Position numbers and translations under genes: made by a program. The notes beneath the pieces are model-generated. The model was not told where the DNA came from, made no database searches, and saw only the letters and a program-made list of their open reading frames with translations. Positions 1 through 64,000 of a stretch of DNA of 64,000 nucleotides are shown in pieces. The stretch lies in NCBI GenBank assembly GCA_938045545.1, contig CALIBN010000017.1, forward strand, positions 64,519 to 128,518, given 5' to 3'. Every line of letters starts with the position of its first letter. Position 1 is the first letter of the stretch. Source of the DNA: an uncultured archaeon. Lineage in GTDB: Archaea > Thermoproteota > EX4484-205 > JAAOZP01.

Positions 1-1
1 A

Positions 2-100
2 TCCGTAGGCCAGAGGATAGAGCTCCTGATATACAGGGGTTACAGCAGGTATGTTGCTTCACCTGTTCTCGAGGAGGCCAGGTTTCAAACTCTCGGCTAA
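2..100 (+). CDS. 3' end of a gene running into the window, possibly a PDZ-domain C-terminus
   Basis: Frame 2 reads SVGQRIELLIYRGYSRYVASPVLEEARFQTLG*, which resembles the final strands of a PDZ domain (HtrA-like). Partial, so the call is tentative. Confidence 0.35.
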   Translation, partial: SVGQRIELLIYRGYSRYVASPVLEEARFQTLG

Positions 101-118
101 GCCTCTTCTAGAGTGACT

Positions 119-607
119 CTACTTGACGGCGAGCTCCTGCATAAGGGTCTGAACAGCCTTCTTGCTTAGCTCCCTAGCAGCCTGGTCGAGAGTAACGTAT
201 TTCAAAGCCTCCTTCGGACAGTATTCGACGCACCTCGGGTAGCCGTGTTTCTCACAGTAATCGCATACAATGATCTTCCTCTTGTCGAGATGGAGCCTTA
301 TGACTCCGAAGGGGCATGTTTCAACACACCAGCCGCACCCGTTACACTTATTCTCTTCTACAACTATGATTCCACTGGGCTTCTGCGTTAAAGCGTCCCT
401 CGGACATGCTTTGACGCAGGGAGGGTCCTCACACTTCCTGCAAGCTACAGCCAGGTTTAGGAAGGGCTCTATCCTTACAACCCTTATCCTGGACTTCTTA
501 ATGTTTAGAACGCCCTCGCTTACGAAAGAGCATATGTATTCGCATATCCTGCACCCGTTGCACTTGTCAGGGTCGCAGACAATTATCTTCCTAAGCCTCG
601 ACTCCAA
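119..607 (-). CDS. 4Fe-4S dicluster ferredoxin-like subunit (AOR-associated)
   Basis: Four Cys clusters (CNGCRICEYIC, CRKCEDPPCVKACP, CNGCGWCVETCP, CDYC...CVEYCP); overlaps the 3' end of the AOR gene. Confidence 0.9.
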   Translation of the reverse strand: MESRLRKIIVCDPDKCNGCRICEYICSFVSEGVLNIKKSRIRVVRIEPFLNLAVACRKCEDPPCVKACPRDALTQKPSGIIVVEENKCNGCGWCVETCPFGVIRLHLDKRKIIVCDYCEKHGYPRCVEYCPKEALKYVTLDQAARELSKKAVQTLMQELAVK

Positions 608-2441
608 CCTCTTCCGCCTCCTTGGATAAGCCGAGCTCTAAAAGCTTGCGTTTCAAAGGCACTCCGTTCCTGCTCCAGCCCCTGCACTCGTAGTAGCCGT
701 CTAAAGCCTCCTCGTACTCCTCCCTCCTTATAACCGCCCCCTTGACGATGTCGTCGGGCAACGGGTCTTCGAAAGCCCTTGGAGGCGGGTAGTCGTCCTT
801 CCTTGTCACGCCGCACTTAACGTTGAAGCATCTCGCGACATTATGTATTCTCTCCCCTGCCTTCAGGATCTGCTCGCCAGTCATGCTTAAGCCTGTTACG
901 AGCGTGTAGAGCTTCGCAAGCTCGCCCATGGACTTGAAGACTCCTCTGGTGAACTTGCATATTATCAGGGAGTCTATCACCGCATACTGGTTTTCACCAT
1001 CGTAAACTATCTTCCCCCTGCTCTTATCAAGCCTAAGCCTGTCAACCTGGCCTTTGACATCAACCTGGTATGAGCCCGACCTAAGGTAGTCCGCACCCCT
1101 GTTTGAGACCGCGAAGCCCAGGGTTGATGTTTGGAGCGACCTTAACTCGTATGCAGCCCACTCAAGCCCTTTACAATGCACAGCGAACCTTTCAGAGCCC
1201 TTCCCAACTATTTGAGACGCCCTCCTGACTCCCTCGCTGAGCAGCATTCCAAGCCTACCCTCTTTAAGACACATTCTCCTAAGGGCTTCGAGCAGGGCCT
1301 CGTCATTGCCGAACCTGAGCTCAACGCCGTCAGTATCATCCTTCGTCAGAATGCCTCTTTCGAAACACTCCATAGCCCATCCAACCACGTTACCCGCGGA
1401 AATCGTGTCTACGCCAAGCGTGTCGCAAATCTCAACTGCCTTTGTTATAGTGTCTAGGCTACGTATGCCACAGTTGGGGCCAAGCAGCTCCAGACTCTCG
1501 TAGTCGACGCTTGAAACCGTGCCGGCATAAGCCTCCCTAGCTTGGTTAACATGGTCACAAGCTATGGGGCATCCTGCGCATGCAACTATCTTCTTAACGT
1601 GTGTTTTAAGCATCATCTCCCCGGAAACTTCCTCAGCATACTCAAACGTGCCCCTTTGGAAATTGTATGACGGCAAGCATCCCAGCTTGTCGTGCACGAG
1701 AATGTTCGCAGGAGTCCCATAAACCCTGTACTTCTCTGTTGCAGGCCCTTGGCAGCGCTCGTTCAACTCAGCTATGAACTTTACGAGACCCTCTATATCG
1801 AATACTTCAACATCCTTTGTCCCTCGGGCTGCAACCGCCTTAAGGTTTTTAGAACCCATTACCGCGCCTAGGCCGCATCTGCCGACCTGCCTGTTCCTCT
1901 CGTTAGTAATGTTCGCCAGCCTAACCATTCTTTCGCCAGCCGGGCCTATTGAGGCTACTGTGAAAGACTCGTCTCCAAGCTCCTCCTTGATCATCTCCTC
2001 AGTCTCCCAAGTTGTCCTGCCCCAGATGCTGGAAGCGCTTCTAAGCTCAATATTCTCATCGTCAATAGTAAGGTAGACGGGTTTCTCAGACCTGCCTGTG
2101 AAAACAACACCATCCCAGCCTGCGCTCTTAAACTCTGACGCGAATAGGCCTGACGAGATTCCGAAGCCGAAAATACCCGTCAAGGGGGATTTCGCGAAAA
2201 CAGCATACTTGTTGCCTGCTGAAGAGATCGTCCCTGCCAACGGGCCGGTCCACCAGATTAAAACGTTCTCGGGTGAAAACGGGTCCACCTCCGCTGGCTT
2301 AGGCATCATGTCGTAAAGCATCCTCGCCCCAAACCCGTAGCCACCTATGTAGTTTAGGGCGAAAGACTCGTCAACCCTGCCCATGGAGGTCTTACCCCTT
2401 GTCAGGTCTATAATCAAGTATTTCCCAGCGTAGCCTTTCAA
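591..2441 (-). CDS. aor: Tungsten-dependent aldehyde:ferredoxin oxidoreductase family protein
   Basis: MKGYAGKYLIIDLT N-terminus, KSPLTG, GRCGLGAVMGSKNLKA, CAGCPIAC, D-T-L-G-V-D-T-I-S, LIICKF and YYECRGW motifs; 616 aa. Confidence 0.93.
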   Translation of the reverse strand: MKGYAGKYLIIDLTRGKTSMGRVDESFALNYIGGYGFGARMLYDMMPKPAEVDPFSPENVLIWWTGPLAGTISSAGNKYAVFAKSPLTGIFGFGISSGLFASEFKSAGWDGVVFTGRSEKPVYLTIDDENIELRSASSIWGRTTWETEEMIKEELGDESFTVASIGPAGERMVRLANITNERNRQVGRCGLGAVMGSKNLKAVAARGTKDVEVFDIEGLVKFIAELNERCQGPATEKYRVYGTPANILVHDKLGCLPSYNFQRGTFEYAEEVSGEMMLKTHVKKIVACAGCPIACDHVNQAREAYAGTVSSVDYESLELLGPNCGIRSLDTITKAVEICDTLGVDTISAGNVVGWAMECFERGILTKDDTDGVELRFGNDEALLEALRRMCLKEGRLGMLLSEGVRRASQIVGKGSERFAVHCKGLEWAAYELRSLQTSTLGFAVSNRGADYLRSGSYQVDVKGQVDRLRLDKSRGKIVYDGENQYAVIDSLIICKFTRGVFKSMGELAKLYTLVTGLSMTGEQILKAGERIHNVARCFNVKCGVTRKDDYPPPRAFEDPLPDDIVKGAVIRREEYEEALDGYYECRGWSRNGVPLKRKLLELGLSKEAEEVGVEA

Positions 2442-2443
2442 CC

Positions 2444-2749
2444 CTATCCTCCTCCAGCTACCGAGGGTGCTAGAACAATCCTGTCTCCAGGCTTAATAAA
2501 TTGCTCGCCCATCCTAGTTAGGTCAATAACCCTTCCGTTAACTATTATCAGGGAAGACTCCTCCATTGGCTTGCCATCAGGCCCTATGAATTCCGAGCGT
2601 AGATCAACCCCAATAGCCCTGCCCAGCTCCGTGACGATTTTGAGTAGACTTGTCCCTGGCTCGATACTGATCCTCATGCTTTTCCTTTTGAAGAGCTCGC
2701 GGAACCTCCCCACGAGCTCCAGCTCAACCTCGTTCAAAGCACTAGCCAA
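2444..2749 (-). CDS. MoaD/ThiS/SAMP ubiquitin-like sulfur carrier
   Basis: Beta-grasp pattern (IIVNGR...IKPGDRIVLAPSVAGGG) ending in Gly-Gly; first gene of the AOR operon. Confidence 0.88.
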   Translation of the reverse strand: MASALNEVELELVGRFRELFKRKSMRISIEPGTSLLKIVTELGRAIGVDLRSEFIGPDGKPMEESSLIIVNGRVIDLTRMGEQFIKPGDRIVLAPSVAGGG

Positions 2750-2786
2750 ATATTCATGGAGAGCACGATATAAGACTTTCCGAGTG

Positions 2787-2807
2787 GGTTTAACTAGTCG
2801 TTAAACC
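2787..2807. promoter_or_regulatory. Palindromic putative operator GGTTTAAC-N5-GTTAAACC in the divergent promoter region
   Basis: Perfect 8-bp inverted repeat with a 5-bp spacer between the back-to-back AOR and polyferredoxin/hdrA units. Confidence 0.45.
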
Positions 2808-2853
2808 GCTTCAAAAAGTTTTTCTACAGCGCTGGGAAGTCTTCCCCGGTTAA

Positions 2854-3675
2854 TTGACGGTAAGGCTGTCCGAGGATGCTTCTCTGCTAACCGTTGAGAG
2901 GCGTTTCTACACTGATTACGTTCGTCTAACCTTGGAAAGGGGCAAGTGTATTTTCTGCGACGTGTGCATCAGGGTATGCCCTAAAAATGCGATCAGGCTT
3001 GCGAAAAACGAGGATGGCTCGCTAACGCTTAAAATAGGGGAGGAATGTAGCCTATGCGGCGCGTGTGAACCATTCTGCCCAACTAGTGCGATAACCATGA
3101 CGGTTAACGGTAAGCGTTTTAACCCACTGGTTTCCTCAGGAGGCTTCCCCCTCTCTTTGCCTAAGATCAGGGTTGACCAAGCGAAATGCAGGAGCGATTG
3201 CTTCGAATGCTCTAGAGCCTGTCCAACCGGCGCGCTGAAGATAGACTCTGCGCACAACGTTAGGGTTGACGAGGAGAAGTGTTTAAGATGCCCATGGTGC
3301 GAAGATGCCTGCCCTGAGAAAGCGGTAAAGGTAAACTCCTTGTTCGAGGGAACAGCATTTATAGATGAGTCTAAATGTGAGGAGAAGTGCGACGCCTGCG
3401 TGGAAGCCTGTCCGACGAAAGCCATCTCTAAAACCGGCGGGAGAATAAGCATCAACCCCAGGTACTGTATACTGTGCAACGTCTGTGTCCATCTAGATGT
3501 CTGCAGGAATCACGCGATAACCGTGGTCAGGCGGAGGGTTCTTCACGGCGAGGGTTTCTCAGCAGTCTGGGCTAACGCTATTGAGAACCTTCTGGGCGGG
3601 AAACCCTTGGCGAGAGAGCTGGATGCTGAAGGCTACCGGAGGATAAGGAGGCTTATCGAGGAGGCTAGGCTCTGA
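2854..3675 (+). CDS. Polyferredoxin (FwdF/MvhB-like multi-4Fe-4S protein)
   Basis: About six CxxCxxCxxxC(P) motifs in 273 aa; stop codon overlaps the hdrA start (TGATG). Confidence 0.88.
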   Translation: MTVRLSEDASLLTVERRFYTDYVRLTLERGKCIFCDVCIRVCPKNAIRLAKNEDGSLTLKIGEECSLCGACEPFCPTSAITMTVNGKRFNPLVSSGGFPLSLPKIRVDQAKCRSDCFECSRACPTGALKIDSAHNVRVDEEKCLRCPWCEDACPEKAVKVNSLFEGTAFIDESKCEEKCDACVEACPTKAISKTGGRISINPRYCILCNVCVHLDVCRNHAITVVRRRVLHGEGFSAVWANAIENLLGGKPLARELDAEGYRRIRRLIEEARL

Positions 3676-6107
3676 TGAGCGGAGAGCCGAGGATAGGTGT
3701 CTTCGTATGCCACTGCGGCAAGAACATCGCGAGCACAGTCGACGTCGTCAAGGTTGCCGAGTACGCTAAGACTCTTCCCAACGTCGTCTACTCTTCTCAC
3801 AACCTTTACACCTGCTCGGACGCCGGCCAGGCTGAGATAAAGAGGATAATTAAGGAATACGGGCTTAACAGGGTTGTCGTCGCAGCCTGCAGCCCGAAGA
3901 TGCATGAGCCAACGTTCAGAGCATGCGTCTCGGAAGCAGGTTTAAACCCGTATCTTTTCGAGATGGCTAACATAAGGGAGCACTGCTCCTGGGTCCACAT
4001 GAGTGACCCTGAGGGCGCCACTAGGAAGGCCATCGACCTTGTTAAGATGGCTGTCGCCAAGGCCCGGCTCCTGGAGCCGCTTGAGCCGATAATCGTCCCG
4101 GTGGAGAAAACACTGCTAGTGGTAGGCGGCGGGCTGGCGGGCATGAGGGCTGCGCTTGACGTTGCGGACGCGGGTTTCAGTGTAATACTTGTTGAGAAAC
4201 AAGCTATGCTAGGCGGTAAAGTAAGGCTTCTCGGCAAAACTTTCCCCATGGTGGACTGCACAGCCTGCCTTGTTAACGAGATGATCAACAGGGTTCTTAC
4301 ACACCCCTACATAAGAGTGCTGACACAATCTGAGGTCGTCGCGGTGGAGGGCTACGTTGGCAACTTCATTGCAACATTAAGGAGGAAACCGTCGAAGGTT
4401 TCGGAGGAATGCGTGGGCTGCGGCAAATGCGTTGAGAATTGTCCAGTCCAGGTTGAAGAGGAGTTTTCTTACGGGCTTTCAAAAAGGAGGGCGATATACT
4501 TGGTTGAGAAGACTCAGGGCACTGTTGCCTGCGATCAGGGCCTTGAGAAAACCCTTCATGTTCACGGGCTTGTCGGAAAACCCTTGGCGGCAGTAATAGA
4601 CGAGAAGAATTGCACGGGCTGCGGCAAATGCGTGGAAGCATGCCCAGTTAAAGCAATAGACCTTAAAGCACCGGGCGTGGAGGAAGTCTTAAAGGTTGGA
4701 GCGATAATTCTCGCAACAGGCTTCGACCTTTTCAATCCCTTAAGGAAGCCAGAGTACGGCTATGGCCGGCTTAGAAATGTTCTGACAAGCATGGAGCTGG
4801 AGAGAATGCTCACACCCGACGGCCCCACGCGGGGAAGACTAGTCAGGCCCTCAGACGGGAAACCCGCTGGAAAAACGGCCTTCATACAATGCGTAGGATG
4901 CAGGGACGAGCAGACAAACATCTACTGCTCAAGAATATGCTGCATGATAACCCTGAAGCAAGCGCTCCTCGTTAAGAAGAACAACCCTAGCATGGAGGTA
5001 ACAGTCTACTACATTGACATCAGAGCGGGTGGAAAAGAGTATGAAACAATATTCAGAATGGCGAGAGAAAAAGGGGTAAGATTCATCAGGGGAAGACCCA
5101 GCGGAGTTGAGGAAGAGAACGGAATGCTGAAGATACGGGTTGAAGACACTCTAAGCGGAGAAATAATAGAGGAGCTATACGACCTCGTGGTCCTAGCAAT
5201 AGGCATGCAGCCCTCGGAAGGCACAGACAGGCTTGGCGAAATACTCAGAGTACCAAGAGACCAATACGGGTTCTTCATGGAGGCGCACATCAAGCTCAAA
5301 CCCGTTGAAACAGTTGTAAACGGGATATTCCTAGCGGGCTCGTGCGCAGGCCCAACGGACATTCCGATGACGATAGCTAGGGGGCATGCAGCGGCCTCGA
5401 AAATACTCATGCTCTTCTCGAAAGACTTCATGGAGCTCGAGCCAATAACAAGCTACGTTGACCCGCTGAAATGCAAAGGCTGCCTAGTATGCACAAAAAT
5501 GTGCCCCTTCCAAGCCCTGAAACCCGTCGAAATGGAAGGCAGGAAAATCATCCAGATTACGCAATCAATGTGTGCAGGATGTGGAACGTGCACAGCAGGC
5601 TGCCCCTTCAGCGCACTCAACCAGCACCATTTCACAGATGAGCAAATATTTGCGCAAATCGATGCAGCCTTGGAAGAACAACCGAGAGAAAAAATTATAA
5701 GTTTCTGCTGTAATTGGTGTAGTTATGCCGGATCGGACTTCGCTGGAGTTTCTAGGCTTGAATATCCTTCAAGCGTGAGGATAATCAGAGTCATGTGCTC
5801 AGGTAGAGTGAGTGAGAAGATGATCCTGAGGGCCTTCGAGAAGGGAGCGGGCATGGTTCTAGTTGCACCATGTCACCCTGCAGATTGTCACTACATCAGC
5901 GGGAACGAGTGGGCTAAGAGGAGGGTTGAGGCTTTGAAGAAGCTTGGCAAGATGGGTGTTAATCCTGATCGCTTATGGTTCGTCTACGTTTCTGCTGCTG
6001 AAGGGAACGTTTATCAAAATACAATTATTAAAATGCATGAATATTTGCAGAAGCTTAAGAACGGGGAGGTAAGCTGGGGTGCTGAGGAGGCTAAGGCAGT
6101 AGCCTAG
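3675..6107 (+). CDS. hdrA: Heterodisulfide reductase subunit A fused to an MvhD [2Fe-2S] domain
   Basis: RIGVFVCHCG, VAACSP, NIREHCSWVH, GGGLAG FAD motif, FIQCVGCRD...YCSRICC and EAHIKLKP; C-terminal MvhD motifs FCCNWCSYAG, RVMCSGRV and CHPADCHY. Confidence 0.94.
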   Translation: MSGEPRIGVFVCHCGKNIASTVDVVKVAEYAKTLPNVVYSSHNLYTCSDAGQAEIKRIIKEYGLNRVVVAACSPKMHEPTFRACVSEAGLNPYLFEMANIREHCSWVHMSDPEGATRKAIDLVKMAVAKARLLEPLEPIIVPVEKTLLVVGGGLAGMRAALDVADAGFSVILVEKQAMLGGKVRLLGKTFPMVDCTACLVNEMINRVLTHPYIRVLTQSEVVAVEGYVGNFIATLRRKPSKVSEECVGCGKCVENCPVQVEEEFSYGLSKRRAIYLVEKTQGTVACDQGLEKTLHVHGLVGKPLAAVIDEKNCTGCGKCVEACPVKAIDLKAPGVEEVLKVGAIILATGFDLFNPLRKPEYGYGRLRNVLTSMELERMLTPDGPTRGRLVRPSDGKPAGKTAFIQCVGCRDEQTNIYCSRICCMITLKQALLVKKNNPSMEVTVYYIDIRAGGKEYETIFRMAREKGVRFIRGRPSGVEEENGMLKIRVEDTLSGEIIEELYDLVVLAIGMQPSEGTDRLGEILRVPRDQYGFFMEAHIKLKPVETVVNGIFLAGSCAGPTDIPMTIARGHAAASKILMLFSKDFMELEPITSYVDPLKCKGCLVCTKMCPFQALKPVEMEGRKIIQITQSMCAGCGTCTAGCPFSALNQHHFTDEQIFAQIDAALEEQPREKIISFCCNWCSYAGSDFAGVSRLEYPSSVRIIRVMCSGRVSEKMILRAFEKGAGMVLVAPCHPADCHYISGNEWAKRRVEALKKLGKMGVNPDRLWFVYVSAAEGNVYQNTIIKMHEYLQKLKNGEVSWGAEEAKAVA

Positions 6108-6246
6108 CCAGAGTTTTAAGACCTAACGGACATGATTTACGCTAAAAACATGAAATGAAATTTAAACCTCAGAATTAGCTTACTAGCTTTGATTTTTCCA
6201 ACAGTTCCTTATGAAACTCTTTATATCCTTAATTATTTGATCACCT

Positions 6247-6939
6247 TCATTTTTTAACTTCCCTGTTTCTTCTTACCTTAGCTAAGAACTCTCTTTTGAA
6301 CTCTTTGTATTCTTCATTTTCATGCGACCTCTTATGCTCATCATATAATTTAAAGGCCGTGTAAACCGCTTCAACTCTTTTCAATACCTCATTAATCATC
6401 TGTTCTTCTGTCATACCCTTTGAGTCAAAGGACGACATGAAAAAGGAATCGTATCCAGGGTTTATATGGTATATCACTTCCACGGAAAACTTCTTGCCGA
6501 TTTCTTAGCTATTTTGTCAGCCCATAATAGTCTTGTGAAAACACGTCCGTGGGGCTTCCTAATGTGCTTCTCGATATTCCTCCTATTTATAAAATCGTCC
6601 AGTATCTCTTTCTCTTTTCTATCTATCTTAGCGAAGACCTCCTCTTTCTTCGTCTTGAACTCGCGTTGATGAAGCCTAACCAAAACCTCGCCGACTTCAT
6701 CCCCAGGAGCATCAAAGCATAGAGATTCTACTTGCACTCTTCCATCCTCATATTCATAGATGTATCTGCAACTAATGAATGCTCCAGTCCCTATTTCCCA
6801 CCTTCCCCGCGCCATTTTTTTTATTTTCGTCATAACACATTACATCTCTTGTTTCTATTTTAAATTGCTCAGTGTTTAGTTCATTCCTGAACCGCTCATT
6901 AAGATAGTTTTTCAACTTTTCTAGTAAGGCTTGACTCAC
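6247..6939 (-). pseudogene. Putative immunity gene of toxin locus A (two compensating frameshifts, about 230 aa)
   Basis: GTG at 6939 lies 3 nt after the reconstructed toxin stop, with GGAGGAG upstream. It reads MSQALLEKLKNYLNERF...DENKK, shifts in the A8 run (6815-6822) into ORF 6474-6833, then shifts near 6502 into ORF 6247-6483. The total span is a multiple of 3. Confidence 0.6.
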
Positions 6940-6942
6940 TTC

Positions 6943-8460
6943 TTAATCTCCTCCTATAATCATAGCAACCAACTCGTCTACACTCTTTTCCATTATGTCA
7001 GACCTCTTAAATATTACTATGAATGGATTCTTGTAATTACCACGAACTCTGGGTAAACATCATCTAAGAGTAAGTGCACAGGGTCATAGGCAAGTGAAGC
7101 TGCAATTCCGGCGTAAGCATTCAGGTTTTCTCCAATATGATTCTTAAGATCAGCTATTGCCCTTTCCATTTGTTCCCTAAACTGGCCCACATTATCTGCT
7201 AGCGTTGTACTCCCAACCTCCACAATTACGATTTTAGTTTCTTTAGGAATAGTTTTCCCTTCTATAACTATCTCCTTATTTGTAATCACATAGATATCAG
7301 GAAATCCAGGTCTTCCATATCCTTCTCCGCTAGGCTCCAATCTCAAACTATCTGGGGAGATTTTATATGCTTCAGCAAACTTAGCAAGAATACTGTCCTT
7401 ATACTTCTCTCTAAGCGTAATTTCGCCAACCACCCCTATTTGCCATTTATGTGCTTCTGGGTCCTCTATTATGTTGCAGAGCATCATCTTTACCTTTATC
7501 TTCGAAGACTCTTCTAAAGAAACTATGTGTACTGTTTTTAATGTTTTGGCTTCCTGGGATACATGGACTGCTAGCCTTTTGTTTCCGCAATACTTAACGC
7601 CGTTGTCGTAATCAGCGATTATTACAAGCCTGTCTTCAGCGTCTACGCCCTCCCTCATTCTGCTTACCAATTCTTGGTAGGCATCATACCCGAGTTTTCT
7701 GAATAGCTTCTCCTTTAAATTAAGTTGCGTCTGATCTTTAATCTCCTCGTTAAGCTCTACTACCAGCTTGCCGCCATACAGTTGAAGAGGTTCCAGCTTA
7801 ATGCTGTATTCTCCTACACTTGGTTTTGCTTCTCGAACGTATATGAACCTTATTACTCCGTCTTTATCAAGCTCGATGTCAGTTACAGGATAACCTGTTT
7901 CTGAACTAGAGCTCCAGACTTTTATGACTTTATTCTCGTAGAGTACTAGTTTAAGTGTTTCGCCATCGATGTTCTTAGCCCTTATCTCCACCCTAGCACA
8001 AACTTTTCCATCCGCGCACCATTTCTTCTCAACTTTGGATTCAATTTCTTTCCCATCTATGCTTATTTTCATGTTTGCATAGTCAAAAATCATCCTCTTA
8101 CCTGCGACTGAGAATTCGTTTGGAAAAAGGTTTCAAAATCATACTCGTAAATCTCTAGACTGGCTATCTCTTTTTCAGCTACGCTGTCTACGCCTTCCAA
8201 GTATTTATGGGGTACATTGAGCCACAAAGATTCTTCCTCTACGCTGAATGCAAATTCTACTTCCTTTCCTCCCTCCAGCCTGAGCCTTGCTATATAGATT
8301 CCCTTACTTATCCTATCCTTAAGATTATTACACCGTTTTTAGTTACGCTCCTTGAAATCAGTTCAGGTCTGAGATGCTTAAGACTATTTATCGCATTAAA
8401 GATTCCTTCCAATTCTTCGGGATTCCTTAGGACCTTATCGAGAAGAGGGCCGTCTAACTG
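6943..8460 (-). pseudogene. 5'-truncated, frameshifted large protein with a C-terminal PD-(D/E)xK-like nuclease domain (toxin locus A)
   Basis: ORF 7017-8093 extends upstream (LLDKVLRNPEELEGIF..., RISKGIYIARL...) and downstream (GNYKNPFIVIF...GGD*) through frameshifts near 8310, 8126 and 7041. Motifs GVVGE...PDIYV...IVEVGST; colinear similarity to 60600-62433. Confidence 0.65.
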
Positions 8461-8790
8461 GGGGAGGAAGTAATGTTCAATGGGCCAGGTAAAAAGCTGG
8501 AGGAAATTGAGAATGCCGTGAGCTTCAGGGTCTACCCGCTAAACGTTGATCCGTTGAGGAGCTTGAGATGGTGAAGGAGGTTGCTGAGCGGCACAGCATC
8601 AAAGCTAGAATGGGCTTCAGGGTAGCTTGGGTGTAAATGCAGGAACTCACAAGTATCTGACGCTCGGGCTTGAGGGAAGTAAGTTCAGGTTTGGCTACAA
8701 GCCCTATAGAGCAGCTTAGTCAAAGGCGGGAGAGCGGAGAGTTATTGCCTAGAGGGATTCGGATGTACGTGGGTCATAGATTTTTCAGGG
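8461..8790 (+). pseudogene. Internal fragment of diaminopimelate decarboxylase (lysA-like), frameshifted
   Basis: Pieces in different frames: GEEVMFNGPGKKLEEIENAV, LNVD/VEELEMVKEVAERH, ARMGFRV, AGTHKYLTLGLEGSKF, RGIRMYVG. These match the PLP barrel of LysA. Confidence 0.7.
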
Positions 8791-8858
8791 CGTCGGATTT
8801 TCCAAAAGGGATTCCTAATCCTTATTAGCTACGTGAAAATGTTTAAATCGTTTTCGGC

Positions 8859-10196
8859 TTACTTGCTGGCTATCACCACGTTTCGGAACTTTAAGGAGGG
8901 TGCTGAAACCCCGTAGTCTTGTCTGGTATCGTTGCCAACCATGTCTAAACCGTCTTTAAACATCTCGTAGAAATTGCCCGAGATAACCCCGTTCTTCACG
9001 GGCCTAGCTATCTCGCCGTTCTCAACCACGTATGCGTGGGTTATGGTGGCGTTTAAATGCCCGCTCACAGGGTTCGACATCCATTCTCCTATCGTGCTCA
9101 TCACTAGCACACCGTTCCTTGTCTCGCTGATGATCTCTTCAAAGGTTGCGTCTCCGGATTTAAGGTGGAGATGATGTAGAGAGGGCCTCGGCGCCGTGGA
9201 GTAGCCTCTCGACGCGTTGCCAGTGGACTCCCTCCCCTCCCTGTTCGCGGTATAAGTATCGTAGACAAACGTGTTTAGAACACCCTTGCCCACTATCGTC
9301 AGGTTCCGCGTGGGGAATCCCTCGTCGTCAAAGGGCTTGGAGCCCAGCGTGTTCACGTTGGAACCAAAATCCTCTATAGTGATCTTTTCCGACATTATCT
9401 CCATGCCTATCTTTCCGACTAGGGGCGACCTGCCCTCCTGAACGTTCAAAGCTGAAACAGCTGGGCTAAGCATGACGGGTAGCAGGGAGTCTGAAACCCT
9501 GTTGAGCGTCACCACCTCGTACTTCCCGTTGGGTATTGAGCCTGCTTTAACGAACTCTCTGGCTCTCGACCCTGCTTCAACACCCGTCTTCCCAGCCTCC
9601 AGCCTCCTGAGGCTTCTAGCTATACTGTATTCAGAGTAGGTGCCGACTTCACCAGCCTCGTCGACCCTCGCATCTATGTAGAGGAACGCCATGGTCTCCC
9701 TCCTTGTAACCGGCCCACCGTAAGTGTTAGCGTAAGTCGCCTCCATGGCTCTGGACGTCAGGAAGCCTCGGATAGGCTTAGCCTCCCTACAGCCCTCCTT
9801 AACAGAGTCGAAAAGCTCCCTCGCGATGGGAAGCAGGTCCACCGGCGTCGCCTCTGCAGTAGCCTTGTCAAAGGTTTCTCCAATATCCTTTGTCCCGATC
9901 TTCTCATTCATCCCCGCCCATCTTGGGTCGGGTGGAGAAACCCTTGCTATTGAAACAGCAGACCTTACGGCGTTCTCAACACCTGTTTCGCTTAAATCCT
10001 GGGTTCCGACGATGGCTGTAGACTTTCCAACGGCGATCCTGATTCCGAAGGATTTCAGCCTGACAGTCTTCGAAGCCTCAACGTCTCCCGCAAGGGTTAA
10101 GGATGTCTCAGCCGTGCTCAGCAGGAAGGCCTCTGCCTCTGAGGCGCCCAGTTCAACAGCCCTCTTAACAGCCTTCTCAACATCCATCTTAACCAC
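8859..10196 (-). CDS. pmbA: TldE/PmbA family protein
   Basis: PFDDEG, STGNASR and NPVSG motifs; lacks HExxxH; paired with tldD. Confidence 0.88.
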   Translation of the reverse strand: MVKMDVEKAVKRAVELGASEAEAFLLSTAETSLTLAGDVEASKTVRLKSFGIRIAVGKSTAIVGTQDLSETGVENAVRSAVSIARVSPPDPRWAGMNEKIGTKDIGETFDKATAEATPVDLLPIARELFDSVKEGCREAKPIRGFLTSRAMEATYANTYGGPVTRRETMAFLYIDARVDEAGEVGTYSEYSIARSLRRLEAGKTGVEAGSRAREFVKAGSIPNGKYEVVTLNRVSDSLLPVMLSPAVSALNVQEGRSPLVGKIGMEIMSEKITIEDFGSNVNTLGSKPFDDEGFPTRNLTIVGKGVLNTFVYDTYTANREGRESTGNASRGYSTAPRPSLHHLHLKSGDATFEEIISETRNGVLVMSTIGEWMSNPVSGHLNATITHAYVVENGEIARPVKNGVISGNFYEMFKDGLDMVGNDTRQDYGVSAPSLKFRNVVIASK

Positions 10197-11577
10197 CTCC
10201 GACGATGAGCTCCCTAATCATCACGTGGGGTCCCCCGTCTCCAACCCTGGCTAGCTGGTTATCCTTGCCGCAGCCGCCGAAGGCTGAGGTCGTTATCCTC
10301 AGGTCTCTCCCGACTGCTTCAACACCATTAAGCGTTTCAAGTATTGAGCCGGAGATGACTACACCCCTTACCAGCTCGGCAAGCCCCCCCTCGCGTATCA
10401 TCCATGAGGGTCCGGCGGAGAAAGTGAATGTTCCGGAAGCGGTGTCAACCTGGCCTCCCGTTGCCCCCCTTCCCAAAATATATATTCCCTCCCCCACTTC
10501 CCTAATGATCTCCTCGAAACCATGATCCCTAGGCGTCATGAAGAAGTTTGTTTGCCTCACGATCGGGAAATGGGTGAAGTCCTGCGCCCTACTGTTCCCT
10601 GAAACAGGCAGGTTAAGCATGCCTGCCGTCTCCCTGCCCGTCATGAAGGATTTTAACACGCCGTTTTCAACGACAACAACCCTCCTTTTAATGTTGCCCT
10701 CGTCGTCAAACGGGACGAAGTATCCCCCCTCAGCAAGACCGTCGTCAACTATTGTCACCGAGGGTGAAGCTATCTCGCTTCCAAGCCTTCCGGATAGTAT
10801 TGAGTCACCTGAGGAAACAAGGTCGCCCTCGCACGCATGCCCAAAAGCCTCGTGAAGTATTAGGCCAACCATCTCCGGGTCGGCAACAGCCTTAAGCCTA
10901 CCCGGCGGAGGAAGCGGCGCTCTAACAGCCTCATTAGCCAGCTTGCTGACGCCTAGCGAGAACTCTGCCCAGTTTTTGCCCTCTATGAACTCCCAGCCGG
11001 CTACGGCGGACTCCTGGTCGCCAACCCTCTCCATCGCCCCAGCTTCAAAAGCAACGCTCATATGTCCAAGACCAAGCAATGATGACTCGTATTCCAGGTC
11101 CACCCCGTCGCTCGTAACGACATACCTCCAGTCGCGCTGGACGCCTAACCTAGTTACAGCAGACTTTATCCCCTCTAGGCTCAACCCAGCCTTATTAGCC
11201 TCTAGTGTAAGACTGACCTTCTCCTCGTCTGAAACATCCTCGGGTTTTTTCCTGCAGGCGGATTTGAAAACCCCTTTGCATGCCTTTCTCTCGCCAAGCT
11301 TCTCCACCTTCCTGGATACTCTGGCTGCGGATATGGCTTTCTCAACAGCCTCCTTGACGCTTTCACGGTTAAGGTCGTTCGTAGACGAGAAGCCGAACCT
11401 GCCGTTGTAAAACACTCTGATGCCCAGCCCGGCTGAGAAAGTCTTGGAAAACTCTTTCAGAACCCCGTTGTCGATCGTGATCAACTCGTAGTTTGTCCGT
11501 TGAGCCCTGGCTTCAACATAGGTCGTGCCAAGTTTTTCAGCTATGTTCAACCCATAGGCCGCAAGCTCCTTCAACAT
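10189..11577 (-). CDS. tldD: TldD metalloprotease
   Basis: HEAFGH zinc motif, PFDDEG, GNSRAQ, RQTN and C-terminal GCGK...GGPH. Confidence 0.92.
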   Translation of the reverse strand: MLKELAAYGLNIAEKLGTTYVEARAQRTNYELITIDNGVLKEFSKTFSAGLGIRVFYNGRFGFSSTNDLNRESVKEAVEKAISAARVSRKVEKLGERKACKGVFKSACRKKPEDVSDEEKVSLTLEANKAGLSLEGIKSAVTRLGVQRDWRYVVTSDGVDLEYESSLLGLGHMSVAFEAGAMERVGDQESAVAGWEFIEGKNWAEFSLGVSKLANEAVRAPLPPPGRLKAVADPEMVGLILHEAFGHACEGDLVSSGDSILSGRLGSEIASPSVTIVDDGLAEGGYFVPFDDEGNIKRRVVVVENGVLKSFMTGRETAGMLNLPVSGNSRAQDFTHFPIVRQTNFFMTPRDHGFEEIIREVGEGIYILGRGATGGQVDTASGTFTFSAGPSWMIREGGLAELVRGVVISGSILETLNGVEAVGRDLRITTSAFGGCGKDNQLARVGDGGPHVMIRELIVGGG

Positions 11578-11733
11578 TTCAACTATTTAAAAAAACGGGT
11601 TAAACAGGCTATTAAGTCTTCCTATGGGCATCGGCCTGTATTGCTCTAAAGGAAATTCTGGTTGCGCCTATTTCGACTGGGAAAAATAGTTTTATATCTA
11701 GTTCTCCCATTCAATAGGGCAGGGAGTTGAGCG

Positions 11734-13404
11734 TTGAGGAGCACCGTGAATGACGGTACTGTTGTTTCAGAGGAGATGCGGATGGGCCGGGGGAAAGGCT
11801 TTAGGGTTTTCTCAATGCTTAAGTCTCGTAGAAAGATGTTGGCTCTGAGCCTCATAATCATTATACTTTTCTCTACCGCAATATACTTTTTAGCAAGTTT
11901 TGTAGCAAGGCCCAGTGTAATAGGCATTCTAAAAGTAGAGGGAGCGCTGCTCACCGGTGACCAGGCTGCCCTATATTCGCAGGCGATAATGGAGGCAATG
12001 TTAAACGACAGTATAAGAGGGATTGTGCTTAAAGTGGATTCTCCAGGAGGCTACGCCGACCTGGTTGAGCAGGTTTACCTGGATCTTTTAGAGCTGAAAG
12101 CTAGGAAGCCGCTCGTAGCCTCAATAACAATGGCCCTGTCTGGAGGCTACTATATTTCCGTCGCCTCAGACTACATATATGCGCATCCGAGCGCGACTGT
12201 GGGGAACATCGGAGTAATCGGTATCGGTCCCCCGATCCTCGTGCCCTCGGAAACTGTTCTCGAGAGCGGTGTGCATAAGGCAACAGGATTCTCGAGACTA
12301 CTGTTCTCCTTTAACATGAGCCGGGTTCTTGAAAACTTCGTCAAGGCTGTTGAGCTTGGAAGGGGAAGCAGGCTTAGACTCCCCCCTAACGTGCTTCGCA
12401 GGGGCTCTATATACATGGGGAGCGAGGCTTTGGAAGCCGGGCTCGTCGACGAGCTGGGCTCGGTTGAGAGCGCCCTGAAGAGGGTTGCGCAGGCAGCCGG
12501 GGTGGCTAAGTATTCCGTCGTGGACCTGGTTGAATCAGTGAAGAGCAGGTTTAAAGCTGGGACCAGCTTAGAGGAGCAGGCTCCCTGGGCTAACCTGACG
12601 GTGGATAAGCTTAAAGAGCTTCACCCACCACCCTCCATCTACTATCTTTACCTTCCTACTAACGCTTCACTCTACTCTTCTTCGGCGGCTGCTCAAAACT
12701 TCGGCGAATGGGCTGGCGTAGATGGTAAAAGCCTGGTTCTAGTCGACATGTCTCACGGCAACAGGGTTACCTACTGGAACCTTGAGGTTTTAGCTAGGGA
12801 GCTTATGCTCAGGAACGCCACAATCTCCCTCGCGACGAGCTGGAACATGCTGGAGTCTAAGCTTGGTTCTGCTGAAGGAGTGTTAATAGCTGCTCCAACA
12901 CTGCCCTACTCGGAGGAACAGGTTGAAAGGCTAAGGAGCTTCGTGGAGTCGGGGAAGACACTAGTGATAATGTATGATCCTGCGGAGGAATACGTGAAGA
13001 TCCCGGACCTTACTTGGCCGGTGAACTCCCTATCCATGGGCCTCGGCATATTCTTCAACAGCGGCTATCTTTACGACGAGCACCAGTTCTTCGGCATGTA
13101 TAGAAACATATATGTAGAGGACTTCAGGAATCACACGCTCACCCTGAACATCTCTAGAATAGTTTTTTTCACGGCTACAGGTGTTTGTTCAACCGGTAAA
13201 GGTGTTGCCTGGACTTCTAACACTACTTTCTCATCGGTATCGGAGAAGGCAAAAACTTATGATGTGATTAGCGTCGTTGAGTTAAAAGGGATGGTCATAG
13301 CCATTGGCGACATCACCTTCATGCAGGAGCCCTACTGCTACGTTGAGGATAACTATAGGCTCGTGCAAAACTTAGCCTCCCTTATGACCTCCGGGGCGAA
13401 ATAG
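11734..13404 (+). CDS. SppA/S49 peptidase with an N-terminal membrane anchor and a C-terminal GATase-like (GIFT/DUF4350-type) domain
   Basis: TM helix, DSPGG, ALSGGYY (catalytic Ser), GNIGV and GVHK; C-terminal half has VLVDMSHGN...DNYRLVQNL. The true start is probably downstream of 11734. Confidence 0.8.
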   Translation: MRSTVNDGTVVSEEMRMGRGKGFRVFSMLKSRRKMLALSLIIIILFSTAIYFLASFVARPSVIGILKVEGALLTGDQAALYSQAIMEAMLNDSIRGIVLKVDSPGGYADLVEQVYLDLLELKARKPLVASITMALSGGYYISVASDYIYAHPSATVGNIGVIGIGPPILVPSETVLESGVHKATGFSRLLFSFNMSRVLENFVKAVELGRGSRLRLPPNVLRRGSIYMGSEALEAGLVDELGSVESALKRVAQAAGVAKYSVVDLVESVKSRFKAGTSLEEQAPWANLTVDKLKELHPPPSIYYLYLPTNASLYSSSAAAQNFGEWAGVDGKSLVLVDMSHGNRVTYWNLEVLARELMLRNATISLATSWNMLESKLGSAEGVLIAAPTLPYSEEQVERLRSFVESGKTLVIMYDPAEEYVKIPDLTWPVNSLSMGLGIFFNSGYLYDEHQFFGMYRNIYVEDFRNHTLTLNISRIVFFTATGVCSTGKGVAWTSNTTFSSVSEKAKTYDVISVVELKGMVIAIGDITFMQEPYCYVEDNYRLVQNLASLMTSGAK

Positions 13405-13465
13405 ACAACTAACCCAAAAAGCAAAGAAAAGATTTATATTATAAGGCTGTGGATATATCAACGTC

Positions 13466-13869
13466 ATGTCCAAAGTAGAAAAAGATTGAGGGTATCGGAT
13501 CCACATACGCAAAAAAGCTCGGTGAAGTCGGGATCAAAACTACCGATGACCTACTTGAGGCCGGCAGGACGAAAGATGGAAGGAAGGCCTTGCTGAGAAG
13601 ACCGGCATTCCGGAAAAGCTATTCCTTGAATGGGTGAACCTCGCAGACTTCTTCGGGATCAAGGGAATTGGAGAGGAATACTCCGACCTGCTTGAGGAAG
13701 CTGGCGTCGACACGGTTGCTGAACTTGCCAGAAGAGACCCGGCGAGCCTCCACGCCAAGATCCTTGAGGTCAATAAGGAGAAAAAGCTCGTGAGGAGGCC
13801 GCCCACGCTAAAGCAGGTACAGACTGGATTGAGCAAGCGAAGAAACTTCCGAGGAAAGTAGAATACTGA
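13466..13869 (+). pseudogene. DUF4332 (helix-hairpin-helix) protein with three frameshifts
   Basis: MSKVE/KIEGIGSTYAKKLGEVGIKTTDDLL.../LAEKTGIPEKLFLEWVNLADFFGIKGIGEEYSDLLEEAGVDTVAELA.../DWIEQAKKLPRKVEY*; reconstructs to about 134 aa. Confidence 0.8.
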
Positions 13870-14071
13870 AAACCGGGCCGCCCAACCCCTAGGTTTCCTT
13901 CTCCTTTTTCTAATTTTTCTAATTTTACATATTTTTGACTTAGAACCTCCTCTTCCTTGCTATTGTTGATTAAGGGCAACCGAATGCTTAAAATTGGTTG
14001 GCAAGTGAGAAAAAAGTATCATGGCATTTAACAGGCTTAAGGCAGATAGGTTTGCCGAAGCCGTGGGAGTG

Positions 14072-15253
14072 TCAAGTCACGATTTCCTCAAGCCTATTAT
14101 TCGCGGCAGCGTGTTTAATCTCGAGCATCGGCAGGTCCATGGGAGTCTCTATTCTCTCTAATCCGTATTTTCTAAGGAAGCTGAGGTATTTCAGGGTGAG
14201 CCGGCGCATCTCGGGAGAGGTCGGTCCCACGCACGGGCACCCGGGTATCCTTGGACTGACGTCGAAAACGTAGAACTCCAGCCTTTTCTGCTCAGGGTCT
14301 TCAGCATCGTATGCTATTGCTCCCTGAAGCGCGAAAAGCCCTATCATCCCAGGCGGGTACTCCTTTTCACATATCCTTCTGAACTTTTCGGCAGCCCTGT
14401 AGACTAAAGGTTTTAGAGATTCCCTCATCGTCAACCCGTAGTGGCCGACCTCCTCGTTCTTAATAGGCACGTCCAGAGATAACTGACTTTTAGCAGGTAG
14501 CCCGAGTACGCCGTGTAGGTTTGTTTGCTTCCTGTCGTCGAATCCAAGTAGGTCGAAGTCGTCGAAAACGTCTTTCAAAGCCCATCCTTGAAAGTTAGCG
14601 TTAAACTTCTGGCCCAGCACATACTCCTCTATCCTTGCTTTTCTCAATCCCTCCTCGCTTATCACATCCCTTCTGATGAGCTCCTCAACCTTCTCGTAGT
14701 ACTCTTGCGGCGAGGAGGCGTAGAAGAATGCTCTTTCAAGCGGCTTCCTCTTCTGCTGAACCTTAACTATCACCAGCCTGTCGATCTCCTCAGGCTTGCT
14801 GAACCTCCGTGGCATTTTTATTCCCGCCTTCTCCAGAAGCCAGTACTGGTTTCTCTCCTCGCCGCGCTCCTCCGCCCTCAGAATCATCCTGTTGCCGTAT
14901 AATGGAACCCTGAAGACCTTCTCAATATTATCGTAGCCAACGTAGACTGAGAAAGACCTATTCGGAATAAAAATGGTGCTAAGACTTATCATTTTCTCCT
15001 GAACCTCTTCGCCAACCATGTCTGAGAACCTGTCAACCATTAACACGTGGTCGAAAAGATGCTTGTTATACTTGGCGTACAGCTCCTCCCTGCCCTTCTG
15101 GCATACGACGAGCGTCTTGAAACCCATCGCTTTCGCTGAGACGCCTACCTCCTCCGCTGAATGCGAGCCCAGCACGCCAATGGTTATGTTGCTGGCGTCG
15201 TATTTTGAAACAATTTCCCGAGCCTCCTCCAACCTAACAGTCATGCTGATCAC
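14072..15253 (-). CDS. purP: PurP-like ATP-grasp formate-dependent AICAR formyltransferase paralog
   Basis: IGVLGSHSA, FIPNRSFSVYVGY, LERAFF and DVSPRIPG motifs. Confidence 0.82.
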   Translation of the reverse strand: MISMTVRLEEAREIVSKYDASNITIGVLGSHSAEEVGVSAKAMGFKTLVVCQKGREELYAKYNKHLFDHVLMVDRFSDMVGEEVQEKMISLSTIFIPNRSFSVYVGYDNIEKVFRVPLYGNRMILRAEERGEERNQYWLLEKAGIKMPRRFSKPEEIDRLVIVKVQQKRKPLERAFFYASSPQEYYEKVEELIRRDVISEEGLRKARIEEYVLGQKFNANFQGWALKDVFDDFDLLGFDDRKQTNLHGVLGLPAKSQLSLDVPIKNEEVGHYGLTMRESLKPLVYRAAEKFRRICEKEYPPGMIGLFALQGAIAYDAEDPEQKRLEFYVFDVSPRIPGCPCVGPTSPEMRRLTLKYLSFLRKYGLERIETPMDLPMLEIKHAAANNRLEEIVT

Positions 15254-15272
15254 TGAATAATGTTTAACCAGG

Positions 15273-16358
<1,086 letters not shown>

Positions 16359-16504
16359 TCAAAAAACCTAAGGAATCAAAACCGTCTCCTACTTTAAATT
16401 AGAGGCGTTCACAGAACCGATTAAGTCCATGTTTCTCCCATTAGATTTATAAACAAGGGTTTTTGTCTCCACGACCCAGTTAAAGGAGTGGCTAGGGATA
16501 AACC

Positions 16505-18556
16505 ATGGGGTGGTTTCAGGCGACGTCGATAGCCGGCTTGGCTGCCGTAGGGTTAGCAGGCTACCTGTATAGGTATGTGGCGAAAGAGGAAAGCGGCACT
16601 GAAAGGATGAAGGAGATTGCGAACGCTATAAAGGAGGGTGCTAAAGCCTATCTTAAAAGGCAGAATTCCACGCTGGCTGTTTTCGTCTTGGTGATGGCGA
16701 TTGTTCTCGGGGTGCTGTACTCTTTCTCCCATGAGAACGTTTACTATGGATTGAGCGTTGCCTCAGCCTATGTGCTAGGCTCCATGTGCTCAACTATCGC
16801 TGCCTACGTCGGCATGATGGCTGCTGTCGAGGCTAACGTTCGGACTGCTAACTCTGCTAAACAGGGTTTGAAGAAGGCTTTCCCAGTAGCCTTTTACGGC
16901 GGTGCAGTCATGGGGCTTTTCGTCGTCGGCCTTGCTCTCCTAGGCATAAGCTTCCTATTTTATCTTTACAACATTGTCTTCGGCTGGAGTGCCGAGGACG
17001 CGTCAAGCGTTGTCCTAGGGTTCAGCTTCGGGGCCAGTGCCCTCGCGCTCTTCGCCAAGGCCGGTGGAGGAATATATACGAAGACTGCTGACATAAGCGC
17101 GGACCTCGTTGGAAAGGTTGAGCTAGGTATTCCTGAGGACGATCCTAGGAACCCGGCAGTTATTGCTGACAACGTTGGCGACAATGTGGGGGATGTTGCG
17201 GGAATGGGGGCTGACCTGGTTGACTCATACATAGCGAGCATCGTCGCCACGATGATCATCGGCGCTGAGCTGCGTGAAGCAGTGTTAACCACGCTGCCAC
17301 TAATGATAGCCGCCATAGGCCTTTTCGCCTCGCTAGTAGGTGTCTTCATAGTTAGGCAGAGCATAAAGGGGAACCCTGGCGCGGCGCTCAACAGGGGCTC
17401 GTTCGCCACATGGCTAGTCTTCGCGGTTTTCCTCTTGGTCTTAACCTATTTTTCAGGGCTGGAGGGCAACAGGTGGCTCGGGGTGTTTCTACCCACGGCC
17501 GCGGGTTTAACAGCCGGGGTAATCATCGGAATCACGTCGGACTACTTCACCTCCATAGACAGAATGCCCGCTAGGAAGGTGGCTCAGGCCTCAGTAACCG
17601 GGGCTGCTATAAACATTCTCACAGGCTTCTCCTACGGTATAATCAGCATAGTTCCGTCTGTAATCGGCATCTGCGCCGCTACTCTAGCAGCCTGGTATCT
17701 GGCCGAGGCTTTCGGCGTAAGCCCGTTCTACGGCATTGCGATATCAGCCGTTGGAATGCTCGCAACAGTAGGCATGACTATTGCGGCCGACGCTTACGGG
17801 CCTGTTTCAGACAACGCGAAGGGTATTGCTGAGCAATCCGGCTTGGGGGAGGAGGTTATTGAGATTGCAGACAGGCTTGACGCCGCTGGGAACACTACGA
17901 AAGCCATCACGAAAGGTTTCGCCATAGGTGCGGCAGCGCTTACTGTTCTAGCGCTTTTCGCAGCCTATGCTCACCTGGTCGATATTGAAATGCTTGACCT
18001 GATGAAGCCGGGTGTTGTCGTCGGGGTTTTCATAGGCGGGATGATGCCGCCGCTGCTCTCAGCCCTCCTGATACTCGCTGTCGGAAGGAACGCTGAGCGA
18101 ATGGTTGAGGAGGTTAGGCGCCAGTTTAAAGAGATCCCTGGCTTGATGGATGGGAGTGCGAAGCCTGATTACGCTAGGTGCGTAGACATCGCTACAAAGG
18201 GTGCAATAAGAGAGCTGATGCTGCCCTGCTCTTTAGCAATAGTGGTCCCGGTTTTGATCATGGTGCTGCTTGGGAAGGAGGCGCTCGCAGGCTTCCTCGC
18301 AGGCAGCATTGTCACGGGCATAATATTCGCGCTCTTCATGGCCAACTCGGGTGGGCTCTGGGATAACGCTAAGAAATACATCGAGTCTGGGGCGCACGGT
18401 GGGAAAGGCTCGGAGGCGCATAAGGCTGCTGTCACAGGCGACACCGTGGGAGACCCGTTTAAAGACACAGCCGGCCCGTCGTTGAACACTATGATCACAG
18501 TCATGTCCCTGGTGGCGGAGGTCTTCGCCCCGTTAATACTCTTATTGGCCCAGTGA
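16505..18556 (+). CDS. hppA: Membrane-bound H+-translocating pyrophosphatase (K+-independent type)
   Basis: [40 protein letters not shown] and [14 protein letters not shown] motifs. GNTTKA has Lys at the K+-dependence determinant. Confidence 0.95.
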
Positions 18557-18638
18557 TTTTTCAAAAAGACGTTCTAACAATAGTTAATCTTATAAGCTGG
18601 TTTCTCCGCGCTTTGCTGAGAATAAGGAGAGGTCATCA

Positions 18639-21464
18639 ATGTCTAAGCCTTGGCACGCCAAGAGCGTTGAAGAAGTCTTACAGGAGCTGGGCGTGAACCG
18701 TGAAGGATTATCCATTCAAGAGGCTGTTGAAAGGCTCAAGAAATATGGGCCTAATGAGATCAAGGAGGTGAAGCGCAGAACCGTCCTCCAAATGTTTCTA
18801 GACGAGTTTAAAGACATCTTTATTCTTCTGCTGATCGCCGCGACGGTCTTCTCCGCGATAATCGGCTACTATGAGATGCTGCAGGGCGGGGAGTTCATGG
18901 AGTCTTTCGCCGATGTTATTACGATAAGCGCGATAGTTTTTATGTGCGCTGTCACCGGTTTCATTCAGGAATACAGGGCTGAGAAGGCTGTTGAAGCCCT
19001 TAAGAAATTGGCTGCTCCCAAGGCCCGCGTAATAAGGGATGGTGTGGAAAACATTATTCCGGCGAGCGAAGTAGTCCCAGGAGATATTCTTGCGCTTGAG
19101 GCGGGCGACCATGTTCCGGCTGACGCCCGCATTATTGAGGCGGTTGAGCTGAAGGCTAACGAGGCGGTTTTAACAGGGGAATCCGTCCCGGTGGTTAAAG
19201 AGGCAACGGTCCTTAAGGAGGATGCGCCTGTTTCCGAGAGGCGTAACATGGTTTTCTCCGCAACCCACATAGTCTACGGCAGGGGGAAGGCTGTTGCAAC
19301 AGCCACAGGCATGAACACGGAGTTCGGAAAAATCGCGCGCATGGTTCAGACGGCTGAAGAAGAGGAGACTCCTCTCCAGAGGAAGCTGAACAGGTTTGCA
19401 AGTAAAATAGCTCGAGTCGTCATCTTGGTATGTGCAGTGATTTTCGCACTTGAAGCCTTAGAGGTGGTGATGCAGGGCCGTTTCGAGCCTGAGGGCTTTA
19501 TCCAGGCTTTCATGTCATCCATAGCTTTAGCAATATCCGCCGTACCAGAAGGGCTTCCAGCAATAGTCACAGTAGCCTTAGCCCTCGGCGCCAGAGAGTT
19601 TGCGAAGCGGAACGCTATTGTGAGACGCTTATCTTCAGCGGAGAGCTTGGGCGCGGTTACGGTAATATGCTCAGACAAGACTGGCACAATAACCAAGGGA
19701 GAGATGACTGTTCGAAAACTATATGTTGAAGATAAGCTTTTCGAGGTTACCGGGGTTGGCTACGAGCCGAAGGGGGAGTTCCGTCTCGGCGACGATTCGG
19801 TGAAGCCTGAGGGTAGCCTTGAGCTGCTCCTGAGGATAGGTGTCCTGTGCAACAATGCCAGCTTGAGGAGGAATGACAAGAACAATACTTGGGAGATCTT
19901 CGGAGACCCTACTGAGGGAGCTCTCATCGTTGCGGCTGCTAAGGCTGGGCTTGAGAAGGGGGCTCTGGAGGAGAGGTTCCCAAGGATTGGCGAGATCCCG
20001 TTCACTTCCGAAAGGAAACGCATGACCACTATCCATAAGACTCCGGATGGAGAGATCCATGCTTACATGAAGGGGGCTCCTGAAATCGTGTTAGAAAGAT
20101 GCACTCGCATCCTTGAGAACGGTGTGGAAAAGGATTTGACGATGGAGAAGAGAAAGAGGATTCTCGAGGTTAACGAGCAGCTGGCTGGGGATGCTTTAAG
20201 GATGCTTGCGATGGCTTATCGGCGCCTGCCGGAAAACATGGAGAAGCATGAGGATGAGGCTGTGGAGAGAGATATGGTTTTCATCGGGCTCCAGGGGATG
20301 ATTGACCCACCGAGGGAGGAGGCTATAGAGGCTAACAAGCTTTGCCAGAAGGCAGGCATAAAGACCGTTATGATAACCGGGGACCATAAGCTGACGGCCG
20401 TCGCGGTTGCCAGGGAGGTAGGGATCTTCAAAGAGGGCGACCTGGTTTTAACAGGCAAGGACTTGGATGAGTTGAGCGACGAGGAGTTTGAGAAGAACGT
20501 TGAAAGAGTCACGGTTTACGCGAGGGTTTCTCCTGAACATAAGCTTAGGATTGTTAACGCGTTGAGGAGGAAGGGCCACATTGTAGCAATGACCGGGGAC
20601 GGGGTTAACGATGCCCCTGCGGTTAAGGCTGCTGACGTAGGCGTTGCAATGGGCATAACTGGGACTGACGTTACCAAGGAGGCTTCAGACCTGATCTTGA
20701 TGGATGACAATTTCGCAACCATAGTTAAGGCTGTTGAACAGGGGAGAGTAATCTATGACAACATTAGAAAATATGCCCGCTTCCTTCTCGCATGCAACTT
20801 CGACGAGCTGCTTGTAATAGGCACGTTCGCCATCCTAGGCGGGTTGTTCGGTGAAACCATGTTTCCACTCCCGCTCCTTCCTGCGATGATCCTCTGGATA
20901 AACCTGGTTACTGACGGTGGTCCTGCAATTGCCCTAGCGACGGATCCTCCAGATGTGGATGTTATGGAGAGACCACCCCGCAAACCGGAGGAAGGCATTC
21001 TCCATGGAATGGGCGCCTTCATAATAGCATCCTTCATACTACAAGCCACTGGAACGTTCCTCGTTTTCTGCTTAGAGTATTACATTTGGCCGGCACACCC
21101 ATGGATGCTCCCAAACGGGACAATAGACGAAATCGCTAGGGAGCTGACTTACAGGGAGGCCACAACCACAGCCTTTGTTCAGGCAGCCATGTTCGAGCTT
21201 TTCGTCGTCTGGAACTGCCGCTCGGAGAAACACAGCGTCTGGAGAATGGGTGGGAAGGCCTTTAGAAACAAGTTCTTCGTGATAGCTGACTTAGCATCCG
21301 CCGCGTTAACCCTCGGAATAACCTACATACCAGTAACACAACAATTATTCCACCTGACTGCATTAAGTCCTGTCGATTTAGCGTACGACATAGGGGTGGC
21401 AAGTTGGGGCCTATTCATCTTTCCGGAGCTATTCATGGGAAGAAAAGTCTGGAAATGGGAATAA
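18639..21464 (+). CDS. P-type cation ATPase (P2A, Ca2+-transporting-like)
   Basis: LTGES, PEGL, CSDKTGT, KGAPE, MITGD, TGDGVNDAPA and WINLVTDG motifs. Confidence 0.93.
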   Translation: MSKPWHAKSVEEVLQELGVNREGLSIQEAVERLKKYGPNEIKEVKRRTVLQMFLDEFKDIFILLLIAATVFSAIIGYYEMLQGGEFMESFADVITISAIVFMCAVTGFIQEYRAEKAVEALKKLAAPKARVIRDGVENIIPASEVVPGDILALEAGDHVPADARIIEAVELKANEAVLTGESVPVVKEATVLKEDAPVSERRNMVFSATHIVYGRGKAVATATGMNTEFGKIARMVQTAEEEETPLQRKLNRFASKIARVVILVCAVIFALEALEVVMQGRFEPEGFIQAFMSSIALAISAVPEGLPAIVTVALALGAREFAKRNAIVRRLSSAESLGAVTVICSDKTGTITKGEMTVRKLYVEDKLFEVTGVGYEPKGEFRLGDDSVKPEGSLELLLRIGVLCNNASLRRNDKNNTWEIFGDPTEGALIVAAAKAGLEKGALEERFPRIGEIPFTSERKRMTTIHKTPDGEIHAYMKGAPEIVLERCTRILENGVEKDLTMEKRKRILEVNEQLAGDALRMLAMAYRRLPENMEKHEDEAVERDMVFIGLQGMIDPPREEAIEANKLCQKAGIKTVMITGDHKLTAVAVAREVGIFKEGDLVLTGKDLDELSDEEFEKNVERVTVYARVSPEHKLRIVNALRRKGHIVAMTGDGVNDAPAVKAADVGVAMGITGTDVTKEASDLILMDDNFATIVKAVEQGRVIYDNIRKYARFLLACNFDELLVIGTFAILGGLFGETMFPLPLLPAMILWINLVTDGGPAIALATDPPDVDVMERPPRKPEEGILHGMGAFIIASFILQATGTFLVFCLEYYIWPAHPWMLPNGTIDEIARELTYREATTTAFVQAAMFELFVVWNCRSEKHSVWRMGGKAFRNKFFVIADLASAALTLGITYIPVTQQLFHLTALSPVDLAYDIGVASWGLFIFPELFMGRKVWKWE

Positions 21465-21499
21465 CGATGAAGTGCTTAAAATACTATTCTTGTCTCAAA

Positions 21500-21790
21500 A
21501 TTCTCGGCGAGGAGCTGGCTTGGTTTAAGCAGAGAGTTATCTAACAGCCACTTGGAGGAATACTGTTGATAAAGGTTAAGTATGCTTATTCATTACAGCT
21601 TGCCATATCTTTCGGTAATGGTGGCTAGATATATTCGTTGGAGGGATAGGATGGCGGACCCTGAATCCGATACGTATATTATCCTAAGCTTATCCTCTGC
21701 GAGAACGGGGGAGATGCTCGCTTCATCCGACGCATTATCGGTGAAGGAACTGGTATGCATAATGCAGTTTTAGCAGAATTAAAGGGGTAA
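21500..21790 (+). pseudogene. Degraded fragment of an FG-GAP/VCBS repeat protein
   Basis: Pieces ELAWFKQ, AYSLQLA..GNG/LDIFVG and YYPKLILCENGG...IIGEGTGMHNAVLA resemble HSLxxADxxGxGxLDIFV repeats; multiple stops and shifts. Confidence 0.45.
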
Positions 21791-21966
21791 AAGCGTTTTA
21801 GACATTGTTAAGCCTCTACATGGTCGGAGAAAAGGCACATACGCACCGTTTAAACATGAGCATTAAAGGATAGTTTAGTGGACTTAACTAGCCTTTACTG
21901 TACTTTTTTTGAAACCGGTCAGATAAGCTTAATAATTTGTCAATCTTAACTAATAGTTAAGTAAAA

Positions 21967-22704
21967 ATGTGGATACCTGCTTGGCTCGGAGAAGTGTATT
22001 CGAGGCTTTTCCTAAGGTTTGAGAGCGAGTTATTCACCTTTAAGGACGCCTTGGAGTTTCTAAAGGTTAGTGAAAACAGGCTTTCAGTAGCCTTCAGCAG
22101 GCTTCATAAAAATAGGGTTCTGCTCGTTTTCGACGATGGTCGGCCTAGGCGGTATCGGCTTATCGACCCTAGGGGCTTCATCCTCTTAGCATCAGGCACA
22201 GTTAAAAACCTGCATATGGTTCCTCAAGAAAGGTATGTTAAAGTTTTATGCGACGCCTTCCAGGTTCTTTCACGCTACTTAAGGCTGACTTCTCTAGCTG
22301 TGTATGGCTCTGTCGCCCGTGGGACGGCGAAGGAGAATAGCGACATAGACCTGCTTATTGTTTCTAACGATTTCTCTGGAAGCATTGGGAGGAGAATAGA
22401 CGTGCTTTACCGGTTAGAGAAGAATCTGGAAGAATTGGCATGGCTCAGGAGGAATGGTGTCTACACTGGTTTCAGCTTCTATCCTCTGACTGAGGAGGAG
22501 GCTTCCCGGAAGCCTTTGCTCTTCATCGACATGACTGAGGATGCTGTAATAATTTACGATAGGAACCGGTTTCTGGAGAGAGTATTGACGGAGTTTAAAG
22601 CCGAGCTTCTCAAGCTCGGCGCTAAAAGGGTTTTCATGGACAAGGAAAACTGGTACTGGGATCTGAAGCCTGACTACAGGTTTGGGGAGGAGATAGCTGT
22701 TTGA
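21967..22704 (+). CDS. Minimal nucleotidyltransferase (MNT) antitoxin with an N-terminal winged-helix-like extension
   Basis: YGSVARG...SDIDLLIV and the C-terminal WYWDLKP motif; overlaps the HEPN gene. Confidence 0.85.
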   Translation: MWIPAWLGEVYSRLFLRFESELFTFKDALEFLKVSENRLSVAFSRLHKNRVLLVFDDGRPRRYRLIDPRGFILLASGTVKNLHMVPQERYVKVLCDAFQVLSRYLRLTSLAVYGSVARGTAKENSDIDLLIVSNDFSGSIGRRIDVLYRLEKNLEELAWLRRNGVYTGFSFYPLTEEEASRKPLLFIDMTEDAVIIYDRNRFLERVLTEFKAELLKLGAKRVFMDKENWYWDLKPDYRFGEEIAV

Positions 22705-23126
22705 GGCTCGTCAAGATCGCCCGATCATACTTGAAACAGGCTGAGGCTAGGCTTAGTGATGCTAAGGACGCATGTCAAGAGGATAACTATCCTTATGCTG
22801 TGAGGCTGAGCCAAGAGTGCGTTGAACTTTCTTTGAAAGCTGTGCTTAAGGCAGTTGGCATAGAGTACCCGAAGGTGCACGATGTTTCAGATGTATTGTT
22901 GAGTGTTGGACAGAGGTTTCCAGAATGGTTTCAACAGGAGTTGACCTATCTTTCTGAATCCTCTAAGATTCTGGTTAAGAAGAGGGAGGTAAGCTTCTAT
23001 GGAGGTGAGGAAGCTTTTCTGTCTCCGGATGAAGTAATAGGGGAGGAGGATGCTAGGGATGCTATCGAAAGAGCTGGGAAGGCTTTCACCATTTGTAGAA
23101 AACTGGTGGAGGAGCTCGAAGACTAG
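22701..23126 (+). CDS. HEPN domain protein (MNT-HEPN toxin-antitoxin pair)
   Basis: SQECVELSLKA, YPKVHDV and REVSFYG motifs; 4-nt overlap with the MNT gene. Confidence 0.88.
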   Translation: MRLVKIARSYLKQAEARLSDAKDACQEDNYPYAVRLSQECVELSLKAVLKAVGIEYPKVHDVSDVLLSVGQRFPEWFQQELTYLSESSKILVKKREVSFYGGEEAFLSPDEVIGEEDARDAIERAGKAFTICRKLVEELED

Positions 23127-23189
23127 AAAGGTAAGGCTTTAACCCCTCCAAATGGCTTGAAGAAAGATTAGGGTTGTAACTGTTATTAA

Positions 23190-23630
23190 CTTGGCTATCG
23201 GTTTTCCGCGCCTGTCTTCTGATGCAGAAAGTCTGGATCAGAATCTTCTTAGAGGACGGTGTTTTCAAAAGTGGCATAGCCTTGTCCCTAGATACGTTTA
23301 ATCTGTCAGTTTCCCAGCCTCAAGAATCTTCCTGTATAGCGATATCCATTTTTTGTAGCCGCAGTCATCTCCCTTCAGTTCTTCTCCTACACCAGCACCC
23401 ACTGTATGCTGCCTAGCTTCACAACAAGCAGCGAGTTGAGATGCGGTATCTGCCCCAGGCCATCAAGATGGTGTATTACTCTATCCAGTCTTTCACACTG
23501 CTCTCGACATGGGAGACGCTCGTTGAACAGCTTGGAGGAAAGCATGGATGTGAAATCACATTGAATCGAGTACATCGTTCAGAACACTATATTTCATCCA
23601 TGCTGGCGTGCCCTCCGCGTTCTTCATAAC
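23190..23630 (-). pseudogene. C-terminal remnant of a UroD/MetE-like (corrinoid methyltransferase-related) protein
   Basis: Pieces IQCDFTSMLS, EQCERLDRVIHHLDGLGQIPHLNSLL, IQWV/GVGEE...KWISLYRKILEAGKL; frameshifted, no intact N-terminus. Confidence 0.6.
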
Positions 23631-23795
23631 TTAGTTTCCCCCTTAATGGGTAAACTTTATTAAATACTTTACCGCAAGTATAAACATATGAATCTAAGGA
23701 CGTACATGCTGACAAAAAAGGAAACCGTAAGAGACCTGAAGCGCGCCTTGAACCTATTGTCCTAATATTTACTGTCATATAGCCTGCATTAAAGT

Positions 23796-24914
23796 CTAGA
23801 TGAGAATATCCAGTATTAGCAGAACGGATGCTGCTATAACAAGCGTGGTCCACACAGCCTTATTCCATCTAAGTATCTTTTTTCCATCCCACACGAAGCC
23901 TCCTGCTGCCTGTATCGGAATCAGATTGAGAATGACAATCAGCAGATTAGTAATGTATCCGACTGTTGCTGGCACCGCTAGCAGAGTCTCAGCCGTAATG
24001 GTTGGTATTGCCCAGAATGCGAAGCCAAGCGTCAGGCTGACGAACGGGCCTATGGCGAAGATGATTCCAGTCTTATCTTTTTCCGGGTCATACCACCAGT
24101 CTAACTGTTTCACGTATGTTGAGCCGTACGCTGGGAAGATGCTGCCGATTAGTGCCAGCAGCCAGCTGAATAGGATTCCTGACCCCCAGGCTTTGAAGGT
24201 TGTTTCTAAGCCAAGTCTGCTTGCTGCAAGCTTTTGCGAAAGCTCGTGTGCCAGTAGGCTGACGGCTACAACCGTGAAAACCATCGGGATAAGCATTAGT
24301 GGTCCTCGGCCTCGCAGTATTTGAATCCACCATGCCACGGATACGCCTAGCAGGGCAGCCAGCCAATGCCATGCTTCCCTGGTTTCACGATGCCTTGTTT
24401 TCTCTTTATCTCGCCTGAGAAAAAACGTTCCGAAGCCTATGAAGTGAAACTCTGTCATCCAGAGTCTTAGAAAGTCCAGCCCATAGTCTCTGAGTTGCCC
24501 CGGAATCTCATAGAGATTAAAGCCCCTGTGTATGAACATGTTCCATGAGGGAGAATTATACCTGTCGGCTGTGGCATAGATGACTTCGCACCCATGCTCC
24601 TCCAGCCACAATATGGCTCCATCCACTAGGGATTTTCCGATGGCTCTCCCACGAAGCTCTTTGTCTGAGACCAGCGCATCAATGAAGCCTGTCCTCTTAC
24701 CTTTTATAACCTGGATCCGCATGGAGACTGTCCCAACTATCTTTCCCCCGAACTCTGCAACTAAAGTGGTTCCTCTTTGCTTCTCTGCACTCTTCCGTGC
24801 CTCCTCAAACGATAGTTGAAAGATAATCCTGTCAGTTATGCCAAGGCTCCTCGTAAAAAGTTTCTTAACTTCTTTTTCTTCGCCTGGTTGCATCTCGCGG
24901 ACGACAATCCTCAT
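23796..24914 (-). CDS. GNAT acetyltransferase fused to an M50 (site-2 protease)-like membrane domain
   Basis: N-terminal LVSDKELRGRAIGKSLV...N.PS..MF...GF (GNAT). C-terminal TM helices carry AHELSQK, AIGPFVSL and NLIPIQAAGGFVWDG. Confidence 0.75.
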   Translation of the reverse strand: MRIVVREMQPGEEKEVKKLFTRSLGITDRIIFQLSFEEARKSAEKQRGTTLVAEFGGKIVGTVSMRIQVIKGKRTGFIDALVSDKELRGRAIGKSLVDGAILWLEEHGCEVIYATADRYNSPSWNMFIHRGFNLYEIPGQLRDYGLDFLRLWMTEFHFIGFGTFFLRRDKEKTRHRETREAWHWLAALLGVSVAWWIQILRGRGPLMLIPMVFTVVAVSLLAHELSQKLAASRLGLETTFKAWGSGILFSWLLALIGSIFPAYGSTYVKQLDWWYDPEKDKTGIIFAIGPFVSLTLGFAFWAIPTITAETLLAVPATVGYITNLLIVILNLIPIQAAGGFVWDGKKILRWNKAVWTTLVIAASVLLILDILI

Positions 24915-24986
24915 TTATAACGCCTTCAAGCTATGATTATGACTGTTTATAAATCTTATATAGATTTTCTCAAGAGATTTGTCTTC

Positions 24987-26456
24987 ATGGATGGAAACAT
25001 AGTAGTCATAGTGTCTGATACTTTCAGGTTTGACCTGCTCCATGAAGGTTTCATCGTTAAAAACAATTTTAGGGTAAAACTAAATAGTGTTGAGAAGCTA
25101 TGTTCAGAATCTGTTGAATTTGCCAGAGCGTACCACGCTTCTTTCCCCACTGTTCCAAACAGGGCCGACTTGTTTACAGGCCTGTTCACTTTTACTCGTT
25201 ACGACTGGTCTCCACTGCCTAAGGAGTGGGTTACGATCGCAATGATTCTAAGGAAAGCGGGCTACACCTGCATGATGGTGGCGGACACCCCCCATATACT
25301 TAAGGACGGGTATAATTTTGACCGTGGCTTCGACGGGTGGGTTTGGATTAGGGGTCAGGAGAACGACCGGTATAGAACAAGCCCGGCGGATGTCAGGCTT
25401 CCATGCAGCCCTCAGAAGTTGAGAAGTGTTGAAACAACTATGCAACATATTAGGAACAATTACCACAGGAGGCACGAGGAAGACTGGATACCCGCTAAGA
25501 CCGCGATGGAGGCTTCACGCTGGCTCGAGGAGAACTATAGGGAGAAATTCTTCCTGTACGTGGACTTCTTCGACCCCCATGAGCCGTGGGACCCGCCAGC
25601 ATGGTACGTGGACATTTATGACCCTTGCTACAAGGGTGAGGAAGTCATCTATCCAGCATACGGGCCGTGCAACTATCTTACGCGCGACGAGCTCTCGCAT
25701 ATTAGAGCAATGTACGCTGGCGAAGCAACTATGGTCGACAGGTGGATAGGGTTTCTGCTTGAAAAAATGAATAACCTAGGGTTGTTTGAGAACACCACTA
25801 TCGTTTTTACGAGCGACCATGGCTTCTACCTCGGTGAACACGGGCTTATAGGTAAATCGATAATCATGGGGGAAAGCCATGGTTTAGCTCCCCTCTACGA
25901 GGAAGTAGCCCACATCCCGCTTCTAGTAAGGTTCGCAGATAATCTTGGATTGAGAAAAAAGGTGAAGATAGATGCTCTTGTTCAAACACCCGACATAACT
26001 GCTACGGTGCTTGACCTTGCTGGTGTGAAAAGCTCCACCGAGACCAGTGTTCAGGGGAAGTCGCTTCTGCCGCTTGTCAGGGGGGAAGCATCCAGCGTTA
26101 GGGACATAGCTGTTTCAACACCCTCACTGATTAAAGGAGTAAGAGCAGGATTGAGAGCGACGGTTACAACGGATGAGTGGTCTCTTATACTTGCGCCTGA
26201 GACAAGTATGGCTGAGGCTGAAAAAATCGAGGTTACGTTTATGGTTGACGGCGAACCTAGGAGGCTTAAGCCCATGGGCGAAATAACCACAGAACTCTAC
26301 AACCTTAAGTCAGACCCTAAGCAGGAGAGAAACCTTGTGTCTGAGGAAACCGAAACAGCTAAATGTATTCAGGCGAAGTTTATAGGATTCCTCTCAGAGC
26401 TTGGGGCCGATAGAGAAACAATTAGTCCATGGCTTAAATGCAGAGGATTAATCTAG
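24987..26456 (+). CDS. Sulfatase-like hydrolase (alkaline phosphatase superfamily) with Thr at the nucleophile position
   Basis: IVSDTFRFD, SFPTVPNRADLFTG, FDPHEPWDPP, TSDHG and ELYNLKSDPKQERNL motifs; start chosen at MDGNIVVIV. Confidence 0.85.
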   Translation: MDGNIVVIVSDTFRFDLLHEGFIVKNNFRVKLNSVEKLCSESVEFARAYHASFPTVPNRADLFTGLFTFTRYDWSPLPKEWVTIAMILRKAGYTCMMVADTPHILKDGYNFDRGFDGWVWIRGQENDRYRTSPADVRLPCSPQKLRSVETTMQHIRNNYHRRHEEDWIPAKTAMEASRWLEENYREKFFLYVDFFDPHEPWDPPAWYVDIYDPCYKGEEVIYPAYGPCNYLTRDELSHIRAMYAGEATMVDRWIGFLLEKMNNLGLFENTTIVFTSDHGFYLGEHGLIGKSIIMGESHGLAPLYEEVAHIPLLVRFADNLGLRKKVKIDALVQTPDITATVLDLAGVKSSTETSVQGKSLLPLVRGEASSVRDIAVSTPSLIKGVRAGLRATVTTDEWSLILAPETSMAEAEKIEVTFMVDGEPRRLKPMGEITTELYNLKSDPKQERNLVSEETETAKCIQAKFIGFLSELGADRETISPWLKCRGLI

Positions 26457-26535
26457 TTCTTTCTGCACAACTATTCGGTGCAGGCTTACGCATCTAAAAT
26501 CTGTTTTTACTGCTTGACTTTTATCTGTAGCAACT

Positions 26536-27096
26536 TTGAAGCAAAATGTTTATATTGCATCGTTTGTTTCCCGGACTATGGCAGGGTCAGGTTATGAAAT
26601 AGCAAGGTTTCTCTATTGTTCCGGGCTGTTCGAGGAGGAAGTCGCCAAGAGGTATCGTCACGTGGCTGAAATTACACGCGACGCAAACATTAAGTGTCTA
26701 TTGAATTACATTGCTGACGACTCTTATAAGCATGCTGCAATGTTTAAGGCTCTCAGCGGGTATCTGACAAATGTTGACAGGAGTGTTTTTGAAGACTGTG
26801 AAAAGGTCTTGGGAAGCCTATGGAGGAATATCACTGAGCATTCGAGAAGTATACGGGGGGAGAGCGAAATAGGTAACCAGGAGCTCCTCAAGCTGATAGA
26901 TGGTTTAGAGAAGTTTGAGGGTTTCGTGGCGGAAGAGTATTTGTCAGTTTTAAACGTGAAAACCATCGAGCTCATGGCACGAGAGACAGGGTTACCAATT
27001 GAACCTTACAGAATGATTTTTGAGTGGATGGTTGAGGATGAAAAGAGGCATGAGCAAATTCTAAAAATCATTAAGAATCATGTGTTGCATGGATGA
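26536..27096 (+). CDS. Ferritin-like / rubrerythrin-family four-helix protein
   Basis: E..VA..Y, DSYKHA, E...AEEY and EDEKRHE di-iron-type motifs; likely start at 26578. Confidence 0.7.
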   Translation: MKQNVYIASFVSRTMAGSGYEIARFLYCSGLFEEEVAKRYRHVAEITRDANIKCLLNYIADDSYKHAAMFKALSGYLTNVDRSVFEDCEKVLGSLWRNITEHSRSIRGESEIGNQELLKLIDGLEKFEGFVAEEYLSVLNVKTIELMARETGLPIEPYRMIFEWMVEDEKRHEQILKIIKNHVLHG

Positions 27097-27200
27097 GCTT
27101 GACAATGAGAATGGTTCCCCCTTATGGGGATGGTTAACAATAGGCTGGATGCGTTAAAAGAATTACTCCCACTATTGTCCCATAGTTTAAGCAATGAAAC

Positions 27201-27294
27201 CGGGCCCGCTGGGATTTGAACCCAGGTTCTCCGGCTCCGAAGGCCTACGCGAGCAATCCTCTCGACGCCTTTATCCTGGCTTGGCCACGGGCCC
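27201..27294 (-). tRNA. tRNA-Arg(UCG) with an 18-nt intron at non-canonical position 29/30 (intron 27245-27262)
   Basis: Minus strand folds as GGGCCCG acceptor stem, D arm, TCG[intron]GC-CT-TCG-GA-GCCGG anticodon arm and CTGGG-TTCAAAT-CCCAG T arm. Intron junctions form a bulge-helix-bulge. Confidence 0.92.
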
Positions 27295-27316
27295 TGTGTA
27301 ACCATGCTAAACGTTA

Positions 27317-27324
27317 TACTTAAA
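27317..27324 (-). promoter_or_regulatory. TATA box of tRNA-Arg
   Basis: TTTAAGTA on the minus strand, 23-30 nt upstream of the mature 5' end. Confidence 0.45.
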
Positions 27325-27507
27325 TCTGTATTCGGTCAAACAATATTGTAATGATGCGTGCGGTTAAAAACTCGCGGGCCAATTGAACGGTTAATTGTCA
27401 ACTTTCAATAAACTAATGGTGGAAAATGCGTGAGATAATAATATGGTTAACCGATTGCAAAAGGATAAATAGTTAGCTGTTTGAGGCCGTTTGGAGGTGA
27501 CCGAGAC

Positions 27508-27790
27508 TTGAAGCAGGGGCGGTGGCTGCCACGGCAGCGGCCAGAAGAATAGCGGAAGCCGTGAAGTCATCTGGAGCAATAGTTGAGGTCGAGAAGAACT
27601 TCACAGATATACTTGCTAGGTCAATAAGCCTTAGTTATAATGGCTCTAGGCGGAGTAGTAAAGAAAAACTATAGGAATCTTGTAGGATACAAGGGTTTTG
27701 TCTTCTTCACCCGGTCAAAACCCCTTAGAGTTACCTAGTGGAATAGATGTGATTGTAGCGAAGCGTATTTGGATACCTAGCTACCCTCGC
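27508..27790 (+). pseudogene. Frameshifted small conserved hypothetical protein
   Basis: Pieces AVAATAAARRIAEAVKSSGAIVEVE, PLVIMALGGVVKKNY, YKGFVFF and PLELPSGIDVIVAKRIWIP lie in shifting frames, behind a GGAGGTGA RBS. Confidence 0.55.
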
Positions 27791-27831
27791 GCGCGCAATT
27801 AATTGCAATTAACACGGAATTAAATGGTTTC

Positions 27832-29355
27832 TCATATTTTTCTGAAAACTATCTCCGGCCTACTCACCCTGTGTCCAGGCTTAATCGCAAGCCCCCCCGC
27901 TGAATCCCATCCGTAGTCTTCAGGCAAGCCCTCGAGATTAAGCATCTTCCAAATCTTCTCGGATGAGCTTGGCAAGTATGGCCGTAAAACTATAGCCAGC
28001 GTTCTCACGGCGTTCACGCAGATGAACAATGCGTCAGGATCCTTAGTTTTCCAAGGCTCCTTAACCTGCAGGAACCTGTTGCATTGAATAGCGAAGTCAG
28101 CAACCTCTTTCAGGGCCCTGTCTATTTCATAATTTTCGAGCCTGTCTCTCATAATGCTGGGAAGCTTCCTAATGCTTTCAACAAGCTTTATGCATTCCTC
28201 GTCCTTCTCATAATTCTTCGGCTCAGGCACTTCGCCAGCGTAAAGATTCCAAATGAGTGTTAAAGTTCTGTGAATAAAGTTCCCAATGTTTCCAACAAGC
28301 TCCCCGTTAACCCTCTCCACCAGTGCTTTCTCAGTGAAATCACCGTCCTCGAAGAAAGGAATATCCCTCGCTAGAAAATATCTCACAGCATCAACCTCAT
28401 ACTTCTCCAACAGCTTAAACGGGTCGATTGCAGTTCCCTTCGACTTCGAGAGCTTCTCCCCACCTATAGTTATGTACCCATGGACAAGAATATGCTTAGG
28501 TAGCGGAATGCCACATGAAAGCAGTATCGCCGGCCATATAACAGAGTGAAACCAATTTATACCCTTGCCTATAAGGTGGACATCCGCAGGCCAGTACTTC
28601 TTATACTTCTCCCCATCAGGGTAGCCCAGTGCTGAAACATAGTTTACCAGTGCGTCGACCCAGACGTATATCTTGTGCTTAGGGTCGAAGGGGACGTTGA
28701 CGCCCCAGCTTATGCGCGACCTGCTTACCGCCAGGTCCTTAAGGCCCTCGGTTTTTATTCTGGCCAGGATCTCCTGCTTCCTCTTCTCAGGTATGATGAA
28801 CCTGTTTCTTTCGATAAGCTCTAGCACAGGCTTCTCATACTTGCTCAGCTTGAAGAAGTAGCATTCTTCCTCAATATGCTCTGGCTCAGTGCCGTGCTCT
28901 GGGCACTTGCCGTCGACAAGGTCTTTCTCAGTCTTATACTCCTCGCAGCCGTAGCAGTATAGGCCGCTGTAGCTGCTCTTGTAGATGTCTCCGTTTTTAA
29001 ACATTTTCGCGAATATTAGTTGCGAGACTTTTCGGTGCCTGTCCTCAGTCGTCCTTATGAAGTCATCATTAGAGATGTGGAATGCTTTACAAAGCTCTTG
29101 AAACCTCTTAGCGTTCCTATCTATAAATTCCTTAACCTCTAAACCGGCTTCCTTAGCTGCCCTCTCGTTCTTCGCAGCGTTCTCGTCAGTACCTGTTAGG
29201 AAGTAAACATCTCTGCCGACGAGCCTGTTCCATCTCGCTATAATGTCTGCGCAAACCTTCTCGTAAAGATGGCCTAGATGTGGGTAAGCGTTAACATAGT
29301 CGATCGCAGTCGTTATGTAGAATTTCTCCTGCTTTAAGCTCATTATTGGAAACAC
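27832..29355 (-). CDS. metG: Methionyl-tRNA synthetase, short single-knuckle (bacterial-like) type
   Basis: FYITTAIDYVNAYPHLGH, LTGTDE, FIRTT, CYGC...CPEH, IYVWVDAL and KLSKS motifs; no C-terminal dimerisation domain. Confidence 0.93.
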   Translation of the reverse strand: MFPIMSLKQEKFYITTAIDYVNAYPHLGHLYEKVCADIIARWNRLVGRDVYFLTGTDENAAKNERAAKEAGLEVKEFIDRNAKRFQELCKAFHISNDDFIRTTEDRHRKVSQLIFAKMFKNGDIYKSSYSGLYCYGCEEYKTEKDLVDGKCPEHGTEPEHIEEECYFFKLSKYEKPVLELIERNRFIIPEKRKQEILARIKTEGLKDLAVSRSRISWGVNVPFDPKHKIYVWVDALVNYVSALGYPDGEKYKKYWPADVHLIGKGINWFHSVIWPAILLSCGIPLPKHILVHGYITIGGEKLSKSKGTAIDPFKLLEKYEVDAVRYFLARDIPFFEDGDFTEKALVERVNGELVGNIGNFIHRTLTLIWNLYAGEVPEPKNYEKDEECIKLVESIRKLPSIMRDRLENYEIDRALKEVADFAIQCNRFLQVKEPWKTKDPDALFICVNAVRTLAIVLRPYLPSSSEKIWKMLNLEGLPEDYGWDSAGGLAIKPGHRVSRPEIVFRKI

Positions 29356-29534
29356 TGTTTTTCAGAAGATTTAACCTTATCGTCGGGTAGGAACCCTGTT
29401 ATTCATACAAGCGTTAAAATATCATTAATGTTGGGTGAACCGTTACTTGACGAGTAAAACTGTTTACGTTCTTCTCAATCTATAGCTCTTTAAAGCAATA
29501 CGCGCTTCAAGACTTATTGTTTAAACAGTTTGGA

Positions 29535-30275
29535 TTAAAGGACGACGTCTAGAATCATCATTGTTACGAAGCCTATGATCATGGAAAGCATAGTGTCTTT
29601 TCCGAAGCCGCTTGAATGAGCCTCCGGTATCATCTCGCTACCTATAACGTATATCATCGCGCCTGCTCCAAAAGACAGGAAGAAAGGCAGAAGCCACTGG
29701 AAAGCCTGCACTAAGAGGGCGCTAAATAAGGCTCCCAATGGTTCAACAACCCCAGATAATAATCCGAGCAAGACGGATTTCCCCCTACTCTTACCCAGTT
29801 TAACGAAGGGGATGGAGACCGCTGCCCCTTCAGGAAAATCTTGGAGAGCTATGCCGGCCGTTAAGCCCCAGGCGGCTTTAACATTGCCCGATCCGAAAAC
29901 CACCCCCACTGAGAAGCCTTCAGGCAAGTTGTGCAAGGTTACCGCGGTTACTATCTTAACAAGCCTATTGGATTTCTCGTTTTCCCCGCTCGTCTTCAAA
30001 GGATGCTCATGCGGGATAAAAAGGTCTGAACCGTGCATTAGAACTGCTCCTGCTAGAAAGCCAATGCTGGTTACGAGTATTCCGCCCATCTCCACAGCAG
30101 GTTGGAGAAGGCTGAAGAAGGAGGCGGCCATCATTATTCCTATTGAGAACCCGAAGAAAAAATCCAGCTTCCTCCCTGATAAGCCTGTCTTGACAAAAGC
30201 TATTGTTGCACCCAAGCCTGTTGCGGCTAAACATACGAGACCACCTAAGAAGGCGTTCAACAATATTTCAAGCAT
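29535..30275 (-). CDS. ZIP family metal transporter (GufA/ZupT-like)
   Basis: LHNLPEG, GIALQDFPEG, EMIPE and the PHEH loop; multiple TM helices. Confidence 0.9.
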   Translation of the reverse strand: MLEILLNAFLGGLVCLAATGLGATIAFVKTGLSGRKLDFFFGFSIGIMMAASFFSLLQPAVEMGGILVTSIGFLAGAVLMHGSDLFIPHEHPLKTSGENEKSNRLVKIVTAVTLHNLPEGFSVGVVFGSGNVKAAWGLTAGIALQDFPEGAAVSIPFVKLGKSRGKSVLLGLLSGVVEPLGALFSALLVQAFQWLLPFFLSFGAGAMIYVIGSEMIPEAHSSGFGKDTMLSMIIGFVTMMILDVVL

Positions 30276-30380
30276 AAGGCTACTCCGGTGACACTCCGTA
30301 AAAACTTTTTCCCAACGAGTTTAACCTGTTTACCAATTCAGTTGATTATGAGAGAAAACTCCGAATAACAAGAATTTTTG

Positions 30381-30938
30381 TTAGAATCCGACATACTTGT
30401 CTTTAGGTGCGTTGCATATCGGGCATTTCTCCGGCGGCTCGTCGCCAACGTAAGTATGGCCGCATATCGGGCATATCCAGATTCTTCCCTTGAGAGGCCA
30501 GTCCTTCTTCTGGTCAACATAGCTCTTAGCCTCTCTGTATAGTTGGGCATGAATCTTCTCAGCCTCATAGGCCCATTTGAAGCTTAGTTCAGCAGCCTTC
30601 TCCCCTTGAAACCTTGCTACTTCAATAAAGGTTGGGTACATCTCGTTAACCTCGTATTCTTCACCAATTATCCCGAGCTCGAGGTTCTTACGGGTGTCTC
30701 CCGGCCCTGCCGGGGTCCCGGAGGCCACTTTAAAATCCTCCTTAAAGTTTTTCAACTTATCATAGTGGTTTCTTGCGTGGATAAACTCTGCGAATGCTAT
30801 TGCCCTGAAAAGCCTTGAAACATTAGGATAATTCTCCTTTTCAGCGATGTCGGCGAACACTAGGTATCTCATGTGAGCCATGGATTCTCCACCAAAGGCG
30901 CTCAGAAGAAGGTCTCTTGTAGCAAGTCTTATACTCAT
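30381..30938 (-). CDS. rbr: Rubrerythrin
   Basis: AFGGESMA, E..HA, GEEYE and EKIH motifs; C-terminal rubredoxin CPICG...CPIC. Confidence 0.93.
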   Translation of the reverse strand: MSIRLATRDLLLSAFGGESMAHMRYLVFADIAEKENYPNVSRLFRAIAFAEFIHARNHYDKLKNFKEDFKVASGTPAGPGDTRKNLELGIIGEEYEVNEMYPTFIEVARFQGEKAAELSFKWAYEAEKIHAQLYREAKSYVDQKKDWPLKGRIWICPICGHTYVGDEPPEKCPICNAPKDKYVGF

Positions 30939-31014
30939 GGTTTTTCACCGGAAGAGATGCGAATAATCGACTTTTAAGCGTTTTCCGAAATACTAATCTC
31001 AGAAATTTTTATGG

Positions 31015-31401
31015 CTACTTGCTGAAAACCTTTGAGCAGATTCTGCATTTAACAATATCCATCGTAGGGTTTATCTTTTTATGAGTCCCGCAGAAATATT
31101 TCTTCGACATGAAGTAGGTTGCTATCTCGGCAATTTCTTCTTGAACCCTGTATTCGTCCATTTCTCCCTGAATAATGTTTTCAGCCAATTTCTCGACTAG
31201 ATTCATCACGTCTTCAAGCCCAGCTATTTTTATGAGCACTCCTCTCTCAGAGTTTAAGTATCTTGAGACCGCTGAACGCGACAATCCTAGAAGTTCTGCA
31301 GCTTCCCTCCTAAGCATTCCTTTCTCAACTAGTTTGCCAGCTAGGGCACGTCTTACTGATGGCACGACGTATCTGTACGTTAACTCGAACACGTCCTCCA
31401 C
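31015..31401 (-). CDS. HTH transcriptional regulator with a C-terminal Cys/His metal motif
   Basis: VVPSVRRALA, AAELLGLSRSAVSRYL..RG and C..H...C..C; GTG start. Confidence 0.8.
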   Translation of the reverse strand: MEDVFELTYRYVVPSVRRALAGKLVEKGMLRREAAELLGLSRSAVSRYLNSERGVLIKIAGLEDVMNLVEKLAENIIQGEMDEYRVQEEIAEIATYFMSKKYFCGTHKKINPTMDIVKCRICSKVFSK

Positions 31402-31405
31402 TTTT

Positions 31406-32734
31406 TCAGAGCACCATTATCTTCCTCTTCACTTCATCAGGGTTGTCCACGACTTCTGTTAAATCCTCAACTATCTCGATGGAGCCGAGGTAGTCTCGGT
31501 TCTCGTTCCTCACGGGAACTACCAGCACCCTTATTATCCTGCCGCCGCTCCTAGTCCAATACTCCCTACACTCGGCAACCCCAAGCTTCACGTCGTCGAT
31601 ATTCTTCCTAACGATGCTTTCAAGCCTAGGGGGATGGCAGTACTCGACTCTTCTCCCTATTATTGTTTTGGCTCTAGCGAAACCCTTATGCAGTATGCTT
31701 TCGGTGAAGAACTTTATCCTGTCGTTCTTATCGGCGAAAGTTACTTCAAGCGGCAGGGATTTGAATATGGCTTTAATCTCTTCAACGTTCAGGAAGCCGG
31801 TATTCAGATCAATATCTTCTATGCCCGGCACCTTGTAAACATCAGGCTCAATACCGTTGAAAGTCACCATCGACTGGAACTCTGGGGGAAGCCTATCCAT
31901 CTGCTCACTGGTGATTTTAGCCTCCAATTCGTAGGGTAGTATTGGCTTCGCGTCAGTCCTCCACTCTTCTTCAACGCCAACTATGTAACCCAGGTCCTTG
32001 GAGATTTCTGCAATAGCAGCCCATTCTCCTTCGCTGAGCAAGGCGTACGCCGCTGGGAAGAGGATCTTGTTCTCTCTGAATACAAGCTCTGAGGCCTCTC
32101 TAGCTATTTCAACAGCCTTTTTCACAGCCTGGTTAACCAGTTGAGGGTTGAAAGCTTCCTCTGACTTCTGCATGACCTCTGATAACTGTCTCAGCTTAAC
32201 CCTAAGCTGGTCCTCTCTTCCCCATAAAACCCTTGGAACAGCAGAGATTCCACGCTTCTCCAGATAGGGGAACAAGAGCATCTGTATCTTACGATAGTGT
32301 AGTCCAATTTTAAGCAGCTCTGAGACGGCAGCCTTAAGTCTAGTAAAAACTTCTTTAGACTGTTTTTCATTCTCAACTTTAAGCAGGATTGAAGCGTAGA
32401 GTTCGATTGTTTCCGACTGCTTAAGTATCCAGTCGTTCTCCTTCATGAGTGCGTCTAAAGGATGGCCTTTAGGGACTCCTTCAAGCTCCCTTGGTTGAAG
32501 ATGCTTTCTGAAAAGAGCCACGTGTAAATCGCATAGTTTCAATATCTCTTCTACAGATACTCCTTCTTTGACAAGCTGTTGTTCTATTAACGGTATTTCC
32601 GTTGGAGAAACACGTGAAAGAATGCTTCCGAATCTTCTACTGATCTCTTCAATATCTCCTCCGCGATGAAGCTCCTTCAGGATTTCCCTGACTGCTCTAG
32701 TCGTTTCCTCTCGATCACGTTTTTCAGTTGACAT
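31406..32734 (-). CDS. DUF438 / hemerythrin-like / PAS domain protein
   Basis: EQQLVKEG...CDLHVALF, GHPL...ENDWI, HY, ENKILFP and C-terminal PAS IGRRVEYCHPP. Confidence 0.85.
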   Translation of the reverse strand: MSTEKRDREETTRAVREILKELHRGGDIEEISRRFGSILSRVSPTEIPLIEQQLVKEGVSVEEILKLCDLHVALFRKHLQPRELEGVPKGHPLDALMKENDWILKQSETIELYASILLKVENEKQSKEVFTRLKAAVSELLKIGLHYRKIQMLLFPYLEKRGISAVPRVLWGREDQLRVKLRQLSEVMQKSEEAFNPQLVNQAVKKAVEIAREASELVFRENKILFPAAYALLSEGEWAAIAEISKDLGYIVGVEEEWRTDAKPILPYELEAKITSEQMDRLPPEFQSMVTFNGIEPDVYKVPGIEDIDLNTGFLNVEEIKAIFKSLPLEVTFADKNDRIKFFTESILHKGFARAKTIIGRRVEYCHPPRLESIVRKNIDDVKLGVAECREYWTRSGGRIIRVLVVPVRNENRDYLGSIEIVEDLTEVVDNPDEVKRKIMVL

Positions 32735-33108
32735 GCGTCAACAAGAATATTTCCACTTTTAAGCATTTCCCGAAAAACGATAAGTTTACATGGAAAACCG
32801 CAAAATGGTTATGGTTCAGAGTTGTCGCAGTTCACGCTGGTTGGATGCCGTCCTCAAACTGGGGGCAGGCCACCGTTCATACCCTCTTAGGCATGAGCTT
32901 GTAGTGTTCAACACGATTAGGGCTCGAGATGGTTGTAAACTGTTGTTTCAGTCTTTACCTTTTCAACAAGTCATCCACGGGTACTATTAGTATGCGGTTT
33001 CTCTTGAAACTAGTTATCACGTTAAACGACTTGTCTAAAATTGACGCTGACTCTTGGTTCCGGGGCATAAAACATTTAAACGCTGAAAATATTTCTTAGG
33101 CCTGATAA

Positions 33109-35514
33109 ATGAGCATAAAAAAAGAGCCCAAGATAAGGGAGAAAAGATGGTCTCCGGAGCTTGAAGAGGAGCTCTTAAAACTCTGGGATAAGGAGGGTCT
33201 TTACAGGTTCGACCCGGGTAAACCGGGAGAGATATACACGATAGACACTCCTCCTCCCTATATCTCCGGCAAGTGGCACGTGGGCAGTGCTGCTCACTAC
33301 GCCGGCATAGACATGGTCGCTAGGTATAAGCGGCTCCTAGGCTACAACGTGCATTTTCCAATCGGCTGGGATAGGAATGGTCTACCTGTTGAGGTAATAG
33401 TTGAGAGGCAGTTCAACATCAGGGTTAAGGATGTCGACAGAGAGTACTTCATCAATCTTTGCAAGCAGGTCTTGGACAGGGTTGAAGCTGAAGTTATAAA
33501 CCAGGCTAGGAGGCTTGGGCTCAGCTGCGACTTTGAAAACATGTATAGGACTGACTCCCCAGAGTACAGGAGCCTGACGCAGGAGACCTTCATAGAGCTT
33601 TGGAGACGCGGCTTAATATATGAGGCTGAGAGGCCTACGAACTGGTGTCCAAGGTGCGGCACAGCTATTGCGGATGCCGAGGTTGAGTATGTTGAAACCA
33701 CGTCTAGGCTTTTCTACATTATCTTCAAGGTTAAGGAGACGGGTGAAGACGTTCAAATAGCCACGACTAGGCCGGAGCTCCTGGCTGGCTGCGACGCCGT
33801 TATATTCAACCCGACGGACGCGCGTTACGCTAGGCTTGAAGGGAGAAAGCTGGTAGTTCCGATCTACGGTAAGGAGGTTAGGGTTTTTGCAAACAGCTAC
33901 GCTAAGCCGGATTTCGGCACTGGATTGGTGATGATATGCAGCTACGGGGATACTTCCGACATAAGGCTGTTCAGGGAGCTTGACTTAAGGCCGACTAAGG
34001 TGATAGATGAGAACGCTACCCTGACGGAGGAAGCCGGCTTCCTCAAAGGGTTGAGTGTTGAGGAAGCTAGAAGGAGGATTGTGGAAGAGCTTTCTAACAG
34101 GGGCTTGCTCGTTAAAGCTGAAGAGATTTTGCAGAGAGTACCTGTTTGCTGGAGGTGTCGTACACGCTTAGAGTTCGTCGAGATGAGTGAGCTTTACCTT
34201 AAGCAGGAGGATTTTATCGACAAGGTTAGGGAAGCCTCCAGCAGGATGGTTTTCCACCCTGAGTCCATGAGGCAGATACTTATCGACTGGATAAACAGCG
34301 TAAAAGGGGACTGGCCTATTTCCCGAAGGAGATACTATGCTACTGAGGTTCCATTATGGTATTGCAGCAAGTGCGGCGAGCCTTATGCTCCAAAGCCTGG
34401 GAAATACTACCGGCCTTGGAGGGATTCTCCGGGTGAAAATGCTAAATGCGGTAAATGCGGCGGAACCGACTTCAAAGGTGACGGGAGGGTTCTAGACACA
34501 TGGATGGATTCAAGCATTTCCCAGCTCTTCGTGACGGGTTATAGGAGGGATGAGGATCTTTTCAAAAGATCCTGGATATGTTCCCTGAGGCCCCAGGGCT
34601 ACGAGATAATAAGGACTTGGCTTTACTACTCCATTCTCAGAACCATCCAGATTCTTGACACACCTCCATTCAAGGAGGTGAGGATCAGCGGACTTGGGCT
34701 GGATGAAAAGGGTGAGGCGATGCACAAGTCTAAGGGGAACCTTGTTTTCCCCGACGAGTATCTTGAGAAGTATGGGGCTGACGCCTTCAGGTTTTGGGCC
34801 GCCTCAGAAGCTAGGCTCGGCTCGAACTATCGCTTCTCCGAGGAAAGGCTTAAGGGAGCCAAGCTTTTTCTGACTAAGCTGTGGAACATAGGGCGTTTCA
34901 TATCTTCTTTCGAATACTTAGATAGTAAGCCTAGGGAACTGTGTTTCCTAGACCGGCTTGCGTTAAGCGAGCTTAAAAGGGTTTTTGAAGAGGCCAAGAA
35001 GGATTATGATTCCCTGGACTTCTATGGTCCATCAAACCTCTTGAGGAACTATGTGTGGAACTTTTTCGCAGACCATTACTTGGAGGCTGTTAAGCCAAGA
35101 GCCTACCTGCAGGGAACCAGGGAGGAGGCTGAGTCAGCCTGGTATGCTCTCCACAGGGTTCTAAGAGCCTGTCTAATAGGCCTATCGCCCATCATACCAT
35201 TCATAACAGACTACTTGTTCCGAAACATTTATGGAGAGCCAGTTATCTGCCAGTCTTTCCCAGTGCTGGAGGACGTGGAGCCTGTTGAAAGCGAGGTCGC
35301 GACGCTCTTTATGAATGTTAACTCGGCTATCTGGAAGTTTAAGAAAAAGCTAGGAGTCTCTCTGAACGAGGAAATCGGCTACAGGGTTTACGTTTCAGAG
35401 AGGCTGAAGCCTCTGGAGCAGGATTTAGCAAGGATGCACAGGGTTAAGGTGTCGTTCAGTTCTCCGGGTGAAGGCTTTGAAGAGGTTGACGGGGTTTTCT
35501 TCGAAAAACTCTAG
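33109..35514 (+). CDS. valS: Valyl-tRNA synthetase (archaeal type)
   Basis: IDTPPPY, HVGS, GWDRNGLP, ATTRPE, WPISR, LDTWMDSS, QGYEIIRTW and AMHKS motifs. Confidence 0.92.
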   Translation: MSIKKEPKIREKRWSPELEEELLKLWDKEGLYRFDPGKPGEIYTIDTPPPYISGKWHVGSAAHYAGIDMVARYKRLLGYNVHFPIGWDRNGLPVEVIVERQFNIRVKDVDREYFINLCKQVLDRVEAEVINQARRLGLSCDFENMYRTDSPEYRSLTQETFIELWRRGLIYEAERPTNWCPRCGTAIADAEVEYVETTSRLFYIIFKVKETGEDVQIATTRPELLAGCDAVIFNPTDARYARLEGRKLVVPIYGKEVRVFANSYAKPDFGTGLVMICSYGDTSDIRLFRELDLRPTKVIDENATLTEEAGFLKGLSVEEARRRIVEELSNRGLLVKAEEILQRVPVCWRCRTRLEFVEMSELYLKQEDFIDKVREASSRMVFHPESMRQILIDWINSVKGDWPISRRRYYATEVPLWYCSKCGEPYAPKPGKYYRPWRDSPGENAKCGKCGGTDFKGDGRVLDTWMDSSISQLFVTGYRRDEDLFKRSWICSLRPQGYEIIRTWLYYSILRTIQILDTPPFKEVRISGLGLDEKGEAMHKSKGNLVFPDEYLEKYGADAFRFWAASEARLGSNYRFSEERLKGAKLFLTKLWNIGRFISSFEYLDSKPRELCFLDRLALSELKRVFEEAKKDYDSLDFYGPSNLLRNYVWNFFADHYLEAVKPRAYLQGTREEAESAWYALHRVLRACLIGLSPIIPFITDYLFRNIYGEPVICQSFPVLEDVEPVESEVATLFMNVNSAIWKFKKKLGVSLNEEIGYRVYVSERLKPLEQDLARMHRVKVSFSSPGEGFEEVDGVFFEKL

Positions 35515-36287
35515 GGGGCAGTCATCCTTCTAATCGTGTCCACGTAGCTGCTCAACTCCTCCATGCTACACGCCTCTTTAAGCTGGAGTGAAACATATCC
35601 GTCGTAAGCCTTTGTCCTCAGTATTCTAATCACTTTTTCAAGGATGCTTTTCTCAAGGTTTTTCAAACAGGCTTCGCTTACCGTTACATGGTTCACCAGC
35701 GGAACAAGTTTCTCAAGCATCTTCTCGTCGAGCCTGCTAAAGCTCTCCGAGTCGAGTGTCAACCCTATTGTCTCCGACCCTATGTCTTCAATCATGGCTG
35801 CCAGCCTGTCCATGTCGGAGAAAGCAGCCTTATCGGTGCTTATACTGATCTCAACGTTATTCTTCTCAGCTGAGGAAAGAATATTAAGAAGGTTCCTATA
35901 GAGGAGTTTAAAATCTTTTTCACAATATGTTTCTCTGTCAACGGGCGTGGCCCTTAGCCTTAACACTTTGCAGCCGTTTTCCCCACAGAACTTTATCCAG
36001 TTTTTAACATCATTCAAATATTTCTCGTTGCTCTTAACGTCCCCGCCAAGCAGGTTCAGCCTAAGGTTTAGGACTGCGACATTGCCACCATTATTCCTTA
36101 TCTCGTTGAAGAATTGTAGAACCTGCTCCCTGCCTCCGGAATTCGGCTCGTCGAGCTCAAGGTTTCTAATACCTTTCTCGAAGCACTTAGCCAGGGCCTG
36201 TTCGAAGCCTATTCCTTCTCTGGACGCCAGGTGGCTGATGCTCAAAGTATTAATGCAAATGTTCAATTGGTTTTCCACACCTAACAA
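35511..36287 (-). CDS. Sugar-phosphate isomerase/epimerase-like (AP endonuclease 2) TIM barrel with degenerate metal ligands
   Basis: Overall pattern (G...LEL; GCKVLR; IGLTLD; YDGYVSL) fits the fold, but the canonical E, D-x-x-H/N and H-x-K-D ligands are replaced. Confidence 0.6.
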   Translation of the reverse strand: MLGVENQLNICINTLSISHLASREGIGFEQALAKCFEKGIRNLELDEPNSGGREQVLQFFNEIRNNGGNVAVLNLRLNLLGGDVKSNEKYLNDVKNWIKFCGENGCKVLRLRATPVDRETYCEKDFKLLYRNLLNILSSAEKNNVEISISTDKAAFSDMDRLAAMIEDIGSETIGLTLDSESFSRLDEKMLEKLVPLVNHVTVSEACLKNLEKSILEKVIRILRTKAYDGYVSLQLKEACSMEELSSYVDTIRRMTAP

Positions 36288-36505
36288 GTCTCAACACGAT
36301 TTTTTAACATTCTTCTCCCCGTGACTGTGAACTGTACTTTTTACTGAAAAGCTTCTCTACATGTCTGCTAATGCCACTCGTCTCCGGAAGCAGATTATCC
36401 GTATACGCTCCGCCTGCCATGTTTTCGAGACGGGAAAACCTATTAGCCACTCTTATTTTAAGCTTTCCTCCATCAAGGATGCCTCCGTTAAAAAGGGGAA
36501 TAATG

Positions 36506-37918
36506 CTAAAGTATATAGATTATCGTGCCCTCCTTAGAGTCTTCAACGAGTATTCCAATCTTTCTAAGCTCGTCTCGAATCATGTCGGCAAGCCCGTAGT
36601 CTCCTGAAGCCCTAGCCTCCTCCCTAAGCTTAACCAGTATTTCTGCCAGCCTTCTCTCCCTCTGAGTAGCTCTTTCGACACCCTCTTGGAAGAACCCTAG
36701 CATCCTCCAAAGCTTGGAAAACCTGTGCAGGAGACTTTTCGAAACTGTGTTCCTGTTTAAATCCTCCAGAATCCTGTTGGCAGCATCCATGAGCGTCGCA
36801 ATAGCACGAGGCGTGTTGAAATCGTCGCATAAATGGTTTAAAACCTCGGTTTCAAGCTCATCGGCCTCCCTGCTCTCCCCATCCTCGCCTTCGCCCAGCC
36901 TTACCAGGATTCTCCTAACCCTGTCAAGCCCTTTCTTAGCAGCCTCAAGCGACTGCTCACTGTAGTCCAACGGGCTCCGGTAATGCGTTGAAAGAATGTA
37001 GAACCTAAGAGTATCCGCGTCAAACCTGTTTAAAACCTCTCTGACAGTCACATAGTTTTTGAGGCTCTTCGACATTTTCTCGCCTCCAACGTTTAAAAGC
37101 CCATGGTGCATCCATATCTGCACAAACCTCTTCCCTGTTAACGCCTCGGATTGTGCCCTCTCATTCTCATGGTGAGGAAAAACCAGCTCAGTCCCGCCTG
37201 CATGTATGTCGAGAGTCTCGCCTAGATACTTCATAGCCATCACGCTGCACTCGATATGCCAGCCTGGTCTACCATTTCCCCACGGGCTCTCCCAGGAAGC
37301 CTCCCCCGGTTTTGCTGCCTTCCAAAGCGCGAAGTCAAGCGGGTCCCTCTTATTCTCCCCCGGCTCAATCCTGGCGCCAGCAAGGATCTTATCTAGGGAT
37401 TGGCTTGAGAGCTCTCCGTAGCCCTGGTACTTTCTTACAGAGAAATACACGTCACCATGGGACTCGTAAGCATACCCTTTCTCCACCAGTTTTTTAACGA
37501 ATGCTATTATGTCTGGGATGTGATCGGTCACCCTAGGGTTGAAGGTAGGAGGCCTTATCCCAAGCCTCAGAGTGTCGATGAAATATTCAACCGTGTATTG
37601 AAGTGAAACCTCGCTCGCAGGCCTGCACTCCTCAACAGCCCTATTTATTATCTTGTCGTCAACATCAGTGATATTCCTTACGAAGATAACCCTGTAGCCC
37701 AGGTACTCCAGAAACCTTCTAAACGAGTCGTAGATTATTTCCGACCGGGCGTGACCCAGATGGGCTACATCGTAGACCGTGGGGCCGCACACGTACATTC
37801 TGACCTCCCCGAGATGCATTGGAACCAGTTTCTCAATCCTCTTAGTCAAAGTGTTGTAGATGAAGACGTCCCTAAGATTTTCCCCACGCCTGTTCATGGT
37901 CATTACTTTCGACCTCAC
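36506..37918 (-). CDS. cysS: Cysteinyl-tRNA synthetase
   Basis: MYVCGPTVYD, HLGH, DFALWK, GRPGWHIECS, FPHHENE and KMSKS motifs. Confidence 0.96.
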   Translation of the reverse strand: MRSKVMTMNRRGENLRDVFIYNTLTKRIEKLVPMHLGEVRMYVCGPTVYDVAHLGHARSEIIYDSFRRFLEYLGYRVIFVRNITDVDDKIINRAVEECRPASEVSLQYTVEYFIDTLRLGIRPPTFNPRVTDHIPDIIAFVKKLVEKGYAYESHGDVYFSVRKYQGYGELSSQSLDKILAGARIEPGENKRDPLDFALWKAAKPGEASWESPWGNGRPGWHIECSVMAMKYLGETLDIHAGGTELVFPHHENERAQSEALTGKRFVQIWMHHGLLNVGGEKMSKSLKNYVTVREVLNRFDADTLRFYILSTHYRSPLDYSEQSLEAAKKGLDRVRRILVRLGEGEDGESREADELETEVLNHLCDDFNTPRAIATLMDAANRILEDLNRNTVSKSLLHRFSKLWRMLGFFQEGVERATQRERRLAEILVKLREEARASGDYGLADMIRDELRKIGILVEDSKEGTIIYIL

Positions 37919-37920
37919 GA

Positions 37921-39210
37921 TTACTCTTTTAAGTATTCTGTAATTCTCCTCCTTTCCCTAATGTTCCTCAGAAGCCTGCTTTCTCTCAAGACCATTCTCC
38001 AAGGCGTCTTAAGCCTTTTAGCTGCATACGTTATTGCTGCTTCGAGTGTTCCGAAGCGCACGGGCTTGCCTGCAAGGGCCTTTCTAACGTTTTCTCTTAC
38101 AAGCCAGACTCCTGCCGGCAGCAGGTATCCTGGGCCTGCTTCTCTGAGCACTAACACAGCTCCCTGCCTTCTAATCCTGTTGAGATGCTCGACGACCGCA
38201 AGCCTAGCGGCATAATAGCAGCCGCCTATTCTCGCATAGGTTGTCCTCCCCTCGGTATCCTCATAGTCTGAGCCTATTGCAACATCTTCCCCTCCGCCTA
38301 TGTTCCAGACTGAGCCGGGGTGAAACATCTCTATGAACTCGTATGACCATTTTCCCGGGATTATGATCACTATAAACTTATTGTCGATATGCTGAGACTC
38401 GTAAACCACGTGTTCACCCGCCTCAGGGTACTCTTTGATTTTCTCCATGAGCCTCTCCGCCAGAATACTGTCCACAGCCGTTATGCTCCATCTGGTGGGC
38501 ACAAGCCGTCTGCGCTTACTTACTCCAAAAACGGCTGCACTCAGCGCCTTCTGAATAGAGGAAACAGGGATGCCTGCTGAGTAGGCGTAGTATACTGCTT
38601 CAGAAGCCTTAAGGTCCGCGTCGTAATACGCTTTTTCAATCACACGGTTAACCTTTATGCTTCCTGCTTCAATCTTCTCAACGGGCCCATATGGGCCGAA
38701 GGGCTGAGCATCCTCGTCGAGAATTACTCTAGCCTTAACCGGCTTAGAAAACTCTAAGGATGCGTCTGCAGGCTGGCTTGCCATCGCCATCTCCTGCGTT
38801 AGCTCGAAAAGCCTTCCGGCTTCCCAAGGATTATGAACGTCAACCCTGAAGATGCCTCTCACGAGGCTCGACCTATACTCTACAAGCCTATCCAGGTTTA
38901 TGCTCCACCATGATTCAGGCCGGTCGAGGATACTCGTGTCTCCGAAGAAAGGTGGAACTAGGGGTCCAACGCTAACCTTCGGGTAGCCTATTCTCCCCAC
39001 AAAGACTCCAGGCGGGGAAGCGCCGTCCATCGCCATCCTTTCTTCAAGCCTCAGGCTCACCACGGGTTGAAGCTTGCTGTAGCGGAGCAGTATGGGGCAC
39101 TGTCTCTTTCCACAGAGTGCTCTTGACCCTAAGCAGTATATGCACTGGCTTCCGCTGGGCGCGTGGACCTCTACTCCGCCGGAGGAAGACCAGGGGAGTG
39201 AGGATTGCAT
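37921..39210 (-). CDS. nreA: Nre family DNA repair protein
   Basis: CxxCxG...CG...CP, SPPGVFVGRIGYPKV, LVPTRWSITAVD and GGCYYAARL; PIP-like C-terminus RRITEYL. Confidence 0.9.
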   Translation of the reverse strand: MQSSLPWSSSGGVEVHAPSGSQCIYCLGSRALCGKRQCPILLRYSKLQPVVSLRLEERMAMDGASPPGVFVGRIGYPKVSVGPLVPPFFGDTSILDRPESWWSINLDRLVEYRSSLVRGIFRVDVHNPWEAGRLFELTQEMAMASQPADASLEFSKPVKARVILDEDAQPFGPYGPVEKIEAGSIKVNRVIEKAYYDADLKASEAVYYAYSAGIPVSSIQKALSAAVFGVSKRRRLVPTRWSITAVDSILAERLMEKIKEYPEAGEHVVYESQHIDNKFIVIIIPGKWSYEFIEMFHPGSVWNIGGGEDVAIGSDYEDTEGRTTYARIGGCYYAARLAVVEHLNRIRRQGAVLVLREAGPGYLLPAGVWLVRENVRKALAGKPVRFGTLEAAITYAAKRLKTPWRMVLRESRLLRNIRERRRITEYLKE

Positions 39211-39213
39211 TTC

Positions 39214-39615
39214 TTATTCAACCGGTATTCTTCTTCCACGCTTCCTCTTAGTCAAAATCACTTCGAGAATGCCGTTGTAGTATCTCGCCTTAGCAGGCTC
39301 CTCTTCAACCTTCGTCGGAAGAGGTATTCTAACGCTGTAATACAAGGGGGTTTCCTTGAAGAGTCTTCTCGCTGATGGCGTTTCCTTCCTACACAACCCT
39401 TCGACTACAAGAGAGTCCTCGTACAGCGTCAGCTTAATATCATCCTTCTCCACTCCAGGCAGGTCTACGCTGATCCTTATCTCGTTCTCGCTTTCAATAA
39501 TGTTGTACAACGGCTCCACACACCCCATGCGCCTAGCCCTACGCCTTCCAAGGCTCTCGTCGAACATTCCCCGCATCTCCTCGAAAATTTTTTCAAAATC
39601 CTCCATGCCATTCAC
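39214..39615 (-). CDS. Small heat shock protein Hsp20
   Basis: EPL...VDLPGVEKDDI...AKARYYNGILEV alpha-crystallin motifs. Confidence 0.9.
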   Translation of the reverse strand: MNGMEDFEKIFEEMRGMFDESLGRRRARRMGCVEPLYNIIESENEIRISVDLPGVEKDDIKLTLYEDSLVVEGLCRKETPSARRLFKETPLYYSVRIPLPTKVEEEPAKARYYNGILEVILTKRKRGRRIPVE

Positions 39616-39618
39616 CCC

Positions 39619-40368
39619 CTAGACAAGGCTCTGCTCAGCCATCGGCGGCAGGCTTCTCATCCTCCTTATCTCGTCGTCAGTCCTCCTCATGAGCTCCCTG
39701 TACTGCATCCTGATTTCCTCTGCGGAAGCTATTAGGGAATCCACCTCCACCTTCTCCAAGCCTATTTGCGGCAGCAGTGTTAAAACCTTTGCTGCTGAGC
39801 CAGGGTCGGGATAGTTCAAGTAGGATTGGACGAAAAGCCCGAGCCCAGTTATCCCAAGCCTTTCAAGCCTCCTGAGGATAAGTGCTTTCGGGCCGAAAAG
39901 CAGGCCGTCCTTCAAAATCTCCACGTTCTTCATCCTTGAAACAATCGTTAAGGCTTCTTCGCTGGTCGGCACCGCGTAAACCTTAGGATCAGTAATGTCT
40001 ATCCTGTAGGGGTGCGGTATTCCGCCGAGGCTTAGGAAGAGCCTCGGGTTCTTGCTCTTAACCCAGTCCACTATCTGTCCAACTATGTCGTATACTCCCT
40101 CTTGGGGTATTGGCAGCTCAGACCTTAAAATGTAAACATTATCCTTATAGTATATTTCAAACACGTCCATGATCCTCCCGTTTCTCATTATCAGCATCGG
40201 GGGGAAGTCGTCCGTTTCAAGATACCCTGTTTTCTCAAAACCCAGTTTCATAAGATAGTGGCTGAGCGATATTGTTCCAACAAGACCGGTGTCCGGAAGG
40301 CCTTCGAGTATCAACGGCCTGTCGAAAACCGTTTTAACCTCTTCAATAATCATGCTTCTCCCAACCAT
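39619..40368 (-). CDS. Proteasome assembly chaperone (PAC2) family protein
   Basis: LILEGLPDTGLVGTI, SLGG and YPDPGSAA motifs. Confidence 0.85.
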   Translation of the reverse strand: MVGRSMIIEEVKTVFDRPLILEGLPDTGLVGTISLSHYLMKLGFEKTGYLETDDFPPMLIMRNGRIMDVFEIYYKDNVYILRSELPIPQEGVYDIVGQIVDWVKSKNPRLFLSLGGIPHPYRIDITDPKVYAVPTSEEALTIVSRMKNVEILKDGLLFGPKALILRRLERLGITGLGLFVQSYLNYPDPGSAAKVLTLLPQIGLEKVEVDSLIASAEEIRMQYRELMRRTDDEIRRMRSLPPMAEQSLV

Positions 40369-40406
40369 CTCGTTGAGACATATTTCAGTCGGGTGGATAA
40401 AAAGCT

Positions 40407-41798
40407 TTAAGCCTGGTCTTCAGGCTCCACGTGGACGACTACTTCAACTTTTCCTTCAAGACTGTGTTCAACACGGTGCTCGAGCCTGGAAGCCGCCTCA
40501 TGGGCCTCAGCCATGCTCCTGTCCCCCTTCATGCTGACGGTGAGCTCTATCCTGTTTAAGCCGGAGGCTTCTTTGAAAATCCTTATCCTCCTAAGCCCCT
40601 TAACGCTGTGGAACTGCTTAACTTCTTCCTCAACAGCCTGCTTAACCTTAAGGTATAGCGTGGAGTTTGAGCCGATTGTTCTAATGGGTGTGACGGCTGA
40701 GCCGGCTGTCTCCACGTGAACCATGACGCTTCCAACGTTCTCCACGTTTTTCAAAACGTTCTCCTCCACATCGTCGGCAATCCTGTGAGCTTCGGAAAGG
40801 CTCATCTCCGACGGGACTTCGATATGCAGAGAAACTAGCATTTTACCATTCGTCTGTGAAACAAGAATATCGTGAACGTTCAGAACATTCTTGACTCTAA
40901 GCGCAGAATCCTTTATGATTCCACGTAGGTTTTCAGAACCCTTTGGAAAAGTATGGGTTCTTACAACCACCTCTCCTTCGACAATCCTTGAAATTTTCTC
41001 CTCGACATTCTTAACGCTCTTCTGAATGCTTGAAACACTGCTCTCCACCGGCACCAGTGCGCCGACGTCAACATACGTCTTTTTATCCAGCCTTCTTACG
41101 TTCAAGTAGGAAACTCCGTCCACACCATACTCCTCCTCTAAAACCCTCCTTATTCTTCTCACGATGGCTGGTGATGCAGTGTCGGTCAGCTCCAAACCTG
41201 TTTCGTAAAGCAGCTTGGCGTTGAGATAAAGCATCATGGCTGAGAGTAAAAGGCCTGCGGCAACATCAGCGTAAGCCATGTTGAAATATCCCGCTAGAGT
41301 AAAACCTAAAAGGGCTATGAGAGTGTCGGAAAAGTCGGCTAGAGCGTGGAACATGCCCGCTTTCAAGCTGGGCTCGCCGCCCGGAGCCTTCGAAAGCAGC
41401 GTGATCCTAGTGAAATCCACGGCCAGCGTGTAGGCCAGCGCTAGGAACCCTACTGGGCCAGGGTGGACTGGAGACGGGTTGGTAAACCTATCTAGGCTTT
41501 GCAGGATAAGCTGGGCAACGAGGTAAAGAAGAACTATGCCGCTCGCGAAGGATCCGAGGGTTTTTATCCTGCTGTGCCCATACGTGTGGCTTTCGTCCGC
41601 GGGCTTAAGGCTAATCCTGTACGTTATGAAAAGCATTCCGGTGACGAGGAAATCATAAGCAGCGTGAATCGCGTCTCCAAGGATCGCTAGACTGTTAGTG
41701 AGGATTCCCGCGGCAACCTCCAGCAGCATTACTGAGCCTATTAAAAATGTGGATGCTAAATGCGTCCTCAGAATTCTCTCTTCCTCTTTTTTACCCAA
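40407..41798 (-). CDS. Cation diffusion facilitator with three C-terminal dimerisation-type domains
   Basis: SLAILGDAIH...D, HTYGH and HALAD; repeated SLSEAHRIAD/HVE and AEAHEAA/HVEP. Confidence 0.88.
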   Translation of the reverse strand: MGKKEEERILRTHLASTFLIGSVMLLEVAAGILTNSLAILGDAIHAAYDFLVTGMLFITYRISLKPADESHTYGHSRIKTLGSFASGIVLLYLVAQLILQSLDRFTNPSPVHPGPVGFLALAYTLAVDFTRITLLSKAPGGEPSLKAGMFHALADFSDTLIALLGFTLAGYFNMAYADVAAGLLLSAMMLYLNAKLLYETGLELTDTASPAIVRRIRRVLEEEYGVDGVSYLNVRRLDKKTYVDVGALVPVESSVSSIQKSVKNVEEKISRIVEGEVVVRTHTFPKGSENLRGIIKDSALRVKNVLNVHDILVSQTNGKMLVSLHIEVPSEMSLSEAHRIADDVEENVLKNVENVGSVMVHVETAGSAVTPIRTIGSNSTLYLKVKQAVEEEVKQFHSVKGLRRIRIFKEASGLNRIELTVSMKGDRSMAEAHEAASRLEHRVEHSLEGKVEVVVHVEPEDQA

Positions 41799-41912
41799 GA
41801 CTTTTTGTTGAGGCAGGCTTCAAAAAAGCTGCTTTTAAGCTTATTCTGTTCGAGAGGAAGGGGCTTAAGTAGCCTTTAAAACTTAAAATCCTTATCAAGC
41901 CGCTCTCAACCA

Positions 41913-42578
41913 ATGTTTCCAACAGGGGACGAGACTAAGCGTTATACATATCCGATCATAATTTACATGCTGATAGGTATTAACACTGGTGTCTTCATCT
42001 TGGAGTTGTCAGACACATGGGCCTACGAGCTCATGATATTGCAATACGGCTTTATACCTAGGCTTCTGACGCTCAACCCCTTTATGGGAGTGTTAAGAAT
42101 GTTAACATCCATGTTCCTTCACGCGGATATTCTGCATATCTTCGGCAACATGCTTTTCCTCTACGTCTTCGGAGACGATGTGGAGGACAGGATGGGGCAC
42201 GTCAAGTTCCTGTTTTTCTACCTTTTCTCCGGGGTTGCCGCATGCCTGGCTCACTTTATGATCGACCCCGTTTCAATGGTTCCCGCCATAGGGGCTTCCG
42301 GCGCTATCTCCGGGGTCATGGGTGCGTACATGGTTATGTTTCCCTTCGCCAGGGTGAGGGTTTTCTACCGCTTCTTCATGGTGCGGCTTCCCGCCGTTGT
42401 CTACCTGGGATTCTGGTTCCTAATGCAGCTTTTAGAAAGCATGCTTCCGGAATATGTTGGAATCGCGTACTGGGCCCATATCGGCGGGTTCGTAACTGGA
42501 GTAATCGTTGCACTACTGTTCTTCAGAGGAGAACGTAAACGTCGCGTTGACCAATATTCTTATTACAATTACTCTTAA
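41913..42578 (+). CDS. Rhomboid intramembrane serine protease
   Basis: SMFLHADILHIFGNM, GASGAISG and AHIGG motifs. Confidence 0.93.
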   Translation: MFPTGDETKRYTYPIIIYMLIGINTGVFILELSDTWAYELMILQYGFIPRLLTLNPFMGVLRMLTSMFLHADILHIFGNMLFLYVFGDDVEDRMGHVKFLFFYLFSGVAACLAHFMIDPVSMVPAIGASGAISGVMGAYMVMFPFARVRVFYRFFMVRLPAVVYLGFWFLMQLLESMLPEYVGIAYWAHIGGFVTGVIVALLFFRGERKRRVDQYSYYNYS

Positions 42579-42769
42579 ACTTCCCTATTCGTCTAGCCAT
42601 AGTTGAAAATCATAGATTTCGCCCCCTGTTTCACTGTATTAACACACACTCTGCCAAGCTTTCCTCATATCATTAGAGCACGGTCTGAGCTCGCATGCGA
42701 CACAGCCCGTGACTAGCCGGAATGAAGCCGGGCCAAGAGCCCGTGGAGCCCCGGTTTCAAGCTGCGTCG

Positions 42770-43771
42770 TCAACAAATCCTTGGCAATGGTATCCCGTGA
42801 AGCATGGGTAGGCTTCTAACTCCTCCAACTCTTGTTAAAAGCCTAACTTCGCCGGTCTTAGATCTTCCAGACACTCGGCCTATTACGCAGGCGTCTCTAC
42901 TGACCTCGAGCCTCCTCAAAGCCCTTAATGTCTCCTCAGCGTAGCGTGGTGGCGTGAATATGATGAGCCTGCCTTCACACCCAAGGTAGAGCGGGTCTAT
43001 TCCAAGGATCTCACAGAGGCTTGAAACCCCCTCCTTGATAGGTACCTTCTCCTCCTCAACCTCTATTATGACTCCGGAGGACTCCGCGACCTCGTTGAGC
43101 GAAGTCGCCAAGCCCCCTCTAGTGGGGTCTATAAGAGTGTGGAGGATTGTTTTCCTCCTGACGAGTGTTTCAAGAATGCTTGCCAGGGGGGCGCAGTCGC
43201 TTGAAACATTCGTCTCCAGCTGGAATTCCCCCCTGGCGGCGAGGACTGCAGCACCATGGTCTCCAACACTCCCCGTGACGATCACGGCATCCCCTGGCCT
43301 CGCGTTCAATGTTGAAACCCTAATGTTGGGGTATACTCTTCCAACGCCTGAAGTGTTTATGAAAATCTTATCACAACCCCCTTTCTCAACAACCTTCACG
43401 TCTCCAGTCACTATCTTGACTCCTGCCCTCTTAGCAGCGTCTCCAACGCTTCCAATAATCCTCATGAGAAAATCCTCTGCCAACCCTTCCTCTATTATCA
43501 GCGACAGGCTCAGGTACTCAGGCTTAGCGCCCATCGTAACAAGGTCATTCACAGTACCGTTGACCGAGAGCATTCCTATGTCGCAACCATTGACGACAGG
43601 GGGCTTCATCACAAAGGAGTCGGTTGTGAAAGCAACCCTGCCCTTGGGAGTCTTGAACACGGCCTTGTCAACCCCCCTTCTATGAGTGTTGAGCCTGCCG
43701 GCTATGACTCCTATAAGCTCGTGCATGAGTCTTCCGCCGGCGCCGTGCTCCAGGATTATTTTTCCACCCAT
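42770..43771 (-). CDS. hypE: Hydrogenase maturation protein HypE
   Basis: HGAGG, TTDSFV, GTVND, DPTRGG and C-terminal LPRIC. Confidence 0.95.
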   Translation of the reverse strand: MGGKIILEHGAGGRLMHELIGVIAGRLNTHRRGVDKAVFKTPKGRVAFTTDSFVMKPPVVNGCDIGMLSVNGTVNDLVTMGAKPEYLSLSLIIEEGLAEDFLMRIIGSVGDAAKRAGVKIVTGDVKVVEKGGCDKIFINTSGVGRVYPNIRVSTLNARPGDAVIVTGSVGDHGAAVLAARGEFQLETNVSSDCAPLASILETLVRRKTILHTLIDPTRGGLATSLNEVAESSGVIIEVEEEKVPIKEGVSSLCEILGIDPLYLGCEGRLIIFTPPRYAEETLRALRRLEVSRDACVIGRVSGRSKTGEVRLLTRVGGVRSLPMLHGIPLPRIC

Positions 43772-43774
43772 TAC

Positions 43775-44863
43775 TCACAGCCCCGCGTAATAGTATGCTG
43801 CGCATGTTCCCTCGGAGGAAACCATGCACGGCCCTACCGGGTTATCTGGCCTGCAAACCCTTTTGTAAAGGCTGCATTCAACGGGTTTCCTGCTGCCCCT
43901 GACGACCTCCCCGCACAGGCATCCCTTAGGCTTAACCGTCTCAACAGGCTTCAACCCGTACTCCTCAACTGCGTCGAAAAACTTGAACTCTTCCCTTAAA
44001 GCCAAGCCGCTTCCACCTATCACGCCGAGGCCACGCCACTCGGAGTCGACGGGTTTAAAAACCTCGTGCATAAGCCTGGCCGCCTTAACGTTCCCCTCGT
44101 ACCTCACGGTCCTCGTATACTCGTTCTCAACCATACTCCTTTTTTCAACAAGCTGCTGCAGGATCATGCGGACTGACTCAACTATGTCGACAGGCTCGAA
44201 ACCGGTCACTACCGCAGGGACACCGTATTTCTCCACGAGCTTAACATACGGTCTAACACCTATTATCGTGCTCACGTGGCCCGGCAGTATTAACCCGTCT
44301 ATCTCAAGGTCCTCAGCCTGGAGCAGCATGTCCAACGCTGGCGGCATCGTTTTAAAAAGGCTTATCAGCCTAAGGTTGCTGACCCCCCTCTTCCGGCACT
44401 GGAGTATGGTTGAGGCGAAGAGCGGCGACGTAGTTTCGAAACCTATCCCCGCCATGACGAACTCTTTCCTAGGCTCCTCCTCAGCCATTTTAAGAGCATC
44501 GTAGGGAGAATACATGACCCTTATGTCTAGGCCTTCGCTCCTAAGGGTTAACAGGCTCCTGCCGTTCAACGGAACTCTCATCATGTCCCCGAAGGTAATC
44601 ACGGTCTTCCCTGCTTCAGCAGCCTGGAAGACAAGTGAGAAGCCGGAGTCGGGTGTCACGCAAACGGGGCAGCCTGGGCCTGAAATAAGGTCAAGATTCC
44701 CCCTGAAAAGCCCCTTCAGGCCGTGTCTTGCTACAGACATCGTATGCGTTCCACATACCTCCATTATCTTGACTTCCCTTCCAAGCCTTTCAAGAAGCTC
44801 GTTAGCCTTGTTAGCTATCCTTCTGACAAGCTCCCCATCCCTATACTCTTGCATGAATCTCAT
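43775..44863 (-). CDS. hypD: Hydrogenase maturation protein HypD
   Basis: MEVCGTHT, SGPGCPVCV, GFETT, PGHVS and GPCMVSSEGTC motifs. Confidence 0.96.
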   Translation of the reverse strand: MRFMQEYRDGELVRRIANKANELLERLGREVKIMEVCGTHTMSVARHGLKGLFRGNLDLISGPGCPVCVTPDSGFSLVFQAAEAGKTVITFGDMMRVPLNGRSLLTLRSEGLDIRVMYSPYDALKMAEEEPRKEFVMAGIGFETTSPLFASTILQCRKRGVSNLRLISLFKTMPPALDMLLQAEDLEIDGLILPGHVSTIIGVRPYVKLVEKYGVPAVVTGFEPVDIVESVRMILQQLVEKRSMVENEYTRTVRYEGNVKAARLMHEVFKPVDSEWRGLGVIGGSGLALREEFKFFDAVEEYGLKPVETVKPKGCLCGEVVRGSRKPVECSLYKRVCRPDNPVGPCMVSSEGTCAAYYYAGL

Positions 44864-45075
44864 TCTTTAAAAACCTCCTTGAGCGCTTCCAGCATCTCTA
44901 TGGCTGTCTCCTGGTCGAGAACCTCTATGGCGAAACCGGCGTGAACAATAACGTAGTCTCCAATGGCAACATTGTCGACAAGGTCCAGCCTCACGCTTCT
45001 GCGGGTGCCTCCGAATGAGACAACAGCCTCCTCTCCTTTAACCTCCTCAACCCTTCCAGGTATGCCCAAGCACAA
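44860..45075 (-). CDS. hypC: Hydrogenase maturation chaperone HypC
   Basis: MCLGIPG N-terminus and GDYVIVHAGFAI. Confidence 0.96.
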   Translation of the reverse strand: MCLGIPGRVEEVKGEEAVVSFGGTRRSVRLDLVDNVAIGDYVIVHAGFAIEVLDQETAIEMLEALKEVFKE

Positions 45076-45076
45076 T

Positions 45077-47353
45077 TCACTTCTCCTCCATCAGGCCGCT
45101 TGCCACAGCCTGCCCAAGAGATATCCCGCCGTCGTTAGTCGGAACGATATTGTTGAAGAAGGTTTTTAAACCGTGATCCTCAGCTAAACGCTTAACTCTT
45201 GAAGAAAGTATCCTGTTCTGAAAAACTCCTCCCGTTAAAACAATAGCGTCAACACCCTCCTCAAGCCTTATGATGTCCGCCAGCTCGACGGTGATCCTGG
45301 CGATGGTTTCGTGAAACCTTCGGCTGACCGTTTTAACCGGGGTGTTGCTTTTAAGGTCTTCAACTATCGAGCGTATAATGGGGGTGGTGTCCACAACATA
45401 CTCTTTCACACCCGTAATTCTAAACGGGTAGCTTTCTCCGTCGCCCTCGCCAGCAGCCATTTCAAGCATTACAGCCGGCTCCCCCTCGAAGGTTCTTGTT
45501 AAACATATCCCTAGCAGGGCTGAGACAGCGTCGAACATTCTTCCAAGGCCGCATGTCATGGGGGTGTTGATCCTCTTGTCAACCATCCTCTTCAAGGCTG
45601 TTTTAAAACTGTCGTTCAACCCCATGTTTATCTTTAAAGCATCATCACCCATCGCATCGTAGAGGTAGCTGAAAGCCATCCTCGCGGGTTCTAGGATAGC
45701 CTTCTCCCCGCCGGGCATCGGTACATATTTGAAGTGGCCCCTTCTAACGTATTCCCCCTTTCTAACGACGAGAAACTCCGATCCCCAGAGGCTCCCGTCC
45801 TCGCCGTAGCCAGTTCCGTCGAAAGCCACTCCCAAAACATCTAAACCCAAAATACTGTTTTCAGCCATTGCTGAAAGAACGTGTGCGTAATGATGCTGGA
45901 CAGCAGCCTTCTCTCCGTCCAGCGAAACCCCTATCCGTGTTGAATAGTAAGCCGGGTGAAGGTCGTGGGCAATCCTGCTGTACTCCAGGTTTAAAAGCCG
46001 TCGCATGCTTCTAATCGCCTCGAGATATCTTTTCCTGATGAGCATGTTTTCAAGGTCGCCCATGTACTGGCTTATGAAAACCCTGCCCTTTTTAGCTAGA
46101 GCAAAAGTATTGTTCAGGTCGGCCCCCATCGCGAGCACGCCGTCAACCTTAACCTCAACCTCAACAGGCTCGGGCACGAAGCCCCTGCTCCTCCTGACTA
46201 GTCTAAGCGTGCCGTCTTGAACGAAGCCTACCGAGTCGTCGGCAAAGTTAACAATCCTACGGTTGAAGGTGAGAATGTAGTCAGCCATATCTTTAAACTT
46301 TTCAAATGCTTCACTGTCCTTGAAAACTATCGGCTCCTCGGAAACGTTTCCACTCGTCAAAACTATTGCCGGAGGCTCAACGCTCCTCATGAGAATATGG
46401 TGTATCGGAGTATAGGGTAGGAAGACTCCGAGATACCTCATGCCTGGGGCGACCTGCTCTACAACAGGATTTGGCTCCCTCTTTCTCGCGAGAATAATCG
46501 GGGCGGAATGATGAGTCAGCCATTCTTTCTCGGAATCGTTAAGATCAACAATCCTCTCAGCCTCCTCAACGCTTTTAACCATTATTGCGAAAGGCTTATT
46601 GCCCCTTCTCTTCCTCCTCCTGAGCTCACTGACACTGCTCCCGCTGGTTGCGTCGCAAGCAAGGTGGAATCCACCGTACCCTTTAACCGCAACTATGAAA
46701 CCCTTGTTTATCAGCCTAGCCGCCTCTGAAATAGGGTTTTCAACCCTAATTGGCCTGCCATCGTGGTAGAGCCTAACCGTCGGCCCGCACCTTCTGCAAG
46801 CATTGGGCTCAGCCTTAAACCTCCTGTCGGAAGGCTCAGAATACTCCCTCTCGCAGTCGCTGCACATCTTGAAAGTTTTCATGCTCGTGTTAACCCTGTC
46901 GTAGGGAAGCTTCTCAAGTATCGTAAACCGGGGGCCGCAGTTTATGCAGTTTATGAACGGGTAAAGATGTCTCCTATCCTCAGGGTTAAAAAGCTCGTTT
47001 AAACAATCCTTGCAGACAGCTACGTCGGGCGGGCAAAGGGTCTCAACCTCCTCGCTAAGGGTCTGTTCAACCCTGAAGCCCCTGTATCCCCTGGGAGTTA
47101 TCTTGACGCAGGAGAATGTTTTAACAACCGCCCTGGGGGGCTTCTCAACCCTAAGCCTCTCTATGAATCGCAGGCAGTCCTCAGGCCTTCCCTCAACCTC
47201 TATTAGCACACCGTTGCCTGAGTTTAATACGAAACCATTCAAGCCTAGGGTGCTGGCAATATTGTAGACGAAAGGCCTGTATCCGACTCCTTGCACAATC
47301 CCATTTACATTAATCCGGTATGCGGCCACCTCCTCCGGCTTCTGGCTGGGCAT
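45077..47353 (-). CDS. hypF: Carbamoyltransferase HypF
   Basis: GIVQGVGYRP acylphosphatase domain, two Zn fingers, KGYGGFHLAC, HDLHP, QHHYAH, DGTGYG and NDGGISLGQ. Confidence 0.96.
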   Translation of the reverse strand: MPSQKPEEVAAYRINVNGIVQGVGYRPFVYNIASTLGLNGFVLNSGNGVLIEVEGRPEDCLRFIERLRVEKPPRAVVKTFSCVKITPRGYRGFRVEQTLSEEVETLCPPDVAVCKDCLNELFNPEDRRHLYPFINCINCGPRFTILEKLPYDRVNTSMKTFKMCSDCEREYSEPSDRRFKAEPNACRRCGPTVRLYHDGRPIRVENPISEAARLINKGFIVAVKGYGGFHLACDATSGSSVSELRRRKRRGNKPFAIMVKSVEEAERIVDLNDSEKEWLTHHSAPIILARKREPNPVVEQVAPGMRYLGVFLPYTPIHHILMRSVEPPAIVLTSGNVSEEPIVFKDSEAFEKFKDMADYILTFNRRIVNFADDSVGFVQDGTLRLVRRSRGFVPEPVEVEVKVDGVLAMGADLNNTFALAKKGRVFISQYMGDLENMLIRKRYLEAIRSMRRLLNLEYSRIAHDLHPAYYSTRIGVSLDGEKAAVQHHYAHVLSAMAENSILGLDVLGVAFDGTGYGEDGSLWGSEFLVVRKGEYVRRGHFKYVPMPGGEKAILEPARMAFSYLYDAMGDDALKINMGLNDSFKTALKRMVDKRINTPMTCGLGRMFDAVSALLGICLTRTFEGEPAVMLEMAAGEGDGESYPFRITGVKEYVVDTTPIIRSIVEDLKSNTPVKTVSRRFHETIARITVELADIIRLEEGVDAIVLTGGVFQNRILSSRVKRLAEDHGLKTFFNNIVPTNDGGISLGQAVASGLMEEK

Positions 47354-47545
47354 CTAATGGTTCAAGATTTTTCCAACAGGCTAAATAAGTTTTCCCCCAA
47401 AAAATCACCGTCACGCCCATTTTTAAAGGCTCTAACATATGCCGCTTTGAGAACCATGGTACTGTTTAAACGCGCTACGCCCCCGCGTTTTTAAGTCATG
47501 CCACATAATGCCGGTTGGGCCAACAGGGATTGTAGATAAGGCTTT

Positions 47546-48508
47546 TTAAACGGCGAGTAGGCTGACCAGCCTATACTTATTCTCATCTATCTTTTTAACG
47601 CTGGTGTACGAGTCCAGTATGCTTATGTCCACAACCCTATTATCCCTGAGGCCTACAAGCCTGTTCTTCTTGCCTTCAGAAATCAGCCTGACAGCATGGT
47701 TTCCGAAGAGGCAGGCTAAGGTTCTCGACCTTGCCGAGGGCACTCCTCCCCTTTGAATATGGCCGAGCACAGTAACCCTGAAATCATATCCCGTCAGCCT
47801 GCTGAGCCTTGAAGCTGTTTCAAACGGGTCTCCCATTGCTCCCTCAGCCTTCACTATTATGCTGGACTTCTTACCTAGCGAACCCATTTTCAAGAGTCTT
47901 TGGCTAACATCCTCATGGGTTACCGGGTGCTCCGGTATCAGAGCGATCTCGGCGCCTGAAGCAAGGGCAACGTCTATGGCGAGGAAGCCGCGTTGCCGTC
48001 CCATAACCTCCACGATGAAAACTCTTTCGAACGTTACTGCAGTATCCCTTATCTTGTCTATTGCTTCCACAGCAGTGTTGACAGCGGTGTCGAAGCCTAT
48101 AGTCTCGTCCACGCCGGCTATATCGTTGTCGATCGACGCAGCCATGACAGCTACCGGTATGCCACTAACCTCGCTAACCTCCTTAGCGCCCTTCAGAGAC
48201 CCGTCTCCGCCGATCGCGACCAGCCAGTCGACGTTCATAGCCTTCAGGTTCTCCGCAGCCTTCTCCAATCCCTCAGGCGTCTTGAAAAGCTCGCACCTGC
48301 TTGATTTCAACACGCTTCCACCCAGGTTTATTATTCCGCTCACATCTCTAGGGCTCAGTTTTCTGAAGGCGTTTTCTATTAGACCCATGTATCCCCTTTC
48401 AACGCCGAACACCTCGAAGCCCTGTGAAGCAGCGGATCTGACCACCGCCCTGATTGCAGCGTTTACACCCGGCGCATCTCCCCCAGGAGTCACTACCGCA
48501 ATATTCAT
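47546..48508 (-). CDS. pfkA: ATP-dependent 6-phosphofructokinase (PfkA family)
   Basis: GGDAPGVNAAIR, GGDGS, SIDNDI, IGFDTA, EVMGR and LGHIQRGG motifs. Confidence 0.92.
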   Translation of the reverse strand: MNIAVVTPGGDAPGVNAAIRAVVRSAASQGFEVFGVERGYMGLIENAFRKLSPRDVSGIINLGGSVLKSSRCELFKTPEGLEKAAENLKAMNVDWLVAIGGDGSLKGAKEVSEVSGIPVAVMAASIDNDIAGVDETIGFDTAVNTAVEAIDKIRDTAVTFERVFIVEVMGRQRGFLAIDVALASGAEIALIPEHPVTHEDVSQRLLKMGSLGKKSSIIVKAEGAMGDPFETASRLSRLTGYDFRVTVLGHIQRGGVPSARSRTLACLFGNHAVRLISEGKKNRLVGLRDNRVVDISILDSYTSVKKIDENKYRLVSLLAV

Positions 48509-48589
48509 CGGCTAAACCCTGTCTCGGCCTTGATAAAAAGCTTCCGCGGTTAAGAGTTTTTAAACATGCTTTGAGGCTAAATCTGCATA

Positions 48590-49615
48590 TTGAAGGAGGA
48601 TGAGGGGCTTCCCGAGGTGCTTGAGGAGGTCGCTAGGAGTGTTGAACCAGTGATTTACGATGCTCTCTCAGAGAATGCTTCGCCGGAGTTTCAAGAGGTT
48701 CTGCTCTACCCTGTGAAGGCGGGTGGAAAACGGATTCGGCCGGCAGTCCTGATGCTTTCATGCGAGGCTGCCGGCGGGAATCCTGAAGACGCTTTGAATG
48801 CTGCAGCAGCCATAGAGCTTATCCACAACTATACTCTCATAATAGACGACATTATTGACCATGGTGAAGTCAGGAGGGGTATGCCTACTTTATGGCGGAA
48901 GTATGGTTTAACAATGGCTCTTCTCGCCGCGGTTCAGTACAGGGAGGTTGTTTCAGAGCTCCTGCTGAAGTCTAGGAACTCTAGCAGGCTACTCTCCATC
49001 GTTGACCGTTATGTGATGAGGCTCGTGGAGGGTGAGCGTCTAGACGTTCTCTTTGAACAGGTTGGTAGGGAGGACGATCCTTATGTTGTTGAACACCGGA
49101 GGATGAGCGTCGGTTTCGACGATTACGTGGACATGGTTGCCCGCAAGACTTCTTCCCTCTACGAGGCGAGCGCGATGATGGGCGCTGTGGAAGCAGGTGC
49201 GGACGAGAATATTGTTGAAGCCTTCAGAGGTTTCGGCTTAAACCTCGGAATATCTTTCCAAATTGTCGACGACCTTCTAGACCTGTTCGGCTCAACTGTT
49301 GAAACTGGTAAGCAGGTTGGGAAAGACATTTTAGAGCATAAGCTTGGAAACATGCTGATTCTCAGGGGGTTGGAGAGGATGGATGGTGAGAGCAAAAGGT
49401 TTTTCATGAGTGTTTTAAGAAGTAAACAGGTTTCCCAAGAGGATTTAGACGAGGCTTTAAGCATTCTGGCTAGAACCGGTGTTAGGGAGAATGCTGTGAA
49501 GGAAGCCTGGCTTTTCTCCGAGAAGGCTAAGTCAATGCTAAGCATGCTCCCGGATTCAAAGGCTAAGAGGCTCCTGTTCGAGCTTGCCGACTACGTGGTC
49601 TACAGGAATAGGTGA
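48590..49615 (+). CDS. Geranylgeranyl diphosphate synthase / polyprenyl synthetase
   Basis: GGKRIRP, DDIID...RRG, KTSSL, FQIVDDLLD and GKDI motifs. Confidence 0.92.
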   Translation: MKEDEGLPEVLEEVARSVEPVIYDALSENASPEFQEVLLYPVKAGGKRIRPAVLMLSCEAAGGNPEDALNAAAAIELIHNYTLIIDDIIDHGEVRRGMPTLWRKYGLTMALLAAVQYREVVSELLLKSRNSSRLLSIVDRYVMRLVEGERLDVLFEQVGREDDPYVVEHRRMSVGFDDYVDMVARKTSSLYEASAMMGAVEAGADENIVEAFRGFGLNLGISFQIVDDLLDLFGSTVETGKQVGKDILEHKLGNMLILRGLERMDGESKRFFMSVLRSKQVSQEDLDEALSILARTGVRENAVKEAWLFSEKAKSMLSMLPDSKAKRLLFELADYVVYRNR

Positions 49616-49618
49616 GAA

Positions 49619-50413
49619 ATGAAGCCTCTAGTCATTGTCAAGCTTGGGGGAAGCGTGGTAACCAGGAAGAATGAGCCTTTCACGCCTAACACTCCTGTTA
49701 TAGAGCAGGTTTCAAAAGAGGTTTCCGAGCTTCTCCGAGATTACAGCCTTATTCTGGTTCACGGCGGAGGCTCATACGGGCATGTTGTTGCTTCCGAGTA
49801 CCGTATCGCCGAGGGCTATCTCCAGCCAAGCCAGCTCATAGGGCTATCAAGGGTTAAGCTGAGGATGAACGAGCTGACTCAGCTGATACTTGCAAGCCTC
49901 GCTTCGCACAGTGTTCCAGCAGTGCCGGTTACTCCTGTCAGCTGCTTAACATGCTCGTCAGGAAGGATAGAAAGCTTTTTCACTGAGCCGCTGAGGATGA
50001 TGCTGAGCCTAGGCCTCGTACCCTTGATCCCTGGGGACATCGCCATGGATTCTTCTGAGAAAAGGTTCACAATAGTCTCGGGAGACCAGTTATCATCTTT
50101 TCTCGCTGTTAGACTGGGTGCCGTCAAGCTTGTATACGGGACTGATGTTGACGGCGTCTTCACCGGCGACCCTAGGCTTGACCCTAACGCAAGCCTGATC
50201 CCCCGGTTAAGGAGGAGCATGTTGTCAGGCCTAACAGCCACGCTTAGAGCGGGCGACGTGACCGGGGGTATCTATAGGAAGATCGAGGAAGGGCTGTACG
50301 CTGCTGAAAAAGGTGTGAAAGTGATGATTGGGAACCTGACACGGCCGGATGCTTTAAGCCTCATGATTACGGATGAGTCCAGTATTGAATGCACTATTCT
50401 AGAAGCCGGATGA
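49619..50413 (+). CDS. ipk: Isopentenyl phosphate kinase
   Basis: [24 protein letters not shown] and DVTGGI..K; adjacent to GGPP synthase. Confidence 0.9.
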
Positions 50414-50960
50414 GCCTTGAAGCCACCGCGTAGAGAAGGATTCCCAGCAGTATTCCTCCGAGAATATAAGTGTATCTTACTTCACGGATCGCTTCAGCAG
50501 AGGCTACGAGTACTGCGGACACTCCTATGGCCAGTGGTATGAGTCTCTTGGGTCTTAAACCTGTAGCTGCATGCTTCTCAACTTTTACAGCCGTCTCGCT
50601 TTTCCCAGCCTTTCCGGTTTCCGGATGCGTCACCACTATTGCCCTGCCTTTCCCAACCCTCCCTATTTCAAAGTGGATCTTCAGTATTTCTGAGACTATT
50701 GTTTTCGCAGCCTCTGTAGCACTATACATCTCCACGTTTCCAACCTTCCTTCTAGACACGAGCCTGCTCCTCTCCAACGTCTCCAAATGGTGGTCTACAA
50801 GCTGCCTAGAATACCCCAGAGTTTTAGAGAGCGACGCCACAGTACCCTCTTTGTTAAGCAGTTCCATCACTATCCTTATCCTATGCGGGTTTGAAGCAAC
50901 CTCGATCATCCTGAGCTTCTCAGGGTCTAGCTGGGGCTCTCCGTTCTCCTCGTTCAACAA
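50394..50960 (-). CDS. ArsR-like winged-helix regulator with two C-terminal TM helices
   Basis: SNPHRIRIV...TVASLS...[13 protein letters not shown]; hydrophobic C-terminal hairpin. Confidence 0.7.
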
Positions 50961-51008
50961 CGCTTTTCACAGCAGCTTGGAGTTTCTTAAGCATTCTGAT
51001 CCAGGTGA

Positions 51009-51482
51009 GTGTTTATGAGGGGATCCTATATTCTCGTTATTTCAGTCGGGAGAAACGTCTGGTTTAAGCCGGGTTCTCTTCCAAGGGTCAGGCTTCCCCC
51101 AGGCTGCTATGTTTACGTGGGCTCCGCCATGGGGCCGGGTGGCTTTGAGAAAAGGGTTTTGAGACACTTGAAGAGAGATAAGAGGGCAAGGTGGCACATA
51201 GACTATTTGACGAGGCTCAGGAGTGTTAAGGTTGCAGGCGTTATCTATGCTTCTCTCCCACACGGAGAGTCTAGGCTTACGCGCATCCTTTCCTCCCTAG
51301 GTTTCGTTAAGGTGGTTAAAGGGTTTGGAGCAACCGACTCCCCAGGTGATTTTTCCCACCTCCTGTTTTCCAAGGAGGGCTCAAGGAAGACGGTTGAAAG
51401 AATAGCATATGGGATGAGGAGAAGCGGCCTGCGGTTTAGGCTTTTCAGCCGAGAGGATTTAATAAGCTCGTCAGAGTGTTAA
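51009..51482 (+). CDS. DUF123 GIY-YIG (Uri superfamily) endonuclease
   Basis: GSYIL, YVYVGSAMG, RVLRH, WHIDYL and GFGATD...SHL motifs. Confidence 0.88.
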   Translation: MFMRGSYILVISVGRNVWFKPGSLPRVRLPPGCYVYVGSAMGPGGFEKRVLRHLKRDKRARWHIDYLTRLRSVKVAGVIYASLPHGESRLTRILSSLGFVKVVKGFGATDSPGDFSHLLFSKEGSRKTVERIAYGMRRSGLRFRLFSREDLISSSEC

Positions 51483-51486
51483 ACGC

Positions 51487-51765
51487 ATGTTTAAAAGATG
51501 GGCTGGGGGGGAGTATGAGGTTGAGCTGACCCTTAGGCTTCACGAGGTCGGCGACCGTTCCCCAGCTAAAGCCGTAGAATGGGGGGATGAGCTTATCCCT
51601 TTGAACGTTTTCCTCAGGGAGGCTAAGGAGGTTTCGCCCTCAAACCCTAAGAGGATTATGGTCAGGTCTAAGGGGCTTAAAATAAGCCTGAAAATAATCA
51701 GGATAGAGATCCTTAGGCTTGGGGAGAAATCTATAGATCTGAGGCTTATCACGGAAAAGGGTTAG
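51487..51765 (+). CDS. Hypothetical protein
   Basis: 92-aa ORF starting 4 nt after the upstream gene, with host-like codon style. Confidence 0.5.
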   Translation: MFKRWAGGEYEVELTLRLHEVGDRSPAKAVEWGDELIPLNVFLREAKEVSPSNPKRIMVRSKGLKISLKIIRIEILRLGEKSIDLRLITEKG

Positions 51766-52381
51766 GTTCTGCTTCAGGGCTTCTAGGCTGGAGGGACTGT
51801 TAAGCAATTGCAGTGAAACAAAATGCTCCATGACCGCTAGTAAGCATGGATTTGGGCGCCTAAAGGCTTGGAAAAACACTCCTTTTCGAGGTCGCTTTGA
51901 GGATAAAAGGGGGCCTCGCCGGAGTCTCCCTATATGTTGGCCGGATCAGTAAATCGAAGAAAGTAAATGGTAGAGCATAAAACAAAGATATAGTGAGATA
52001 TCGAATAGAAGCATAAAAATTCCTGTGTGAAGCGCACGCAGCCCGATGTCAGGTGTAATATACTATGAATATAAGGCAAAGAACTTCGCTGGTGAAAAAT
52101 GCGTAGAACCATGCGTATATTTTCAGAACCAACTTTACACGCCGTATTAAGCGCTTAAAAGCCAAACCGCGACCAATATGGAAAATAGGGAGTACGTCCA
52201 GCTCGTAAGAATTTTAGAGCCCGCGCTATAAGCCAGTTAAAAGCGTCATCAATATCCTTGTCCATAAAAACATCATCCAAATATTAATAGGTATCATAGT
52301 CTTATAAAGCTTTATAGCGTGCACTGTTCTATGCTGGGGAAATAATTATTAAGCTTCGCAGTATTACCTAAAACTGTTAAC

Positions 52382-53437
52382 TCAACGGCAGTATTTAGAT
52401 TCGAAGATAATCGTGGCCTCCGCTATGCGTTTCCTCTCAAGTGTCTTCTTAAAACCGTAGTTGGAGATCTCGCGCACGTTACCGCTGAGCCCGTCCTCCC
52501 TAGCCTTGGCCATAGCCCTCACAACATCCAGTATTATGTTTCCCGCGTTGACACCGTCGTTAGACCTCAGGCTAACGTTAATGGTGAAGCCGCCGCCCAT
52601 GAAACCCGTTGCGTTAAACTGTAGATAAGTGATCCTGTTGTTCCCCAGGAAGTCAACGTAGTCCGTTGTTCCAGAAACCACCTCCCAGCCTTCCTCAACC
52701 TCCTCGACTATGGAGGATGTTTTAACCTGCTTCTTGAAATCCCTAAGGTCCTCATACATTGTGTTCAGTGTCTCCAGCCCGCCTCCAACGTCAAGCTGAT
52801 AGCTTTTAACAGGCTTAACCCCCCTAGACTTGAGAAACGCTACAAGCCCCCTGTGTAGAGCTGTGCCTCCAAGCTGGCTCATAAGATCGTCCCCAACTAC
52901 TATGAGCCCTCTCTCCTCGAATTTTTCAATTATAACAGGGCTCGTAGCGATACTCGTCGGAGTGGTGTTTATGAAGCTCGCTCCAGCCTCGCGTGCAGCC
53001 TCGGCATATGCTAGTGAAGACTTGTCAAGACCGCCGGAAATCATGTTTACAGCTATGTCCACACGGTTCTCCCTTAGGTATTCGACGATGGTCTCCTTGT
53101 CCTGTTTCAAGGGTTTAACTGTTGAGGCGAGATACGGGTTTATCTCATCCTCCAGTAGCCCACTCTCCACCACGACGCCGGTCTTGGATATTGCGAAGTG
53201 TTTCTCAAAAGTGTTTGGCGCTGAGAAAACTGCTTCGGAAATATCTTTCCCAACCTTCCTGGCATCTATGTCTACGGCCGCAGCGATCTCAATATCGCTG
53301 ACTCTATAACCTCCAACGACGGGGTGCCACAACCCCTCCTTCTCAGGGTTTGTAGAATAGTAGTATAGGCCCTGTATGACTGCTGAGGCACAGTTTCCCA
53401 CTCCTATGATCGCGATTCTTATTCGCCTGCCCGCCAT
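52382..53437 (-). CDS. ino1: Myo-inositol-1-phosphate synthase family protein
   Basis: IAIIGVGNCASA, DIDARKVGKD, VGDDLMSQLGGT and YQLDVGG motifs. Confidence 0.85.
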   Translation of the reverse strand: MAGRRIRIAIIGVGNCASAVIQGLYYYSTNPEKEGLWHPVVGGYRVSDIEIAAAVDIDARKVGKDISEAVFSAPNTFEKHFAISKTGVVVESGLLEDEINPYLASTVKPLKQDKETIVEYLRENRVDIAVNMISGGLDKSSLAYAEAAREAGASFINTTPTSIATSPVIIEKFEERGLIVVGDDLMSQLGGTALHRGLVAFLKSRGVKPVKSYQLDVGGGLETLNTMYEDLRDFKKQVKTSSIVEEVEEGWEVVSGTTDYVDFLGNNRITYLQFNATGFMGGGFTINVSLRSNDGVNAGNIILDVVRAMAKAREDGLSGNVREISNYGFKKTLERKRIAEATIIFESKYCR

Positions 53438-53481
53438 GATTAAAAAAACATTTTACTAGTATATAACATTTTTAGGGCATG

Positions 53482-54153
53482 CTAAACCCAAGCAGACAGG
53501 AGCTCCCTAAGCTCATACGGGTTTAAAACCACCATCTCTGCACCAGCGTCCCTGAGCCTTTCAGCACTGCCGAGGCTTGAAACCATCCCTATCGCCTTAA
53601 CCCCGGCTTTCACAGCTGCCTCAATATCTATAGGGGAGTCGCCAACGTGGACGGTTTTCCAAGGATGGACGCCGAGTTTTTCACAAGCCTTAAGGATAAG
53701 GTCTGGAAAGGGCTTAAGCCTGTCAACATCGTTTCTCGTGAAAACATCGTTGAAAAATTTTTTCAAGCCTGTTTTTTCGAGAACTATTTCAACCGCCTTC
53801 TTGCAATTGTTGGTGCAGACCGCCGTCTTGACTTCGCGCTCTTTAAGCCATGAAAGAAGCTCTGAAACACCGTTCCTAACAACCGGTTTCTCAGCAGCCC
53901 TAAGCTCTACTGCCTCCACAGCCTCATAGACTTTCCTCCTCAAGTCTTTCAACTCGTCTTCGCTAAAGCCCTTTCTCCTCATGAATTCAACCGCGTTCTC
54001 AATGTTTATAGCTATAGGCTTAGATTCCGAGAGGACCCTCCTGTCAACACCCATCTCCAACAGCCTAGCTATACCTATCATCCTGGCTGAACCGAGATCA
54101 TAGTTGAACTCTATAAGAGTTCCATCCATATCCAATAGTACCGCTTCGATCAT
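53482..54153 (-). CDS. HAD superfamily hydrolase (phosphoglycolate phosphatase-like)
   Basis: DMDGTL, CTNN, KPFP and GDSPIDIEAA motifs. Confidence 0.9.
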   Translation of the reverse strand: MIEAVLLDMDGTLIEFNYDLGSARMIGIARLLEMGVDRRVLSESKPIAINIENAVEFMRRKGFSEDELKDLRRKVYEAVEAVELRAAEKPVVRNGVSELLSWLKEREVKTAVCTNNCKKAVEIVLEKTGLKKFFNDVFTRNDVDRLKPFPDLILKACEKLGVHPWKTVHVGDSPIDIEAAVKAGVKAIGMVSSLGSAERLRDAGAEMVVLNPYELRELLSAWV

Positions 54154-54273
54154 CTAGCCAATGGCAGCGTTAAGAAAGGGTTTTAAATCTTAAATAATCA
54201 TATTTCCTGGGCTGGGACTATTTTCATGTGCAGCTGAAGTCTCATCCCGTGACAGTATCAACATGTTCATTGA

Positions 54274-54531
54274 TTAATGCATGCGTGCTATGCCAGCGCG
54301 CTCAACCGAGAGCACTACGCGAGTGTCCGTGGTAACTATTGATTCCACGCTTCTTATTTTTAAAACCGTCTTCATAAGCCTCTCAACGTCGAGCACGTCG
54401 ACCCTGACGAGCAGGTCTATGTCTCCCGTCAACTCCATAACCTCTCTAACCTCATCGATGCTTAGAAGCTTCTCCATAACCTTCTCCCTGTTAAAACCCC
54501 TGCCTATCTTAGCGAGCACGAAAGCCTGCAT
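54274..54531 (-). CDS. Stand-alone Lrp/AsnC ligand-binding (RAM) domain protein
   Basis: AFVLAK...ELTGDIDLLVRV...IRSVESIVTTDT; no HTH. Confidence 0.85.
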   Translation of the reverse strand: MQAFVLAKIGRGFNREKVMEKLLSIDEVREVMELTGDIDLLVRVDVLDVERLMKTVLKIRSVESIVTTDTRVVLSVERAGIARMH

Positions 54532-54569
54532 TCCTAGGATTTATCAAGGCAGCGGCATATATGTTTTTC

Positions 54570-54803
54570 CTACTTGACGATATGCGACAAAACTAGGCGC
54601 GTGTCCGTAGACTCTACGCCTTTAACGCTAAGGATCTCGTCGGCTATTCTCCTCAAGTCTGTTTCAGACTGGGCTTCAACTTCAACAAGCAGGTCTATGT
54701 CCCCGGTCAGCTCGTAGACCTTTTTCACCCCTTTTATTTGAAGAACCTTTTCAATGTTGCCTTGGAAGCCGCTTGAAACCTTTACGAGTATTATCGCTTC
54801 CAT
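54570..54803 (-). CDS. Stand-alone Lrp/AsnC ligand-binding (RAM) domain protein
   Basis: AIILVKV...GVKKVYELTGDIDLLVEV...GVESTDT; no HTH. Confidence 0.85.
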   Translation of the reverse strand: MEAIILVKVSSGFQGNIEKVLQIKGVKKVYELTGDIDLLVEVEAQSETDLRRIADEILSVKGVESTDTRLVLSHIVK

Positions 54804-54898
54804 AGCGTGCTATGATGATGGGTGACTTAAGATAAGCTTTTCTCTGGGGGGAAAGGTTAAATACTGCCTTGATAAGGGTCTCGCGGAGATGAGAAGAA

Positions 54899-55312
54899 GT
54901 GGCGGAGCAGCTTGTTAAGGTTAAAGACCTTAACACCGACTCCAAACACGTAAACCTTCTCGCCAAGGTGCTCTCCCTCTCTGAAGCAAGGGAGGTTGCA
55001 TCCAGGTACGGAGGCTCTACGAACAGGGTTGCTGAAGCAAAGATCGGCGACGAAACGGGAACAATACTGCTGACGCTCTGGAACGAGAATATCGACTTGG
55101 TTAAGCCAGAAGACGTTATAATGATTAAAAACGGCTATGTAACGGTTTACCAGAGGACTCTAAGGCTAAACGTGGGCAAGTACGGTTCCATAGAGAAGAG
55201 TGACGCCCAAATAGGAAGCGTTGATACTTCTAACAACATGTCTGAAAAAGAGGTTTCAGGGGGGTACTACGGCGGCAGAAGGTTTAACCGTGGTTCAAGG
55301 AGGAGGTATTAA
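54899..55312 (+). CDS. ssb: Single-stranded DNA-binding protein (single OB fold, crenarchaeal type)
   Basis: KVKDL, IGDETGTILLTLW, IKNGYV and LNVGKYG; Gly/Arg-rich tail. Confidence 0.9.
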   Translation: MAEQLVKVKDLNTDSKHVNLLAKVLSLSEAREVASRYGGSTNRVAEAKIGDETGTILLTLWNENIDLVKPEDVIMIKNGYVTVYQRTLRLNVGKYGSIEKSDAQIGSVDTSNNMSEKEVSGGYYGGRRFNRGSRRRY

Positions 55313-55477
55313 GGGGTAGTCTGAATAAAAACCTTCTTGGCGGTTAAAACTGGTGAATTCAAAAACCTTAGGCTAGAGCCTGTTATAATCGAAACCGGGA
55401 TCCATTTCTCTGTTTTCAAGTACACTTTTCAAGATGTTTTTCGGCTTGTTTCCGGCCCGCCAGGCTTGACGGTTGCC

Positions 55478-56782
55478 CTACCCTACGAGGCTTGAAAGCC
55501 TGCATGCAATTAAGGGTACTAGAAGCTCGTCCAGCGTTAGAGAACCGTGTGCGCCAGCCCTTACAAAGTCGGGCTCCATCCTCTCCTTCAAATCGTAGTG
55601 GAACACAAGTCTGCTCTCATCCTTGGACAGCGCAATATAGTCTCCAACCCTGTCCTGGACACATGGCTTAACCTCGCCTGTTCCAAAAACACCTTTATCC
55701 AGCAACGTTCTTGATTTAAACAGTGAGATGTTGCCGCCGACCTCTCTTTGAAATTTTCTCTCAAACCCTTCAACATTCTTCTTAAGGTATAGGTAGGCTG
55801 CCCTAGACTCGCCGGCGGGAGGCATTACGAGAGACTCCTTAAGCCAGTTTAAACTGTTAAGCCTGATCGACTTGTCGTCACTAACCCTTGACTGGCCGTG
55901 GTCTGAAGTCATTACGAGAAGCGTCTCCCTGGCTACATCAGGCTTAACCCTGCTGAAGGCTTCTCTTAGAAGGGTGAGGGTGTTTAGGAGCTCTAGCTCA
56001 GCCTCATTGCTGAACGGCCCGTAATAGTGCGACTGGCCGTCGAAACTATCCCAGTAGGCTACTATGAACCTCGTGGTCCTATCGTTAACGAGCTTGGCGA
56101 GATTTGTAGCGAAATCCACGCTGGTTAAGGCGGGGATAATCTTAGAGCCCTTGTAGAGTAGTGTTGAAAGACCGCTGTTCCTGATGCCGTACCTGATTAT
56201 GGTTTTAGCTTCAACCCCTTTTTCCGCAAGCCTCTCCGTCAAAACCTTTACGCCCAGTATCCTGTCGGCATCCATGCCCAGTTCGAAAACCCTGTTTCTC
56301 CTCTCGTCGTTAACAGGGCTCAGGGAGATCATGTTAACCATTGAGCCGAGTTCCTTCATGAAGATCGTGTAAGCAACTACGCCGTGCTCCTGTGGGCTTA
56401 ACCCAGTGTTGAGGCTCGTCAGTGCAGCTGATGTCGTCGTTGGGAAGACTGATGTTAACGCCTTGACGGATATGCCTCTTTTAGCAAGCAGACCGTCCAG
56501 GAAACGTTTAACCCCCTCAGAAGCCTTTTCAAAGACGTTAAGACCCATAGCATCCATGATCAGGAGAACAATCTTGCACGGGTTTTTGAAGTCTGGGAGA
56601 ACATCTTTCCTAAGCCTTCTCCCAGAGGGCTTGGCACCCGTGAGTTTCATTAGGCTGTTTGAAAGGTTTGGGAGGGAGAAGCCGTCGTACCTTGGAATGA
56701 ACAGGCCGTCGGATAATCTTTTCAGCTGAAGCTCCTCAACCTCTTCCCAGACAGTTGGCATGTGGAGAATAAGAATCGCCAA
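55478..56782 (-). CDS. Alkaline phosphatase superfamily (nucleotide pyrophosphatase-like) protein
   Basis: LLIMDAMG, TSVFPTTTSAALTSLNTG...HG, D..SH..G, TSDHG and GAHGSL motifs. Confidence 0.85.
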   Translation of the reverse strand: MAILILHMPTVWEEVEELQLKRLSDGLFIPRYDGFSLPNLSNSLMKLTGAKPSGRRLRKDVLPDFKNPCKIVLLIMDAMGLNVFEKASEGVKRFLDGLLAKRGISVKALTSVFPTTTSAALTSLNTGLSPQEHGVVAYTIFMKELGSMVNMISLSPVNDERRNRVFELGMDADRILGVKVLTERLAEKGVEAKTIIRYGIRNSGLSTLLYKGSKIIPALTSVDFATNLAKLVNDRTTRFIVAYWDSFDGQSHYYGPFSNEAELELLNTLTLLREAFSRVKPDVARETLLVMTSDHGQSRVSDDKSIRLNSLNWLKESLVMPPAGESRAAYLYLKKNVEGFERKFQREVGGNISLFKSRTLLDKGVFGTGEVKPCVQDRVGDYIALSKDESRLVFHYDLKERMEPDFVRAGAHGSLTLDELLVPLIACRLSSLVG

Positions 56783-56879
56783 TATAAACGCTTATTCATT
56801 AAGCCAACCGTCAAAGCTAACAGGCTTGCCGTATAGATGATGAAAACACTTATCTAAACGCCGTCCTTTCTAAAAGGAT

Positions 56880-57239
56880 ATGGATGGACCTCGCTGCGTT
56901 TATTTGGAGGGGGAGGGCGTGCTCCTCTTGAAAAACCTTGAGCCGGGTAATGCTGAGGTGAGAATCCCAGACAACATTTTGAAAATAGTCTTAAGGAGGA
57001 CCCGGGAGGGCTTCAAGCTTTTCCTGTCAACGCTTAAAGGCGAGGCAACGGTTAAAATGCTAGTCTTGGAGAACTCTGGGCCAGGGGTTCTAAGCATAGC
57101 TGAGGGGGTTCCTTGTAGGATTGGGGGCTTCAGGCTGAGCTGGGACGGGAGGAGCCTGAAGATAATGGGGTTGAAGCTTAGCGAGAAACCTGTAGAGCTT
57201 AACCTGATACTTGTTCCGGTGGATTTGAAAAGGTTCTAA
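56880..57239 (+). CDS. Hypothetical protein
   Basis: 119-aa ORF with host-like codon style, divergent from the neighbouring gene. Confidence 0.55.
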   Translation: MDGPRCVYLEGEGVLLLKNLEPGNAEVRIPDNILKIVLRRTREGFKLFLSTLKGEATVKMLVLENSGPGVLSIAEGVPCRIGGFRLSWDGRSLKIMGLKLSEKPVELNLILVPVDLKRF

Positions 57240-57421
57240 TCTGTCTCTTCAAACCAGGGTTGCTCAGGCTTCTCCCTTAGCCTCTTAAACTTCTCCCTTA
57301 GCCTCTTTGTCTCCCTTCTGTGCTTCAATAGGGCGCTTATCAGAAAGCCTAGGAAGCTTACGAAGATCGCAATCATGTAGAAGAGGAAGAACATCGACAG
57401 GTCGAGTTGAGCCCTAATCAT
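57236..57421 (-). CDS. Small single-TM protein with a duplicated KRLREK segment
   Basis: MIRAQLDLSMFFLFYMIAIFVSFLGFLISALL followed by a basic tail; start moved to ATG 57421 to avoid overlapping the next gene. Confidence 0.5.
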   Translation of the reverse strand: MIRAQLDLSMFFLFYMIAIFVSFLGFLISALLKHRRETKRLREKFKRLREKPEQPWFEETD

Positions 57422-57509
57422 TACTTTGTTTTCCGCGCTAAGCACAGTTATATATGTTTTATGTTTACAAGGCTTAAACTTTAAAAACAATCTCCTCAAA
57501 GAGGAAGCG

Positions 57510-57734
57510 ATGCTTAAAGCGTATCTGCTAATAGTCTGCGAAGTGGGTTTGGAGAGGAATATTGAGGAAGCCATAAGGGGCGTGGCTAACGTGAAGGAAG
57601 TGGATGTCGTCTACGGTGAGTACGACTTAATAGTTAAAATAGAAGTTGATGATATTAAGCAGCTCGACGGGGTAGTTTCGGAGATAAGGCGTATCAAGGG
57701 TGTTTTAAGAACCATGACGCTGCTCTGCGACTAG
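57510..57734 (+). CDS. Stand-alone Lrp/AsnC ligand-binding (RAM) domain protein
   Basis: MLKAYLLIVCEVG...VYGEYDLIVKIE...IRRIKGVLRTMTL; no HTH. Confidence 0.88.
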   Translation: MLKAYLLIVCEVGLERNIEEAIRGVANVKEVDVVYGEYDLIVKIEVDDIKQLDGVVSEIRRIKGVLRTMTLLCD

Positions 57735-57831
57735 GCATTAAGCCCCCTCTGCCCGTTAAATTCTTGCCGAAACCGGTTAAGGCTCCCGGCGGGTCGAGAA
57801 CACTCTTTTAAGGGTTATTGCCGCTTTCTTT

Positions 57832-59028
57832 ATGGTTGCAATCCTTAAATCTGGCGGATCGTTTCAAAACGCGATGAAAAGGATCTGCGTAATACATTAT
57901 TCTGAAATAGGTTTGAAAGGCCTTAACCGACCTTTCTTCGAAAAGATGCTCGTTAAAAATGTTAGACGTCTGTTGAGCGGCATAGCTGACTCCAGGGTTA
58001 AGAGGCTTCAGGGAAGGCTGGTTTTCCCGTTAAACGGGGCGGATCCTCAGAGGGTTGAGGAAAGCCTCATGAAGGTTTTCGGAATATCCTGGTTTGCGTT
58101 CGCAACAGTGGCTGAGCCAAACGTTGATTCAATAGGGAGAACAGTTGTGGAGGAGGCCTCACGGGTTGTTAAGCCGGGTGAGCCCGTTAAGGTTGAGGTT
58201 AAGAGGGCTGACAAGAGGTTTCCCGTAACCTCGCTTGAACTAAGCAAGACCCTTGGGAGAATGCTCGTTGAAAAACTTGGGGCAAAGGTTTCCCTTGAAA
58301 ACCCCTCTAAGAAAATATACGTTGAAGTCTTAAGCAGGGAGGCTTACATATTTACTGAAAAGAAAAAGGGCTTGGGAGGGCTACCCGTGGGGTCTTCAGG
58401 CAGGGTTCTCTCGCTCCTTTCAGGAGGAATAGATTCTCCAATCGCCTCCTACCTGATGATGAAAAGGGGCTGTGAAGTCAGCTACCTGCATTTCCATCCT
58501 TTCCACGATAATGCTGAGGCGGAGAACTCTAAGGTAATGGAGATAGTTAGGAGACTGCTGCCCTACTCCGGCGAAACCGCTGTGATCTTCGTACCCTCAT
58601 ATGAGTTTCAAATAGCGGCGGTCAACATCCCGGCCAAGTATGACCTCGTCCTCTTCAGAAGGTTCATGTTCAGGGTTGCGGAGAGGATTGCTGAGGCTGA
58701 GGGCGCTAGGGCCATCGTGACCGGTGAAAGCCTTGCCCAAGTAGCGTCTCAAACGCTTGAAAACATGGTTGCGATAAGCAGTGGCCTCAGAATACCTGTT
58801 TTCAGGCCTCTGATAGCGTTCGACAAGGAGGAGATTGTAAACATGGCTAAGAAGATAGGCACATACGAGCTTTCAATAAAGCCGTACAGAGATTGCTGTA
58901 GCATCCTTGCACGTCATCCCGAGACGAGGGCCAAGCCCGAGGTCGTCGAAGAGCTCGAGAAACAGATCGACATGGAATCCGTAGTAGACAGGAGCCTCAA
59001 ACTGGCTTCAAAAGTAATCGTAAAGTAA
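57832..59028 (+). CDS. thiI: tRNA 4-thiouridine synthase ThiI
   Basis: YSEIGLKG.NR, THUMP domain, GLPVGSSG, LLSGGIDS, GESLAQVASQT and DCC motifs. Confidence 0.94.
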   Translation: MVAILKSGGSFQNAMKRICVIHYSEIGLKGLNRPFFEKMLVKNVRRLLSGIADSRVKRLQGRLVFPLNGADPQRVEESLMKVFGISWFAFATVAEPNVDSIGRTVVEEASRVVKPGEPVKVEVKRADKRFPVTSLELSKTLGRMLVEKLGAKVSLENPSKKIYVEVLSREAYIFTEKKKGLGGLPVGSSGRVLSLLSGGIDSPIASYLMMKRGCEVSYLHFHPFHDNAEAENSKVMEIVRRLLPYSGETAVIFVPSYEFQIAAVNIPAKYDLVLFRRFMFRVAERIAEAEGARAIVTGESLAQVASQTLENMVAISSGLRIPVFRPLIAFDKEEIVNMAKKIGTYELSIKPYRDCCSILARHPETRAKPEVVEELEKQIDMESVVDRSLKLASKVIVK

Positions 59029-59589
59029 ATCCATCTTCACTACTCCGGAATATGTTGGATATAAGAGACGATAGTGATGTGCTAATCTTTTTCCCTCATT
59101 ATCTATAGCTATGAGGTTGATGCATATCGAATTAGCTTGAAAGGATTACGTAGAGACAAATGCCGACTAAGGTCTCACCGAGGATTCATAGAGATTATCT
59201 TTCTAGGTTCTCTTCAACCAATGTGAAGAGTGTTATGAATGTTCTAATAGCGTATTGGTTTCGCTACCCCAGTTCTAGTTTCTTACCTTCATTTGGCAAT
59301 GTCTTCTAAAAAAAGGCGTCAAGCGTCTTGATTTGGGAGAAAGGCGTCAAAGGTTTGAAGCCCCGGGCAGTGTGAGCTACTGAATATGGTAAGCAAAAAT
59401 TTACCTGAGGCAAAAGGGCGTTTACCTGCTGATGAGCAAAGAATTCCGATGAGCAATCATCACTTCCTCGGACACTTTTAATGGCATTTATCCGCCTAAT
59501 TTGCCCAAGAATTCGTCCTCGAATGCCGCTTCCCGGAGCTGGCTAAGAACGGTGTATATAAATCTTCCGTTGGTAAATTGCGCGCGCGC

Positions 59590-62433
59590 AGGAGCCCGCA
59601 GTTGGAGACGTTGTCCTCGAGCTCGTTAAAGATGGCAGGGTCGTCGCAGGGGTGAGGGTTTCACTCGTGCTTAAGGCGACGATGTTCTGGAAGGGCTTCT
59701 GGGATGGTCTGGCAACGAAGCTCCCCGGAATATAGATCACCGCTGGCGTAATGATCGCCATGGGCTTCTTGATTCCCCACGCCTACATTAGACCAGCGTA
59801 CTATCTCCTTTTGGGCCTAGGAGTGCTATCGAACATACTTGAAGTAACTTCGGACATCGCAGAAGCCAATAGGGCCAAGCCGAGATGCTTGCCTTAGCTG
59901 AGGCCTTCGAGAACCGTTCGAAGGAATTTACAGCTAGAGGCGAGGCTGAACATGCTGCCGAAAGCGTGGGCTTTGCGCTCACGTTAAGGAGAGAGGTTAA
60001 CGAGACGATGAACAATCTATTGCTGAACGTTATCTCAGACCTCACCATAGCGATAAGCTTTGATGAGATAAGGATAGCCCTTGGATTGAAGGAGCCCCTA
60101 GCCAGAGACGAGTTTGAGAGACAATATAAGATAGGTTATGCTAGGGGGAGGGTTACTGGCACAGTCATTTCGTGCATGCTTTACGTAACCCTGCTGGTAA
60201 TGGTTAATAGGATAAAGGTTGAGAGGATTGGTCAACGCTTAACAGCTGGCCAAGTCCTCAAGCTGATGGCGAGGGGATTTACAATTGGATAACTCCAGCG
60301 GTATGGGACGCCGCCGTCCTGATGTGGGGAAAGATAAAGGGCTTCACTAGCAACGTCATTGACCTGCTCTTAGGGAATAAGTATAGCAGGAGGTTTGGGG
60401 AAGCGGTTGGAAGCCTGCTCCAGAACGCGAGGGGAGAGCTGCCTAAGATTAAGGATACGCTGGACATTTCCTCAGGAATCTCGAAAAATGTCTTAGAGAA
60501 CGTTCCGAGCAGGGAGAGCTCAAAGAAGATACTCGACGCCATAGGGGGGCATTGTTGAACGGTATTCCCTGGAGGAGCTGAAGGAGAAAGGTGGAACGAT
60601 GGCGAGAAGCATAGTATCGATGTGGATCAAAGATGGTGACGAGACGATAGACAATCTGAACGATTGGTTAAACGGAAATCCCGATAAGATAAGGGCATTT
60701 ATAGACGAGATACTGTTAGCAATAAAGGGGGATGCCACAAAAGATGTCGGATTAAAGATAGGGGACATCGCCGCCAATTACTTCGATATTAAGAGCAAAT
60801 ATAGCGAAGAGGCTGCAAAAGCTTTCCTCAATCTCATCTTGAAAAGTCCTGAAGAGCTGGAGAGCATATTGAAATCTCTTAAATGCAAAATCTTCACGAA
60901 GACACATGTGTCACATTAAAGAGGGAGGAAGCATATATGATAGTATTAGGCGAAAGATTCGAGAAAAGAGTCTACATCGCAAGAGTTTACTGGCAGCACG
61001 GAGATAAGAGCAGCATCATAGAGTTTCCAATTTCGACTAGGGGCTCAAACGTGATTGCCATACCGGCAGATAAGGCCGATGAGATCCTAGACGCGATAGG
61101 CAGCAATGAGGCAAGGGTGGAGATGACCAAGATCGTCATGATGGATTATAGGCTCTCCTTCGTATCAAGCTTTTGGAACGGCCAGATAGAGCTAGACCTC
61201 TTCAATAACGAGATAATGCTGGGCAGAGAGCGATACAAGTGCTCAGTAGAAGCTGGTCACGGCAAAGAAGGGATCTTTGTCGAAGTAACCGTGGGGTCTA
61301 GAAATACGCAAGGGAAATCCCTTGTCCTGGTCTTCCACAGTAATGGCAAAGTAGCTGTGTTACACGCCGGGCATAAGTTTCCTCTTGAAAGCATTGAGAT
61401 AGATGCTGAGCACAACGCGGTGAAGGTGACTTATGAAATGGAGGGACAGAAACAGGAGTGCGTATACAGCCTTTGGTCTGGAATTGAGGAGGTAGTAGTA
61501 GACGGAAAGAAGATCAGAAAGCTGGTTAACATAGATAAACGGCTCCAGTGGGAGGAGAAGGTAGGGGAGAGGACAGCTATTGGCCTGAAACAGAACCTCC
61601 TCATATTATTAGGTTATGAAGCCTATGGGATCGTGAAGGAGGAGATAGGAAAGAATTATTTCATCGTCGTGGAGTATGATAACGGCAAGATAGCGAGTAC
61701 CAAAGATGAAAGCATTGCCATCAAAGTGCCTGAGGGCGCTAAAGAGACGAAAGCGATATACGTATTCTCACTAGAGATATCTCCAGTAGAAGGACATCCA
61801 ACTTTACCAGAGGTAATAAAGAAGAAAGTAATAAATGCTCTCAGGAGGGTGATAAAGCATCTCGCTGAAGGAAGCCTAAGAGCAGCAGCCGTTCCACTAT
61901 GGACCGCCGGAGAGTATGCTGTACATGTGAAGAGTAGTGACAGCATTCTCAATAAGCTCGGGAAAGCGCTGAATATCCCGGAGAATGAGCTCGAGGCATT
62001 CAAGAACGCAGTGAATGTCGAATAGCATGGAGAGCTTAATCCAGATAAGGGAAGCGCCGATATAATAATTAAGGCTAAGAGGGATATAACTATAAAGGGA
62101 AGGATATTCAAATCCAATGATGTTATCGCGATAGTTGGGGTTAAAAGCACTGTTCGAATAGGTGTAGATGCATTTCCAAATGCATTCAAAGAAATGTATG
62201 ATGATGCTGTAAAAGGTCTCAGGGATCACATTAAGAACTATGGAACCGCAACGTATGGTGTTATAGTTATCCTCGGCTACAATCCCGAGATGATGCTTTG
62301 GAGTATGCATATGAAGGATGAGCCGTTCTTCCCCGTCGAGATTCTTACTAAAGAAGGGATCTATGAGAATCCTTACATAGAGGTACTTCCAAGGGAGAAA
62401 ATACTACCTCCTCAAGTAGGTCAAGGAAGCTGA
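59590..62433 (+). pseudogene. 5'-truncated large membrane-associated protein with a C-terminal PD-(D/E)xK-like nuclease domain (toxin locus B)
   Basis: ORFs 59885-60292, 60322-60558, 60599-60919, 60883-62025 and 62194-62433 join into one reading through frameshifts (near 59879, 60273-6, 60544-9, near 60890) and TAG stops (59733, 62023). Motifs AGEY...ADIII...IVGVKST; paralog of 6943-8460. Confidence 0.7.
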
Positions 62434-62474
62434 GGAGACGAGTAGGCTTAAAAGGCTCGAATCCGCAATTGTTA

Positions 62475-63236
62475 ATGGAAATGATAGACCCTGGGCTCGA
62501 GAGGCGCTTCGTGAGCTCGATAGAGTACCTTCGCAGGATGAATTTCTTTAAAGAGTACTTCGACTTGACCTCCGAGGAGATATTCGAAAAGATCTTGAAT
62601 GGTGAAATAGATTATGAGACCAAATGGTTTGCAGAGAAATAGTCTGAGGGGGAACGGAAGTGGGAGAGGGAGTTACTGAAAAAGACGCTGGGAGCAGGAG
62701 CCCACGGACAATTTTTGAAGGAATCGCTTGAGAGTGGCACAGAATATTGGATGAAGGTCAGTGGGTATGAGGTAGACGTTGAAGTGGCGCGCTTTGATAT
62801 CCATAGGGTCTTCCTCGAAGATCCGGAGACCGTCATAAGGGACGGAATATGTGAAGCAATAGTGGAGAAGCTTGCAAGAGTCTCAAGGGGCTTTTTCAGC
62901 CCGACGGATGTTAAGGGAGAAATGCTGGACTGGATGGGTGAGCCGCCGCCGGAGCTAAAGGAGGAGTTAAAGGGATGCATCTCCCCACAGGGGTGTATCT
63001 TCAAGGTGGACTTCAAGTTTAGGGGAAAGGAATATGCAGCGGAGTTTTACAGCAATGCGGATTACCTCCGCATGGACTCATTCGTGAGGAAGATAAACGA
63101 TCTCATAAAGGATACCGGATATCAATACTATTGGCCTCGCTATTTACATATAGAGTACTTAGTCTACATGGTATTTTCGGAGGATGAAGCGAGGAAATTG
63201 GAGAAAGAAAGAGGCTGGAAGCTCTCTTTGCACTAG
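62475..63236 (+). pseudogene. Putative immunity gene of toxin locus B (in-frame TAG at 62640)
   Basis: MEMIDPGLERRFVSSIEYLRRMNFF...WFAEK*SEG... continues in frame into ORF 62715-63236 (LARVSRGFFSP...KINDLIKDTGYQYY...KLEKERGW); starts 42 nt after the toxin stop. Confidence 0.62.
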
Positions 63237-63302
63237 TTAGCACTATCTCAAAATTTTTGTAGAAACTTTCATATAGGATTTCATTCTTGCCTGCATTAAG
63301 AA

Positions 63303-63437
63303 ATGAAAACGGAAGTTAAAGAACTAATAACCTGTCCCAGCTGTCAGAGGCGAATATCAAGCGATTCCAAATTCTGCAATTATTGTGGGACGAGCGTGAC
63401 GAAAGTTGAAATGCCTCCGCCACCTGGGTTGGAGTGA
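63303..63437 (+). CDS. Small zinc-ribbon protein (44 aa)
   Basis: MKTEVKELITCPSCQRRISSDSKFCNYCGTSV...; below the ORF-track length cutoff. Confidence 0.6.
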   Translation: MKTEVKELITCPSCQRRISSDSKFCNYCGTSVTKVEMPPPPGLE

Positions 63438-63625
63438 AAGAAGCCTCAGCACCTCTAACAACTGCTAAAAAACTTTTAATTTTGATATGCATATTTGGAA
63501 GCATCATTAGCACCCTGTCTCGATGCCCGCCCTTAATGATTATTATCAACGGAATTAGTTTTACAATATACAGCTATTAAAAAAGAGAGCCTTAAACTGG
63601 CTTCGAGTCGTTGTAGAATAGGGGC

Positions 63626-64000
63626 TTACCTTACTCCTTTTGTTAAAGCATCTCGAACCCTCTTCCCGGCCTCTTCCAAAGCTTCGCCAATTTTCCCATA
63701 CGGTAATGAGCCTATTGCAATCTTCTGGTCTCCGCCACCCTTAACGCCGAAAACATTACACAGCTCTCTTAGTATTTGCGCCGCGCTAATCCTCTCATCG
63801 CCACTTCCTATTAAGATATTGCATGTTCCAGACCACTCCAAGCCGACGACGTAAATGGAACGATTTTCATCTATGAGTTCTCCAACGATCTTCATAACGG
63901 TCTTGGTGTCGACCCCCTTGAGAAATGCCCTGTAAAGTTTCGCGCCCTGAAGGGATTCTTCCAAGGGGATTTTCTTAACAACGTCTTCCGTAACAGTTGA
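63626..64000 (-). CDS. C-terminal DHHA1 domain (AlaRS / alanyl-tRNA editing protein-like), 5' part outside the window
   Basis: SAAQILRELCNVFGVKGGGDQKIAIG matches the DHHA1 GxGGG motif. Confidence 0.7.
   Translation of the reverse strand, partial: STVTEDVVKKIPLEESLQGAKLYRAFLKGVDTKTVMKIVGELIDENRSIYVVGLEWSGTCNILIGSGDERISAAQILRELCNVFGVKGGGDQKIAIGSLPYGKIGEALEEAGKRVRDALTKGVR

Follow-up and report, generated by a model that had tools for sequence, protein, structure and literature searches.

The window, by which we mean the whole 64,000-nucleotide stretch of archaeal DNA analysed, carries the remains of a former single gene on the plus strand at 59589–62433, delimited from a three-frame translation and the sequences at its junctions. 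Approximately 945 codons are left. The 5′ end is missing and the frame is interrupted six times, by four frameshifts and two in-frame TAG codons, leaving seven reading pieces (f1 to f7), all on the plus strand. The original prediction had rejoined fragments of this region into more than 900 amino acids, in agreement with this count, and had proposed a search for intact full-length members. These were found in related genomes as proteins of 1600–1720 amino acids, and the window pieces are colinear with residues ~730–1607 of those that are 1610–1627 amino acids long, which is more than chance would give. From the window copy some 730 N-terminal codons are gone, signal peptide included; the 5′ end that had been noted as missing is predicted to encode a Sec-type signal peptide in the relatives.

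The first piece, f1, is an open frame at 59577–59732, of which 59589–59732 is homologous to the intact proteins and aligns with residues 740–781 of one of them, L049. It encodes the final beta strands of the outer part at the N-terminus and the motif FWKGFWDG(L), a version of which (FWxGFWDG-like) occurs in five of five proteins of the type I architecture described below. The 5′ truncation breakpoint is placed at 59589 on the plus strand, the position at which homology to the relatives' contigs and to L062 begins. An in-frame TAG at 59733–59735 separates f1 from f2 (59736–59894; L049 783–823), a hydrophobic helical hairpin of two helices, and near 59876 the frame shifts to f3 (59873–60289), which contains amphipathic helices followed by a third hydrophobic, glycine-rich helix, YKIGYARGRVTGTVISCMLYVTLLVMV, and is 43% identical to L049 residues 833–963. 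The helical trunk continues through f4 (60223–60555; 58% identity to L049 961–1048), entered by a shift near 60276, and this conserved trunk ends in f5 (60545–60916; 50% identity to L049 1048–1166), which is reached by a shift in a run of G near 60548. After a further shift near 60907, f6 (60883–62022) encodes a variable cassette of beta domains and the first helices of a nuclease domain; it corresponds to L049 residues 1174–1516 and is 27–32% identical to L048, L049 and L050. In structure models of relatives, as distinct from the window copy, the part of the cassette equivalent to f6 is confidently predicted. The junction sequence then gives a second in-frame TAG at 62023–62025, and f7 (62026–62433, ending in TGA; L049 1528–1607) encodes the PD-(D/E)xK nuclease tip, in which ExK has become GxK (IVGVKST). 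That f7 would have the nuclease fold is deduced from the model of a paralog. The AGE, ADIII and IVGVKST motifs lie at the f6/f7 end of the gene, and every motif quoted beforehand, including FWKGFWDGL in f1, the two hydrophobic helices in f2 and the glycine-rich segment in f3, has a place in the rejoined protein.

The break sites can be compared with those of relatives, the contigs of runs X3 and X7, which are ~92% identical to the window (311–321 differing letters and 9 gaps per ~3690 bases). Both carry one-base indels in all four zones where frames overlap, namely an added A after 59876, after 60276 and after 60907 and one base fewer at 60548, and the direction of every indel is the one required to restore a single frame. 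They also have T at 59734, which turns the first TAG into TTG. Contigs from X1 and X2, among which the sample of origin is probably included, are the same as the window at the frameshift sites and at 59734, and in a second genome this locus has lost 3.1 kb internally. The copy in the window is a dead pseudogene: it is truncated at the front, frameshifted, interrupted by TAG codons and has G in place of the catalytic E. It is a relic without a function of its own, and the idea that this copy is a working toxin has to be given up.

All three in-frame stops at the locus, two in this gene and one in the partner gene that follows it, are TAG, as might be seen if the gene still worked through recoding, with TAG read as a sense codon and programmed frameshifts. 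We consider this extremely improbable. The four frameshifts differ in sign, the 5′ end with its signal peptide is absent, the catalytic E is G, and the copy of the locus in the other genome has its 3.1-kb deletion. Pyrrolysine or stop read-through at the three TAG codons is rejected: the best PylS match, at 28.6 bits, falls below the cut-off of 178, no suppressor tRNA was found, 367 of 1057 long ORFs end in TAG, and X3 and X7 read TTG at the first of the three.

Immediately downstream, at 62469–63236 on the plus strand and co-directional with the relic, lies a gene of ~250 amino acids that belongs to a family of partner genes we call d. Its presence had been predicted and the gene is real, but it too is broken, by an in-frame TAG at 62640–62642. 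The pairing is unusual, since in 11 of 11 foreign d loci the d gene is convergent to a tip of a different clade, and the 12 other members of the clade of the window tip all have a partner from a second family, e. No convergent nuclease-tip remnant was detected below an E value of 0.1 downstream of the window d gene (63150–63700). At the other end of the window, locus A (7020–8132, minus strand) is a 5′-truncated paralog cassette within a low-GC island, in which ExK has become ExG (IVEVGST). It is 24% identical to f6 (E 1e-11), which bears out the claim that locus A is a diverged paralog of the C-terminal half. Its partner belongs to the e family, is split over three frames at 6250–6936 on the minus strand and is unrelated to the 250-residue gene at the window relic, as had also been suggested (hhalign probability 0.4%).

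In the intact relatives a signal peptide is followed by an N-terminal part rich in sequons, by hydrophobic helices and a helical trunk, and by a C-terminal cassette of ~440 amino acids. Three types of trunk can be distinguished. Type I has the signal peptide, an outer part of ~730 amino acids, the hydrophobic helices and the helical trunk; in type II the N-terminus is polytopic, the middle part is long and there is a hydrophobic hairpin; and type III, an acidic coiled coil, lacks hydrophobic segments. The cassette is of one kind in all of them, made of beta domains and a PD-(D/E)xK nuclease. When full-length proteins were compared with P0013, 9 of 12 were 56–93% identical over the first 960 residues and 13–66% identical in the last 180. 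P0025 gave the opposite pattern, with 21–38% in the trunk and 50–60% at the end. At the DNA level the trunk part of the window gene matches many genomes at 69–80%, these matches stop at the border of trunk and cassette, near 60796, and the cassette part is unmatched as DNA in the genus's 16 other genomes. On these comparisons the cassette is mosaic between otherwise similar trunks: recombination varies it and the remainder of the protein is kept. A common trunk with a diverging tip had been proposed; the conserved trunk and mosaic C-terminal part stand, but the unit that varies is the whole ~440-residue cassette of beta domains and nuclease.

Cassettes also occur as tip-only genes and in tandem arrays. 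The genome of the window has a tip–e–chimeric tip–e array on contig C9 and tip-only ORFs on C29 and C11 in addition to locus A, and intact cassettes on C10, where d is convergent, and on C1 and C22, where the partner is e; elsewhere, L026 has a tip ORF of 143 amino acids accompanied by d, and L039 has three e genes. Of 201 genomes sampled from the phylum, 16 had members; 15 of them belong to one genus and the remaining one to the same order. Judged from this sample, the family is multi-copy and almost confined to a single genus of hot-spring archaea, labelled Brockarchaeota or Thermoproteota depending on the source, so that the expectation of a multi-copy, lineage-specific family holds.

The window pieces, full-length relatives, upstream gene, d and e gave no match over cut-off to any Pfam, NCBIfam, PADLOC or PHROGs model, and 15 further homologs gave none to Pfam or NCBIfam families. 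Neither the window pieces nor the full-length relatives belong by sequence to the Pfam Tox-REase models, and nine proteins searched against PADLOC-DB 2.0 at E values up to 0.01 matched no family. PDB sequence profiles returned only chance-level rows for the trunk, d and e; in the ESM Atlas d matched unnamed clusters only, and e gave no usable match. Fold searches for the trunk with a 908-residue model gave only generic helical matches with Z below 8, which have no bearing on the novelty of the fold. Our literature search found no paper on such a family, and, by title and opening of the abstract, nothing related on Brockarchaeota and toxins.

The nature of the tip was judged from a paralog from the same genome, whose model has a pLDDT of 87.6. 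The C-terminal domain of this model (residues ~400–545) superimposes on EndoMS/NucS (5gke_A; Z 8.2, rmsd 3.3, 96 aligned residues), on the Cas4 protein SSO0001 (4ic1_G; Z 7.9) and on 2vld_B (Z 7.8), and matches SfsA with a Foldseek probability of 0.96–0.97. Ahead of it is a beta-barrel-like domain resembling 2glw (Z 7.3 and 6.1 in two fold comparisons). This model assigns the tip to the restriction endonuclease-like core alpha/beta fold of PD-(D/E)xK enzymes, as the original prediction of an REase-fold tip had it. The catalytic D…(D/E)xK motif is kept in the family, with GxK in the window copy and ExG at locus A; the canonical ExK occurs in 24 of 34 tips and is absent from 10, among them intact full-length genes with ExE (L048, L049 and L053). 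The 88 homolog clusters match at the C-terminus. As a correction to the original prediction, the tips do not differ in kind: all 34 examined align to one PD-(D/E)xK motif and share one fold, and this motif alignment revealed no swap of a tip for an unrelated toxin domain.

An e or d gene adjoins the tip in 18 of 19 distinct foreign loci, with e co-directional in 7 of 7 and d convergent in 11 of 11. The two partner families are unrelated to each other (hhalign probability 0.4%). The gene that had been read as a variable immunity gene is tightly adjacent and comes from one of two unrelated families, but the window example is not private or variable; it belongs to the conserved, multi-copy d family of 124 clusters, in which pairwise identity is 47–76%. 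One source attributes an identical d protein to the cultured Infirmifilum uzonense; the locus retrieved for it comes from a MAG. A gene that is both conserved and convergent is unusual for an immunity gene. Partner type follows the clades of the tip, changing 4 times over the tree where shuffled labels give 11.4 (0 of 200 shuffles were as low). Tip and partner identities are correlated for e (r 0.42, a value reached by 3 of 2000 permutations) and for d (r 0.54, reached by 53 of 2000), a correlation for which linkage alone may account. No hydrophobic segment occurs in any of the d and e proteins examined, 13 of each, and we therefore read the partners as soluble. Their position and association with the tip make e and d candidate immunity proteins.

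Type I N-termini are predicted to be signal peptide-like (Sec-type) and that of type II to be polytopic, and type III lacks an export signal. Residues 40–740 of 13 type I proteins contain 135 N-x-S/T sequons against 55 of the reversed motif and 47.5 expected, and the region after the last hydrophobic helix contains 3 against 43 reversed and 36.4 expected, these counts being drawn from related proteins and hence not independent. Across the genome the observed/expected ratio comes to 1.02, and there is an AglB/STT3 gene. The pattern is weak in type II (18 forward, 9 reversed and 12.6 expected before the hairpin; 1, 5 and 10.3 after it), and in type III depletion is not clear (3 forward against 4 reversed and 5.6 expected). 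Should the three hydrophobic segments, at which model confidence is low (pLDDT 30–60), really span the membrane of the producer, the cassette would lie on its cytoplasmic side.

Taken together, the family may be a polymorphic toxin-like system of weapon and antidote directed at neighbouring cells, a reading to which we give a probability of roughly 55%, with toxicity, immunity and export all inferred. The large protein would be exported by Sec and its N-terminal part N-glycosylated at the cell surface. The hydrophobic helices and helical trunk would then insert into a membrane and mediate translocation, by which the unglycosylated nuclease cassette would enter a neighbouring archaeon and cut its DNA, while the cognate e or d protein would bind the nuclease in the cytoplasm of the producer and so protect it. 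Recombination at the border of trunk and cassette, together with truncated modules of cassette plus partner, would diversify the weapon. Several observations speak against this reading: the single fold among tips, the 10 of 34 that lack ExK, the same cassettes and partners in type III proteins with no export signal, the possible cytoplasmic topology of the cassette, the conserved and convergent d genes, and the weak sequon pattern of type II. More speculative, and on balance doubtful, is the fuller proposal of self-contained delivery, in which a Sec-exported glycosylated protein would use its own hairpin and trunk to carry an unglycosylated four-domain nuclease cassette across the membrane of a neighbour with no dedicated secretion machine, countered by two unrelated antidote families of which one is always convergent. 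Because the family fits a polymorphic toxin-like system the original prediction was largely right, with four corrections, and as a whole we regard it as partly supported.

The same features can be arranged in other ways. A signal peptide followed by three hydrophobic segments would leave the C-terminus inside, which together with the lack of an export signal in type III, the soluble partners, the likeness of the nuclease domain to NucS and Cas4, and the many copies, some of them decaying, would suit an intracellular system. Here the cassette, tethered to the membrane in the first two types and unattached in type III, would act in the cytoplasm of the producer as a suicide or defence nuclease or an addiction module, with e or d as antitoxin and the variable N-terminal parts as sensors. 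We think this unlikely: depletion of sequons in the C-terminal half, set against a normal count of the reversed motif and the genome baseline of 1.02, is unexpected for a cytoplasmic domain, 5′-truncated arrays of cassette plus partner and trunk/cassette mosaicism are typical of exported polymorphic toxins, and none of nine proteins has a PADLOC match.

Export could also serve a different purpose. Barnase and barstar, or NucA and NuiA, are pairs of a nuclease and an intracellular inhibitor that guards the producer, and the signal peptide, the outer part rich in sequons, the nuclease tail and the soluble neighbouring partner are what a surface or secreted nuclease would have if it fed on or remodelled extracellular DNA and was held in check by an inhibitor before export. 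For such a housekeeping role, strong divergence of cassettes on conserved trunks, mosaicism, orphan cassettes, several paralogs in a genome and rapid decay are not expected, and the hydrophobic helices would be left without a role, which makes it improbable. Slightly poorer still are the prospects of a surface protein for self/non-self recognition or adhesion, VARTIG-like and without toxicity, whose nuclease-like domain would be a variable binding module. Loss of the canonical ExK from 10 of 34 tips, some in intact genes, would be in keeping with this, as would the resemblance of the outer part and of the upstream anchored glycoprotein-like gene to surface proteins; against it, ExK is retained in 24 of 34 tips, and a soluble cytoplasmic partner tied to the tip clade would have no obvious use.

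If the weapon-and-antidote reading were confirmed, it would show delivery of a nuclease to competitors by an archaeon with no known injection machinery, and would add two new inhibitor folds for PD-(D/E)xK nucleases; self-contained delivery, if true, would be a route not described for archaea. Enrichment of sequons before the hydrophobic helices and their avoidance afterwards make a testable prediction of which half is exposed and which unmodified. The family also offers several architecture types, two candidate antidote families and natural “knock-outs” such as the window copy.

Among known proteins, NucS/EndoMS, SfsA and Cas4 are alike in the fold of the C-terminal domain, before which the family has a beta-barrel-like domain and these proteins have a DNA-binding beta barrel. 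They show no sequence-level match to the family in Pfam, NCBIfam or PDB profiles, and their context differs, since here the domain ends a giant protein that is predicted to be exported and is accompanied by a partner gene. Nuclease colicins and pyocins are secreted proteins with receptor-binding and translocation parts, a C-terminal nuclease and a cognate cytoplasmic immunity protein, and in pore-forming colicins the immunity gene is oppositely oriented, a precedent for a convergent immunity gene. No relation in sequence or fold was found between these proteins and the trunk, and size, domain set and host domain all differ.

Polymorphic toxin systems, including Tox-REase, CDI and Rhs, are defined by Zhang et al. 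2012 (PMC3482391). On that description the present family resembles the bacterial systems in its large protein of several domains, which is predicted to be exported and is conserved in its N-terminal part, in the diverging and recombining C-terminal nuclease with E, D and ExK, and in the adjacent small immunity-like gene, stand-alone truncated cassettes and arrays. An N-terminal determinant for trafficking or secretion is predicted in types I and II, is lacking in type III and has been lost from the window copy, while stand-alone or truncated cassettes with their own immunity-like genes are found at C9, C29, C11, locus A and L026. The exchange of one toxin domain for a different one is not seen among the 34 tips. 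The family differs further in that it lacks membership of Pfam Tox-REase and any known trafficking domain, repeat or processing protease; its variable unit is a four-domain cassette of ~440 amino acids that always has one fold, half of the partners are convergent, there are hydrophobic helices in the middle of the protein, and the host is an archaeon.

Closer in host are the predicted archaeal polymorphic toxins (Makarova et al. 2019, mBio, as cited in PMC8416519), described in the citing paper as loci that begin with a long gene and combine DNase or RNase domains as toxins with immunity genes close by; by the same account none had been experimentally characterised by 2021. The loci described here are similar in being archaeal, with a long gene, a nuclease toxin domain and a nearby immunity-like gene, and are set apart, by comparison with that description only, in that their sampled members lie in one genus and one other genome of the order and belong to no Pfam family. 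The VARTIG module of Thermococcales, which by the statement of that paper has Ig domains and no identifiable toxin (PMC8416519), is likewise an archaeal module specific to its lineage, in which a large surface protein has a hypervariable C-terminus that recombines, and the genes downstream are variable. In contrast to VARTIG, the C-terminus of the present family is a predicted nuclease and its partners are soluble proteins.

Three-frame translation of the window gives seven open pieces on the forward strand between 59577 and 62433, downstream of ThiI (57832–59028), with four changes of frame between them and, in the translation and junction sequences, in-frame TAG codons at 59733 and 62023. 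Counted from the homology breakpoint (59589) to the TGA (62431), the stretch contains ~945 codons, and every motif quoted in the original prediction, which had put the rejoined protein at more than 900 amino acids, is found in the pieces. Intact full-length members sought in related genomes are proteins of 1597–1627 amino acids, and the pieces match residues ~730–1607 of these, colinear and in order. Independent contigs from two other public sequencing runs (X3 and X7) are ~92% identical to the window over 59589/59602–63284. In every one of the four zones where frames overlap they contain a one-base indel whose direction brings the reading back into a single frame, and both read TTG where the window has its first TAG. 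The colinear match and the frame-restoring indels identify the pieces as one former gene, and on the evidence of the indels and the TTG the breaks are genuine in this population and not slips of assembly. Contigs from two further runs, X1 and X2, are the same as the window at the break sites; X1 (96% of sampled words) may be the source sample, so this agreement is not independent support.

The 5′ end had also been thought missing. Upstream of 59589 the X3 contig continues with sequence unlike the window, while the same locus in another genome (L062; G087:C58, 1058–2318) has kept upstream trunk pieces and deleted window 59677–62763, so that 59676 is fused to 62764 and the trunk runs into the mid-part of the following gene. 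The window copy is thus cut off at 59589, and truncation and deletion together mean that the locus decayed independently in two genomes; the window locus itself is a relic. The ~250-residue gene expected directly after it is present (62469–63236, forward strand, 255 codons), but has an in-frame TAG at 62640. TAG is the in-frame stop at all three sites in the broken genes. Recoding was rejected: no PylS scored over the cut-off, no suppressor tRNA was found and TAG ends 367 of 1057 long ORFs. As no pyrrolysine machinery or suppressor tRNA was found and relatives have TTG at the first site, the all-TAG pattern is probably coincidence. ARAGORN also called a tRNA-Asn of 94 nt at 27201–27294 (reverse strand), whose anticodon, ATT, is unusual; it is probably a misread intron-bearing tRNA.

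Hydropathy and ORF maps give three types of trunk, the part ahead of a ~440-residue C-terminal cassette of beta domains and nuclease tip. Type I proteins (1597–1717 amino acids) have a signal-peptide-like N-terminus, ~730 residues, a conserved FWxGFWDG-like motif and a hydrophobic hairpin; amphipathic helices come next, ahead of a third hydrophobic helix, rich in Gly, and a helical trunk. Type II proteins (~2350–2450) have a polytopic N-terminus, ~1000 residues and an analogous hydrophobic hairpin, and type III proteins (825–855) an acidic coiled coil without a hydrophobic segment. The C-terminal cassette is of one kind in all three. AlphaFold models of a 545-residue own-genome paralog (pLDDT 87.6) and of residues 700–1607 from the fetched locus L049 (pLDDT 78.2) both contain confident beta domains and then a C-terminal alpha/beta domain. 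This domain matches EndoMS/NucS (5gke_A; Z 8.2, rmsd 3.3, 96 aligned), Cas4 SSO0001 (Z 7.9), 2vld_B (Z 7.8) and SfsA (Foldseek probability 0.96–0.97), with Exo5 and CidB also among the fold matches; the EndoMS/NucS, Cas4 and SfsA matches of the paralog model bear out the REase-fold tip of the original prediction. The hydrophobic region is modelled with low confidence (pLDDT 30–60), and fold searches of the model gave no meaningful structural match for the trunk. Among 34 non-redundant tips the strand-3 motif is ExK in 24, ExE in five, ExG in two and KxE, SxK and GxK in one each, the sole GxK being the window copy.

In five fetched loci (L049:399–1631, L048:11432–12664, L050:11665–12831, L047:12406–13779 and L051:6177–7496) a conserved upstream gene overlaps the start of the type I gene. 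The encoded protein is rich in sequons and combines a signal peptide and a C-terminal membrane anchor with a YDDGGAExFWSDYYPNG beta domain and a coiled coil; no family model matches it, and it may serve as an accessory partner at the surface. Ahead of type III genes lies a conserved 630–660-residue gene (L053:9183–11132, L054:8425–10407, L055:8284–10176) with a sub-threshold match to calcineurin-like phosphoesterase (25.4 bits, cut-off 27); the own-genome type III copy, on contig C1, is preceded by another gene.

Searching with a profile of the C-terminal half detects the family in 16 of 201 sampled genomes of the phylum: the own genome, 14 of the 16 others of its genus and one in another genus of the order. 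With several own-genome copies and 15 of the 16 positive genomes in one genus, it is multi-copy and lineage-specific, as anticipated. When 1.84 billion representatives were searched exhaustively with a profile, only 88 clusters came up at E ≤0.001 and, among the matches listed, the match is to the C-terminal end of the homologs. Sources name homologs as hypothetical proteins of Candidatus Brockarchaeota or Thermoproteota MAGs, and models of Pfam, NCBIfam, PADLOC and PHROGs match no part of the family. The own genome holds a type II gene, together with the gene upstream of it and a partner gene of the e family described below, split over contig ends (C51:1945–6314, reverse strand, continuing in C22:2–4899, forward strand), and a type I operon split at a contig end (from C39:1986). 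As these members are apparently intact, working copies probably persist there.

P0013 served as the reference for a comparison of twelve full-length type I proteins. Nine are 56–93% identical to it over the first 960 residues and 13–66% in the last 180, and P0025 reverses this (trunk 21–38%, end 50–60%). Likewise, the window trunk DNA (to ~60796) has 69–80% matches in many genomes, and its cassette DNA matches none of the 16 remaining genomes of the genus. The proposed contrast between conserved trunk and diverging C-terminus is thus real, but this mosaicism involves the whole cassette, beyond the nuclease tip, and the fold is always the same.

Iterative profile searches of all ORFs of the own genome and fetched loci defined two partner families, e and d. 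The window's 255-codon gene belongs to d and the gene beside locus A, a second window copy, to e; the families are unrelated (hhalign probability 0.4%), as had been suspected of these two neighbours. A tip was detected in 19 distinct foreign loci, and in 18 of these a partner abuts its 3′ end, e co-directional in 7/7 and d convergent in 11/11; the nineteenth has a convergent 474-residue ORF with a weak e-like stretch. The expected adjacency therefore holds, but with two families in place of a private gene for each tip. Five own-genome d copies are convergent to a tip or tip remnant. Partner type tracks the clades in a tree of the 34 tips, needing 4 changes where shuffled labels need 11.4, and none of 200 shuffles reached so low a value. 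Tip and partner identities correlate, which linkage alone could produce. Both families are free of hydrophobic segments; e is very variable (median pairwise identity 29%) and d more conserved (59%). Own-genome contig C9 (103–3610) carries the array tip–e–chimeric tip–e, the second tip looking chimeric from two ExK strands within a 268-residue ORF. Contigs C29 and C11 have tip-only ORFs with e, and locus L039 three e genes; shared flanking genes mark C11 as a deletion remnant of a locus full-length in L048 and L049. One source attributes the d-family protein P0169 to cultured Infirmifilum uzonense; L065, the locus retrieved for this sequence, lies on a contig from a MAG and has d convergent to the tip in the usual way.

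The 12 other members of the window tip's clade are all paired with e, unlike the window tip, behind which a d gene runs in the same direction. No tip remnant convergent to d was found beyond that gene. The X3 and X7 relatives and G087 have the same order, which makes this an old arrangement rather than an artefact. Locus A (7020–8132, reverse strand) is a truncated cassette with an ExG motif in a 39% GC island, between an HdrA-like and a TldD/PmbA-like gene; its e gene (6250–6936) is frameshifted.

We favour, with a probability of about 0.55, a polymorphic-toxin-like system in which a giant exported protein would carry a toxic nuclease cassette into neighbouring cells, its hydrophobic region would translocate the cassette, and e and d, as cognate inhibitors in the producer's cytoplasm, would confer immunity. 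In the main rival, which we consider unlikely, the nuclease would stay inside the producing cell, in the cytoplasm, and act there in defence or addiction; the three predicted membrane spans and the type III copies speak for this reading. Sequons (N-x-S/T) bear on the site of action. In 13 type I proteins, whose relatedness makes counts non-independent, residues 40–740 contain 135 forward and 55 reversed motifs (47.5 expected), and the part past the last hydrophobic helix 3 forward and 43 reversed (36.4 expected). The genome-wide observed/expected ratio is 1.02, and AglB/STT3 is encoded. The trend is weak in type II, with no clear trend in type III. These counts suggest selection for glycosylation in the type I N-terminal part and against it in the C-terminal half, and such avoidance would be expected only of a half that is likewise exposed to the glycosylation enzyme outside the membrane.

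Swaps between unrelated toxin domains, as described for polymorphic toxin systems in an excerpt of PMC3482391, were not seen in the archaeal family, which otherwise has most of the defining features set out there, with toxicity and immunity as predictions. Archaeal polymorphic toxin systems, with nucleases the commonest toxins, have already been predicted according to a passage of PMC8416519 citing Makarova 2019.
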